Of a DNA stretch of 64,000 bases, positions 1 through 64,000 are shown piece after piece (within the stretch, counting starts at the first letter, position 1; each line of letters opens with the position of its first letter). The notes below the pieces were generated by a model. That model did not search any database. It was not told the origin of the DNA and saw nothing but the letters and a program-made list of their open reading frames with translations. The stretch comes from Podarcis erhardii (taxonomy: Eukaryota), in assembly GCA_964252035.1 (NCBI GenBank), contig OZ176205.1; one strand, written 5' to 3'. The position numbers were made by a program, and so were the translations under genes.

Positions 1-1475
1 ATTGCAACCCACCCAGAAGTTCCAGATTCCTCAACGTCCCAGGGATTTGTTTTTGTTTGTTTTTCTAACATTCCCTTTTTCATGGGCTCTGTGTGCTTAG
101 CAAAGAGACTGAAAAATTGCAGGCAAGAGGTATGCAGTGCTCCTGAAAACCTTCGCCAATTCAACTCCTCCTCAAACGCAGGTTCTTTTGCATCTAAACA
201 CAGCAGCTCCCCTGCCATATTGGTCAACAGTTGGATTAAACCAGGGCCAAAGAGTGGGTCCTCTGACAGATTCTCCCTCACTAAAGATGTGAGCTGGGTA
301 ACATGACTGATTTCCTGGGCGCTTAAAAGTTTCAGCTCTCTCTGTTAACAAACGCTAGAGAGCTCTGCTTTAACTGTATGTGGTGATGTTTCTTCCTTAT
401 ACCACAGCCAGGGGTTTTACTTGTGTGAAGGATGCCCTGGGTCCAATTATCATCATCATTATTATTATTTGTATAACTGCCCTTCACCTGAAGATCTCAG
501 GGTGACACTTATTTCCCCAACCAGAGGTTCAAAGTATGAGGAGGCAGTTCTGGAACAAAACTAGTCTTTTTATTTAATTACATGCAATAATGGTTTTACA
601 CTTGACGGCTACTCATGAGGGGGGTGATTCTTAGTTTTCTGCTTACTAATCTATGTAGATATGCAGCTTTCCTATAGAAACCAGGGTGTTGCTACTTTAT
701 AGCTGCATAAAAAGAATTCTTTATTAGAAAAAAGAGAACAAGATACATTGTTTTTCACTTTTAGAAGTCAGGTTGGTAATTTCATAGCTGCTGTAATTTG
801 CAGAAAGCTGCCTTCCTTCCTTCGGCTAGGTTGTGACTACATTGATGAATACCCTGCTAAATCAATGCATATTGAATGCATCTGGATGCTAGATTAGTTG
901 GGCTGGCAATGTGAAATAAACGTGTGGTATCTATAAGAATTATATTGGCTTGGCACGACTTTATGAGATCATTACATTGTTACTTATGGGTCGTAGCCCA
1001 ATTTTATAATATACATCTGTAAGCATTGGTGGTGGCATAACTGGCTGAAGAGGATAGCTCTTTTATGTTTCTTACCTCCATGCCAGTTGATAAATGCATA
1101 GATGTGTCAAAATTCTAAGTATTTCTGATGTTCTTTTCCAAATCTGATCTGCAGGTCAAATTCACTTGAGTCATATCATGTCATGGATAAATATTAGGTG
1201 CACGGTGACAACAATATTTACCTTGTATCTGTTTTCAGAGCGTTTTGCAGGTGCCTGATATGGTTTGGATCCACTTTGTGTTGTTCTAATTATTCAGTTC
1301 ATATATGATCTGTTAAATCTGAACCATTGCAGGCTTGGTTAGCCCTTCTGAGGGGATGCAGCTTGCCAAATTTCAGAAAACGAGGTGAGGTGCAGAGGAT
1401 CTCCTTTAAGGACTGACTTTACCATTTAGGCATTGCTATTGGGAAAGTAAGACTTTTCTCTTACCCCACCACCCC

Positions 1476-1606
1476 NNNNNNNNNNNNNNNNNNNNNNNNN
1501 NNNNNNNNNNNNNNNNNNNNNNNNNNNNNNNNNNNNNNNNNNNNNNNNNNNNNNNNNNNNNNNNNNNNNNNNNNNNNNNNNNNNNNNNNNNNNNNNNNNN
1601 NNNNNN
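1476..1606. other. Assembly gap (131 N)
   Basis: Run of N bases. Confidence 0.99.
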
Positions 1607-3594
1607 ATTTGAAAGCTTGACCTGTCAAACAAGTTGAATGATTTCCCTGCCTGTCCACCACTCCCCTCTTTAGCTTTAGACATTCCCCCGGTCAGTTCAG
1701 TTTCATTTATCGGGGGGGGGGACCCCAACCCTTCCAACTCACATCACTGATTCTGCATCCCAGAACAAAATGCAGCATGGCACCATTTTGAAGGAAAGAG
1801 CTTTTGCTTTTCTAAGTTGATGACCACTTAAAAAAAAAAAATTATAGCTCCTGTTCTTTGGTCTCAAAACAAAACAGCTGTGCATTTATTTTTATGGGTA
1901 ATACAAAACCACAGAGCTATTCAGAAGGTTGGGCGCTTACATAGGAAGAGCCTTCTGGTCCAGGCCTATGGCTTGTCCAGTCCTGGTTACAAGGAGATAC
2001 AAAGAACAGAAAGAAGGATTGGGCCTTACAACTTCATTTCGCCTTCAGTTCTATGCATGATTACCTGGCAGTAAGTCTTCTTGAACTCAGGGGACTTAAT
2101 TCTGAATAGACATTGATAGCATTGTGCTGCTAAGTAGATGGATGCATAGAACAAAAAGCTTCCGTTCCTCCCCTACACCGACACAAAAACAGCAACACTA
2201 CTGCTTGTATTGCACTGAAAGAGACACTGGCACTTGATTTCTGGCTCCATTCAAGAGAGGGACAAAAGTAACAGAAAAGGTACGAGTCCCCTTCCAACCA
2301 TGCCCACCTCCCAGTCACACACTTCTGAGAAGCAACAAAGTCTAATCTCACTTGTCATCAGTCATTTCCTTCATTGCAACTCTTTCACATGGTTCACATT
2401 GCACTTTGTTTTTATAGAGACAGGCATATACACAGCACTACAGAAGAAACGCAGCAGAGGTTGTTGGAGAGTGCTCTGACAGATGTCTGTTGATGATAGC
2501 ATTGTGTTTGTTTTCATATTTGGAGGATAAGTACGTGGCATGTGGTCCTTTTTTGGAAAAAGGTATCTGGGTGGCAGCTGAATTTTTGTGTTTGCTTATG
2601 AAAAGCAAGTGGGCTTTATTTAACTATTGTGGGAAATTATATGTGCCATTGGTTGACCTTAAAAGCCCTTGTGTTCCTCACCCCACCTCCCCAGTCATTC
2701 ACAAGTTCCCAAGAATATATTCCTCTATGGTCGTGGCAGCACCTCGCTTGTCACCATTGCTGGTTATAAGTGGGGAGATCTATCCATCTGTCAGTGTGGG
2801 AAGAAGAGCCTCAGTCGGGGTGCACTGGAAGCTTCTGTTATCCCCACCATTGCCAAAGATGGCAAGTGCCACAATGGGTGGGCCTTTGCAGCAGCAGGGA
2901 GGAAAAGGCCAAATGAAGGTTAGGAGAAAGCTGCAGGGGATTGCTGTCACCTGCTGCAGTTGTCCAAAAGGGTCCTCATTTGCCAACCTGGACTTCTCAA
3001 TATGTTTGGACTGCAATGCCCATCAGCCCCAGGCAGCATATAGCTGAGGGAAGTTGAGGACACCATGTGGGCAAATGTTCTAATATTTGAAGGAAGAAGT
3101 GTGTTTCAGTGACTATGAACGTTTACTCAGCTGTGGGCCACCCTGTGTTCAATGGGGCTTGCTACTAGGGAAGTCCTTACTAAAGAACTCAATGGAACAT
3201 GAACTCTTGAACTCAGTGAATTTACTTCAGAATAAAATATGCTCAGAATGACCGTGTGAGATTCAGAATGGCCAAGCTTTGTAAAGATAGACCTACAAGG
3301 AAATGGTTGCACCTTTGTGCTGCCATGTGGAATTTCTGGCATGTTCCTTCTGTTCAGAGGTAATTTTATTGAAATATGGATAAGGATATGGATAAGCTTC
3401 TGGAAGTTTTGTCATCCATCTGGAGTACAGTATAGTCTTTATCGACTTGGTCTTTTTTCTGCCTCTAACCTTATAAAACAGAAGGTGGAATGGTCAACAG
3501 CAATAAGCAGCAGCTCTGTGGCTCACTCAACCAATCATTTTTTAAAATGCCTCTTTATTTTGATATCATAGAAATGACCCCTGTAGGGTTTTAA

Positions 3595-3621
3595 AACTAA
3601 CTAACCAACTAACTAACTAAT

Positions 3622-3664
<43 letters not shown>
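3595..3664. repeat. (AACT)n tetranucleotide microsatellite, ~17 units
   Basis: Direct reading; two imperfect units. Confidence 0.97.
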
Positions 3665-5739
3665 GTAATCTGCCTGGTTTAATTTATGTCACTTGGTTTT
3701 CAGACTTGCTAACTGTGTTGATCCTGATGTTCTTATGATTCAGCATATACTTCATACTAGGCACACCAACACCTAGGGGCCGAGGCAGTTTTGCCCCCCC
3801 CCCAAGTATTTTTGAGGGGGCCAAGCCCTCACAATATTCAGAGGGACATTCAGCACCATGCCCTGGCTCCTTGCAGCATTGCACACCTGATGTCATGACA
3901 TTGCATGGTGTCGCGCACAGGCCCCTACAATCCCTTACAGAGTGTAAGGGTAGGTAGTGTTAGCAATGTTTATTGCTCAAGATGAATTCCTCAAATGAGT
4001 GTGCCCTTGTTTCTTTCGTCCACTTATCTGAGGTACCAGTTTACACTGGAGAGAGTGTGTTGCTTCTGGTGGGAAATACCATGAGCCATCAAATTTGATT
4101 TGTAACGTTTTCTTTCACAGAGGACCATAGGGCCTATTTATAAGGCACCACATGAAAGCCTATCAAGGTATCCAGCAGTTGTCAGGGCCAGGGAAGCCAC
4201 CAGAAGATTTTTCATGTGGCTTATAAGCAATTATTACCTCCCCCAGCATTTCTTTTAATTTGTTCTGGGAAATAGTATTTTTCTTTCTTTCTTCATGGCA
4301 TGGAGTATCTTCAAAACTCAGCAGACTCCTCTCTCTCTCTTTCTCTCTGTCCCCAACTGTTTGAGCCAAAAGCACTCAAGGAGCTCTCCTTGTTTTGATT
4401 TTGGCACCACCAAACAGAACATAGTTCAAAGCCTGGTTCAAGGATGAGGGACTTGGTCCAGGATAAAACACTCATTTTAAGCAGAGTTATGTCCTGTGGT
4501 GACAAATTGCAGAAGATTTGTTAGATGACGAATGAAGGACGACAATGTAGATTTTATTTTAAATTTCCCAATGCATGTGCAAATGTTGGGGCTCTGCTAT
4601 ATATAATCTCCAGGAGGCAGAGATGGAATACTGTGAGGAGAAATACATCACTCGCAGTTTGTAAAATATGGATATTGCTTAAAAATACGCTCTTTGTGAT
4701 GCAAAGCCAGGCATAAATTGAAGTAGACCACCTAGAAGAAGAAGAAAATACCCTCAGTTTGTGTTACATTCATTGGCCAAGTCCGGAGTTGCCGCAGGTC
4801 GATTATCATGGGTTTCTGCAGAAATAATTCTGGGGGTGCTGGGTCTGTGACTTGTAACTACCGGTTGTTAACTTATGTCTGAACCCCATGCACTATCATA
4901 TGGTGCTGAAGAATTAAGAAACAACAGTGATTTACTGTATTGTATGGGAGTATACTGTACATTTCAGAACTTCTAACAAATTGCTTTGTTTCTCCATTTA
5001 ACAGTAACAGAGCATGTCACTAAAAAGACGTACAGCTTCAGTTTGTCCAGTGAACAAAAATACCTCAGGATTCTGACTCACATTACTGCAGGATTCTGAA
5101 CCAAATTAAAAACTGCTAAGGCTGGAATCTCATCTTTTATGAAGCATCTGCCTTGGCTATGGTGAATGCCAGTCATAAGGTCTGAAATGTGCAAGACCTT
5201 TTTGTTAATACCTGTCCATCCTTAACATAAAGGAAAATATAGGACAAAGGGAATTATGCTTTAAACAGAAGCTTGAATCTTTGAGGGTCTTGACCAAAAT
5301 GGTCAATGACTTCTACAAATTTCTCTTTGGGATAGTTCTTCACCTTTTCTCTATGGACATTCAGCAAACACAAACCAGACAATCAATTGTAGGGTGTATA
5401 GTTGTCCTCACCCTGCACAATGTGCTACAGGATAATTCAGGCCCTTCAGGTTTTGCACCAAGTACCCATTGCTGGATTTTATACTGTTCTTAAATTGCTT
5501 AAATGGTTTCTGCTGCTGTGTTTTATTCTGATTTTCACTGGCTTCTTGCTGATCTTCTTGTGATTTTATTTTGGTTAGCACTTTTATAGTGAATTGTAAT
5601 TTGGATTTTACTGTTTACTAGCGGGGAGTGTCCAACTCTTCTTGAGTATTCTTAAAAGCCAAAGACTATTTTGTTTTTTAAATGCATAGTGCAATTTGTG
5701 AGTTTGGACCTGTCACATAAAAAATCCAGTCAGTTTTCA

Positions 5740-6066
5740 ATCTGCCATCTTGATTCAGAATGTCACCCAGTGTCTAAATGGTGATTAAGTCTGCTGCTCC
5801 ATCTCAGGAGTCCTCATGCCAAGTTTTGTGATGATATCTTGAGAGGCGGCCAAACCGATGCCAATAAACAGGTGAAATCACACCAAAGTCATGTTTTTGT
5901 CTACCATCTTAATTCAAAATGGCAGCTGGCATCCAAACATTGAGGAAGAGTGCTGCATCCATCTCAGAAACCCTCATGCCAAGTTTGATAATGATGTCTC
6001 ATCCAAACATATAGAGGACAAACAAATGGACAGATGGACAAACCACTTTACAAAATATATAGTAGA
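5740..6066 (+). mobile_element. Old repeat with an internal ~100-bp diverged duplication; possibly a Helitron/Helentron-type non-autonomous remnant
   Basis: ccatctcag..cctcatgccaagttt..tgatgat occurs at ~5790-5840 and again at ~5960-6000; the element ends in ggacaaac...aaaatatatagtagat. The family assignment is a guess. Confidence 0.3.
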
Positions 6067-8026
6067 TGCCAAAAAATAGTATAATAAATAAACAACACTC
6101 CTTTCTAAATGCTTTCTTTAAAATAAAACAAAATAAAAAACAAGGTAAAATAAATTAATAAAATAATACGGTACAAAAGAGTTGGATTAGACTGGACTGA
6201 AGATTTGAATTCATTAAACTCAGTGATCCAGTGTGCTTCTGCTAATAAAGAAGCAATCACAGGAAGCATCTATTAAATTTTCATTACAAATAAATCCCAG
6301 CATCCAGAGAAGAGTCTGGCTGAATGGGCTGGGGGAGGAAAAGCTGTCATTACCTCTTTCGCTGCTATGGAGTGGTTAAAAATACAACATAATCTCTAAG
6401 GGGTGACCCAGCAGCCTTGTTGCTACTGTTTAATCTAACTATTATTCACAGTTACGAGATGCCTTTCCAGTAAATAAACTGTTCAAAGCAGTTCAGGGCA
6501 CCAGTAGATGCCCAGTAAGAAATGGCAGTTGAATTGGGTCAAGACAGCACAGGTTTTGATTATCTCTTCCTGTAGATACTTAGGCAACTGAACCGGCAAA
6601 GCCAACATGCCCAAAATTCCTTTTATATATTCCTTTCGGCTCCAGTCAGAGAGTGCTTCAAGATTTCTGATCTGAAGGGGGCAGGGCATTCTGCATCAGT
6701 CAGCTTCTTTATTCTTCATGCAGACAGACAATACCAACCCCATTAATTTTACAGAAGCCGAGCAGGGCGAAGAGAAGAAAGGGAGCTTGCTCCATCTGGA
6801 TATACTGTGATGTTCATCTTTGGCACCATGTACAAAGATACCAAGGAAACATAAAATGGTAACTATAACCATTTGGCATCCTGCACTTGCCAAACCACTT
6901 CTGTATCCTGGTTATGAACATTGTCGCCTCAAAGTTAGCAGGGAGGAGAAATAGATCAGAAGGGTTCTTTGCGTCCATTTCCCAAATGCAACTTCATAAC
7001 GCTTTTATTCATGTGGGACAGCTCTGCCATGTGCATCACATCATCCATGTTCTGGTCTCGTTGTTTTAGACTCTATCTAACGTGCCCCAATAATGACTCT
7101 TTGTGTCATTTCACACCCCTCTTCCTCTTTTTAATCAAATGGGATGCCATTAAAAAAAAAAGGCATCCAGGAAATTGTCATAGGATTTAAATATTTTTAT
7201 CTGGTAGTCTTGAATTTTAGACTACGCCTGAGGTTTTCCACCAACACACTCTGCTTCTAACAAACAACCCAAATTAGCAGGAATCCAAGATTATATCACA
7301 GTTTAGGGAAATGCCCTTGTGGGCTTTTTTATATATAAAAAAGTCTCGATGTATTTATAACAGATTTATAACAGCTTTCTACAAAATTTGGCTCCATTTC
7401 AGAGCCTGACATGATGGGTCACTGAGTTTGTTTCCTGTCTTAACTTCTACCATTCATGACTTATAAAACAGTGGAGAGTTTTACTAGCAGAAAGGCCCCA
7501 TGGGGGCAGTTAGGTCTGATTCATCAATGGAGCATTTTAAGGGACCAATCCTGCAAGGAATTAGATGTTGATGGTCAGTGCAACAGTGGAGAACAAGGAG
7601 TAGCCAAACATGGACAAGCCAACCAAAGTTAAGGCACAACATGATTTGGTCTCTCACTTGAAATCAATGCGGCCTAGGGGTCAGCTATATCCTCCTGTTT
7701 GCTTCTTGTATGAAGTCGTGGTTTTTGTTGTTGTTGTTGTTGTTTTGCAGAATTAAACTAGGAAAGCAGAGCTATGTATTGAGAAATATATGAAAAATTA
7801 ATTTTGGCTCTTTGGGTTTTGCTGTACTAGATGTCCTGCCACTGGTACTACTTGCAGTCATCAGTGGGCTCCTGCTGACACATCTGATCTATCAGCAATG
7901 GACAGATGTCCTAATGGTTGGTACATAAAGCACTTGCAGCAACACCTGCTGTTAGTGCTTGCAGCTATTTTAATGCTAGTGCCTGTGCATCTGTGTGTGT
8001 TGAATTCACAGCATAGATCCACATTT

Positions 8027-8221
8027 GGGTTGCCATATTTCAAAAAGTGAAAATCCGGAGACAAAGGTTTGGGGAAATCAGTTTTTAAAGAAAATCAGTA
8101 AAAATGACACTACCGACATGGATTGCCAAATGTCTGATTTTTCTGGGATATTTTGCCAATTTTTTAACGGACACTGCAGTATTCTGGGTATGTCCAGAAA
8201 ATTCTGGATGTATGGCAACCC
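8027..8221. mobile_element. MITE with GGGTTGCCATA terminal inverted repeats
   Basis: gggttgccata at 8027-8037 and tatggcaaccc at 8211-8221, with subterminal atccgga/tctggat; flanks tt and ta. Confidence 0.75.
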
Positions 8222-9299
8222 TAACATTCCAGATCAGAATCTGGTAGCACCTTATGGACAAATAAATGTATGGGGCATAGATTTTCATGGACATGAGTTT
8301 TCATCAGATTTACTTCACAGAGATAGGGATCATTCTGATCATGTGATAGTAGTTCATCAGGTATATGGCAGCAGGGCAGGCACCTAACAGGAGGGGGTCC
8401 TGGGAAGGGATGGAGGTGTTTGATTTGGGTTTTAATGTGAACCTTCCCAGTGGTGGCTGCTGCCCATTGGAACTGGTAGGGATGCCAGTCACAGGTGGAG
8501 TCAGAGTCAATGATAGGTGGAGCCAACTGATTCTGGTTTTGTCCCCATCCTCCTCCCTGTTGAGATTTATCCCACAAAAATGTGGAGAATGGAATTTAAG
8601 AATGGAAAAATGAGAAATGGAGAGAAATCAAAATTGGCAGATTCTTCCAATTCTTCCTTTTGAGGGCAGATTCAGAGCTTTGTATCCCAGACCTAAGACA
8701 GCCCTCCTTCAAGCTGCTTTGGGTTTCACTCAAAGAAGTAATATGCAACACCGTGAGATCTAGTCTTTTCAGATATCATCAGAAATGGTTCCATCTGAAA
8801 GCTTGAGACTTGGCCTGCAACAGAAACTTTATGTGCACCTTTGATATATTGCAAATGGTTTCTGAGCTTTGCAGATGTGTCTTATAATTTTATGCTATCC
8901 TTCAAACAATTTTATGGGTGAATTTTACATGCCATTATGCCGTATTGCCTTCTTAAAAGTTGTGCTGGCTGGGTGAATTGGACTGTTTTTATTTCCATCT
9001 GCCCTCAAAAGGTGTAAGTCACATTCTGTAAAAAAACACACACCAGTATTTGCCTCAATCTCTTGAGGTATCACAAAATAAAAAGCCTCCCAAGCTCAGA
9101 GCTAATATAATTTGCAAGTCAGGTGCAGATAAATCATCCCAAACATCCTATGCTATAATATTTCCTACTCCTTCCCCCAAGCAATGGAAAAGTTCGTGGC
9201 AGTCTTTGCAAGGTCAATATCCTCTGCAGAGAAATTGCCAGATAGGATTTTGTGTTAAGTGCAGGGAGCAAATGGGCAATGAAAATGGTCAGTGGTAGG

Positions 9300-9940
9300 G
9301 AAAGCAAGCCCTATGAGGAAAAGTTGAAGTAACTAGGTATGCCTAGCCAGGAGGAGAGGAAACTAAGGCCACATTCACACCTTATGTTTAAAGCTCTATG
9401 ATACCACTTTGAACAGTCATGGCTTCCCTCCAAAGAATCCTGGGAACTGTAGTTTGTTAAGGGTGCTGAGAGTTGTTAGGAGACCCCTCCCAGAGCTTCA
9501 GTTCTCAGAGGTGTTTAACAATCCATTCCTTTCCCCAGGGAACTCTGGGAATTGTAGCTCTGGAAGGGGAATAGGGGTCTTCCAACAATGTTCAGCACCC
9601 TTAAACTACAGCTCCCAGGTTTCTTTGAGGGAAACTATGGATGTTTAGAGTGGTATAATAGAGCTTTAAATGAATGTGGCCTGAAGGGGGACCCCAACAG
9701 GCCTGCAGGGCTAACACATAGAAGAGGGTGATTATTATTTATTGCCCTTCTGCCCCAAAGGGAAGGACTGGGCCTTAAAGGCTTAAATTTGAGGAGGGTG
9801 CATCTTGAGTTGAACATTTGGGGGGGGGGACTCTTGATGCTAAGAGCACTTTGATAATAGAAACAACTACCAATGGGGGGGTCTCACTGCTGGGCTTTTT
9901 GAGCAGGGATGCTCTAGCTCCTCACCCTCCATGATTTTAT
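9300..9940 (+). mobile_element. Degenerate CR1 LINE 3' fragment, interrupted by a MITE
   Basis: ccctatgaggaaaagttgaag...gagaggaaactaa resembles the CR1 ORF2 PYEERLKELG...RRLRG segment; CR1-like sequence resumes after 9681. Confidence 0.6.
9367..9681. mobile_element. Palindromic MITE, PIF/Harbinger-like
   Basis: TIRs GGCCACATTCA / TGAATGTGGCC; 3-bp flanks TAA and TGA; long internal inverted symmetry (gggaactgtagttt...aaactacagctccc). Confidence 0.8.
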
Positions 9941-10065
9941 ATGCTGGTAAGGTGAACATTGACCAGCATCCCATACAGATCTGTGTGTTGGTTCTAAAAG
10001 AAAACCAGTGCTCACCCCAGATCTAAAAGCACAGAACCCATCAGTCTGCCCTCACACAATCTCAC

Positions 10066-10328
10066 TGTTAAGTTGTGGGTGAACATATCAGACGACACAG
10101 CGATTCTTCAACAGCTCTTGTTTATTCACAGGCCAGAACAGAACTGAACTGAAGGGTTCAGCCAGCCTGCTTATGTAGAGCTCCACTACAACGCAAGAGT
10201 AACAACTTTCTGTAACTATCCAATCACTGAACGTCACTTTCAATCCCTTATTTACATATGTGGACCTGAGTGAAAACTATCTACAGTATCCCCCTGCTGG
10301 CCCAGGGTGAGAACTTCAGTATATAACA
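10066..10328 (-). mobile_element. Solo LTR (263 bp), probably Gypsy class
   Basis: TGTTA...TAACA termini and a perfect 5-bp TSD CTCAC (10061-10065, 10329-10333). Minus strand has a TATA-like box (ctacataag) and AATAAA (10121-10126) in the expected order. Confidence 0.9.
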
Positions 10329-11848
10329 CTCACCTTCCATCATTTATGCAGCCAGAGGAGCCAACCTCACTTTGCTCTCTACCTCCTGTTCTGGATGTGA
10401 CTTTCAGCGAAGCCCTCTGCCTTCCCACTGCACCTCTGCACTTTTCACTGTACTGTGGACTGTTTCAAAACACCCTGTGCTAGAGAGCTGGTCATTGTGC
10501 CTGACCTCTATGTGGGGTTCAGTCCTACTGCATACAAACGTGCAGCAGAATTCCCTGAAATAAATCCTCTGCTGTGTCTCTCTGCAAGAGTCACTGCTCT
10601 AGACTTGTCTCTTTCCTGTCACGCCCATGGTCCTTACATTTCCAGGCTCTAATGTTTGCCTCCAGTCTTTGTTGAGGAAAAAAAAATGTGTGCTGAACCT
10701 AGAAGCTGCATTTTGTAACACAATCTCCTATATTTATAAACTGGAGGCAGTACAGTAATTCATGCCCCTGTGCTAGGAGCTAGCCTAGAATGGATGTTGA
10801 CTCTTCCATTCTAACTCTACCATTTCAAAATGGAAGTGGACACTGATCCAGGCCATTGACAATTCCATTGCCTTACACCATCCAGTTGTCTTCTCAAATA
10901 AAGCATTGCCTTCCTACTGAGTCAGGAAGAAGCCTTTGGGAGCTTTTGGGCCATCTTGACTTGTTTGCATGAGTTCACAGCACAAGACTTTCCCCACCCC
11001 ACCCCCTTGTAAATTGGGAGAGTGCCAAGTTTTCATTAAACCTCTTATAAACTCAGAGCTCCTGCAAGGCTCCATATGGCAAAGAAGCCATCTGTGATTC
11101 ATATAGTCTTGCTCCAACAAAACGACAACAGTGTGAAAAACTCTTTTCTCTGGTTGGCAGTGAACTGTAAAAGTAATGTTAGTAATAGCTTCTGCAGGCT
11201 CGGGAATGACATAATTGACATTGGCTTATGGCACGAGCATTAGCTGCAAACTCTTGCCAAAAGTTCTGGATTGATTAATATCTTCATTTAAAAGCGTAGA
11301 TCGTAATGGTCAAGGGCCTTCTTAGCGTTAGCTTTCTTTTGGAGCAAGGGAATTTCTAGGTTGCTGTAGATGGACAGTGTCTTTTTTTTTTTAAAAAAAA
11401 AAAAAATCATTCTATTTGTTCCCCATATTGCTGATCTCTTGCACTGCAAGAACCCATTTGCTTTATCCATAAACAGGGCTTGTGTTTCTAATTGTTTTGA
11501 AACCTTATTGCCAGGCCTACCTCTCAGTCGTATCTGTAGCACTTGACCCAATGTCTGCTGTTTAATACAGAGCTGTAGCAAAAAATAATAATACTGGGCC
11601 TGGAGCCATGTCCACATATGTTTCTTGGATGTCTGATATTTTCATTTTGCTTCAGATGCCCTGAACTTGGAGGAGTGTCCATTTATAGCGTCCATGATCT
11701 TTCCAGAGGGCTGTGCTTTCACCCTCATCCCATCTTTTCTCCCCTCCAACCAACTCTGCAAATGCAGAGCTCAGAAGCAGAGACCTACATTTAATTTTAA
11801 CAAATGAGTAAGGGAGACTGATCTCTTTAAAAAATATTCATGCTTGGA

Positions 11849-11882
11849 GGCAGGAAAGATGGAGAAGGGAGGGAGGGGGAGG

Positions 11883-11920
<38 letters not shown>
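11849..11920. repeat. Purine-rich tract ending in (GA)~16
   Basis: Direct reading. Confidence 0.95.
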
Positions 11921-11923
<3 letters not shown>

Positions 11924-12485
11924 TTTCCCAATCCCTTTGAATTTGAAAGTTTGAGGTCTTTGTTTTTTAGAATTTCTTGCTGTGCAATTTAAATATCTCA
12001 ATGGGACCATAGAGCATGGAAAGGCTGCCTGCTTACTGAAGCAAATGTTTAGAAAAACAACACATAAGAACAGCAAGGCTTCCTTTCCCACCTCTCCTAG
12101 TCTACTGTTTTTATAGATAGGCTGAGCTGAACTGCAGAAGCATTTCATAGTTTGTTTAGATAAGTAAGTGGCAAAACAAATTGGACCAGCTCCTAGAGGC
12201 TTTACACATGTTTTGGCCTTTTTCTCTCCCCCCCCCCTTCTTCTTCTTTTTTTTAAACCCAGATGTCACCAGGAATTTCCCCAAAGAAATGGAAAGAGTA
12301 AAAGCAAGTGTGCCATTGGAATAAAGGCTGACAGGTTTCCATTTAGGGGCAGTTTGCATGTTGCCCTAGAAAGTGACTCCTCGACTTGGGCTTCTTTCTA
12401 CAGCAAAGTGGATTTGTTTTCCTGACCAGTATGTATGTTTTGAACCACCGGATCTGATTGGCTGCTTTACTTTGGCTCGTTTATA

Positions 12486-12687
12486 CAGTGGTACCTTGGG
12501 TTACAGACGCTTCAGGTTACAGACTCTGCTATCCCAGAAATAGTACCTCGGCTTAAGAACTTTGCTTGAGGATGAGAACAGAAATCGTGCGGCGGCGGCA
12601 CAGCGGGAGGCCCCATTAGCTAAAGTGGTACTTCAGGTTAAGAATGGACCTCCAGAATGAATTAAGTTCTTAACTGAAGTACCACTG
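12486..12687. mobile_element. Tc1/mariner-superfamily (Tigger/pogo-like) MITE
   Basis: TA|CAGTGGTACC ... GTACCACTG|TA; repeated internal ggttaaga/ggttacaga motifs. Confidence 0.9.
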
Positions 12688-13366
12688 TACTCGTTTACAA
12701 AATTGTAGTGACTTTAGTTGCCGTGAAATCACATAGGAACTCAGGAGATTGTAAGTCATTCATGAGCGCTGAGAATTCAGTTAACTACCCTTAACTAGAA
12801 TTTCCAGGATACCCTTGAGAGGAGTTGTGAGTTTTTTGAAACTGATTTACATATATGGCTTTGACCCTGATCTCAGTTTATGGTGCACCGTAATGAGTGT
12901 GATATGAACTAAAATGTATGTGTTGCTGGGAGACTTTTCTCCCCTTGCTACATGAGTCATCCAGCGTGTTCTGCTCATGGATTCTGTGATTTCAGCACAC
13001 AAAGGATGAATCTGTTGTTCTCAATAGCATGCATAGGATATCTGCTGTGCAAACATATTCTTTAAATTCATTTGTTCTTTGGTAATTTTCTTCAATAGTC
13101 CAGTTGAGTTTGGAGAACCAGAGTGTACTTGATTTTTCTTTCTTATGTTTGGGGTATCAGAACTTCCAGGTTAGATAAGTATGGTCATTAGTGGACTTGT
13201 TGTAAAGATCTGTTCTCCATGAATATAAGAACATCAAGCAAAGAGATGTGTGGATTTTCAGTGGTGCTACTGAATGTAAGCTTGATTGGGGAATGAATAA
13301 CGTTGATGAAATATTTAAATTGATCTAAGCTGCCTTTCTCATCTGGAGATTCCTTAGGGAAATTCT

Positions 13367-13396
13367 CTTCTTCTTCTTCTTCTTCTTCTTCTTCTT
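13367..13396. repeat. (CTT)~10 microsatellite
   Basis: Direct reading. Confidence 0.95.
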
Positions 13397-13989
13397 TGCA
13401 TAGTTGTCATAAACACATAAACAGGTATTGGCATGTGGTTGTTAAGTATTCCATTAACAAGAAAAAGATGTCCATTGATATAAGGTTTCCACGTTTTTGG
13501 TGGCTATAGAAGATTTCTGTTGTAGAAGTCTATATTATCCTTGGAGTCATCAAGGAAAAAACACCCTGTATCTCTTTTCAAATGTATCAATGCCATTTTT
13601 CATTTGTGCTATATTGTATTCTCTTGGTGCTGGGTAGAAGGTGAATCCTTGAATGGTAGCATAATTTTACTCTGTAGTATTTTGCCCACAGTAAGTAAAA
13701 TCTATTACTGTTTTGGAATTATGCCTGTTATATCAAATAACCTTCTTAAGAATGTTGATTATTTCAGGGTAAATCTTTTGAAAGTTCTGTTTTCAGTTAT
13801 GTTTATTGCTATCCCTACTTCTTAATGTAGAGTTAATAATGGGGGAAAACAGCATTTTGCCTTCTCTACATGTCTTAAAATCAGCGTCCATTTTCCTGAT
13901 GATAAGCATGACAGAGAATAATGAGCAGTTCCCTTGGAAAACAAGCTATTTCATTTTAGGGCATTGAAACGTTTTTGTTATTGGGTACT

Positions 13990-14215
13990 GAAATAAACAG
14001 GAAGTTCACATTGAGACTTTTGTGTGGGTTTCTAATAGCAAAACCTTTTGGTCAGCTTTTCATGGGCAGTGGCTCCCAGGGATGACACAGATTACATTTC
14101 AGCTTGTCTGTGTCTTTATTTCTCTCTCTCTTTGTCTCTGCAGGATAACTACAGTTTTGCCGAAGAACAATAAATGAAGGGAGAAAATTGCCAAACCACA
14201 GACACTTATCTGCTT
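13990..14215. promoter_or_regulatory. Candidate endothelial/haematopoietic enhancer with a FOX:ETS composite site
   Basis: ATAAACAGGAAGT at 13993-14005; RUNX-like aaccaca and GATA cttatct at ~14190-14210. Motif evidence only. Confidence 0.35.
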
Positions 14216-14541
14216 ACATTTTCTGTTTTAGCTGCTATTGGGATCAGAATACAAAGTAACCTAACTCTTATGTCATTACTGTTGTCACATCTTATTACGG
14301 CGCTGAAGATGGTGGTAGCTTTTTGGCTTTCTGCTCGGGAAGTTGATGCTTGAGAGCTCCTGACGTAGCCCCAGATAAGTTAACACACAAAGCACGTTGG
14401 CCAGTAGACCGACTTCACTAGTGAAGAACATTCAGAATGTTTTGGGTTCCACAGAGATCTTGCTGTTTCAAATTGCAAGGATAATGCAGGGATAAATGTG
14501 CACAGTCGTGTTGACTTTCTATTAGCATGGTAGTCCTGGTC

Positions 14542-14684
14542 CATAGAATCATAGAATTGTAAAGTTGGAAGGGACCTTGAGGATCATCTAGTTCAACCCC
14601 CTGCAATGCAGGAATATGCAGGGATCAAACCTGCAAACTTGGCATTATCAGCACCATGCTCTAATCAACTGATCTATCCAGGCT
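14542..14684 (-). mobile_element. SINE with tRNA-Ile-like head and CR1-type 3' tail
   Basis: Minus strand gcctggatagatcagttgattagagcatggtgctgataatgccaag...gtttgatccc (A box, B box, GAT anticodon loop), then ...gggggttgaactagatgatcc...attctatgattctatg. Confidence 0.85.
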
Positions 14685-16259
14685 ATGTGAGCATGGTATG
14701 AGTGTTTTGAAACATGGTAGGCATGTCCTATTTCATTGCAATCTGGTTCAGCCCAGAGAGTTTCTAGTGTAAGCTAATGCATGTGCTGGGAGCTCTGGGG
14801 TGTTTGCTTCATAACATCACAACAAAAGGAACAAAGCGAGAGCCCCGGAGTTGCTTGGCAAGGCCAGGAGTTGGCTGGTTACATCAAGGATGGGGTCAGC
14901 TAGAATTTTTTACACATTCAGCATTCACAAGAGCACCTCTTCTCCTCCAACTGAGCCTGTGAACTTGCCCTGACTCTGGCTCCAGTCAGTTCTTAGAACA
15001 CAACAATAATTATACACAGTAGGTGAAATTTCAGTCTGTCTCTGGGTTTCTGTAAACGTAGCAGTGGTAACTTTATGTGCTTACACATTGGTCTTCCTGG
15101 AAACTAGGCTAGCTAGTTAAAAAAATGAGGAAAACAGAGATGACTCTTAAGAATGAACACTGAATCCTTCCCAGGTTTTGATTCTGGATTGATGCTTTAC
15201 TAGCTTTGATCCATTGTCTGCGTGGAAATATCCAGTGATGTAAGACAGTAGCCCAATTCTGATTCTGCAGCAAGCCTTGTTTGCACCAAGCTGCGGTCGC
15301 AGGGGTCTGAGCACCATTGCAAATGTACAGTTAGAAAATACTGGAGAAAGAACAAATACCAGAGAGAGAAATAAAAGTGGCAGAAGAAGGAAAAATAGAG
15401 AAATGAAGAGCGAAAGAAGAAAGCTCGGTGGGAGAGCCTGTCAAAATAGAAGGCTTTTATATATATTTTATTCTTTTCCATTTATGCTTCTAGATGTTCA
15501 CACATTATATTTTGCCAGATTTTTCTTGGCCTCTCTTAACTCAGGTGCAACTTTATGCTGGTGGCCATCTCAACCCTTTGATGCTGCTCCACCATAAACA
15601 GCCAAGCGCTGCCAGAAGTGGCCAGACACACCGTGCCCTTTTCCCCAGGGTGTTACCTAGAGGTGTGGGAGAAGTGAGATTTCTTTAGCCATGGCAAGGG
15701 CTCAGGAATGGTGCCACAACTTGAGAGGGGGATTATTCTCATTCCTTTGCAGATCATTCCAGAGGGGAAGGGAGGGAAGGCGGATGGTGCACAAAGTGTA
15801 GCTACTACTTTTCTATGGAGCGGTTGTTTTGAAATTCCTGGAAGGTTATGCAAATAATTCTCTCTTTTTTTAAGCATGCTGTAATCCTTGGGAAGGAGAA
15901 GGGAATCAGCACCAAGATTTGTGCAGTGGATGTTCCTATTTTGCTCCTAATTTGATACTTTCTCACTGGAGATATCAAGCGAAAACACCTCTCTCATTTC
16001 AATATTCTTCTTCAGTTTATTGGCATACATCCAACTCATCACTGCCTCCAAGCACTGGTCTAATGCCTCAAATGCCTCCTCTGGTTCAGTTGGAACAGAG
16101 AAATAGCATTGGGAGTCATCTGCACATTTATTAATTTATTTTGTAACATTTAAACACCACTTGATTGTAAAAAAAAATCCCTCAAAGCAGTATATACACA
16201 CACACACACACACATTTTCAATAAAGAAGAACATAACTTCTAAACTTACTTGAAACAAA

Positions 16260-16640
16260 AAAATAGTGCTCAACACCATTACAAATACTGATGACACTTC
16301 ACTTCAGATCTCCTGATGACAGCTCCCAGAGGTTCATGTAAATGTTAAATACCATTGGGGGGGCAAGATGGAACCCTGCAGGATACTGAAGGACAACTCC
16401 CCTGGTGCTGAACAGTGCCCACCCATGACTCCTTTCTGGAAATGGCCCTTAAGGTAGAAGCAGAAGCCCTCAAACAAGGTGCCCCCAACCTCCACCTCGC
16501 TAAGCTGCTCCAGAGGGATACTGTGGTCAGCAGTATCAAAAGCTATCGAGAGACTGAGGAGATTCACTCCTCCCATCTGTCTCCTGATAAATGTCATTAG
16601 CAAGGCAGTTTCAGCGCAATGACTAGGCCAGAAGTTAGGC
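16260..16640 (-). mobile_element. L2-clade LINE ORF2 (reverse transcriptase) fragment, decayed
   Basis: Translation LSIAFDTADH...GGT...FQKGVMG..CSAP...QGSIL resembles the L2 RT segment LSAAFDTIDH...GVPQGSIL. Confidence 0.8.
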
Positions 16641-17749
16641 TGGAATGGATTCGAGTAACCCCACCCTCCTCCCTTTCACTGCAATTTATTTTGTTTGTTT
16701 GTTTCATGACATTTGCAAACCACTTGATTCTAATAAAATGGCAAAAGAATTAATGGCATTATTGTTAAAAGTAAGTATTTAAAACTCTAACAAAATAATT
16801 AAAACAAACAATTAGCTGTGTCAATATCTCTGCCACGTACACATCAGGTGCCTCCCTATACACATCCTTGTCAGTTATCAGGAGCAACCCTGTCTTCTTT
16901 TCTTCCAAGAGTATCTCTATTAGCGACTACAGGAAAGGACCATCCAGTTATGGACCCCTCCAGGCACCTCTGTGTTTTTTGCTCTCATTTGAAAACTTAA
17001 CCCACCCACCCCCCTGCCAATCATTGCTAGTTTTATAGTGGAGTAGTGAAACAGCATTAGTTTCTGTTTAAGCCTCTAGGGGTTTTGCCTTTTTTATTAT
17101 TTCACTGAACAAGGCACATTACTCTCAAACCAACTTAATGGTGGAGAATTAATTAGCGTGAGACACGGTTTGATAGCTGTGGTCTCTCCACAGCCGTGAT
17201 GAGACAGAGGCCAAGTTGACTCCAGCACCACTTTGAGCTATTTCCTTCTGGGAATGTTTCAACGGAGCCAAACGTTTAGGCCTAGAAGCCATTACCAGTC
17301 TACCTCCTATGGCTTGCCTGAGCACAGTGCCAGCCAATTAGTGAAACTAGAGAATTAAATAAACCATCCACCTGCTACAAGGTCATTCTCTTGGCCTTCT
17401 TCTTTCCAGAGTACTACCCTGCAAAATCCCCAACAAGCTTCCAAGTCTACCTCTGGCAGGTGTATAAACCTGAAAATTCAACATGTTGGCTAGAAAGTAT
17501 GAGCAATAAAAGGTGTAGGACCATTATGTCTGCTTCTCAAGTACCCAGGAAAATAACTGACTGCGACAAATGCTTGTGGTGGCAAACAGCATGTAGAGAC
17601 ATTTGGAAGGAGGAAATCATTCTAAGAAATTAAAGAGCTCTTCATCAACCTGCTTTCAAAAGAGGAATCCTATCTTTCCTATCTACCTTAATTAAAACTA
17701 CATTAGGTGCATTATAAAATCTTCAGCTTGGACTCCTAGAATTGCAGAG

Positions 17750-18478
17750 TGCCATGACACTAGCAGGACACCGAGGAAGGGGAAGAGGATCCTGGCCAGG
17801 GTTGTAGCCACCATATACCAGGGCAAGCTGAAGATGGGGAAGGGGAGGTCGGGGACTTAGGAGGTACTCATGGGGCATCAGAGGATGGTGAAGGGGCAGC
17901 TGACAGTTCACACAAGCCTGGAGAGAGGGATACATCACCAGAAGTGCCCCCATCTCTTCAGACACAGCAGAGCATCAGGAACAGCAGGAAGTGCCCTCTA
18001 AGAGACTTAGGCAGGTAAGGGAATGCAGCCCAGCTCACTAGTTGTCTAGGAGGAGATCATGAGGTTCGTTAGGTCTTGGAGGAGGTTTGTGGTCATGCAG
18101 CTGGATTGGGCCCTCAAGTGGAGAGACACAGCTGCTCAGCTGGAGCAAATCCAGATGTGTCAATCAAGACTGAAAGGGATAAGAGGGATAAAAGGCAGAG
18201 GCTCTGTGTCTGCTCAACTTTCTCTGTTGATGCATCACGGCTTGGCTGCTTTGGGGACTCCATTAGGCGGCGACTTTAGGGCTGACCTCAGGTGTTCTGA
18301 TCCTGGATCTATTGCAAAGGTGAGAGCCTGTTCTTACTGTTTGACTTCAGACTTTGCTTGTCGTATTGGACCTGGGTCGGTATTTGACCTCTTGGACTGT
18401 CTGACTACTCTCTGGTGTTGCCCTTGGGACTGTGTGCACCAGCAAGACTTGCCTCCAGGTATACTGGGGTTCAGGACA
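17750..18478 (+). mobile_element. Older solo LTR (~729 bp), Gypsy-like
   Basis: Starts TGCCATGA, ends TCAGGACA (imperfect TIR); flanks CAGAG and TAGAG (4/5 TSD); TATA-like gataaaa at ~18188. Confidence 0.6.
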
Positions 18479-18821
18479 TAGAGTTGGAATTTGAATACCT
18501 GACCCTGCTTAGCTTTGCATATGCATTAGCAGGGTTTTCTTTTCCTGCACCACTTGGGGATTACAATACAAGTGTTGATGTACACCCTATAGCTTTAAAG
18601 CACATTTCCCCTCCTCAAAGAATTCTGAGCACTGTAGGTTGCTGGGAACTGTAACTTTGTGAGGGATAGACCACAGTGGCCAGAATTCTTATAATCTTAT
18701 TATATACTAAGATATAATATGCTTTCAATGCCAGGCTTAGGCTCTGCCCCTATTACTGGTAACTCTGGAAAAGACAAGTATGGATCCTTGCTCATGCAGA
18801 CATTACATTAGTATGCATGTA

Positions 18822-18936
18822 TAGTGTGGGAGGGGAATTTGTGGCCCTCCAGACACTGCTGCACTCCAACTCCCATCAGCTCCAACCAGTCAGTTCAACA
18901 ACATCTGGGGGACCACAAATTCCCCTCCCACCCCTT
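18822..18936. mobile_element. Short palindromic hAT-type MITE
   Basis: Perfect 17-bp inverted repeat gggaggggaatttgtgg (18828-18844) / ccacaaattcccctccc (18913-18929); body (ccctccaga...caactccc) resembles the copies at 50583 and 62972. Confidence 0.7.
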
Positions 18937-20101
18937 TCTTTGTACAGTTTGTATGCATGTTGTGGGTACCAAAGACCTAGCTAATGCATATCCTCCCAGA
19001 TCTAGCTATATTATTATTATACTTATTATCTATCACATTTTTGTACCCAAATTCCTCAAAGCAACTTACACAGAAATAATAATAATAATGGGAATATTAA
19101 AATAATAACAATAATAAACAAAAACTAAAATACCCATCTGACAACATATTTAAAAGGAACATAGCGGCACTAAACCGTAATCCTTCTGCACTGGTGAAGG
19201 ACTGGGAGAAAACAAACCGTCCAGCCATGTAGAAAAGTACTACTTGGCAATGGATCCCCTCCTCTAAATCTGGTCAGAAATAGTCATCTGCTTAAGAACG
19301 TGAAGTGTTCAGAATATGAATAATGTTCCCAGTGAAGTCTTGGATGCTGCCATCTGAGTTTTGAACAGCTATTTTGTTTTGGGATGTGTGTGTTTTTTTT
19401 TTCCAAAAAGGGGGGGGGGAGGACAAGGGTTTTTCTTGTATTCAGAGCCAGAAGCTGCAACTTCATGTGCAGAAAACGCACCTGCTTACCATTTTAATGA
19501 ATTCGAAAATCTTCAGATTCCCATACAGTTAATTGTTCATCCAAAGAAAGGCTGTTTTGTCTTCCCATGGTCAAGAAAATGAAATGCAGGATTTAGGTCA
19601 ATTTGCTAAATGAAACTATGTGAAAAGCATACCCGAAGCAGAGGTATTTAATTAGTTTCATTAATATGCATGGAATTCTCTGGAAGTCTCTTGGAGCTGA
19701 ATCTACTCTCGGGCAGACAGACTTTGGCAACAGAGTGGATCATCCCAGTGAGCTGGACAGCTCCGTTGGTGAGGAAGGCCATGTCCTCCTTCTGCCTTGC
19801 TTGCAATGCATCCTTTTCAGACATTACTTTCTTTTTATTTTTTTATGCACACTTGAAACCATGTATTTTTACAGCAGTTTACACTTATTTTCAGCTAAGT
19901 CAGAGAGGTAATGCTGCATGTCCGCCAGCTGTTATTGTTATTTTTTAAATAAACAAACAAAGTGATGGAGGTGAGCTGAATTTAAGATTGGGAAAATTGG
20001 AAGCTGAAATTGACAGGTTTGCCTGTTCCTTGGTCTGTCTATCCTAGTGTCGCTTGTTCCACACACAGAAGCTCTTCAGGATCATTATTAGGTGCAACCC
20101 T

Positions 20102-20102
<1 letters not shown>

Positions 20103-20153
<51 letters not shown>
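20103..20153. repeat. (TAA)~17 microsatellite
   Basis: Direct reading. Confidence 0.97.
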
Positions 20154-20154
<1 letters not shown>

Positions 20155-20772
20155 TGTCTGTCACATAGTTGGGACCCCCACTTTTCATCACAACTTATAG
20201 CCCAAAATGTAGCAATTGCCAAATCAGGTATTTCCTAATTAATGTGTAGAACAAGCAGCAAAGCAGCCCTGAGATACAGCACGCCAAAACAAAAGCATGG
20301 ACATTAGCCACAGACCTCTAATAATGCAGGCCACTGCGGTTCAGCTTAAGAGTTGAACAAGCTGCCTTCCCTTGTACTTAGGAATTCTGGAGTGAACCTG
20401 AATAACCTGGCTCTGATTCTGAGAACGTAATGTTTTTCTGTGTATAACAAACATGGTGTTGAGCTAAACTGTTTTGTCTTGCACTTTGGGAAAGCTCTGG
20501 CCTGCACTGTATCCTCCCTTTTAACAGCTTGTTTCCCCATTAAACCTATTTTCAGGCATTGGCAAAAGACACGGTGCTGTAAACGGCAGTGCGTATCTGC
20601 CTTCTGCTGCAAGGCTGCCAATGTCCTCAGTGCTGGGGTGGGGGAATCGCAGTAGAAATGTACCATATTTACAGGAAGGGTCCTGTAAATGTTTCAAATG
20701 CGTATGATTAACATGTATTAATTTTCATGCCATTTTTGCGATTACAGCTAGTGCTGGTTGACCTATTGCTTT

Positions 20773-20911
20773 TAGAATCATGGAACTGTAGAATTTGAAG
20801 GGACCATGGGGGTCATCTAGTCCAACCCCCTGTAATGCATGAGGTTTTTTTGCCCAAGGTGGGGCTCAAACCCACGACCCTGAGATTAAAAGTGCCATGG
20901 CCTTCCAACTG
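20773..20911 (-). mobile_element. SINE with tRNA-Lys-like head and CR1-type 3' tail
   Basis: Minus strand cagttgg...cttttaatctcagggtcgtgggtttgagccccaccttgggc, then the same tail as the 14542 copy (gggggttggactagatgacc...attcta). Confidence 0.82.
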
Positions 20912-21010
20912 TTGAATCTGAACACTTTGGGTGTTTGCAGAAAGCCAAAAGCTGATTCATGGGGCACTTCCAGGTGACCTGCTAATCGAGCATCCATCCT
21001 GATTAGTTTG

Positions 21011-21128
21011 TTTGGTTTTTTTAAATTGCTTTTTATTAAATTTTTCACAAACAAAAACAAAACAAGACAAAACAATCTTTTACAGTCATCATTTTATGTC
21101 ATCTTATTTACACTGCGTATATTCATGC
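21011..21128 (-). mobile_element. Heavily 5'-truncated L1-type insertion (3' end only, 118 bp)
   Basis: Perfect 17-bp TSD ccatcctgattagtttg (20994-21010, 21129-21145); minus strand ends in ...aatttaataaaaagcaatttaaaaaaa. Confidence 0.85.
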
Positions 21129-24100
21129 CCATCCTGATTAGTTTGCAGGGATCTTAGACAACACTGACTCTTTAATAAGCACGCAATTCTGATTTGTTAG
21201 ATGACATTGCATCAAAACAAGCGTTATCCCATACTTTCCACTACATTTTCTCATCACTTTCCTTATTGGAAAATTCTGATCTTTTGGGAAGTGGGTTTCT
21301 TGTGCAAGACCTTCAAGTAGGCTGTAATTGTCCAGCCTGAATTTGCCAGTATGCGATTGAATCACGCCTGAAAAGAGCAACAGTCTGCAAGTACCGCAGA
21401 AGGTTGATGCTGAACAGGCTAACCACATGCCAAGAACAAGACATTTCAGTAGTTCTTTAAAGAATGTGGCAATTTTTTCTCTGTCATTCCTGCCTGATAT
21501 GCTGCATCACCTGTGCAAATCTCCTCCTGTGAAAGGGACAAAACCCCTGTATTCTGCTGCCACTGGTAATATGGTGTGGGTGTGAGACGCTCCCTCATCC
21601 CATACTTGCCTAATATTATTTTTAACTTTTATGGCAAACTCCATTTTCCTGAAAAGCACTTCAGCAGAGCTTGTAACGTATAATCCTCCCTTTCTTTGTG
21701 TTGGCTGTGGGAGTTCACATCCTCTGCCTCTTCCTTCTCACACGGCTGTTCCCTGAGAAGGCAAGGCATACGAAAATACCATTAAAATGAGAGAACAAAG
21801 AATTCTTCAAGTCTTGTTTAAAAAAGAAAAATCAGCATTCGGGGGAGGGGGGAGAGCTACAATGCAAAGCCAGTAAATGGAGGAAAGTAAATTTTGCCAA
21901 GCTTCAGGAAAGAAGGTCTGATCATATACTCACATTCTTGAGAATTTTGCATCTACCAGATCTAGCACAGCCTTTGCTAATCTGGGGCTTTCCAGTTGTC
22001 TTGGATTACAATTCCCACTCCCCCAGTCACCATAGATGTGGTGACTGAGGCTGATGGGAGTTATAGTTCCAAAGATCTAGAGGGCATCAGGTTGATGATG
22101 GCTGACCTACCCGTTCGGTGTCTATCATTTCTGTTACTGCTACTAAACTATTCTACCTCCAGCTTCTTCTTGGCTGGCACACGAAAGGCAACCTGAAGCC
22201 AAACACAGATTAAAAACTAGCATATTCCCTTCAAAATCTGCTGCTATTTGACATGTTGGTACTGTTTCTCTCTTCTCTTCATCCGCTGCCTCTATTCTCT
22301 GCTGTACAGTGGTAAGCTGGTTCATCCCTCTGTTTTGAATCATAAACAGTCAAAGCTGTGACTTTGGGGAGGGATTCACACATGCCGTTTTGCCCCTGTG
22401 ATTGAGGGGGGGGCCCAGGGGGGCCCAACATCAGAATGCCCCATGGCATGCTGCATAACATCAGCATGCCTCATGACATTCGTGTGTGGCCACTGTGGGA
22501 CTCAGAGGGGCAGCCCTTTCATTGGAAATATTGGGGGCCCTGCCCTCCCCCCCTTGACACCTTTGGAGAGATTACTGTTTTTCTTTTCCACCATTGTATA
22601 GAACATTTGATATCAATATCAGGCACTGTTATCCCATCACATGTGCAAAAGTATAAGCTGCTTCCTGAGCCTGCTAATTCTGCTAGCTTCCTTGCATGCT
22701 CCACTATGAAATTTCAAGTGCCTGATCTTTCCCTTTTCAAATTACAGAGGTACACTGTGCTGTCCTAGACAGGAGCTTCCAGTCTTTTTCGATTCAGTGA
22801 AGCACACCAAACTCTAGGTGAATTCACCTGGTCTGGATAATATTGGTTCTGTGCAGAAAATTCCAAGCATGAAGGCAGCTGGAGAGCTGCCCACTATCTA
22901 GCTCCTGATGTTCATGGTGAAGTAGCCTTTTTTCCCTTCAGCTGCTGTCAAAGAGCAGCTCAAGAACCACTGAGCAGGAGACATCTAGGCAGGATGCATA
23001 CCACCCCTTGAAAGAATAACGGAAACTGAGATTTACCCCTCACAAAGCTACAATTCTCAGCACCCTCAACAAACTGCAGTTCACAGAATTTTTTGGGTGG
23101 GTGTGATTTTAAATTCATGGTGTGTACACCTCTTCCCCCTTGGTTCTGCTGTCTTATTATATTGTTACAGATTTGCGGTACCAGAGTTTGTGGGTGCAAA
23201 AGCATCCATAATTGGAGTATGTCAGTGTTAGGAATTACTAAATGCTTGGAGTCTTCACTTGGGAAAGAGACAGCTTTGTAGTGTAAAAAATGCAGGTTAA
23301 GCTTGTCTCCCAGACCAGGGCATCACCTGGGGGATGTGACAAAGGTGTTGATGATGACCCATCAAAGAAAGATGTTTGAGTCTGTGAATAAAAAAAAATG
23401 TTGTCCTGTTAAAAAACAAAGGTCTGGAGCTGGGAGGGCATGTGATTGGATAGAAGGGGAGGTTGTGTTTGGCAAGGCATTCTGGGAACAAGAAGGAGGA
23501 ACGTGGCACTGGTGGGAGGAGGCTGCACCGACAGACCAGGGGCCATGATTGGCTGCTGCTGTGAACCCCAGCTTGCTGAAACTATGAGAGGAGCAACTTT
23601 TTGTGAAAATGCACTGGCATGTAGGACTACCATTGTTTCACACAAGACCGGAAAAGCTTCCTAGAAACAAATCAGAATGGATACTCCCTAGTCAGCTGGT
23701 GTCATCCAATCCACAAATTTTGTACAAACAAGTGTTCCATAAATAGGTATTTTGGGAGTGGACTATTGCAGTTTCATTTGCCCACCCCAACCCTCTTCTT
23801 ATTTTGCTTGGCCCACAGTGACCACAGAGGAAAAGCTACCCACCCTCACTGGTATCACTGACTCCTCATTCACAGAATTCCCAGTTGCCTCCAAGTTCTC
23901 TCTTGTAGCTTCCCAAGAGACTGCCACCCAAAGGTCAGGTGCAAGTTGATTCAGAGGTAGAGAAATATCAGTTCAGCAGCTTGAACTGTGTGTGTCTTTA
24001 AGAAAGTCATACACTGTCTACGAGTCCTCTTGAGTTTTATCAGAAACAAGCTCTCTCTTTCCTGGCCATAGTCAGACCCATCAGGCAAGGGTGGAGCTTT

Positions 24101-25725
24101 CGGTTCAGAGCCAGCCATGGTATATAAATCACCTTGTGCTAAAACTTAGAAACTCTTGCTAGGCTCCAGGAGTTCTTTTGCTGTTTTTGCCAGAGCTTCT
24201 TGTCAGAACAACTTGCTGCCCTTGATCCAGTGCTGCTTCTGCCTGTCCAGATGAAAACCACGACACACCCTTTCAGCTTGTGGCAAATTGTACTTGTGTG
24301 TTTGCTAGGGCAAGCAACCTAGGGAAGCTCATTATTCCAGGTCCCTTTTATCCCTCTATTTTGTCATTAATTCTGGTACAATTATATGCTCACTGCAAAT
24401 ACTAAACCACTTAACGGAAGCAAACTGTTCATTGAGAAACAGCAAATAGGAATAGAAAATTTGCTACATTACCAAAACGTCAGAAATATGAGCGCATTCA
24501 ACTAGAAATTGCTGAAAAACATGGATCCTGTCAACTTAACCGTCCACTGTTTTCCAGGGGAGTTGGAATTCCATGAGGAGTTCAAAAGAGGCCTAGGAAT
24601 GGTGTAATTATGGAAAGAATTCTACTTCATGCTTTTACCCATATGTGTGTGAGCCAAGTTTTCTATTGTTTTCTACTTCGTTTTGAGAACTGCGCTCCTC
24701 CCAAGGCAATTAAAAGTGCAAATCTGTTATTCGTTAATGCGTCCTAAGGGCTGAGAGTTTAAACATGCAGCAAATTGAAAACTTAAAAAGCTGTGGTTCT
24801 CATTAACTTTGCCACGTTATACATTCTATATTAAGGCCTTCAAAATTAACACCATCTACAGGCCCCCAAACACAAAAATCCTGAGCGCTATCTGGGTACA
24901 AACAGAGTGTCGGCAATTGTTGTGGAAATAACACGGCTTGATTTAATTCCACACTGCTACGTAACTTTTCCAGAATGTTGGTGTTGAGATATACAGGCTA
25001 AGCAATAGTCAAGTAGGCAAGCAGCTGGGCCTGTGATTGCTTTTCTGACAGAGTGACATATAGTCTGGGCAGACATCAGGCCTTGCACAGAAGTAACCAT
25101 TGGATGTTAAGTTGCTGATGGTGCTGGTGGGCAGTCCAAGGGACTTACTGAGAGAGAGGAAAGAGAATTAATTGCCCATAGCTATTCAGCCCTTATGTGC
25201 TGGAGTTATCAGAGTAGCCCTGTATCCTGTCTAGATGCAGCACTTTATGGGATGTAGACCCACCCCTAAAACTAGCTTTTTCTCTATCCTGAACCACCAG
25301 GCATCATGTAGGACAGAGCAGGAGCCTGAACATTACACTTAGAATTTGCTGAGTTAAGGGAATTTACTGAACCAGGCTGCTTTCAGACAGTCACTTTTTT
25401 TGTGGGAAGGATTCAAACACACACTGGAAATTTAGGTTTGCCCAACTGAAGTAGATTAATGTTCTCTGCAACAAAGCCATTACAAAAAACCAAAAGGAAA
25501 CCCCCTGACTTTTTGCTGTTAAGAAACTGATGGGGAAATGTGCTGAGAAGTGTGAGGTGAATGAATGGTTAACAGAAAGATGTGTAAACACCCCACAAGC
25601 AAATCTGGATGAATTCTCATTGTGTGACCAGGCGGCAACAGCCCCAGCCCCATAAGGTAGGAATAAAGACTCTGACAACTTTATATAGAATTAAAATTAG
25701 GCTACAACTTTATAAAACTTCCGAA

Positions 25726-26118
25726 TGTAGGAAGGCTTAGGCCTTGGGTGTGTATCCCTCCCAGCCCCCAGCTGGGGGGAACTGGGGCTCATCAGGGTAA
25801 ATGGGAAATGGGGGTGCTCTGTGAGTTGTAAGTGTAGCAGGCAGTCAAGCCCATATCCCCGCACGCAAGGTAGCTCACTGACATCCTTTCAGTGTATGGC
25901 CAGTGACACCCATATATATAACCCCTTTAAGAGGGGGACCCTGGTATCCCTGCCACAGGGGGATGAGACACCACTTCATGGCCCCCCCTCCCCATATAGG
26001 GAAGAAAAGACTAAAGGATTCCATCCAAGGCCAAAACCGCCACCTGAGACCACCAACTCGTGGTGTTGTGGGCTCCACCCCCTATTGATAAATGGGGCTG
26101 ACCCCACCTCCCAGCAAG
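25726..26118 (+). mobile_element. LTR-like or DIRS-like terminal-repeat remnant, family uncertain
   Basis: GC-rich 393-bp block starting TGTAGG with a TATATA box at ~25913, flanked by aaacttccgaa / aaacttccaaa (10/11 match). Confidence 0.35.
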
Positions 26119-26324
26119 AAACTTCCAAAAATTACAGTCCCTGTTTGCCAGTAAGCTCCCTGGGAACTGTAGCACCACGCACGATCCTGCAAAGGGCACC
26201 CACAATGTAAAGTGTGAGTGTTCATTGTTGTATAACTGCCCTGTAAACAAATCGGAATGAATGCTTAATGCTACGCACATAGTAACCACAATGTAACCTT
26301 TGTACAAGCAAAGTAAGATGGACA

Positions 26325-26480
26325 AATCACAGAATTGTAGAGTCGAAAGGGGTTCCCCAAGGGTCATCTAGTCCAAACCCCTGAAATGCAGGAATCTTGC
26401 CCACAGCCATCCCTGCGTGGGCTTGAACCACCAACCTTCTGGTTAACAGTCAGACAAATTGATCCATTGTGCCGCAGAGA
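26325..26480 (-). mobile_element. SINE with tRNA-Asn-like head and CR1-type 3' tail
   Basis: Minus strand tctctgcggcacaat...ctgttaaccagaaggttggtggttcaagcccacgcaggga (GTT anticodon loop), followed by the shared tail. Confidence 0.85.
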
Positions 26481-27639
26481 ATAAGCATGAGCCCCCATAG
26501 CATCAGCTGTCGATAGACTCCAGGAACTTAGCCTCACTGACCCCATGTGCCCCTTCCCACACTCCACCATGATCCAGTTTCTTTTCCAGTAGGTTACTTT
26601 GCACTCTCCTTGATCTAGTGCCAGTATCAAGCACCTGAGTCCTTGAGACTTTCCCCCTACATTCCAGAGAATCTGATAATGTCTCCCGGAAGATGTTAAA
26701 TGCTGCTGGCACCTACTCTGATAAACTTGCGTGCGCTATTCCCCTGAAACTTGTAAACAGTCCTTCTCCCACCACCCGGTCTTGCTATCCTATACCTCTC
26801 CCAGCATTGAAAAAGGTGTTTGTTTTGACTTGGAGGTGATAAATCCCCAGGAATAAACCTAACGCAGCCCAACAGTTCTTTATTTAATTTCTCCTTCCAC
26901 TGCGAAAGCCCTGAGAATAACTACCATTTCCTGCTGAAGAAGGAAGCAGTGTTTTCCTCGACTGTTATAAATATTACTTCCTTGCTTATATGTTTCCCAG
27001 TAATGGAAACAGGAGAAGAAATCTTCCCAGCCATAAAGTTTGTTGGCTAAAAAAAAAAAAAATTAAACCAAACTACGCCCAGCTTCCTTTCGACAAATCT
27101 GGAATGTTTATGGGAAATGGGAGACCGAGGTGTAACCACCTCAGTCCATATAGCCATGTGTGTGGTCAAGCAATATAAATAGGAGGAGCATAATGTGGCA
27201 AAACTTAGTGGCCACAAATATCCACTGAAATCTATGGGATAAAAATTAGTCACAATTATGCCTCTTGCCATTGCTGGATTTGGGTATGAAGGTTCCATCA
27301 GAGCAAACTCATTAGGTCACTGAGAAGATGATAATGCTGTGATGTGTTCATTTGGCTGTCAATTTTGATTTCTCCCAAAATTTTGCTTTCTCTTTTTTCC
27401 ACTCTTAAGTTCATTTCCATGTCAGTTCACTTTTTTTTTTAAGTCTTCACAAACATTTATCCTCATATGCACATTTTTCTATGCAATCCAAAAGACACAT
27501 TTTTGCAAAAGATTTCTATCCCATGTAATGTGTATTATGTGATTTCTGCAAATATATGCATTTTTAATGCACATTGCTTGGCTGGAAAACTGCATTGCAA
27601 AATTCAAAGAAGTGCAAATTTCAAAGGATGGCTATGTCC

Positions 27640-27803
27640 CAATTCATCCTGGAGGGAAAGCGACAAGTGGGGTGTCACAGGGTTCAGGGTTCTAGCCTGG
27701 GCCTGTTGTTGTTCAACATCTTTATAAACGATTCGGGTGAAGGAATTGAGGGGATGCTCATCAAATTTGCAGATAACACCAAACTGAGAGGGGCAGCTAA
27801 TGC
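27640..27803 (+). mobile_element. CR1 LINE reverse-transcriptase fragment
   Basis: Translates to QGSSLGLLLFNIFINDSGEGIEGMLIKFADNTKLRGAAN, matching the CR1 FADDTKL motif. Confidence 0.88.
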
Positions 27804-27874
27804 CTTGTTTCAGAAAGTGCAAATTATGTTGGTTTGCCTTTAAATGGGGACTGGATCAAATTTCTCCTCCATTC

Positions 27875-29730
27875 ACTTTTGGCGACTTCCGGGTTAGCGC
27901 GAACGGCTAATGGCGGATTCCCTCCGAGCTCCGGAGGGAATCGGCTCTACTGAAGACGGGTCTTGCCGTGCCAGCGAAACGGGGACCCTCAGAAACCGCA
28001 GGCGCGGAAGCCTGCGGACTTGGTGACTCGGTGGGTACCTTAAGCGCCCTCCCCGACCCACGAAGAGCCTTTTTAAAGGCTGCGGAGAGGGTACGGAGAG
28101 TGGCGTGGTGCTGAGAGTAGACCGCTACTTCAGTGGAGTGAAGCCGCAAGCCATGGCCGGAGAGCGCTGACTTTCTTCCCAAAATTTGGACTGGATAACA
28201 AAGGACCCGTGAGTAGTGGAATTTGGACTTTAAAAATTTTATCCTGTGAATTCGGCACGATCGGGGGATGTGTTAAAGGGAAGTCCGCACCCCCTCTACT
28301 TATAGACGATTTAAAGCAAGGAACGGAGAATTAAGGCGGAATGAATACTGTTTTGATGATTTAAAAGTTTTTCACAAATTTGATAGAAGAAGATTTTGTG
28401 CTGGAGAGAAAGGGAATTTTGGAACTTTGTGTGTAATCCCCCCCAAAAACCCGGGAGTGTCCTATTTGGGTGCCGGAGGAAGAAGTGAAAGGAGTTTGAC
28501 AGCTGTCAAAGAAGCTGTCAAACGGGCGGACAAAGTAAAGAATTTTGTTATTTAACAACTCTTGGAATTAAAGCTGATACATTTGGACTGAGGCGATTGG
28601 AAACAAAGTATTGATAATAACAAAGTAACAGATTATTGGAAAAGGACTACTAAATAACTGAAAGCCCCCTAGGGGGAATTAGTGACATTACAATGGCTGC
28701 AGAGGGAAAATTACTGGCGGAGATAGAAAAAATGTTCTTTCTCGTGGGAATCCTGCAGGAGCAGAGTATGGCTCTGAGTAAAGTTTTTATGACCTTGAAT
28801 TCTGAAACAAACAACTCTGCTGAATGCACAAAGGAGACGCATGATAAAAACTCTGCAGCTGAGCAGGAAGAGATGCCTTTGGAATTGACAGAGAAGAAAG
28901 AAGGAGTTCAGACACTACAAGTGGAAAATATCAACCAGGAATCTGCATTGTTAGAGTATGAGCAAGAAGACCTTTGGATTACAAACCTGCGAAAGATGAG
29001 AAAGAAGAAGAGAGAAGTCCCTGGAGTACTTGGAATATTAAAACTAAAAAGAATAAAGCAACGTGATTGGGACTTTCCTCTTGAGTATGGAAAACTAGAT
29101 GGTCTTTCGCAGCAAACACTCTTTAACATTCTGGATGAAAGAAAATATGATGTGACTCTGACTGAACTCCTTCGGGGTCTTAGGACCAACAAAGAGGATT
29201 ACCAACATAGTTGGCAGAGAGGGACTGACAGAGAATCAGACGCCTCGGACGTGAGGAATCCGGGCTAAGAACTATTTTTTGTTTGTTTTTTGGACATTTG
29301 TCTGGGAAGGGACAGAAACCGGGGCAGGGGGGGAGAGAATAGAACTATAAAATGTTATGTTTTGTTTTACTTGGTCAATGTGACCTATAATTAATATAAT
29401 AAAGGGAAAATTTGTGGAGGGGAAGTTAGATCGACCTTAAAAAAAAAGAAATTAATGATTATAAGAGAATTGGATAAGTTGAATATAGATAAACAAAAAG
29501 AATTTAATTTTTAAAAACAATATGAATATCTTTAAGAGGTTAGGTAAGAACTTGCTGAATTAATTTTGGAACTGGGATGTAAGAGGAGGGGGTGGGGGGA
29601 AGTCAATGAAAGTGGGTAAATAAAATTAGGGTATGTAATTGTATTTGTGTGTTTGTGTGTTTTTGTCTTTGTGTGTGTGTTTGTTGTTATAAAATGTAAA
29701 AACCCAATAAAAATTATTTAAAAAAAAAAA
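27875..29730 (+). mobile_element. Intact non-autonomous L1-type retroelement (1856 bp)
   Basis: Perfect 18-bp TSD caaatttctcctccattc (27857-27874, 29731-29748); CpG-rich 5' end; G-rich tracts, GT-rich stretch, AATAAA and poly(A) at the 3' end; no endonuclease or RT coding capacity. Confidence 0.9.
28693..29268 (+). CDS. 191-aa ORF inside the L1-type element; function unknown, possibly a divergent ORF1-like protein
   Basis: Uninterrupted ORF with a strong Kozak context (acaATGG), acidic Glu-rich middle and basic RKMRKKKR cluster. It is the longest ORF in the track. No family recognised. Confidence 0.5.
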   Translation: MAAEGKLLAEIEKMFFLVGILQEQSMALSKVFMTLNSETNNSAECTKETHDKNSAAEQEEMPLELTEKKEGVQTLQVENINQESALLEYEQEDLWITNLRKMRKKKREVPGVLGILKLKRIKQRDWDFPLEYGKLDGLSQQTLFNILDERKYDVTLTELLRGLRTNKEDYQHSWQRGTDRESDASDVRNPG

Positions 29731-32700
29731 CAAATTTCTCCTCCATTCCTAGCCGTGTGTTTTGCATTACCCCCTCCCCCCCCCAAAAAAATATTGTGGA
29801 ATGCAGGTAACAATGCATTTTGCAAAGCCTTGTTCTATTGGAAAAGGAGGCCATTCCAGGGAGGTTATCTCTCCTGAGTTGGTGAGAACCATCCTGGCTT
29901 ATTAGATTGTATCTTAACTTGTAAGGGCACTGGAAACTTGCAGAGACAGCTTTCAAATAATTCCAGGACAAAAGCCAAAACATGGTGCTTTCTCCCAAAA
30001 TGGTTTCTCTTCCAAGCAGGCCAGCCTAAGGTACATAGCGTTCAGTGCATTTAAAAATCAAATATATGTTACATAATTTTGGATTACTCCAAGAAAAGTC
30101 TCTGTTTACTACATTACCTCATTTGACAGAAGAACCTTTCCCAGCCCTCTGAAATGCAGTTCCCTCATGACATTTGGAAACTTTCCATCTTTGGTATGAT
30201 GCTATTTGTTTTTCACTTTAAAAAGAAAAGAAAAGTCTGTCTATTTCCCTTGTAGTATTTTTCTTTCACCCTCCTCCTCCTGCTTTAACACAAGGAATTC
30301 TGTGACATTGATCAAGTTTTATGGCACATTTGCATTAAAATCAAAATCAGGCTTGTCTTGAATGACTCTCTTCTGTGATCTTCAGATGCTGAAAAGAAAA
30401 GAGGGAAGAAGAAGAAAAGATTCCGGATTTAACTCCTAACCCCATGGCTCAGGGGTTGTTCTATGTGCTCCACTGATCTAGGGAAAGCAACATGTAGTTT
30501 CTTCCTGAAATCCAATTACAGCACATCCAGTTAGATCTGGCAGTACTGAAGGAAAGCAAAGTGGAGGGGGAGGCTGCTTCCTGCTAGGACAGAGATGCAA
30601 CTCAAACAAATTTCTAAGTGGAATCCTAAACATAGTTGCAAGGAAGTAACACCCAGTGAACTCAATGGAGCTTAGGACGGGATTCACTTAATAAAAACCA
30701 TCAGCAGAAGCACTGCTCAGGGACTTCCACTTGCAAAACAGGGCTTTACCCACTCTACATGTCCCATGTCCACCCCCAACAATTGAATATGGGGGCTCAG
30801 GAGAACCCAAAGTGCAATGCATGGGGTAGGAGAGGGGGAATCGTTCCACGGCCGTCATTCCACAACATTGAATCCCACCGTTAGTTCTGAGTAAACAAAC
30901 ATGTTTTGGATCGAACTGGAAGTATAGCCCTATTCACTCATTTAGGAATTGGGAAAATCAGCTCATGGGGGACCATGTGCTAACTCCCCCACCCCATCCC
31001 TCTTGTAAGCTGAAGGGTGGCTGCACAGAGCGAGCAATGTAGAACCCTGTGAAATTAGTCTGGTAGTTTGCTGAAGTGGATGTTGTGATCCTATTGATCC
31101 TGTTTATGATGACACCATCTTTTATTGTAACATTGCCTTGAGAAAATATTTGATTTTGAAAGGCAACAGACAGAATGATTAAATAATCTGTAAGAGAGAG
31201 AGAAGTGTTTCTGTGCTTGCTTGCATTCATCTCTAGTCACCATTGCTCCTTCCTTTCTTCCTCTCCCTTTATCTTGTCTTGGTTCAAATTTAAACTCATT
31301 GGATCACGGACATCTTGGGAGAACTCACAGCCCCACAGAAAGCAAGAAAGAGTTGAGTTGAAATGCAGTTCAGAAAACAAACACATTGTTCCATAATTTC
31401 TATGGGATGACGTAGAAATTAAGTAACACTGACAAATACAAAAATGGTTTTGGAGTAAAATGCACACCGGTGGGTGATATTATTAAAAGCAACCACTGTG
31501 CTCCATTAGCTTTCAGTGTTAGCAGCATGAGTCTTGCAGCTGATGAAGAAACATCTAGAAACACAATGTTCAGTTTCATAACACCCTTAATTAAACTTAT
31601 TCTTGCTTTCTCTTCTGGGTACATATGTTTTTGCTTACTAATTATAATGATATACTGTCAAAATAACATAAATATTTAGACTGCCTTGGTGTACTAGAAA
31701 CCTATATGCTGCTTCATGGTAATATGAGCTCAACCAGTCTGAGGCTTTCCAGGTTGTTCATTGCATCAATTTAATGCTTTCTTAACTTCCAGACGCACAA
31801 CATTTTTATCAGGTCTTCCATTACAACCACTGTGTGGTCACTGTGAGATTGACAACATGGGACAAATGTGGATTTGACTGCAAAATCCACCTAACAGCAG
31901 TTGGGATTAGCAGCTGAGATCCCAATATTGAAAATCACTCCCCACCTTTTTACAAATCCCAAATCTTCTTTATGCTTCTGTTAATTTTTGCTTAATCCGA
32001 TACCCCTACACAGGAAGAAACACAGCACACAACAAAACCCAAACTACAAATCTCATGTTATAAACTATCTCCAACGCCAATCTGAGAACTCTCCACAACC
32101 ATGTTTTAAACTGTGCTGTGTGACTAATCTTGTTCTCCCATACTTCTATTGTTTCTTGTTAAAAGAATAAATTGGATTGATCTTGATCTCTGATAAAATA
32201 TAAAGTGGTTTGAAGAGAAAATGTACAGCTTATCGATATGTTTGTGTGTCACTGAAAAGATGCCTTCAGCATATATTTCTATAGATTTCTTTTTTCAAGA
32301 ATTAAAGTTCTTTACCATTGTTCCAAAGGTCCTAGCAGCAGGAACAACCACTTTGTGTTACTTTCATAATGCCTCCTTTCATTTTCAGCAAGTGGACACA
32401 GAAAAGAATCCCAGAGATATTTAAACATGTGCTTCTGGGCTGATACGAAATCAGTCCATTTGACCTTGCATGACTTGCCCTCACTGGAAGTAGCTTTCCA
32501 GGGTCATGGGCAGAGGTGTGTCCTAGAACCTGCTCACCTGACCCTTAATACTGATAAAACTAGTGGCTGAACTTCTGACCTGCAGGCATAACATGTGCTC
32601 TGTCACTGAGCTGTTTCTGCTCTTTAGTGAAACTTGTGATTATGTGGTTGTGCAAGCATAGGGTCAGGAACTGCCTGGGCAACATTGCAGTGTGTGAGGC

Positions 32701-32821
32701 AGAGGCTGCCCTTCCCTGTTGACCTATGCACCCTGTACTACACTGCCATGGGAGTTTTGCATCCACCCTCCATATGGCAATATCTTCTCCAGGGCTGCAC
32801 ATATCGACTGCTAGCTTGCAG

Positions 32822-32880
32822 AAGGGCCATAGCCCAGTGGCAGAGTGCATGTTCTACATGCAAAAGATCCAAGCTCCATG
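32822..32880 (+). mobile_element. Decayed tRNA-derived SINE head
   Basis: gggccatagcccagtggcagagtgcatg... resembles a tRNA 5' half with an A box; no B box or tail confirmed. Confidence 0.4.
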
Positions 32881-35149
32881 AGTGACTTGCAGGGCTGTGC
32901 AGGTGGACCTGCATTGCCCTCCTGACTTTTCACTGTTGTACCTCACTGCTGTTTGCTGAGATGGAGAGGGGGAGACAGCAGGGAGCTCAGCATGGTGTGG
33001 GTGCAGCGCTGGGAGTGTCAGATTGTTTGCACCTCAGACCCCGCATCAGGCTGAGCACCCCACTGAATTGCCTCTCCCAGTAACCAGCAGCGACACATAG
33101 CGTTGTAAAGTCCAGAGAGCAACACAGCCCCACCCACACAGCTCTGTCAGATGCCACTGCCAGGTTCTTCACATATGGCTGGGAAAGACTTTTGCCTATG
33201 GCGCTTCAACTGACTTCAACTTCCATCCAGCCCTGCCAGCTTGGCCAGTGGTCAGGGTTGGTGGAAGGTTTGTTCCGCAACTAATTGTAGTTGTATGAGC
33301 TCTGGAGGGCAACAGGTTCCCCATACCTGCCTGTCCTACCTGCACACAGGCAGGCAAATCCATCGTGCTCATTAGGAATAATGGCGAAATAGTCACTCTG
33401 AAGTCCTATTGGCACTAGGCCCCAAAAGCAGAAATAAGGATCATAGAGGTGAATCTTGGGAAAATGCGATTTTTAAGATCCCTTTTTGTCCTGATTTAAA
33501 TGTCAGATGTTTTAAGACCTTGAAATAAAAAGACCCTGTCTGCAAGAGGAAGGGAACCTTTGAATCTAACCATATACATTTTAAGTTTCATTGTTGTGTA
33601 ACAAAAAACCTACGTTCATAAGCTTAAGATGGAGATAGCTGGCAACAGAAGGTTTGTGAATCTTCTCTGATCTGTATTTCTATGGCAGGGAAGAGCAGTT
33701 GAGGATGAATTAACAGAAGCATTTTCCATGATCTGAAAATTAACAAGGCTGGTTTAGCTAGGCTCAAACATTCTTTTCTGTTATTATTTTTTCTTCCAGA
33801 TGCTACAGTCCAAGGAAATTATTTATGAGAGGGAAAGGATTTGGGGAACAGCTAAGAAAGTGAGTTGTAATTGAGAAGCTTGAAGAAATGGAATGTGCCT
33901 CATTAACAAATGAAAAATGACAGCTACCTGTAGTTAGCCATTGTTTTTCTGTTGCCTCCTATTGTGTGTTGGATTCGAGGCTGGCTGTTTTGTCTCAGTT
34001 ATAGTTTTACCAAAACGATGGTGCAAACAAGAACTAAGGGGATGTTCCAAACCAAAGATCTGCCAGGATGAACATGTTAGGATGTGATGAATCTCTGGCA
34101 CAGTCCCTCATCCCAGCTCAGATGGATCCTAGCTCCATTCTGCTCCATCACACAACCTAGAAACCCAGCAGAACTTAATGCTGGCCAAAAAGGGTGGTGT
34201 AAGTTAAACTCTGTTTTAAAGGTTTGTTCCCCCTCTGACAAGCTCAGGCTGGCTCAGCAAGCAGTAGTCTCACTCCTGGATGGTATTTGGATCTGGCATA
34301 CTTTATATTGTCTTAATTTAAAGTGGCATAAATTATGCTGGCTTCCCATAGTGAGGATTGCTCTCTTAGTTGTGATAATGGGGTATTTGGATTAAGCTTC
34401 CTCCTATTCCTAAGAGGCCATGAGATTCAATCCATCTTCAGCATTCCCACCTTCAAGAGGTCTATGATTGCCTGTTAAAAGTGTATAATTACAATAGTAT
34501 CTCTTTACCTTGCTTTGTTCCTAAACCTGTTACTGAGAATTAATAACAGTGCTCTTATTAACCTTTAACGTATTTCCTTTGTGCTTAGCAATCTACCAAA
34601 ATAGTATCCTCCTTTTGTTTCTGTTTACTTCCTTTAGAATTCTGGTATGGAACTCCTAGGGAATTTTAGGTCCATTGCCTACGCTGAACCGTCAAAAGAT
34701 ATTAAAAGTCTTCTAGCATTTCCTCTTCTCCCATGGAGTTATATCTATTACCTAGGACGTGACGGTCTCACTTGCAACAGTAAACAATTTGTTTAACTTC
34801 TTCACAATAACGACATCATCTGTCATTAGTTTCTATCTCTGTTTCCAAGCAGACCTGCTGACTCCTTGTCAGTTCCTTCATAGGTATTTAAAGAACATCT
34901 TAATGTTCATCTTGATTTCCTTTGCTATTTGTGCTCTATAACTATGGTCGTCATTCTCACTCCCAACTGCCTTCTACTTTATTTAACTACATAGTTTATC
35001 TTCAAGGTTACAGCTGAAGAGGGTAATCAGCAAGGCCCATTCTGTGGGAAGAGTACAGACAGATGCATCTTCAAAGGCAATCATTCTGAAGATGGTGACA
35101 AACTAAAATCTGTCCCCTGGTTTCAGTAACTTTGCTTCACCTTGGGCCC

Positions 35150-35560
35150 AACCTCAAAATATTGCAAAATGCGTTTTTATACCTTAAGCCCCTATCTATT
35201 GCATAACTGCCGCCATTTTTGCACTGTGTGAATAACTTTCTGCTTTTGTCTGTTCTAAACCTGCTGCCAATCAGATTCGATTTTAGGAGAGGCAACATCA
35301 TTTTCACATTTCTAACACTATCCATCGTATTATTAGCTTCTGTATGCACTTCTCTCCTTTGTAATTCTTTCCTCAAGTAGTCCTACCTCTTAAATATATC
35401 CTCCTCACAGGAAAGATGTTTGAGTGCTTTACATCTTAGCCTCCCTTTTATATATCTACAGCTCAGCAATATCTTTTCAGCAAGGTGGGGATAAGAACCA
35501 CACTTGGTATTCCACAAGTGATATACCAGTGGTTAACAGAACGACGTTTTGATACCTGCT
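35150..35560 (-). mobile_element. Decayed CR1 LINE 3' fragment
   Basis: Minus-strand translation includes LIGSRFRTDKSRKLFTQ, like the CR1 ORF2 C-terminus. Confidence 0.75.
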
Positions 35561-37149
35561 GCTTTACTTTCAGTTCCTTTCTTTACCTTCCTGTTTTCTA
35601 AATTGAATTTTCCCCTTTTCCCAACACTAAAGTTTTCAGTGAGTGTTCATTGTGAGCCCTCAATCTGTTGCAGCCAGTTTAGTGTCTATGTGGGAGAGAT
35701 AATGCGTTTGTGATTCCACCTCTTGCTATGCTTGTTTTCTATTGAATTTTTTTTATTGAATGGAACATTAAAGCTAGCATCTCCCTTCTGCAATTTGAAG
35801 CAATACAGGCCCTAGTGACAGTCCAAAAGTAATTGGAAGAAAATATCTAGCTCAATCCAGTAGCTTTTCTTATGACAGTATTGCAATCTCTGAGCAATGG
35901 CACATTTTGAAACATATTTTAAAATGTATTTTGGAGGTACATTGGTACCCATAACTGTCTCCCCTCCCATGTTTTTAATTGTGTGTGATTTCCCCACACT
36001 CATCCAGTTTGTATACATGGAAAAGTGTTTGGGGAGAAAAAGGGTGCTCTTTAATTTCTAGGGTAACACTACTGCATGCCAACCTCACATTTTGACTGTT
36101 TGCATTAATGACTATAAGAAATCAAAATGATTAAAGGTCTTAGCCTTAATAGAACTGTTTGTTTTTGTAATCTTACTTGTTTCAAATCTCGATCAGACCA
36201 GATAGTCATTTCACTTTACTGTTATAATATTGCTTTGGCACAAATCTGGTGCAAGTATTAATACAAAATCAAGCTTCCTGTAGGGCAGTTGTTGGAAATG
36301 ATCTTGAAACCAAAACCAAAATAATGTCAGTTTTCACTTCTATAGGTTCAATGTAACATATACATATCTGGCAGGCTGATGGAGGAGACCACCCCTTGCG
36401 CGTATCTGTGTGCCAGGAAACCGGAAACCATGAGTTTGAATCTTGATTTTTATATAGAAGTTTTCTTGGATGCCTCCTAGCTTTTGACTCTTGCATTCTT
36501 AATGCCTGTTTGTGGTTGAGAGACTGGATTTGCAGACATTTGCAACAGTCTCCAGATGAGTAACAGAACAATAAACAAGGCACCAACTTCTAGTGTTATT
36601 TGGAGCACCTGTAATGGATGGGGCAGCAGGGGGCTCAGCCTTCCTTTCTTCTTTTGCTTAAGCATTCCAGGGTTGATTAGTGTCCTTTCCTTTAATGAAA
36701 TCATCTACCATTATTCTCTGGTTTGGAGCTAACAACAGCAATTACATTAGTGCCTTATAGCCTGAGTGTTGAACAATGATCACGAAAGGTATACAATGAT
36801 GTATTATTCTGCTCCAGCTTGCAGAGACAACAGTGATCCACCTCCTTGCTGAGGATTTCCTAATGATTTCTACTCCAAATGCAACAGGAACATAGCAAGT
36901 TAATTTTCTTTTGCTAGTTTAAAATAATGTATTGCTAAACATTGGACTAAAAATGGGAGGACTAACCAGCTAACCAAGTTTTAATCAGTATCAACCAATG
37001 TGTATAATGATGGATCTAGAAGGTGCTGAAAAGGCAAGGGACACTCCAATTTCAGGCATGCTTGGGGGACGCAGACTATCTGGCCCCATTTCAATCCAGC
37101 TTTGGGATCAAGTTCAGCAACAAAACTGCCTCACTCACCCTGGTTGACC

Positions 37150-38180
37150 TTTGTTAGGAGAGTGACAGAGGAAGAACAACCTTTTCGTTTCTCCTTAACC
37201 TCTCAACGTTTGATACCTGTGATCACTGTGTCCTCCCAGGGTGTTTTTGAGGGTTGGGAGTTGGGTTTCACCATGGTTCCACTCCCACCTCCAAGGCCAA
37301 TTTCAAGAGTAGCAATGGGAGACTACTGTTCAGCATCATGTGAGCTATCTTGTGGGGTTCCCTGGGGGTAATCTTGTCCTCTGTGCTTTTTAACGTTTAA
37401 ATGAAGCATGTCACCAGGGATTTGGTGTGCGGTGTTATCATTATAGTGATGACACCCAACCCTCTCTCTCCATTCCATCTCAAGTCTGGGAAGTAGGGAG
37501 AAGTCCAGTTTTGGATGGCATTGCACACCTTTGGAAGAAACAGGTATGTAGCTTAGGAGCTACTCCTTGATCCATCTATATCAATTGAGCCCCAGGTGGC
37601 CTCTGTGACCAGCTTTGGTTAGTTCATCAATTATGCCCTTTGCTAGATAGGGATATCTTGAGCATAGCAATCCATGTTCTGATAATGTTCAGATTGGACT
37701 ACATGAGAGCTACCTTTGAAGACAATCTGGAAGCTGCAACTAGAGCAGAATGAAGCCATGAGGCTGCTTGTGGGTACCTCTGCCAGACACATACTATGCA
37801 CTCTTGGAAGTTCTCAAATTTGCTACTGAACCCTATTTAAGATGTTAACACTGGCATATGAAGTGCTCAGTGACTTGGGCCTCCAATGTTTGAAGAAGCA
37901 GCTCCTTCCACATTGACTTGTCTGGGAGTTGATCATTAGGAGAGCTCCTATTGTGTTGGACCCCCCCCCCCCCATTCTGCGGTTTGAGTGGTGCATGAGG
38001 TCTTCTCTGTGGTTATGGAGGTGCATCTAGCACAATCGATGTATGTTTTTCAATGATTGCTCAAGATGTGCCTCTTTGCTTGTTCCTGCACTGCATTTCT
38101 GCTATTTTGTCATTGTGACTTTATTTTATGATTTTAATGTCGTTTGAATTGTGATAGTTTTGTAACCCACCCTGCAACCA
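37150..38180 (+). mobile_element. Decayed L2-clade LINE, RT region to 3' end
   Basis: RVAMGDYCSASCELSCGVP, a YxDDTQ-like segment (tatagtgatgacacccaa), an RLDY-like segment (agattggactac) and a T-rich 3' region; many disruptions. Confidence 0.78.
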
Positions 38181-38246
38181 TGTGGATACTATAAAAGTTG
38201 AGCTCTTCTCTTATGGAGTCTTCTGCACAAACCTTGCATGGTGCTG

Positions 38247-38364
38247 ATTCAGGACCCTAAACCGTGCTTTATATAAATGACTTTTATTTTGTTCTGTGTA
38301 TATTGCAATGTTTTTTGTTGCTATGGCCAACGGCTGAGGCAAATAAAGTTTCATTCATTCATTC
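38247..38364 (+). mobile_element. Short 5'-truncated non-LTR insertion with AATAAA and a (CATT)n tail
   Basis: Perfect 17-bp TSD aaccttgcatggtgctg (38230-38246, 38365-38381); insert ends aataaagtttcattcattcattc. Confidence 0.85.
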
Positions 38365-38689
38365 AACCTTGCATGGTGCTGTCCAGTGTACCACTAAAGA
38401 ATTGGCTCACCTGCCTCCATGCTGTTGAGGTCAATGCTCAAAACAGAACATCATTTGGGCTATATGTTAACAGCTTTGTAAAATATTCAACAGGTACTAC
38501 TGAGCTGTATTCTACATAACCTCTCATCACCATTGGTATGTAGATATGCACAGAACACTAAACCCTTTTTGTGTAAACATTTCCAAGGAAATATCAGTCT
38601 TGGTATAATCTTCCATTTCATTTAGGCTCCAAGGAATAGTCAAAATGGAGAATATGGGTGCACAGCATTATTAATTTGTGCCTGAAACA

Positions 38690-38695
38690 TTTATT
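38690..38695 (-). terminator. Probable distal polyadenylation signal (AATAAA) of PLPP3
   Basis: tttatt on the plus strand at 38690-38695, with multiple upstream TGTA motifs on the minus strand (CFIm-type). Confidence 0.7.
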
Positions 38696-39767
38696 TATAA
38701 AGCACATTTATACAGCATTTTTTTTGTGTTTTTTTCTTTTGCAAATACAAACTTTAATTTTGTACTCTACAAAAAGTCTTGCATATTCCTCTTTTTACAA
38801 AAAAAGAAACATTACAAAAATACAGACAATTTAATATGGTTTTTATACAATTGTCTTTAGTTGTTACTTTCATTAAAATATTGCTACCACAGAACTACAA
38901 TATTTTAGTCGACTATAAAAAATTAAGTCAATGCTTTTTGTTTTAAGCAGCAACATGTAAATAACACAGGTCAAAACACAGTTTATGATCATAGTGGATA
39001 TATCTAAAATTGTTTCAGAAATAATATTTTACATAGTTAATTTTTAATGTTTTATACATTATTTATATAATATTTATATATATTTATATATATTTATATT
39101 TATAAAAAAAATCATAGCTTGCTAGAATTGAAATGATAGGACGGAGTTTGCATGGCAAAGATGTGCAAAGGTCAGTCTGCCCTGGTTAGCATCAGCAGTT
39201 CAGTCCTTTTAAGGTTTTTAAGAACTGTCTTTTGGAATTGCAATTGAAAGCCTAGAAGCGGGTCTCTTCCGGTTTACTTTCTTCGCATGCCCTTGGTGTT
39301 GCTGAGAGCAGCATTTAGCCTAGTCTGTAATGAATAGTCGAAAATGATCCCTTTTCAAGCCATGGGAATTACAAAAGGGATTTGACTGAACATAAGGCTA
39401 AGACGGTCCCGCCCAGCAGTCCGCCCGATAGCTGGAGGAGTTGCCTTCTGAGTCTCAACCCCAGAGCCAATAGTGCTAACATAGATCAACAAGGCTGACC
39501 ACAAACAAGGTATCCGTATGTTCAGAAAATACTTCTGTTATTTGAGTCAATGGTAAAAGGGGATTTTTTTTTAATTAAAAAACTAGGCCACCAAGCATAA
39601 TACTATGCAGGCTGGACAATTCATACAGTACTGTTGACATTAGATATTAGAGGCATGGGTCCCATATTTCTTGTGTTGTCCCTTATTTGCACCTCCAACC
39701 TGCTCTCCAAAGTATTAGTGATGAGAATAATCGTGAACATGGAGAATGTCATACAGAAAGTGAGGGA

Positions 39768-39953
39768 TAAAAATGGTAAAGGTACCCCTGCCCATACGGG
39801 CCAGTCTTGCCAGACTCTAGGGTTGTGCGCTCATCTCACTCTATAGGCCGGGAGCCAGCGCTGTCCGCAGACACTTCCGGGTCACGTAGCCAGCGTGACA
39901 AGCTGCATCTGGCGAGCCAGCGCAGCACACGGAACGCCATTTACCTTCCCGCT
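39768..39953 (-). mobile_element. Sauria SINE (Squam1/POM type), 5'-truncated 3' half, inside the PLPP3 3'UTR in sense orientation
   Basis: Minus strand reads GCGGGAAGGTAAATGGCGTTCC...GACCCGGAAG...GAGATGAGCGC...CAGGGGTACCTTTACC, the recognisable Sauria SINE body with its ACCTTT-type tail; the tRNA head is absent. Confidence 0.88.
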
Positions 39954-40429
39954 AGGAAGGGATACAACCAGGGATACTGGTGAAGCAGGCTGGGTTGCAT
40001 TTAGAAAGTGGATTCTACACCTAACTGGAAATAGAAAAATACTGTCTTGCAGAATTGTGTAGTGGAAATAGGCACTTTTCTAACATTTTACTGGGTATAC
40101 ATCTCCAAAACCAAAAGTAAGTTCCGAATTGGAATGGAGATAAAGAAAACCAATAAAATAAGAGGTTACACTTAGAAAGTGATCACAAATCATGAATCAG
40201 TGCTTATTTTTCATAGATAGTGCTATAATCTAGTTGGCAAGGATTTTTCTCTCCCCTCTCTCACTTAATAGGAATTGAAAACTGTCATGGCAAATAAAAG
40301 AAGCAGAAGCAGAGATGGCCAGTTTCCTAGAAATCATTTAGTGTTCATTAAGCTATGAACAATTCAGCATTCACTACAACATGAACACTCAGCCAATTGC
40401 ACATTTAGGATTCCTGCATCGTGTTTTGA

Positions 40430-40435
40430 TTTATT
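40430..40435 (-). terminator. Candidate proximal polyadenylation signal (AATAAA)
   Basis: tttatt on the plus strand ~215 nt after the stop codon; a GT-rich stretch (gtgttcatgttgtagtg) follows ~40 nt downstream on the minus strand. Confidence 0.4.
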
Positions 40436-40647
40436 TCGTAATTGTTGCCTTTGACTTACTTGAACAACACCCATTTTATGCAAATGTTGTGAGTGTAAAA
40501 AAGGCCACAGAGTCAGACCTCATTGGTCAGGCAAGAGTCTCTCCCTACATTCTACTGTCTGATGAGATTGAGAGCAGCAGGTAGTTGCTGTCAGCAGTCA
40601 TTTTGCAAAAACAAAACAAAAACAAAAAAAATATATTTGTCAAATGT

Positions 40648-40773
40648 CTACACCATGTTGTGATGATTGTTCCGATCAAGGATATCCACAGGTGAAAGTA
40701 ACTCCTTCCGGATTGGAGGTGGGGGCAGAGAAATCTTTGTTTTCTCCTTGAAGAGGTCTGAGACATAGAACAC
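40648..40773 (-). CDS. PLPP3: PLPP3 last coding exon (126 bp including TAG): VFYVSDLFKEKTKISLPPPPIRKELLSPVDILDRNNHHNMV*
   Basis: Acceptor tttatttacag|GTG; TAG stop at 40648-40650; LPP3-type C-terminus. Confidence 0.96.
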   Translation of the reverse strand: MFYVSDLFKEKTKISLPPPPIRKELLSPVDILDRNNHHNMV

Positions 40774-43700
40774 CTGTAAATAAAATGAATATATGCATTC
40801 AATATAAATATTCAGATTTTTATACCTGTTCTGGTTTATGTAAAGGAAATCTAACTCCTCCATTAATAAGCATAACAGTTCTGAAGTTAACACTATCCTG
40901 CTATAATGAGAACCAGACTGAAGGTCTTCTAGACTGGTCCATAAAAAAGCAAACAATTATTTCACAGGAGTCAAGCACTGCTAGATACCTAGCAGGGACA
41001 AAGGCCCAAGGCACAACTTTGCATAAATGTCTAGTGCCCCTGAGCGGGGATCTCACTGGTATGGAAAATGCCTTTCTCTGCCTTTCCTTTTCCACTGGAT
41101 CTCACCCAGCACCCATTGGTTTCTTTCACTATTTTAATTCAAATACATTCACTGTGTGTTTGGAAGGGAGATGTACTGAGGGGATGGGGATTTTTTTTAA
41201 TACAGAAGTCTTTAAAAATGTTATTTACAGTTAAAAAACAACAACCCGGCACACAATCAAGAAGCTGTCAACATCCATACCAAGAGTTCACACGGCTTCG
41301 CTTCCTCTGGTGATTTAAATGGACTAAAATTAAACTTCCCTTTGGAGTCAATTCTCCGTAATTCTTAGTCAGTCAGGGTAGCTTGATATTTCCTTGCCTT
41401 CCCACCCACCCGCATCCCCTTCCCTACTGCCCTTTCCTCACAGCTAGAAAATTAAAAGCTTAGTCAGGATGACTGTCCTGTCATTTTAAAGAAATAGTGT
41501 CAAGGAAGAGATATTCCCAACCACCTTTCCCTGAAATAATCAATGACGTATCCGCTCTTACGGATGTGAAAAGTCTCCCGCTTGACAATTCAGAGAGGCA
41601 GCCACACAATAGGAAAGCCCTGGGAGGAAACTTTGACATCCTCCTTCAGCCAAAATCATATCAGGTCCAGCATGACTGATGTACTTTCTCCCTTGCAAAA
41701 TTTAACTCTGAAGCCAGAAAGGAAAAGGGTCAGACAGAATGCAGGCTCTGCTGACAGGAGAATAAGGCTCATCTCTGCTATTCAATGCTAGAGGCTTGGT
41801 ACAAACAAATCCCAGCTATTAAACACATATAATATTTATATACAACAACAATCACACAAGCTGCTACAGACTTGTTCACTGGCTGAATGACAATTGGTTT
41901 ACTACTAATTTTCAAATTTCTTGAGCATTGTGGTGACTGGGCCCGGTGTCAAGAAGTGACAGCCAGTCAGTGGATACAGTGAGACGTGGGCTCACTCATC
42001 CCTACCCCCAAAATATCCTGTTTTCTGCAGGCTACTGCCAGTGTAAATCCATTGGTAATACTTTGAGTGAGTGGAACATACCAGACAAATGATGCCAGTG
42101 TCATTTGGTAGGCAGACTGGAGCTTCGGACTGCCATCTAAATACTGTATATGTTGACGGGAGTCAATGGAAAGCCCAAGGCAATTCATTCCCACCTTACC
42201 TGCAGTTACACAGGGGGTGCAGAATGGGATTCCAATTAACCCAAGAGCTACTCACGACTCAAAGAAGAGCAGCACACCTCCCCAGAACATAGACTGCACA
42301 TTTTAAAAAGCAGAACATGTGGCTACATCACTCTAGACCCATAGCTGACTTTACAGGTAGGAAGTTTGTGATGGAATAGTTTGTGCAAAATGTTCCCTTG
42401 GTGCAAGGTGCTCCATTAACAACTACCTCTCCATCCTGCCTACCAGGAATCCCCCCAAAACAAGGTACAGACAGGATAATGGGGTTAAAGAAAGCAGCTG
42501 ATCCATGAAATATGCCCATCTATTGACAAATGTAATTCCAGGAAAATCCATCACTCTGCTCTGCAGTTGAAGTAACCAATGTGTGAGAGGCTCTTATTCC
42601 ACTGGCAAATGTGTCCAGCAAGAACATTATTGTTCATATGTTATGACCAAAAGCATTGCTTTTATACTGCTTTGAAGCTCTAGCAGGGTTAGAGAAGTTG
42701 TGCTCCTAATTCAACTTCCCAAGACTTCCATTAGTTAGGCTACTAGGCTTTTCAGAGTGAGAAATCACAAAGCATTTGATTGTTTAAAGAGACTGCTTGT
42801 TTTACTGGATGCAGATGTTTGCATTCAGGCTTCCAATTGTCTTGCTATGTTCCCAGATCAGTTAGTTTGACATCTAAATATTAGCATTGAAGCAAACAGT
42901 TATTTCTCTGAGGAAACAGAACTCCACTCAGGAAAAAAATAGATGGTTGGCTGCAACCAAAGAAAAATAAATAGTAGTACCAACCTCTTTCCCTGGCTTA
43001 TTTAAATTTTATGTTCTCTTCGAAGGCAACACTAGGGTTCCTGAACCAAAACTACAGTTCCTTTTTCTGATTGCCAGCATATTAAGTCTCCTGTTTCAAA
43101 TGAAGCTATATTAGAGATGGATAGGCATTCTAGACTTTCTTTTGGTTCTGGAGAAAAAGGTTTCTTACCCATTATAACACTAGCCCTTCATAATGAGAGG
43201 AAAAGGAGCTGTGAACTCCGGACAGCAAATGCTTCTCTGACTGTCCTACTCAAATCAATGAGATTTAAATTAGTCAAGACCACTTCTGACTACTTGCTTT
43301 TGTTGGACGGTGTGCAGTACTTGTGGTTCATGCTTGTATTCTATCACTACTTCAAGAAACTTGTGATGGAGAATTGTAAGCGTCCCTTTGATTTTTGGGG
43401 GGAATAGGCATACTTGGTGTTCTCTGTGTGTCTTCTAGATTTTGGAAGTATTTAAATCTTCATTTAATTTGAACACAACTGCTAAATGTCTGTACCCATT
43501 CATCCATTTCTGTAGTATGGCAGAAGCAAGAGTTGGAAGGCGATTTTGATGCCATGCCTCTCATGTACCCACTTCCTAAGACTGGATTCAATCATGACGA
43601 TATCCACATTCTATACCGAGAGCTCCATGACAAATCAATTTGTGGCAGGAGTGAGTAGCGGTTGCACGGTGGAAGTGGCAGATGGAGGATTAGGTTCAAT

Positions 43701-44759
43701 CTGGCCTGTATTTTCTAACTGGATAAGTTATGGATGGAGTGTCATCTTGGCTTTCTTAGCCTTTGCTCTGCAGTTCATGGCGTGTGTGGCTTTAAATCAG
43801 ATATTTGGGTAGTGGCGTTAATTCCCATTTAAACTGTATTTCACTTTTAGCAAGGTTTGAGGTTATAAAAACACTTTGAGAAATCATGAAACATGATCTC
43901 CTAAGGTTAGAACAGTGTGTTAAACCTTCCTAATGCTTCAGCTGCTTAACACAAAAAGAGAGAGGGGTAAATGCACAGAGTGTTTTTGCTTGGATTTATG
44001 CCACTTCCTGTGGAAGGTGCTCTCCACCCATAAAGAAAACTAAACTGCAGACGACAGGGAATGTGCTATATGATGTTGTAAGCTGGTAGCTCACCATTTC
44101 AACTGATCGATGCCCTTCTTAAAATCATTATACTAGAAAAGGCTTCACTTGGACCCAGAACATTTTAAGCAAACAGCTTAACATGAGATTAGGTGAATAG
44201 GAGAAGGAAATGGCCCCTAAGATTTGCATCTTCCCACAATTTGCCACAACACAATTATAGCCACCACAAAAGCAGTTCATAAAAGACATTTTGATTTCAG
44301 CCATTCTGATTGCATCTGAATTCCAAACAAAACAAGATCTTGTATGGTCTTGGATGAAACAAGTACTGCAACCGCCTTAGAGGCTAGCCTCAGCTACCGG
44401 CACCTATTGCCAATAATCAGAAGAACTAAACTGCAAGAACTCCAGGTCAAAGGACAGGGCATAAATTTTAAATAAATTCAGAAAAGTATATAAAGCACAG
44501 TGAAAAAGGTGAGGCTAAGGCTTTTCTAAATCTAAGTCTCATAAGCAACACTCAACTTGCTTATGAACATTTAGGCCATTCCTTAGGAGCTGGAAATTAT
44601 GGGACGAAGTAGGGGAGCAGTAGTCACCCCTCTCTTCATTTCCTTTTCTACAGCCATGTCTTTTTTCCCCACCCCCCATGGCTGCACAAGGGCCAGACTA
44701 AAAGTGACCAATACCCTCTGCACATCCTGATGAAGGACTGAAGCATACAAAAGGGCAGC

Positions 44760-45015
44760 AGCCACGGAGGGAAGGGGTTAAAAAGGAAGTGATGTACATG
44801 TGTGTGGTGTTTCTCAGGCAGCTGCTTCCTCCGTGGCCTTTATCTCGTCACAGGAAAGTCAGCCTATAGCAGCCGAACTCTCACCCCTCCTCTGGCCCAG
44901 TAAAACATGCCATCTGTTTACAGGTCAGGAAAACGGGGTCAGATTTGTAACTTGTCATTGGACAGGAAATGGTGAAAAGTGTCCTGTTCAAGCATCGAGA
45001 CCCTTATTGTCTGTC
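44760..45015. promoter_or_regulatory. Candidate endothelial enhancer in PLPP3 intron 5
   Basis: Five GGAA/TTCC ETS cores within ~190 bp, plus GATA, KLF, FOX, nuclear-receptor half sites and SOX motifs. Motif evidence only. Confidence 0.45.
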
Positions 45016-46369
45016 AGAAGCGTTTTTGCTGCAATGCATTGAGTTCATCTGCATCCTACTGTACCCTAGCATCGCATTCTTCTTCTTCTCTGTCCTCTTC
45101 CACCCTTTGGCAAAGTATTTAGAGCAACTAACAGGAGAGCTTAGTCAAAGCCTTCCATATAGCTATCTCTAATACCGGGCAATTCTAGACAAAGCCACAT
45201 GACCCAAATTGAAGCCCCTGAGCTGAAAAGAAACTGTTTCGTTGTGTGAAAAAGTTGCCCAAAGTATTTTCTGAATATATCCAAGAGCTCCTTCCAGGGT
45301 GATCTTTTGTTTGTTTAACCAGCGACAGAAATAAATAAGAATAAAAATGCCACGGAAGCTTTGAAGAATCTTGTTGCGCTGTCTCTGCAACTTAGTGGAG
45401 ACTATCACTTCTGCTACTAAGTAAAATGTAAGCAGGAGATGTTCACCCACTGAAATTACAATTGAGGTTCAATGTGTATGGGAGAGAAGCAGGACTGGTG
45501 AAGAAGCGCTTGCTGGAAAACAAACTGATGGCCTGGGGGCATGGACAGCGCTTATGCATTCTCTCTCCCCCTCCCAGATTCTCTGGCAGTTTTATTATTA
45601 TTTTTCTTCCCAGCTAGATTGTGAAATTGCAAGTGAGGAGGGCAGGGCATTTGTAGGGGAGAACTGGTGGTTTTGGGAAGGAGTAAGCACCTGACTGGCA
45701 ATTCTCCCATATAAGTGCAATTCCTGTTATTGCATAGTCAAATTGCATCTTATGTGGGAACTCAGTGCTTGGAAATCCCCAGGTTTATTTACTTCACAAA
45801 ATGGCCCTGATTCATAGCACTGCATGGTGCTGATTGTGGAGCTGTGATCCTTTATCTCTATGCTGTGAAGCTCTGATAGCTTTCTCCTGAAGGTTGCGAT
45901 GTCTCAAAAAGATCTGGGCATGTTTTCTGGAGCTAAAAAATTTCTGCTTAGCTTTTCAATCTGTAGTTGGGTACTGAGAGACTACATTCCTCACAGAATT
46001 CAAACAGTGGTTTGGTTAGCAATGGAATCAGTGGAAAAGAAAGAAAATACATATATATTCAGCTGCCTTTTGAGATGTTTCAAAACTCGGGATGGGTGGG
46101 GGACTGCTATAATGGTTTACACATTCACCTGTGTGAACCACCCTGCTAATGTGCCCAGTCTAGTATGCATTCAAGGAGGACTCTTTTCCGTGCACTAAAC
46201 ATCACCAATCTAATACTTAGAGGGAAATTGTTTCACATGAACTTCACATGTTACATGTGAAAGGTTACTGTTTGCTGTGCATTTATCTTTTAGGTTTCTA
46301 ACACTGCATTGCACATTGGTTTTCCTTATTTAAGTCTCCACCCCTTTCTCCCTTCTTTGTTTAAGTCTA

Positions 46370-46759
<390 letters not shown>

Positions 46760-47141
46760 CTACAAAGGGAAAAAAAAAAGGAAGGAGAAAGACATTAGGA
46801 TGCTGTCCTCACAACAGTTGGCACCAGACTGCAGTGGAACAGAATTGGTGCCAGGTTTACAATATGGCAAACAGAAAACAAACCTATCTTCAGGGCAGAG
46901 CAAAATAGCAGCCGGGGGGAAAAGCGTTGTGTGGCAGGGAGTGCCTCTGCTGTCACAACCAACACTGCAAAACAGGTGTCAGCAGTAGGCAAAAGGTGGT
47001 AGAAGAATTTCAACCCCCACCTTGTCGACCAAATTTGGGTCCCAAGTTCAAACCTTCGGCTCAATCTTCGTAACTTCTTTTGTCTGTCATGCCATCCAAC
47101 TTTAATGAGCGACCCACAGTCCTATGATTACAATTACTGGG

Positions 47142-47295
47142 GAATGGTGTGCTTTCTTTATCAAATTTTAACACACTATTTATAATTGTATGAACCTTTC
47201 TTATGTCTTTCCTTGATCATTTTTTCTACCTGATAAGAAAGGTTTATACAATTATAAATAGTGTGTTAAAAATTGATAAAGAAAGCACACCATTC
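47142..47295. repeat. Long inverted repeat: 63-bp arms (61/63 identical) with a 28-bp spacer
   Basis: Arm 47142-47204 compared base by base with the reverse complement of 47233-47295. Confidence 0.95.
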
Positions 47296-47470
47296 TCAGA
47301 TGGTGGCTTCCCCACTTCTGAACATTTTCCAGATCTGCAACCCCCTTTTTGAGATGAGGTAACTGGAACACTGCTGAATATTATTGCAAGTGCAGCTGCA
47401 GCATGGATCATAGCATTAAGATTCAGACCATCTTATGTTTTCTTCCTAATTTGCTTTTAAATCCTAGCAG
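47296..47470 (-). mobile_element. Decayed CR1 fragment adjoining the inverted repeat
   Basis: ccccttttttgagatgaggtaactggaacactgctgaatattattgcaagtgc resembles antisense CR1 ORF2. Confidence 0.55.
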
Positions 47471-49145
47471 TGTTTGTGACCACTTTGTGACTTGAACTTT
47501 TAAAATGCCTTGGACCTAAAATACAGTGTTTGAAATGATACTTTTGCTTCAGCCAGGGAAAACGAACAAACAAATCAACAGCCAACCAAGGACTTGACCT
47601 GAAATGAAGTAGCTGAAATGATGTCAAACGGGTATTGTCTCCTGCCTCACCCCTCCCCACTTATCCTGGTCTGGTTTCCTCTTGAAAGTTGTGGGCACAA
47701 CCTATTCCTCGAGTTCCTGTGGGAACCTTGGGAAGCCAAAAAGAGAGAGGAAGAGGCAACAGGAAAGGCAGAAACCTTTGCCCACAAATCAAAGGAGCTG
47801 GAGGCTAACCCAATCTGAAATGCAGGGTGAGGGGAGTCTGAACATGGCCAAGTCCTCCCATTATGGCTGCCTTCCCATAACACAAGGCAGGGAGATGAAC
47901 GTGACAAGGTCACAGCAATGCCTGCTTGTATAATTGATGCAGTAAAAGTTTACAGTTGGAGGAAAAGCGAGGCACTGTAGTCTGATCACTGCTTACAAAT
48001 CAAGACATGAATTAGGGTGGGCTCATTCTTAAGCCAATAAACCATGGTTTCTCAGTCCAATATTTTTATGTCTGGACTGGGACATTTTTATGTAGTTGCT
48101 TTGTTGAACCTGCCATTGGTACAATGATACAAGCCAATCAGTATATTTTCAGAAGAAAACAGTGCATGCCAGTAGTCTGAGAGAAGAAAGGTCAGGTCTA
48201 AACTTAAGAGAGCTCCTGCAAGCAAGGCAGAATTTTACCAGATACAGCTGTCTCTACTATGGCATTTCAGTTCTGAAAGAGGCTGTACCTATTGGAATTC
48301 TCCCTTCTCACAGAATCATAGAATTGTTTTATCTAAGCCTGAATGTATAAGAGCCCATTCAGTCATTAAACAGTTTAGAATCATCCTTCAACATAATATC
48401 AATTATTTCTCATTCGACAAAACTTTAAATCACCATATTTGCTGAACAAAATTTATTTGCAGCATGTGGAAGGTTAACTAGCCCGATCTTGTGTTCTTTT
48501 TCACAAAACCCACCCTGTGCTGTCATCTTCTGCCCTCTTTACATCCGAAAGGTTTTCATTATAAAGTGAAACCAAGCTAAAGAAAACAAACACTTAATGT
48601 AAAAAAACAAAAAACAAAAACGAACAACCCAACTGAACTGAAGTTGTTTTTACAGCAGACAAAAAGCGAATTACAAGTGGTTTTTACTCAAGTCTCTATA
48701 TACTGCTAACTCAGTCGTGGGAGGTTTACGGAGGCGCCAGTGTGGTGTTTATATAGTAACATGAAATGAACAACTGCCACTTGCAGACCAATAAGCTGCA
48801 GTGGGAAAAGTGGTGGCCAATAAGACAGAGGAGATAAGTATGACAAAACCAAAGAGGGAGGGAAGACAGCAATGACCTTGTGGCCATATGTAGCCAGGGT
48901 TGCTGGAAAACCTCTCACATATAAGAAATCTGGCAGTGGCAACATCACCACAGAACAGACCGCTCTCAGGGCAATGTGCAGCAGTTCTGCGGCCAGGGGA
49001 CTTCCAGTGATGTTAGTGGGAATGTCTGTGGTTAGTCAGGGATCCCAAGCAAATAAAAATGAGGGGCTCATGTTCCCTTAACAAGTGAAGAGGAGAAAAA
49101 TACTAATAGTTGCTTACATTTTTGTTACTTTTCAGAAGGTTTGGC

Positions 49146-49147
<2 letters not shown>

Positions 49148-49190
<43 letters not shown>
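49148..49190. repeat. (TAA)~14 microsatellite
   Basis: Direct reading. Confidence 0.97.
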
Positions 49191-49191
<1 letters not shown>

Positions 49192-49376
49192 TCACATGCA
49201 ACATATGTTTGTTGTAAGAAGGGCTTTCATTCCATTTTCAGATAGTGGCTCAAAGCAGCTAAATCCACCATTTTCAACGTTTATATCATGCGTGAATGAA
49301 TACATTTGTCATCAGTGCCATTTTTCTAGAAAGAGGTTCTGGAACTCACCATAAACGACTCCCTTGTTCTCTTATA

Positions 49377-49629
49377 CAGTGGTGCCCCGCAAGACGAATG
49401 CCTCGCAAGACAAAAAACTCGCTAGACGAAAGGGTTTTCCATTTTTCGAGGTGCTTCGCAAGACGAATTTCCCTATGGGCTTGCTTCGCAAGACGAAAAC
49501 GTCTTGCGAGTTTGCTTCCTTTTTCATAAAACTGTTAATACCCGGGGAATCCGCGCTCCGCAAGACAAAAAAATCGCAAGACGAAGTGACTCGCGAAACG
49601 AATTATTTTCGTCTTGCGAGGCACCACTG
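49377..49629. mobile_element. Tigger/pogo-like MITE
   Basis: TA|CAGTGGTGCCCCGCAAGACGAA ... TTCGTCTTGCGAGGCACCACTG|TA (21/22 TIR match); many internal gcaagac(g) repeats; CpGs retained. Confidence 0.93.
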
Positions 49630-50582
49630 TAATGGCAATGGCGCCCTCCTGAGATGTGCCGGAACTGAGTTCCAGTGAGTTCCAACTGGGGGGAAAAGCT
49701 CTGCATGTCATGAAGTTTACACAAGTAAACTCATGCTACCAGTACCAGCTGTGTGAAGGCATCTTTGTTACTTCATAGTACTGCTCTGGGGAGATTTTGC
49801 GTTGTTTGAAAACACTTTGGAAAGATGGAGAGGCTACTGGACAATCTGTTTGGGGTGGGAGAAGATGTGGTCAACCACACACACTTCCCTCATAAGCGCT
49901 TGACAGGTAAGCTCTGTTTGACACAACTGTAACCGTGACCCATATTCAAACTCTAAAGTGTTAACTCTAAAGCTGTCAGGGTTGCCTAACCTACGTCAAA
50001 TATTGCTGTGGGGATGAGTAAGAACACACTGTAGAGTACACTGCTGATTGAGAAATGCTTACATTAATGATTAACAGTTTCTGAAGTACTGTAGGAAATT
50101 TTCAAATGAATGAGTACCTGCATCTGGCCTCATTTGAGCAGATGGGTTAGAGTCACACAAAAGAGTGTAAAGGGGGGAAATCATTCCCTTTTGTTGAGTC
50201 TGGGGCTTTGAAATCTGTCACTGATATTTATCTAATGACTAACAGATTGGCCATGATCCCACTGAAATAGAGTCAGAAGTTTGCTATTTGGCGTTCTTGC
50301 AGACATGAACTCCACTGTTCATCTGGCTGTTAGAGTAAGTATAGCACAGCCCTGGGAACTAAAACAAGTAGCATTTAAGGTGGCCACCTCAGGAGTTTAT
50401 TTCCTAACCCCGCATGGCACAACGACATAAATGTCAGTGAAGTTACATAAGACATTAATCCAGCAGCTGTTTTCAGATTTGGCTGGCACAATGCAACACC
50501 CTGTGGGCAACATTACCTGGCTTACTCTAACAACCTCTGGAGTCGGGACACATTTATTTAGAAAGCTAAATACTAACTAAAT

Positions 50583-50718
50583 CAGGCTTCCTCAACCTCG
50601 GCCCTCCAGACATTTTTGGCCTACAACTCCCATGATCCCTAGCTAGCAGGACCAGCGGTCAGGGATGATGGGAATTGTAGTCTCAAAACATCTGGACGGC
50701 CGAGGCTGAGGAAGCCTG
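50583..50718. mobile_element. Palindromic hAT-type MITE
   Basis: CAGGCTTCCTCA ... TGAGGAAGCCTG termini; 8-bp flanks aactaaat / acctagat (6/8 match). Confidence 0.88.
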
Positions 50719-52409
50719 ACCTAGATGGTAGCTGGTGTTCTTCCACATAAAGAGGAGAGAGTAAATGTGTGGGTATTGTTGGACTGGCCTTAGTAGTGTC
50801 TGAACTGGGCAGAGAGAGCAGCAGCAGGAAACTAATGCAATTGCTTAATGGAATGTCATTAAGTCAAGAATGAGCTTTGGCCCAGCATATCTGAACACTG
50901 CTGTGAAGAAGCTTCGCTATGCCATTGTGGGTTTTCCTTTGGAATTCAGGATTCATCTGAATCCAATGCACACTCCTAGTACACAATGCAGATTCCTGTT
51001 GCAAATCAACTAAAACCATAACACACACCTTTTCTCACCTCCGGTGAACTAACCATACATTGAGCAACAAGAGACCAACCCACGGCTCTCCAAATAATAT
51101 ACGAGACTTAAAATAGATACGTAATCCATATGCTTCAAATGTTACAGTTTTAACTGGAACAAAACATTAGTCTATAATAGACTCGTTCAACAAACAAACC
51201 AACCTCCAAATGTATCAAGCAGTATGAAGAGCACAATGCTGAACTTGTAGGATCCAAAAAAAGGCAACCCTGACAAATTTAATGAAGATCCACTCCCTAG
51301 AGGACTGGAGTGCAAGAGAGAGAACCCTACAGGCAAAACTGGATCAACCGTGACAGCTTCTTCTACCTGAAGTCAAATGAGAGTAGAGGAAAATTAGCAC
51401 CTTGTGGGAGAGTTTGACATTAGTCAGCACTTCAAGGTGGTTTTCATTTTGTTTTTTGTACGAAAGCAGCAGAGCAGGTTTTTATGATATGGTGTGCCAG
51501 GCCCACAAAGCCTGTAAAATGGCTTCTCTGCAGGTTCAGAATCAGCAATTGCCTGGGTGGGGGCAGTAGCGTACAGCGGTAGGGGCAGAGAAAGAGTCCA
51601 ATTTTCAGTAAGTTGAAACTCACACAGACAGCCTCCAGTTTTGCAGAAATTACATGCTTGTCTGTACATGCCATTTTCTTTAATGAATCCAAAACTAATA
51701 GTGACTCATCTAAGTCAAAGGTGACTTCTCTGAATGTTTGGGGAGCTCTCTGCCACATTCTAGCCTCCTACTTTCTGCAGCAACCATTTCCAAGAATCAA
51801 ATTTGAACATTTATGAGCCAAACTAGCTGGGCACATTTCACGAACACCTTTCCCCCTATTGCCTTCGCCCCTCCTTTTATTTGACCGTTTATTTGGTGGA
51901 AGGAGAGTGAAAGGTGTTTAAATGATTGCAGAAACCCCCAAATGTACTCAGGACTACCATGCTCTCCCCTGACAAGTGCCCCTTCCCAGTACAGCCAAAA
52001 ATAAAAAGAGCCTCTTCCAAGTACATTTTGGGCAGATGTGGTGCCCATCCTATCTCCTCAGGTCACAATACACTCAGAAAGAAAGGGGGGGGATAACTCT
52101 TCACAATCCCAATGGCCACTTGCTCTCGTATCAGCCATCCTCTAATAGAGCAGTGAAGCTGCCATTTAGCCAGTGAGAATTGGCTATGTGATGATATTAC
52201 CAGTGAAGCAAATTCAGAGTGAGGACATTTTCTTAAAAAAAAAAATCTGTGTTAGATTTGTTTGTCCTGAGTGACATCACCAACTAGCTAATTCTCACTG
52301 AATACATCGGGGGAGGGGGGGAATGGTGCCAAATAAGCAATTGAGTAGCACTGTGAATATAAGCAAAGGAGCATAGCACAAAAGATGCTATGTCCCCTCA
52401 CCTCAACAC

Positions 52410-52835
52410 CCTCAGGTGCTAAATGTGTATAATGACAGCGCCAAGTGTAATATCTCTGAGGAGAGCATTCCACAATTGGGGAACGACCACCAAAAAGACT
52501 TGTTCTTGTCTAGCCACTCTTTGCAGCTCCCTTGGACTCAAGATGATGATGGCAGGGTCCAGATAGGTTCATGTGGGGAGATGTGGTCCAGAAGGTATTT
52601 GGGTCATGAGCTGCATAAGGCTTTATAGGTCTAAACCGGCAGTCTGAATTGAGTCCAGAAACGAATTGGCAGTGAATGAAGGCAGATTAGGATTGGTGTT
52701 ATATGATCAAACATCCTACACCCAGTTAACAATTTGGCTGGTGGATTATACACTGGCTGCAGTTCTGAACTGTTTTCAAAGGCAGCCCCACGTATAAGGG
52801 CATTGCAGTAATCTAACCTAGAGCTTACCTGAGCA
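52410..52835 (-). mobile_element. Decayed L2-clade LINE fragment
   Basis: Minus strand encodes SRLDYCNAL..., followed by GLPLKTVQ-like sequence across a frameshift. Confidence 0.8.
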
Positions 52836-54671
52836 CCTTGTAGGTTAGATTACTGTTGACCTGCAACTGCCATTATCTCGGACTACCAGCCATGTTGTTT
52901 GGGATTGCTGGAAGTTGTAGTCTAACAAGATTTGCAGGCTCCCCTGATGCAGAACATTCAGCTCAGTCCAATACAATAATATAATTCTACCATTTTGTGA
53001 ATTCTCCATGAATTGCTTTGGTTACTATACCAAAGTGCCATATAATCACTATTTTGTTTTCACCTCAGTCCAAACAGTACAGCAGGTCTTCATACTGTTC
53101 CTCTAATTTTAAAATCAGTGAACATAAATGGCCTCTAAAGAGGTCCTGGAGAGTTTAGCGGGGTGTACACATACAGGGTGGGAAATGGTGGAGCCATTTC
53201 ATGGCAAATGGAAGTGGTGATAGGTAAAACAAACCGTTTATTCTGAAGTCCTCGAGACCAGCTCCATTGCTATAACCAAAGGACACACACTCACTCACTA
53301 CTGCTATGATTATTCTTATATTTTTTTAAGAAGGAGGAAGGGGGGGGACAAAAAAATGAGCTTTAGCCTTTTTCATGTTGCAAATCCACCCGCCTCCAGT
53401 TCACTGGCAATGTTATTTTACCATCGTTGAGAGGAAATGGTGTAAATGTTTACGGAATAACTTTGAAACATTTAAAGAAAAGTGAGAGAAAAATATGGGG
53501 AAATAAATTCATGCAGACTCCCAAACAGTCTGAAAGGCATGGTAATTAAATTATGGAGGCTGCTTCCATCATAAAGAGTAAAAGGGAAAGGGGAGGGGAA
53601 ACAGCAGGGAGCTGTGTGTTAATTTATCTTTTGGGGCAGCAAAGAGAAGGAATTGTGTTGCAGAAAGCCTACACATATATATCTACTTATGTTTAATGTT
53701 TTTATAAATTCAGGTCTGGGTTCTCCTCCCCCACCTGCCCCCAAATTTCATATCTAAGGTTACAGGAGATTCAGGGCCCACAGATCTTTTGAAATAGTCT
53801 CAGAAGAAGAAAAAGCTTTCCCTTAATTACATTTACCACAAATCACTCCCTAAATCTCTCTCCCTTTTCCTTCCAAAGAGCTTAGGGTAGTTCCACCCAT
53901 AATTGACCTGTGCCGTGCTCTTTTCACAAGCTCTATCAAGCATGCTTCCAGCAGCTACAGTCAGGAAATACTCTGGCATAACAAGCTGAGGAAAGGAAGG
54001 GCAGAGCCATTTTTCATTGACAAAGAAAAACAAGACCAGCCCCATAGTTTTGGATGAAACTATGTGGGCTAGTAAGTCCACCTGCCCTGCTTCCTGAAGA
54101 GCTACTCAGAAAGCAGATTACTTTTTTTAAAAAAAAACTAATGAAACAGATAATTATGATTTTGAATCAATGTAGGTAAATGACAAATAAAGCAGCCTAA
54201 CATTATCTCAATTATGTTGCTTGGCAAAATGAAATACACGAAGGCTTACATTCCTTGAGCTTTGCTTGCTCTTGCTTTTTCTAGTGAAACTGAGATCAAA
54301 ACAAGTAATGCAGATGTGGTTCTTTTTTGGCAGGATAAACATTGCAAAGGAACAAGAAACTGCTGGTCTATCTAGCTCATTATTGGTTACACTGCCTCGG
54401 AGTCTTTTCCAACTGTACCTAGAGAGGCTGGGGAATTCAATTTGGTCCCCTCTGCTTGCAAGGCAGATGCTCTGCCTACCTTTCAGCTATGGCTGTTCAC
54501 GCCAACTTCTTAAAACCTCAGCATCCAAATGCCTCTGTAGCATACCTGTTTTATAGGTCATAATCCCATTCCATAGGTCATAATTCCCAACTTGAAGATG
54601 AGGAACAAATCAGGCTGATGTCTGATGTTACTCTCTGATGCACATTCAATACACATTGCTACCTTCATAAA

Positions 54672-54974
54672 TAGGGCTGTCTTACCCATAGGTGCTCGGG
54701 GTGTGGGGCACCTAGGCACTGGGCTCTCAGGGGTGCCAGTATGGCACCCCAGAGTTGAGTACGGGGAAGAGCCCGCCCATCGGTCAGAGTACCACGGTGG
54801 GCTCTTCTGCTGCAGGCGGCTCTGCGCCGCGAGTTAGGGGGCGACCGAGCCAGCGAGATGCTGAGGCGGCCGGCCAGCTCCGCCCTCCTGCGCACCTGGG
54901 ACTGGGCAACCTGGGGGGTGGGGCGCCGGGCGGATCCTTACAGCCCGGCACCACATATGCTTAAGACAGCCCTG
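54672..54974. mobile_element. Young hAT-type non-autonomous element (303 bp)
   Basis: TIRs TAGGGCTGTCTTA / TAAGACAGCCCTG; perfect 8-bp TSD TTCATAAA; GC- and CpG-rich interior. Confidence 0.92.
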
Positions 54975-55358
54975 TTCATAAACCATGGTTTATGCTAATG
55001 TTGGGCAGTAGTATTCGGCCCAGCAATTTTCACATTTTGGGAAAAGGGGTTTAAAGAGAAAAAAGAAAAGAAAAAGAAATTTTTAAAACCTCCCAGTCAC
55101 CTTTCATTAAGGTAAGCCACATGGCCAGGTGTACAAAAAAGCTCTTAGAATTGCCCCCATATATATATAATGATTCAAATTTGATTTCTTTGGTCCGGGG
55201 TGGGGGCTGTCACCTGAACACTACCACCCAATGTAATATCAAAAAACAAAGCTGGGCTGAAAACTTTGGCCCAGCATAAACATTTACTCATTTCTCATAC
55301 TGCCTTAAGAAACACTGATAAAACATGATTCCTTAAAGATACATGACCTCCTACTTAC

Positions 55359-55416
55359 CACCAAATAAAGCATGGTATAGAGGGAGAAGGAAGCATGTCC
55401 AGAAAAGAATGATTTC
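55359..55416 (-). CDS. PLPP3: PLPP3 coding exon 4 (58 bp): (R)KSFFSGHASFSLYTMLYLV
   Basis: Not in the ORF track. Found by reading the minus strand: ttttgcag|G AAA TCA TTC TTT TCT GGA CAT GCT ... TTG GTG|gtaagt. Encodes motif C2 (SGH). Confidence 0.96.
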
Positions 55417-56468
55417 CTGCAAAACAAAAGAAGCAAAGTAGCAAACCTGTTTTGTTACTGGAGCAAATGGCCAAATGCTTTGGTTTTCTGAACAACACCT
55501 TTGCACAGTCATCAATAAAATCAAGTATAACTCTCAACCCCTAAAATACCAAAACAGGAACAGCAGTTTAAAATTACTTAAGGATATGAAATTAAACAGT
55601 CCACACTGCCTGTCTATATTTACTTATTTATATGTCTCTAAGATGTCTCCTCCTCCCTACACATAGATACTCATAGAGATGGCAATTTGAAATAAAATTC
55701 TGGCATGTAGCCATGTGGCCCAGGGCACTTACGTAGCAGGTTTTACCATCTCCTAGTGCATAATCAGTTGGTCTCGCCTATCTTCTTGAGGCAGTTTGGA
55801 ACAGCAAGTTTTTAAAAAAAAGTTATAATTTAATCTGTCTTTCTTGATATTTCTTGATATGAAAAGCTTTCTGAAATTCCTTTACTTTTTTTTGTTATTA
55901 GTGACAAAACTATGGGTGCTTATCTTTATAAGTGGACTCAGATATTTGCAAGCTTAAGTAGCCAAATCTATTTGCTACAAGGCTACATAGCTTATCTGAG
56001 TTAAGTTACACCTTCCTCAAAAAATGCTTCCTTTGTAAGGAGCAGTGATTTTTATAAAGTTAGGTGTATCAAATTCTTTTAGTTGCCCCCCCACCACCAC
56101 CCAGCAGCTTTTTATAATCTTTCTCACCTTTCCATTCTTGAGTTCTTCCCTTGGACAATTATCCATTGTTTGTTTAATGAAATATACTTGCAAATCTATC
56201 ATTGAAACAGGACTTACAGTGATATTATTACACCCAGTGCAAGGGAATAAAAATTGGACAAATGACTTGCAAACTCGCATGGAGGTATCAAGACTAAAGG
56301 AGAGCTATTACGTCTTTAAATTTACGGTTGAGAAAGTCAACCCGCTTGCTCATTCATTCAGGTTCCTCTGCCATTTTTCAAGGTGATTATGTAGGCAAAC
56401 AAGGGTATCTTTTTTATTCAAGTCACAACACACTATTTCTGATGGAAAGAGAGAGAAAAAGTTCTCAC

Positions 56469-56752
56469 CTGGCTTCCTGAACTTTGCTTTCGTCATCGTT
56501 AAAGCACTGGTAGTCTTGGATATAACCCTGAGAGCAGTTGATTAGTGTAAAATTCGGCCGGCAAACCGCAATAAAATTGGGCCTCAAACGTCCAACAGAC
56601 ACTTTGGCGATGTCTGTGAAAGACTGGCTGATGGCACATCCAAAGGCAAAGCAACCCACTTGCTTGTACAGAGCTGCCACATAGGGGTTCTGGATGAAGG
56701 ATCGGGATGTTTCCTTTAAACAATGGATCCGATAAAACTCTCCTATTATGAT
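56469..56752 (-). CDS. PLPP3: PLPP3 coding exon 3 (284 bp): [95 protein letters not shown]
   Basis: Acceptor ccttacag|ATC and donor GCCAG|gtgaga on the minus strand; contains phosphatase motif C1 (K-x6-RP); ends in phase 2, matching exon 4. Confidence 0.97.
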
Positions 56753-59700
56753 CTGTAAGGGAAAGATACGTATATGTTTAAGTAAGATAAGAAATTATGC
56801 ATCCTTCATGAGCAGGCCACATGTCAATACAATTTTATTGGAAAAAAGCGTACAGGTGTAGCTTTTTTAGATATCCCATTTCTCCCCTCAGAAACAATCC
56901 CACTTCACTGTATGATTAATCTGGGGGAGACAGAGCATCATGGTACCTCTCTGTCTCCACCCACTGTTGAAATGGGCGAAACATATACACTTGCGTTCCA
57001 TTCCGTCAGTTTGCTGAAGTTCATGGGCTTGCTTTGTTATGCTGGGCCAAGTTTCTGTGATTCCCTCCTCCCCCCCCCCAGTAATTATTTAGGGTCTTTA
57101 TTTGAGAAAAACATTCAAATGGCACCTAGTAACTCCCCTGTGAATGCAGCCAAAATGACAAGGAAGGTACTTATTAGTATAGAGACAGACAACATTCCCC
57201 AAACAATTTACACGTCCCAAAGTTATTACTAGAGACTATCTTATAAGTACAACTTGGAATGCAATAATAAATCTGACGGCTTTGGGGGAATCTCTTACAA
57301 TTGCAAAGGCTGCAAAACGAGAGCAATCATAGTAACTGTTATTCCATGCCTTAGCTTACAGGCAATGATGACAAGCCCAGTGATATCATTAGAAAGAACT
57401 TGTCTAGCTGCTTTCATTGGACGATCCTATCTACTTCTAAACACCAAAAGAACAGAATCAAATCTAAGTGATGTGGGTGCTTTTGGCATCTTTATATATA
57501 TGAGTCATTGGGCAATTGCACCTCAGACAAAGCTGGAAATAAGCTGCAGGTGGAGCCAAAAATAGCAGGTAATTCCACAAGCACAACAGTTCCTAAGCTG
57601 AGCTTTTCCAAGTCTGTCACCTGAACGGAGAGCTCTAAAAATTCTGCTCTAGTAATTGCAGCAAAACCTTAAGCGATGCAAGACACCTGGGCCAATTCAC
57701 ATGTTTTTGAAAAGGAAGTCACTACAAAGGCACTTTCCCCTCTCTCTGTTTAAACAGAGCTAGTTCACATGTCACATTAAACCATAGTTAAAATAAACTA
57801 TGGTTTAATGCAAATGAGCATACAGTGCTAAGGTGCGCTGCTGAAATCACAGACACTTTGCTTCTTCTCCATAGCTGGGAAGCAAGCTATGGTCTAGCTT
57901 GTGTCATCTGATCCCAGGCTCGTAGTTTCTCTCCAGATAAACCACAAGCGGAGACCAAGGTTTTCCTCTTTGACTGACATTCATGGCTTCTTTGGGATAA
58001 ACACATCATGAGGAGTTGGGAGAGCCAGTCCTGGTGCCATCACGTGACAGCAACAGGCCCAATTTGTTGTATTAGCCTGAGAGCTGGCACAGGAAGAAAA
58101 CATTTTTTTTGAGGTGGGGTGGTGGTTCTTTGCTCCTGGTCAGCACAAGTAATAGGGCTGTGGTGCAGTGGTGACCATGATGCTCCATTAAACCCTGTCA
58201 CTGGTGACCATGGGTTTAGATTTCCCTCTTAGCCAAGTATGATCTTTGAAACATTAGTCTCAGCTATACTGGCAAAGAAAAAGTGCTTTATATGTGTTGT
58301 ATATGCATTATAACATGGTGACACCAGACAGTGCTGTGGAATTCCGTTTTCACCAACCCGATTTCTCATACAAAGTTTACGGCGTGTTTAACTGAAACAC
58401 TTCTTTGATGTGTCTATGTCTGGCCACTGTCCAATAATATTTTGTTAATTTATATCACACTTTTGAGAGCCAAGTTTCTCATTTAACCTCTGGACAGATG
58501 GAAGATTAGGCTCCTTCTCAACTCTTAGGTGAGGTAGGTCGGAATTGCATATACATTCCTGGGGGAGCATAAGTTGCTCTCCAATACATCAGGGTTCCTC
58601 AACTTGTTAAGCATGGGATTCTGGTAGATGAAGCAAACTGTTTTGTGGATCTCACAGATAGCAAGCTTATTTCTGTTGTGACTCCACTGGGATCATTCAA
58701 AGGGGGGAAAGGAGGGTCACAAGCGCATGACTGCTACAGGACCAGTTATGCCAGGTTGTGTGCAGGGCACTAGTCAGTGAGCAAGGAAGAAACTGGGTTG
58801 CTTTACCTTTTCCTAGGTTGCTGAGGGTGGGAATAAGTACACATTTTCTGCTTCAGCTATTACATTTTAGATGTCATCCTAAATTGTCTAAATGTACACC
58901 TTTGCATGTGATCAACATAGATACATTTGGCCAGATTCCAGGATTAGCTGTAGCTCCTGCTTGACTGCATGCTCCCATAAAGTGCAAAATGGTTCTCCTT
59001 GTAATTTCTTAAAATTGTGGGAAACACAGTTCATACCTGCACACACTTTTCTGTTGCTCTTCCTACAATGTAGCATGTTTCTGGGAGCATGACCCAAGAA
59101 CCCTTGAACCATACACGGTAAGTATTTCCTGTGCCACATCTAGAGGGAATGTTCTAGACTTGACACTAATGCTATCAATCATCATTATGAACTTGGTTTC
59201 CTGGCTTCTTATAATCGCAAGCTTTTAAAGGCAGTTTAATGAAAATCAGGCTGTGAAATCAATTCCAAATGTCACACCTCCAGGAAAGAGGCAAAAAGCT
59301 TAAATTGTTCTTTGTCACGTTACCCAAGTAGATTTTTTGAGCTCTGGTTTTACATTTTTAGGATTTTATTAATTACTTCACTGTTTTTATACCTCTGTAA
59401 TAAAATAGGTTCCTTTCCTCCCTCTCCCTCTACATGTTTTTTTTATTCTGGCCAATAGAAGAATATACACATTCAATGGCCAGAAAAATGCCTTCATGCA
59501 AATCAATCTCTGAAACAGCCAGTAATATTACTTGCAACATGGAAACATTGCCAATTACACACACACACACAAACACACAAATTCATTCTAATTTACTTTT
59601 CTCCCCTTCACCATAAAGTCTTTGTGTACCAGCTATCACTAAAATGAATCTACAAAGCTATTTAGCTTAATATACTAATTAAGCAAAACAAGGAAATAAC

Positions 59701-62700
59701 TATTAAGAGCAACAAAGCCTGCTTCACTAGATACGGAAACACATTTTTTTTATATTGTAATGCTTCTGGGGGATGGTGTATTGTTGTTTTTTTCAATATT
59801 GTTGCCCAGCCACAAATGGCATGCAGGCAACATGCTAATATAAGGATGCTTAGAAGGTTCAGAAAGGATTGCTTTTCACATGTCACACCACCAAACAGCT
59901 TCCTTGCAGGTTTATCCACAAAAGAGAGAAGGAAATGGCTAGCTCTCTTATAGATGTTTCATAGAAGGAGGGTGTCTGTTTTCCTGATTATAAGATTTAC
60001 AAGAATAAGAGTTATTAATAATGTGCCACAAGCTGTAAGTGTAGTATTCTTAGTATTCTGCTTAGAACCCTATGGGGGTGAGGCAAAGGAAGACCCTAGA
60101 AGGTAGCAAGCAATCCGGTTTACAGGACAAAAAAGAATGCAAAGTTTAAAGGCTACAGACGTAAGAGGTACTGAGAAGACTAACTACAGGAAACTGGGTT
60201 TCCTGGTTTGGAAAGGTTTGTATTGTAAGGTGTAAAACCTGAAACTGAAGGAACATTCAGAAATGGAGGTAGAATGAGACAGTTGGGTGGGGATGGGAAA
60301 GAGGAGAAAGGGACATGGATTCATTGAAATTACAAGCATTCATAGCAACTTCATGGAAGAGTGTCTAGAAAAAGTGTGGGCTTGCTAGTTTAGTTTCTTT
60401 TGTTTAGTCATCAGAAAAACAGCACATACTGAAGAGCTGCGTTGTCACATTCCCCTCCCCCCCACCGGAAATTAATATTGTGGTCCCTGGGGCTTCACCC
60501 AGGCTGTCTAGGTTTAGGAGCTAACCTGTTCCAGAATCACATGCAAGCCCTGGAGAACACAAGTGCTGCACAGCTGATGGCTTATCTCGACTGTTGGACC
60601 ATCTTCAAATGCAGGCGATTGGCCAGAGTCTACGTTTGCATGTGGGGCGAATAAAAGCATCTGAATCTCAGCATCTCCTCCTTTGGCAGAATGCAATTAA
60701 TTTGCCAGATGGCCTCTAATGGTTATTTACAGCCAGGGCCTCTCTCCGACAACCGTAGCATCAGTTTCTTTTCCCTATTGCTCATTTACTGGAGGATGAG
60801 TCTCTTACAAATCCCCTGTGGCTTTTGTGGACACTTGGGAATGCATTTCCACCACATATGCACAAGCAAAAGTGGCCTGTAGGCGCACTACATTCAAAAA
60901 GTACAAATATGTATAAGGGAGATGCACATGTGTTCAGCCGCTTCAGAGGAGATTCTATGCTTCCCAGCTGTCCTGGGATGGGGATGCAAATGATCAATGT
61001 AAAAACAAAAAACAACAACTGGAAATCTGCATTTTACAGTGGTTGAGCCTTTTGCTCCATACGAACGTGGGTCAGCATAACAAACTGAATTAAGGAAAGA
61101 GCGTAACAATAAGTGCTCCACCATTTTATTCTTAACACATGGAGCCTCTTAAACCTTAGATGCCTGTCCTGAGATAGACATGGGAATATTTTGACCAGGG
61201 CCAACAAAGTCTAGGGATTAATATTTTCTCTCACTGCTGGTGGTCCTGGTAATTGCACAGATGTAGCAGACTGTAAATTGGAGACTTCAGCCCCCCACCA
61301 GCACAACAGTGTGTAGCCATGACCCGTCCTGCTTTAGCTGAAATCAGGGCCGGACCTTTAATGAGAAGCTGAAGTAGGATAAACTTGTTCTTTTGGCAAC
61401 GCTGTCCCTGATTAAAAAAGGGGGGGGGGAGAAAGCTCAAGCAACTAATTCAGCACAGATGTGCAAAAGCTGAAACTTCATCCTGAATAAACAAGTCTTA
61501 AAGATATTAAGCTCCTCTTCTGACTTGTGTCTCCAGCAAGTAGTATGCATGTGGTGTGAATTGCTGGAAACGCTTAAAGGGGAGCAAGGCTGGTAAGGGA
61601 CAAAGTGCAAAATGGCCCAATATTTGGAAAGCATGGCTGCAAATCCGTTTTCATCAAATCCTTGAAAGGTCTCTGTGCAATTAGTTTCTATTATTCAGTC
61701 ACCCTTGCAATCTCTCCTGACCACCGCCAACCGTGCTTCATTTTCAAGTTACTGTGAAACACTCCCCCCCAAACATCTAATAGGATGGGGAGATTTAAAT
61801 AAATTAAACACACTTCTCTCTGTTTTGTTTGCACTGGTTTTGACTCTACTAAGTGCAGCTGTTTCTATTTTTGCTTTAAACAAAACTTTTAAGATGCTAT
61901 GCAAGTGCATGCAAAGAGAGACACGAGGAAGTAGGCTAACTTTCACTTTAACTAGGTCACTGGTTCAAATTTACGGTGGACTGGTAGTGCCTTTTCCTCT
62001 GCTAAGGTGAAATTCACCTCTTTAGAGAACAGAAAAGGCTCTGTATAATTGAGGAGATACATGTTTACGTAGAAACAAGTCCTACTATGTATAACAGGAT
62101 ACATTCCCATGTAAGCATGCATAGGATTTGTGTTCTTAAGTAGCAGAAGGTCACATGTCTCCTTTGTACAAGATGAACTTTTCTTACAGGAGACGAAGTC
62201 GGGTAGAGATGCCAGTAGGGGACCAGGCATTGCTTATTTACTGAAATGTGCAGAGAGAAGGGCCATCAGTCACAAATGTGAGACTTTACTAGATGGCCAG
62301 TAAGTAGAAGTTTGCATAGAAGTTTGCAGCCATGACTTGTGGATAACATGAGGTCCTGAAAGGTCAAACCAAGCCATATTTTCTAAAGCAAAAGAAATAC
62401 AATGTGGGGTAAGATTTGGGAATATTTAGGGGAGGTCTGGAAAGCACAATCCCCTAAGGCAATTAGTATCTCAAGGGTCTTGTGCATTCATATCCTCCCA
62501 TGTACTGATGGAGACAAAGGTCACAGCCTCTGGTATTTACTTAACAAGAACTTTGTGGGCCTTGCAAGCCCCATAAAACATGACCTAGACCTTTTGCTCT
62601 AGATGAGGGAGTCTATTGATGACACTATATAAAATAAAGGGTTAGCAGTGTGAAAATGATTGTCTTGCTTATTGTCCCCCAATGCCCTTATTCCAGCTAT

Positions 62701-62971
62701 GGAGTGTTTGGAAAGCAAATACATCAAATTTAAAGGGGATAATTAGTACTCAGTGAATTTAAGGTGAATTCCAGTGGTGCTACAATAATCCTGGCATCTA
62801 AGTCATGCCTTCTGGGTGGTGGTGGGAAATATATGTACCGTATGTGCAGAATGAGAGTTAAAATCTCACCAGTGGTCACCACTTGGTGGAAAACTGTTTT
62901 CCTAGATGGTATGGTATATATGGATTTAAGCAGCTTTATAAACTGAAAATTGTTGGTGTTATGGAATAGAA

Positions 62972-63106
62972 CAGGAATGAGGATGTTGTGCCCCTCCAGA
63001 TGTTGCTGGACTACAACTCCCATCATCCGTGACCAATCCTGATTAGTGCTGATGGAAGTAGGAGTCCAAAAACAGGTTGGGGGGGGACAGAAGTTCCCCA
63101 CTTCTG
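62972..63106. mobile_element. Decayed hAT-type palindromic MITE
   Basis: ccctccagatgttgctggactacaactcccatcatcc...aagttccccac, same family as 50583 and 18822; TSD not recovered. Confidence 0.65.
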
Positions 63107-64000
63107 ATAGAGAGAAAGTGAACATTTATTTCACGCGTGGTGTTTTCTTGTTGTTTCTAGGTCTGCATGTATGCCTGCATGATGCAGCAGTTGGTGTATG
63201 GCAATTTTACATGTATATTTATTGATATAATACTAAAAATACAACAAATTTTCTCTATCTTCTCCCATCATAAATAAAAAATAAAAATTCTAAATTCATT
63301 TCTTTGCATGCTTGATAAGATTGGCAATCCTCCACAATAAAAGTGCTGTATTGTTTTGTATTTTCCATACCCAGTTGCTTTTGTTGGGAAAGCTGCAAAT
63401 ATGGCAGAGAATCAGCTATTTTACGTCAGAGTGGCTGGGGTTTTCTTTCTCTCTCCCCCCCAACCCAGTTTTTAATTAGCCTGCCATTTTGTGTTAGAAA
63501 GTTGACGGATTATATAGTCAGCTGATTATGTTTCCAGCCACATTTTCAGCACTAATAATACACACCACTGGCTTGCTCCTGATCAGAAGCAGATTCTGCA
63601 AGGAGCCCAAATGACGGTATGTTAGGCAATAACATGGAAATGAAAAGCTTTTTCACTTTCATTTATGGCCTTTCTATAATGGGAAAGTTCCCCTGCAGGA
63701 TAAAATTCCTTCTTGTTTATAGGTTTATTCATTTTCTCTTTGAATGCAAAAATAACTGGTTATTGGGGCTATTTAGTTGATAGAGCACTTAGTAGGAACA
63801 GACTTTGTTGACAAATAATGGCAGGAGGAAGTTTTAATAGCCGTGAAGCAAAGTAACCTAGAATGGATGTGGGGGTTGGGGAGTCACATAAAGGTTGGGC
63901 AGACCTAACACAATGGTTGGCCAACCCAAGCACACAAAACTCTTGGACGCTACAAACAAGGGTTTTGCTATAGATTGCCCTCTGTCATTGTGTTTCATTT

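What the first reader, a model, noticed from the sequence alone, without database searches (positions are those of the whole stretch)
27875..29730. Intact, young non-autonomous L1-type retroelement carrying a single unrecognised 191-aa ORF
Seen: a perfect 18-bp TSD, a CpG-rich 5' region with little decay, ~820 bp of leader, one open 576-bp ORF with a strong Kozak context, then a G-rich/GT-rich 3'UTR, AATAAA and poly(A). There is no ORF2. Established: HAL1 (half-L1) elements encode only an ORF1p and are mobilised in trans by L1. Inference: this is either a HAL1-like family with a very divergent, short ORF1, or an L1-mobilised vehicle for a different protein. I cannot see the RRM (RRxNLRxxGxPE-like) or C-terminal domain of canonical ORF1p. 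The protein has an acidic coiled-coil-like stretch followed by a basic NLS-like patch (RKMRKKKR). A multi-copy, ORF-conserving parasite of L1 would be a distinct system.
Basis: partly seen in the sequence, partly recalled or inferred. Interest (0 to 1): 0.8.

Follow-up and report, generated by a model that had tools for sequence, protein, structure and literature searches.

The report
Abundant lizard retroposon with its own small protein
This is a young, complete copy of a very abundant 1.86-kb lizard jumping gene that has no copying enzyme of its own, was almost certainly pasted in by LINE-1 machinery, and carries a small conserved protein that shows no detectable likeness to LINE-1's own proteins.

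Summary
An 1856-bp element (27875-29730) lies between perfect 18-bp target-site duplications. It has a CpG-rich, strongly folded 5' end, an 818-nt leader, one 191-aa ORF, a G-rich and GT-rich 3'UTR, AATAAA and an 11-A tail.

It is not a one-off. In the source species, contigs pile up on it at thousands of times the single-copy flank depth. A sister species about 2.4% diverged has the empty site.

The ORF belongs to a small protein family of 15 full-length members, 171-215 aa and 20-75% identical. All share the same N-terminal helix and the same tail (A-S-D-V/L-R/I-N/D/S-P-G-stop), which argues for long-term coding constraint.

No search linked the ORF to L1 ORF1p, ORF2p or any host gene. I tried Pfam on all members, a profile search of 1.84 billion proteins, a PDB profile search, the ESM Atlas and two structure predictions.

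Best reading: a HAL1-like, L1-dependent coding retroposon whose protein is not recognisably ORF1p. Dependence on L1, and the protein's role, are inferred.

The scan had already flagged what is probably the same 1.85-1.9-kb family elsewhere in this genome (s1-220626, s1-224437, s1-217724). I could not reproduce that follow-up's "shrunken ORF1" reading.

The parts
27857..27874 (.). Left target-site duplication (18 bp)
   Evidence: Identical to 29731-29748 (family D9). It lies inside an older, very abundant repeat. The consensus of that repeat's other copies runs straight through the junction (loose end at 27846).
27875..29730 (+). Whole non-autonomous poly(A) retroposon, 1856 bp
   Evidence: It is bounded by the TSD. 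Summed contig word depth is 250,000-690,000 across the whole element, against about 100 in the flanks of the source species. A 835-nt single-copy contig from organism D joins 27874 to the downstream flank without the element (record 27).
27875..28330 (+). CpG-rich, strongly structured 5' module (presumed internal promoter)
   Evidence: CpG o/e is 1.09 and 0.93. Positions 27875-28180 fold at -150.9 kcal/mol, z = -5.2, and 0 of 100 shuffles fold as well. The module is also highly repeated in organisms B and D, where the ORF body is much rarer. No Rfam family matches, so it is not a SINE-type head. CTTCCGG (27886-27892) and ATGGCGG (27910-27916) are motif-level leads only.
27875..28692 (+). 818-nt leader with five upstream ATGs
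   Evidence: the uATGs lie at 27910, 28153 (GCCATGG context, 5 codons), 28268, 28341 and 28356, and all open short ORFs.
28452..28572 (+). Leader block conserved in related species (two CAGCTG/AGCTGTCAAA repeats)
   Evidence: this bin stays at about 10,000-13,000 word depth in organisms B and D at 80% likeness or more, while neighbouring bins fall to 7-530. The sequence was read.
28693..29268 (+). 191-aa ORF (stop included), family-specific protein
   Evidence: Found. Fifteen full-length homologues of 171-215 aa share its N-terminus and its tail. It has no Pfam, PDB or Atlas match. The ten best-supported indel variants among copies all lie outside it (table 4).
29269..29719 (+). 3'UTR: G4-like tract 29304-29333, internal AATAAA and A9 at 29398-29447, GT-rich tract 29631-29690, terminal AATAAA 29706-29711
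   Evidence: (family D1).
29720..29730 (+). Poly(A) tail, 11 A
29731..29748 (.). Right target-site duplication (18 bp)
   Evidence: family D9.

Best explanation
This is a recent, full-length insertion of a high-copy, non-autonomous poly(A) retroposon of a lizard.

The proposed mechanism is as follows. The element is transcribed from its own CpG-rich, structured 5' module. The transcript is polyadenylated at its own AATAAA. It is then copied into the genome by target-primed reverse transcription, using the ORF2 protein of a resident LINE-1 in trans. That route leaves a poly(A) tail and an 18-bp target-site duplication.

Unlike SINEs or processed pseudogenes, the element keeps one small ORF of 171-215 aa across the family, and the product is under long-term constraint. 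The protein has three recognisable parts:
- an N-terminal amphipathic helix with a 3-4 heptad pattern;
- an acidic middle followed by a basic patch (residues 99-123);
- a near-invariant C-terminal tail ending in PG-stop.

I infer that the protein acts in cis on its own RNA. It would assemble or mark the RNP on the polysome and so help the RNA capture L1 ORF2p. This is the role ORF1p plays for HAL1 and L1, but here without detectable ORF1p domains.

**Shown:** the anatomy, the copy number, the youth of the insertion, the empty site, the conservation of the protein family, and the absence of recognisable domains.
**Inferred:** L1 as the driver, the internal promoter, and the protein's role.
For: - **Integration hallmarks:** a perfect 18-bp TSD, an 11-A tail and AATAAA 8 nt upstream of the tail. 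The nick site reads TTTG/AT on the bottom strand, a variant of the L1 endonuclease site TTTT/AA (plus my own knowledge of the consensus).
- **Copy number:** in organism A the flank word depth is about 100 and the element's is 250,000-690,000, roughly even from 5' to 3'. About 4,760 contigs are 95% alike or more, against about 1,100 in organisms B and D.
- **Youth:** a single-copy contig from organism D bridges the site without the element. Flank divergence is about 2.4% (38 of 1570 letters), and about 3.1% for organism B (table 8). CpG o/e at the 5' end is about 1.
- **Coding constraint:**
  - 15 full-length homologues, 20-75% identical to one another, all 171-215 aa, share an M-A-A-x-G-K...L-V-G-x-L-Q start and an A-S-D-V/L-R/I-N/D/S-P-G-stop end.
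  - In organisms B and D the nucleotide stretches encoding the N-terminus (28694-28814) and the C-terminus (29178-29298) stay 80% alike or more, while the middle does not.
  - None of the 10 best-supported indel variants inside the element falls in the ORF, which is 31% of its length (table 4).
- **Not a SINE head:** no Rfam match.
- **Structured 5' end:** z = -5.2.
- **Protein shape:** the N-terminal helix 2-45 is the only confidently modelled part, at pLDDT 72-86.
Against: - No autonomous L1 sharing the 5' or 3' ends could be examined, so L1 derivation and L1 dependence rest on hallmarks only.
- The protein is acidic overall (pI 5.1). That is unlike basic RNA-chaperone ORF1 proteins.
- Most of the protein is predicted with low confidence and no RRM-like sheet (mean pLDDT 47-48).
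- Self-association of the N-terminal helix got no verdict.
- No RNA run holding the element was found, so transcription and translation are not shown.
- Summed word depth is not a calibrated copy number; the tool itself warns of this.
Confidence: 0.7

Rival explanations
1. True half-L1 (HAL1-type). The element arose from a lizard L1 by loss of ORF2. On this reading the 191-aa ORF is a shortened, fast-evolving remnant of L1 ORF1: the N-terminal and coiled-coil part, with the RRM and CTD lost.
For: - The architecture matches HAL1: promoter-like 5'UTR, one ORF, G-rich 3'UTR, poly(A).
- The N-terminal helix has a heptad pattern (L7, I11, M14, V18, L21, L28, F32, L35).
- A basic patch follows it.
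- ORF1p coiled coils evolve too fast for profile methods to detect (my own knowledge).
- Earlier follow-ups in this genome read similar elements as 'mini-ORF1' (s1-220626, s1-224438). These are unchecked leads, not evidence.
Against: - None of 16 family members hits Transposase_22 or any L1 ORF1 Pfam model, even at E up to 10.
- The family profile finds no ORF1p or ORF2p among 1.84 billion representatives, and none in the PDB, where L1 ORF1p structures are deposited.
- Word searches with the N-terminal 50 residues and the C-terminal 47 residues return only family members or nothing.
- No beta-sheet is predicted.
- The pI is 5.1.
Confidence: 0.25
2. Non-coding L1 parasite. Here the ORF is incidental. 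The conservation at the two ends of the ORF would reflect RNA-level or DNA-level cis elements rather than a protein.
For: - The most conserved stretches are short blocks at the ORF ends and one in the leader (28452-28572), all seen at nucleotide level in other species.
- The middle of the protein is poorly conserved and predicted disordered.
- A non-coding 1.7-kb L1 parasite was noted elsewhere in this genome (s1-259098; unchecked).
Against: - Fifteen lineages down to 20-30% amino-acid identity all keep an open frame of the same length, with all length differences in frame. Neutral drift to that divergence would scatter stops and frameshifts.
- Well-supported indel variants avoid the ORF.
- No special pairing exists between the two conserved ORF ends; 98 of 300 shuffles pair as well.
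Confidence: 0.06
3. Processed retrocopy of a host mRNA that encodes a small unannotated protein, that is, an ordinary retropseudogene or retrogene.
For: The element looks like an mRNA copy, with a CpG-island-like 5' end, a CDS, a 3'UTR, AATAAA, poly(A) and a TSD.
Against: - There are thousands of copy-equivalents with even 5'-to-3' coverage, and a species-specific burst.
- No host protein related to it was found. All relatives are small, Logan-only and unnamed, and none comes from annotated genomes.
Confidence: 0.03

Closest known systems
HAL1 (half-L1) of mammals (Smit 1999; Bao and Jurka 2010, as cited in PMC5753468)
   Same: It is a non-autonomous derivative type that has one ORF and no ORF2, and it uses L1-type poly(A)/TSD integration. 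It forms a multi-copy family, and its ORF is kept open over time.
   Different: The HAL1 ORF is a recognisable L1 ORF1p. This ORF is 191 aa, acidic, and has no Transposase_22, RRM or CTD signal. The host is a lizard, and my literature searches found no description of such a family there. L1 derivation of the ends was not tested.
L1 ORF1p
   Same: Both have an N-terminal helix with heptad spacing followed by a basic stretch, and both occupy the first (here the only) ORF of a poly(A) retroelement.
   Different: There is no RRM and no CTD. The pI is 5.1 rather than strongly basic, the protein is about half the usual length, and no sequence or profile similarity was detected.
Non-coding L1-dependent retroposons (Alu and other SINEs, SVA, processed pseudogenes)
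   Same: They are mobilised in trans and share the poly(A) tail and TSD.
   Different: This element has no Pol III-type head. It is also the only one of these to carry a conserved protein-coding ORF.
2A-like recoding peptides of non-LTR retrotransposons (PMC3708506)
   Same: The family's tail ends in ...D-V-R-N-P-G, which superficially recalls -GD[V/I]ExNPG|P-.
   Different: The tail is one residue short between V and N. It lacks the key E, the leading G and the following P, since a stop codon follows. N varies to D or S within the family. The paper finds 2A-like sequences at N-termini, in the Rex1, Crack, L2, L2A, CR1 and Ingi clades, not in L1.

Membership tests
HAL1 / half-L1 | No ORF2 (no endonuclease or reverse transcriptase) | tested here: met
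   The 191-aa ORF is the only long ORF on the + strand of the 1856 bp, and it has no RT or EN Pfam hit.
HAL1 / half-L1 | The single ORF is a homologue of L1 ORF1p | tested here: not met
   Pfam on 16 members at E up to 10 gave no L1 ORF1 model. The profile search of 1.84 billion proteins returned only the small family. The PDB profile search gave no ORF1p. A truncated coiled-coil-only remnant cannot be excluded by these methods.
HAL1 / half-L1 | 5' and 3' ends derived from an autonomous L1 family of the same genome | not testable with these tools
   No related sequence lies elsewhere in the window.
HAL1 / half-L1 | L1-type integration: poly(A) tail, long TSD, A/T-rich nick site | tested here: met
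   An 18-bp perfect TSD, an 11-A tail, AATAAA, and a nick site TTTG/AT.
HAL1 / half-L1 | Multi-copy family rather than a one-off deletion | tested here: met
   Word depth is about 2,500-6,900 times the flank depth in organism A, and even along the element.
L1 ORF1p (Transposase_22) | RRM plus C-terminal domain | tested here: not met
   The models are all-helical with no strands, though at low confidence.
L1 ORF1p (Transposase_22) | Trimerising coiled coil | tested here: inconclusive
   Residues 2-45 form a helix with a heptad pattern at pLDDT 72-86. The three-copy complex prediction gave no verdict.
Processed pseudogene / retrogene | Low copy number, with an intron-bearing parent gene that encodes the protein | tested here: not met
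   There are thousands of copy-equivalents, and no annotated host protein is related.
SINE | Head derived from tRNA, 7SL or 5S RNA | tested here: not met
   Rfam at E up to 1 gave only a chance lncRNA hit inside the ORF.
2A-like recoding peptide | Motif -GD[V/I]ExNPG followed by P | tested here: not met
   The tail is A-S-D-V-R-N-P-G-stop, with the wrong spacing and no P. The motif is as given in PMC3708506.

The most novel reading that the evidence does not exclude
The ORF is not a decayed ORF1 at all. On this reading it is an independently acquired 'hijacker' protein, specific to a lineage of lizard retroposons. It lets their RNA out-compete L1's own RNA for ORF2p. Its near-invariant ...ASDVRNPG-stop tail would act at or just after translation termination, for example by holding the RNP at the ribosome where ORF2p can be captured. 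That would make this a coding parasite of L1 with its own machinery, able to burst to thousands of copies within one species.
Probability: 0.2. Interest if true: 0.8.

Novelty: new variant of a known kind. Interest (0 to 1): 0.58.

Why it matters
Non-autonomous partners of L1 are usually non-coding (SINEs, SVA), or they carry a recognisable ORF1 (mammalian HAL1). This family keeps a small protein of no recognisable kind over deep divergence, and it expanded to thousands of copies in one species since that species split from a sister about 2-3% diverged. That raises a testable question about what, besides a poly(A) tail, an RNA needs in order to capture L1's reverse transcriptase. The family is also a strong, recent source of insertional variation between closely related lizards, and so a useful marker system.

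Tried and rejected
**Searches for relatives of the ORF that returned nothing useful**
- Pfam on the ORF and on all 16 family members.
- ESM Atlas: no usable hit.
- PDB profile search: only chance hits, neuroguidin and IsdA.
- The weak 1336-aa hit of the profile search is an fn3-repeat protein and is spurious.

**The 'ORF2 tip' lead from earlier notes (s1-254825, s1-263167)**
- A word search with residues 145-191 found nothing.
- The profile search found no ORF2p.
- The lead is not supported for this ORF.

**Shared N-terminus with an L1 ORF1p**
- A search with residues 1-50 returned only family members.

**Structure and self-association**
- Two AlphaFold runs gave mean pLDDT 47-48. I ran no fold search, because such models give meaningless matches.
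- The homotrimer test of residues 1-60 gave no verdict and counts neither way.

**RNA-level ideas**
- Long-range pairing between the two conserved ORF ends is no better than in shuffles.
- Rfam finds no small-RNA head.
- The 2A-like reading of the tail was rejected on spacing and on the missing P.

**Attempts to obtain DNA of relatives**
- Because of this, no dN/dS could be computed.

**Literature**
- Searches for a described lizard half-L1 or ORF-bearing L1 parasite found none.
- Bao and Jurka 2010 is not held.

**Other points**
- No consensus of copies was built.

Full report
**What is there**

The sequence shows an 1856-bp insertion at 27875-29730. It is flanked by a perfect 18-bp direct repeat, CAAATTTCTCCTCCATTC, at 27857-27874 and 29731-29748. 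From 5' to 3' it contains:

- a GC-rich 5' region that is not depleted in CpG. CpG observed/expected is 1.09 and 0.93 in the first two 200-bp blocks, against 0.33 or less in the flanks;
- an 818-nt leader with five short upstream ORFs;
- a 191-aa ORF at 28693-29268 with the start context ACAATGG;
- a 3'UTR with a G4-like G tract (29304-29333), an internal AATAAA plus A9 (29398-29447) and a GT-rich tract (29631-29690);
- a terminal AATAAA (29706-29711) and 11 A.

There is no second ORF and no reverse-transcriptase or endonuclease signal. The first 306 nt fold far better than shuffled sequence (-150.9 kcal/mol, z = -5.2). They match no Rfam family, so this is not a SINE-type head. An ORF this long arises in 7 of 1000 dinucleotide shuffles. 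That is suggestive on its own but not decisive.

**It is a real, recent insertion**

Contigs of four public runs were laid on 27000-30600.

- In organism D, one 835-nt contig at single-copy depth covers 27745-27874. After 34 letters of low-complexity sequence it continues at 29788-30472. This is the empty site with one copy of the 18-mer.
- The flanks of organism D differ from the window by about 2.4% (38 of 1570 letters), and those of organism B by about 3.1%. The insertion is therefore younger than the split between very close species.
- A second, independent line comes from the older repeat that hosts the insertion. The consensus of that repeat's other copies reads ...ACTGAATCAAATTTCTCCCCCATCCCT, straight across the junction (loose end at 27846).
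- The undecayed CpGs agree with this youth.

**It is a high-copy family, with a burst in the source species**

In organism A the single-copy flanks have a word depth of about 100. Every bin of the element has 250,000-690,000, with no 5' truncation gradient. The tool warns that summed depth is not a copy number, so I take this only as 'of the order of thousands of copy-equivalents, mostly full length'.

About 4,760 contigs are 95% alike or more in organism A, against about 1,100 in organisms B and D, and much of that belongs to the flanking older repeat.

In organisms B and D the 5' 450 bp or so is still very abundant, at about 1,200 and 4,000 times flank depth. The body of the element is rarer by orders of magnitude, except for three blocks that stay 80% alike or more:

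- a leader block (28452-28572);
- the stretch encoding the N-terminus (28694-28814);
- the stretch encoding the C-terminus (29178-29298).

I draw two conclusions. The 5' module is shared with other abundant elements. And organisms B and D hold diverged relatives, while this particular subfamily expanded in organism A after the split. Twelve organism labels from eleven studies hold at least 7% of the element's 31-mers.

**The ORF is a conserved protein family of its own**

A word search of 5.8 billion proteins found seven full-length relatives, 39-51% identical and 188-214 aa long. All come from Logan assemblies and none is named. A profile search of 1.84 billion representatives added more, giving 15 full-length members of 171-215 aa plus one fragment, and nothing else credible. 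The single other hit is an fn3-repeat protein.

Members are 20-75% identical to one another apart from one near-identical pair at 94% (P0005 and P0007). All share three things:

- the same start, M-A-A-x-G-K...F-x-L-V-G-x-L-Q-E;
- a conserved block, K-D-Y-Q-Q-N-R-R-R-G-T-E-R-D-L;
- a near-invariant end, A-S-D-V/L-R/I-N/D/S-P-G-stop.

Column conservation is 0.7-0.75 at the N-terminus, 0.38-0.5 in the middle and 0.66-1.0 at the C-terminus.

Keeping an open frame of constant length and constant ends at such divergence is not expected without selection on coding. This is an inference.

One weak supporting observation comes from the copies themselves. None of the ten best-supported indel variants inside the element lies in the ORF, which is 31% of its length (table 4). 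The chance probability is about 0.02, but it is confounded by homopolymer runs in the UTRs.

In some members the ORF starts 12 codons earlier (M-A-I-P-L-G-G-T-S-D-I-T-M...). The window copy keeps the homologous P-L-G-G-I-S-D-I-T upstream of its ATG but lacks that earlier start codon.

**What the protein is not**

| Test | Result |
|---|---|
| Pfam on all 16 members, E up to 10 | no family, no Transposase_22 or other L1 ORF1 model |
| PDB profile search | no L1 ORF1p |
| ESM Atlas | no usable hit |
| Word search, N-terminal 50 residues | family members only |
| Word search, C-terminal 47 residues | nothing |
| Profile search for ORF2p | none found |

Earlier notes on this genome describe other half-L1-like elements whose ORF runs into the last ~45 codons of ORF2. 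I tested that lead for this ORF and found no support.

AlphaFold2 with 8 and with 16 sequences gives mean pLDDT 47-48. Only helix 2-45 is confident (72-86), and no strands are predicted. I therefore ran no fold search.

The protein is acidic overall (pI 5.1), with one basic patch at residues 99-123.

The N-terminal helix has 3-4 spacing of hydrophobic residues (L7, I11, M14, V18, L21, L28, F32, L35). A three-copy complex prediction of residues 1-60 returned no verdict.

The tail recalls the 2A motif -GD[V/I]ExNPG|P- (PMC3708506). It fails that motif on spacing, on the key E and on the missing P. Within the family the N also varies.

**Most likely mechanism**

The element looks like a self-transcribing RNA with an internal, CpG-rich 5' promoter module. 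It ends in its own poly(A) signal and is inserted by L1 ORF2p in trans. The evidence for that route is the TSD length, the poly(A) tail and the nick site TTTG/AT. L1 as the driver is an inference from established L1 biology.

The protein probably works in cis on its own RNA. The conserved N-terminal helix would provide self-association. The basic patch would provide RNA binding or nuclear import. The invariant tail would serve an interaction still to be found. Functionally this is what ORF1p does for L1 and HAL1.

I put 0.7 on the overall picture: an L1-dependent, coding, non-autonomous family under constraint. I put roughly 0.35 on this specific role for the protein.

The main rival, at 0.25, is that the ORF is a shortened, unrecognisably diverged ORF1, which would make this a true half-L1. 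A purely non-coding parasite (0.06) and a host retrocopy (0.03) fit the data poorly.

**Relation to earlier notes of this scan**

The scan has found this kind before on other DNA of the same genome. s1-220626 (1902 bp, followed up as 'half-L1 retroposon with mini-ORF1'), s1-224437 (1881 bp) and s1-217724 (1849 bp) are probably the same family, judging by size and description. I could not compare sequences.

My results agree with s1-220626 on youth, completeness, the lack of ORF2 and a protein kept by selection. I could not reproduce its view that the protein looks like a shrunken ORF1p, since every test available here was negative.

**Novelty and limits**

The kind is known: an L1-dependent non-autonomous element with a single ORF. 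The variant is not. It sits in a lizard, it is very abundant and recently expanded, and its conserved protein has no detectable ORF1p domains. Literature searches found no description, but Repbase and Dfam could not be queried, so a catalogued consensus may exist.

Expression is not shown, because no RNA run holding the element was listed.

Noticed in passing
window:27484-27846: The older repeat that hosts the insertion is itself extremely abundant in organisms A, B and D, at word depth 50,000-330,000 against 27-100 in single-copy flanks. In many of its other copies about 170-200 bp (roughly 27606-27805) is replaced by only 11-38 other letters. In the window this stretch encodes a CR1-like RT fragment (...LLFNIFINDSGEGIEGMLIKFADNTKL...). 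The window copy therefore looks like a composite or a longer variant (tables 5 and 5c).
   Followed up: no
window:29398-29447: Inside the 3'UTR there is an internal AATAAA followed by a 9-A run whose length varies among copies (an extra A in 17 contigs). The last 280 bp or so may be a second 3' module added to an older end.
   Followed up: no
window:28452-28572: This leader block contains GACAGCTGTCAAAGAAGCTGTCAAAC, two AGCTGTCAAA repeats with one full CAGCTG E-box-like core. It is the best-conserved non-coding part of the element in the sister species, where a 3-bp deletion at 28509 is the majority form in organism D.
   Followed up: no
window:27886-27916: The motifs CTTCCGG (ETS-like, 27886-27892) and ATGGCGG (YY1-core-like, 27910-27916) lie within 42 nt of the element's first base. 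This recalls the YY1 site near the start of the human L1 5'UTR. The comparison is from memory and was not tested.
   Followed up: no
window:27047-27066: A 14-A run lies about 800 bp upstream of the element and may be the tail of another poly(A) retroposon. Its boundaries were not examined.
   Followed up: no
window:28657-28692: The 12 codons upstream of the ATG are homologous to the N-terminal extension M-A-I-P-L-G-G-T-S-D-I-T of family members P0004-P0007. In the window copy they lack a start codon and follow an in-frame TAA. The family therefore uses two alternative start positions.
   Followed up: partly
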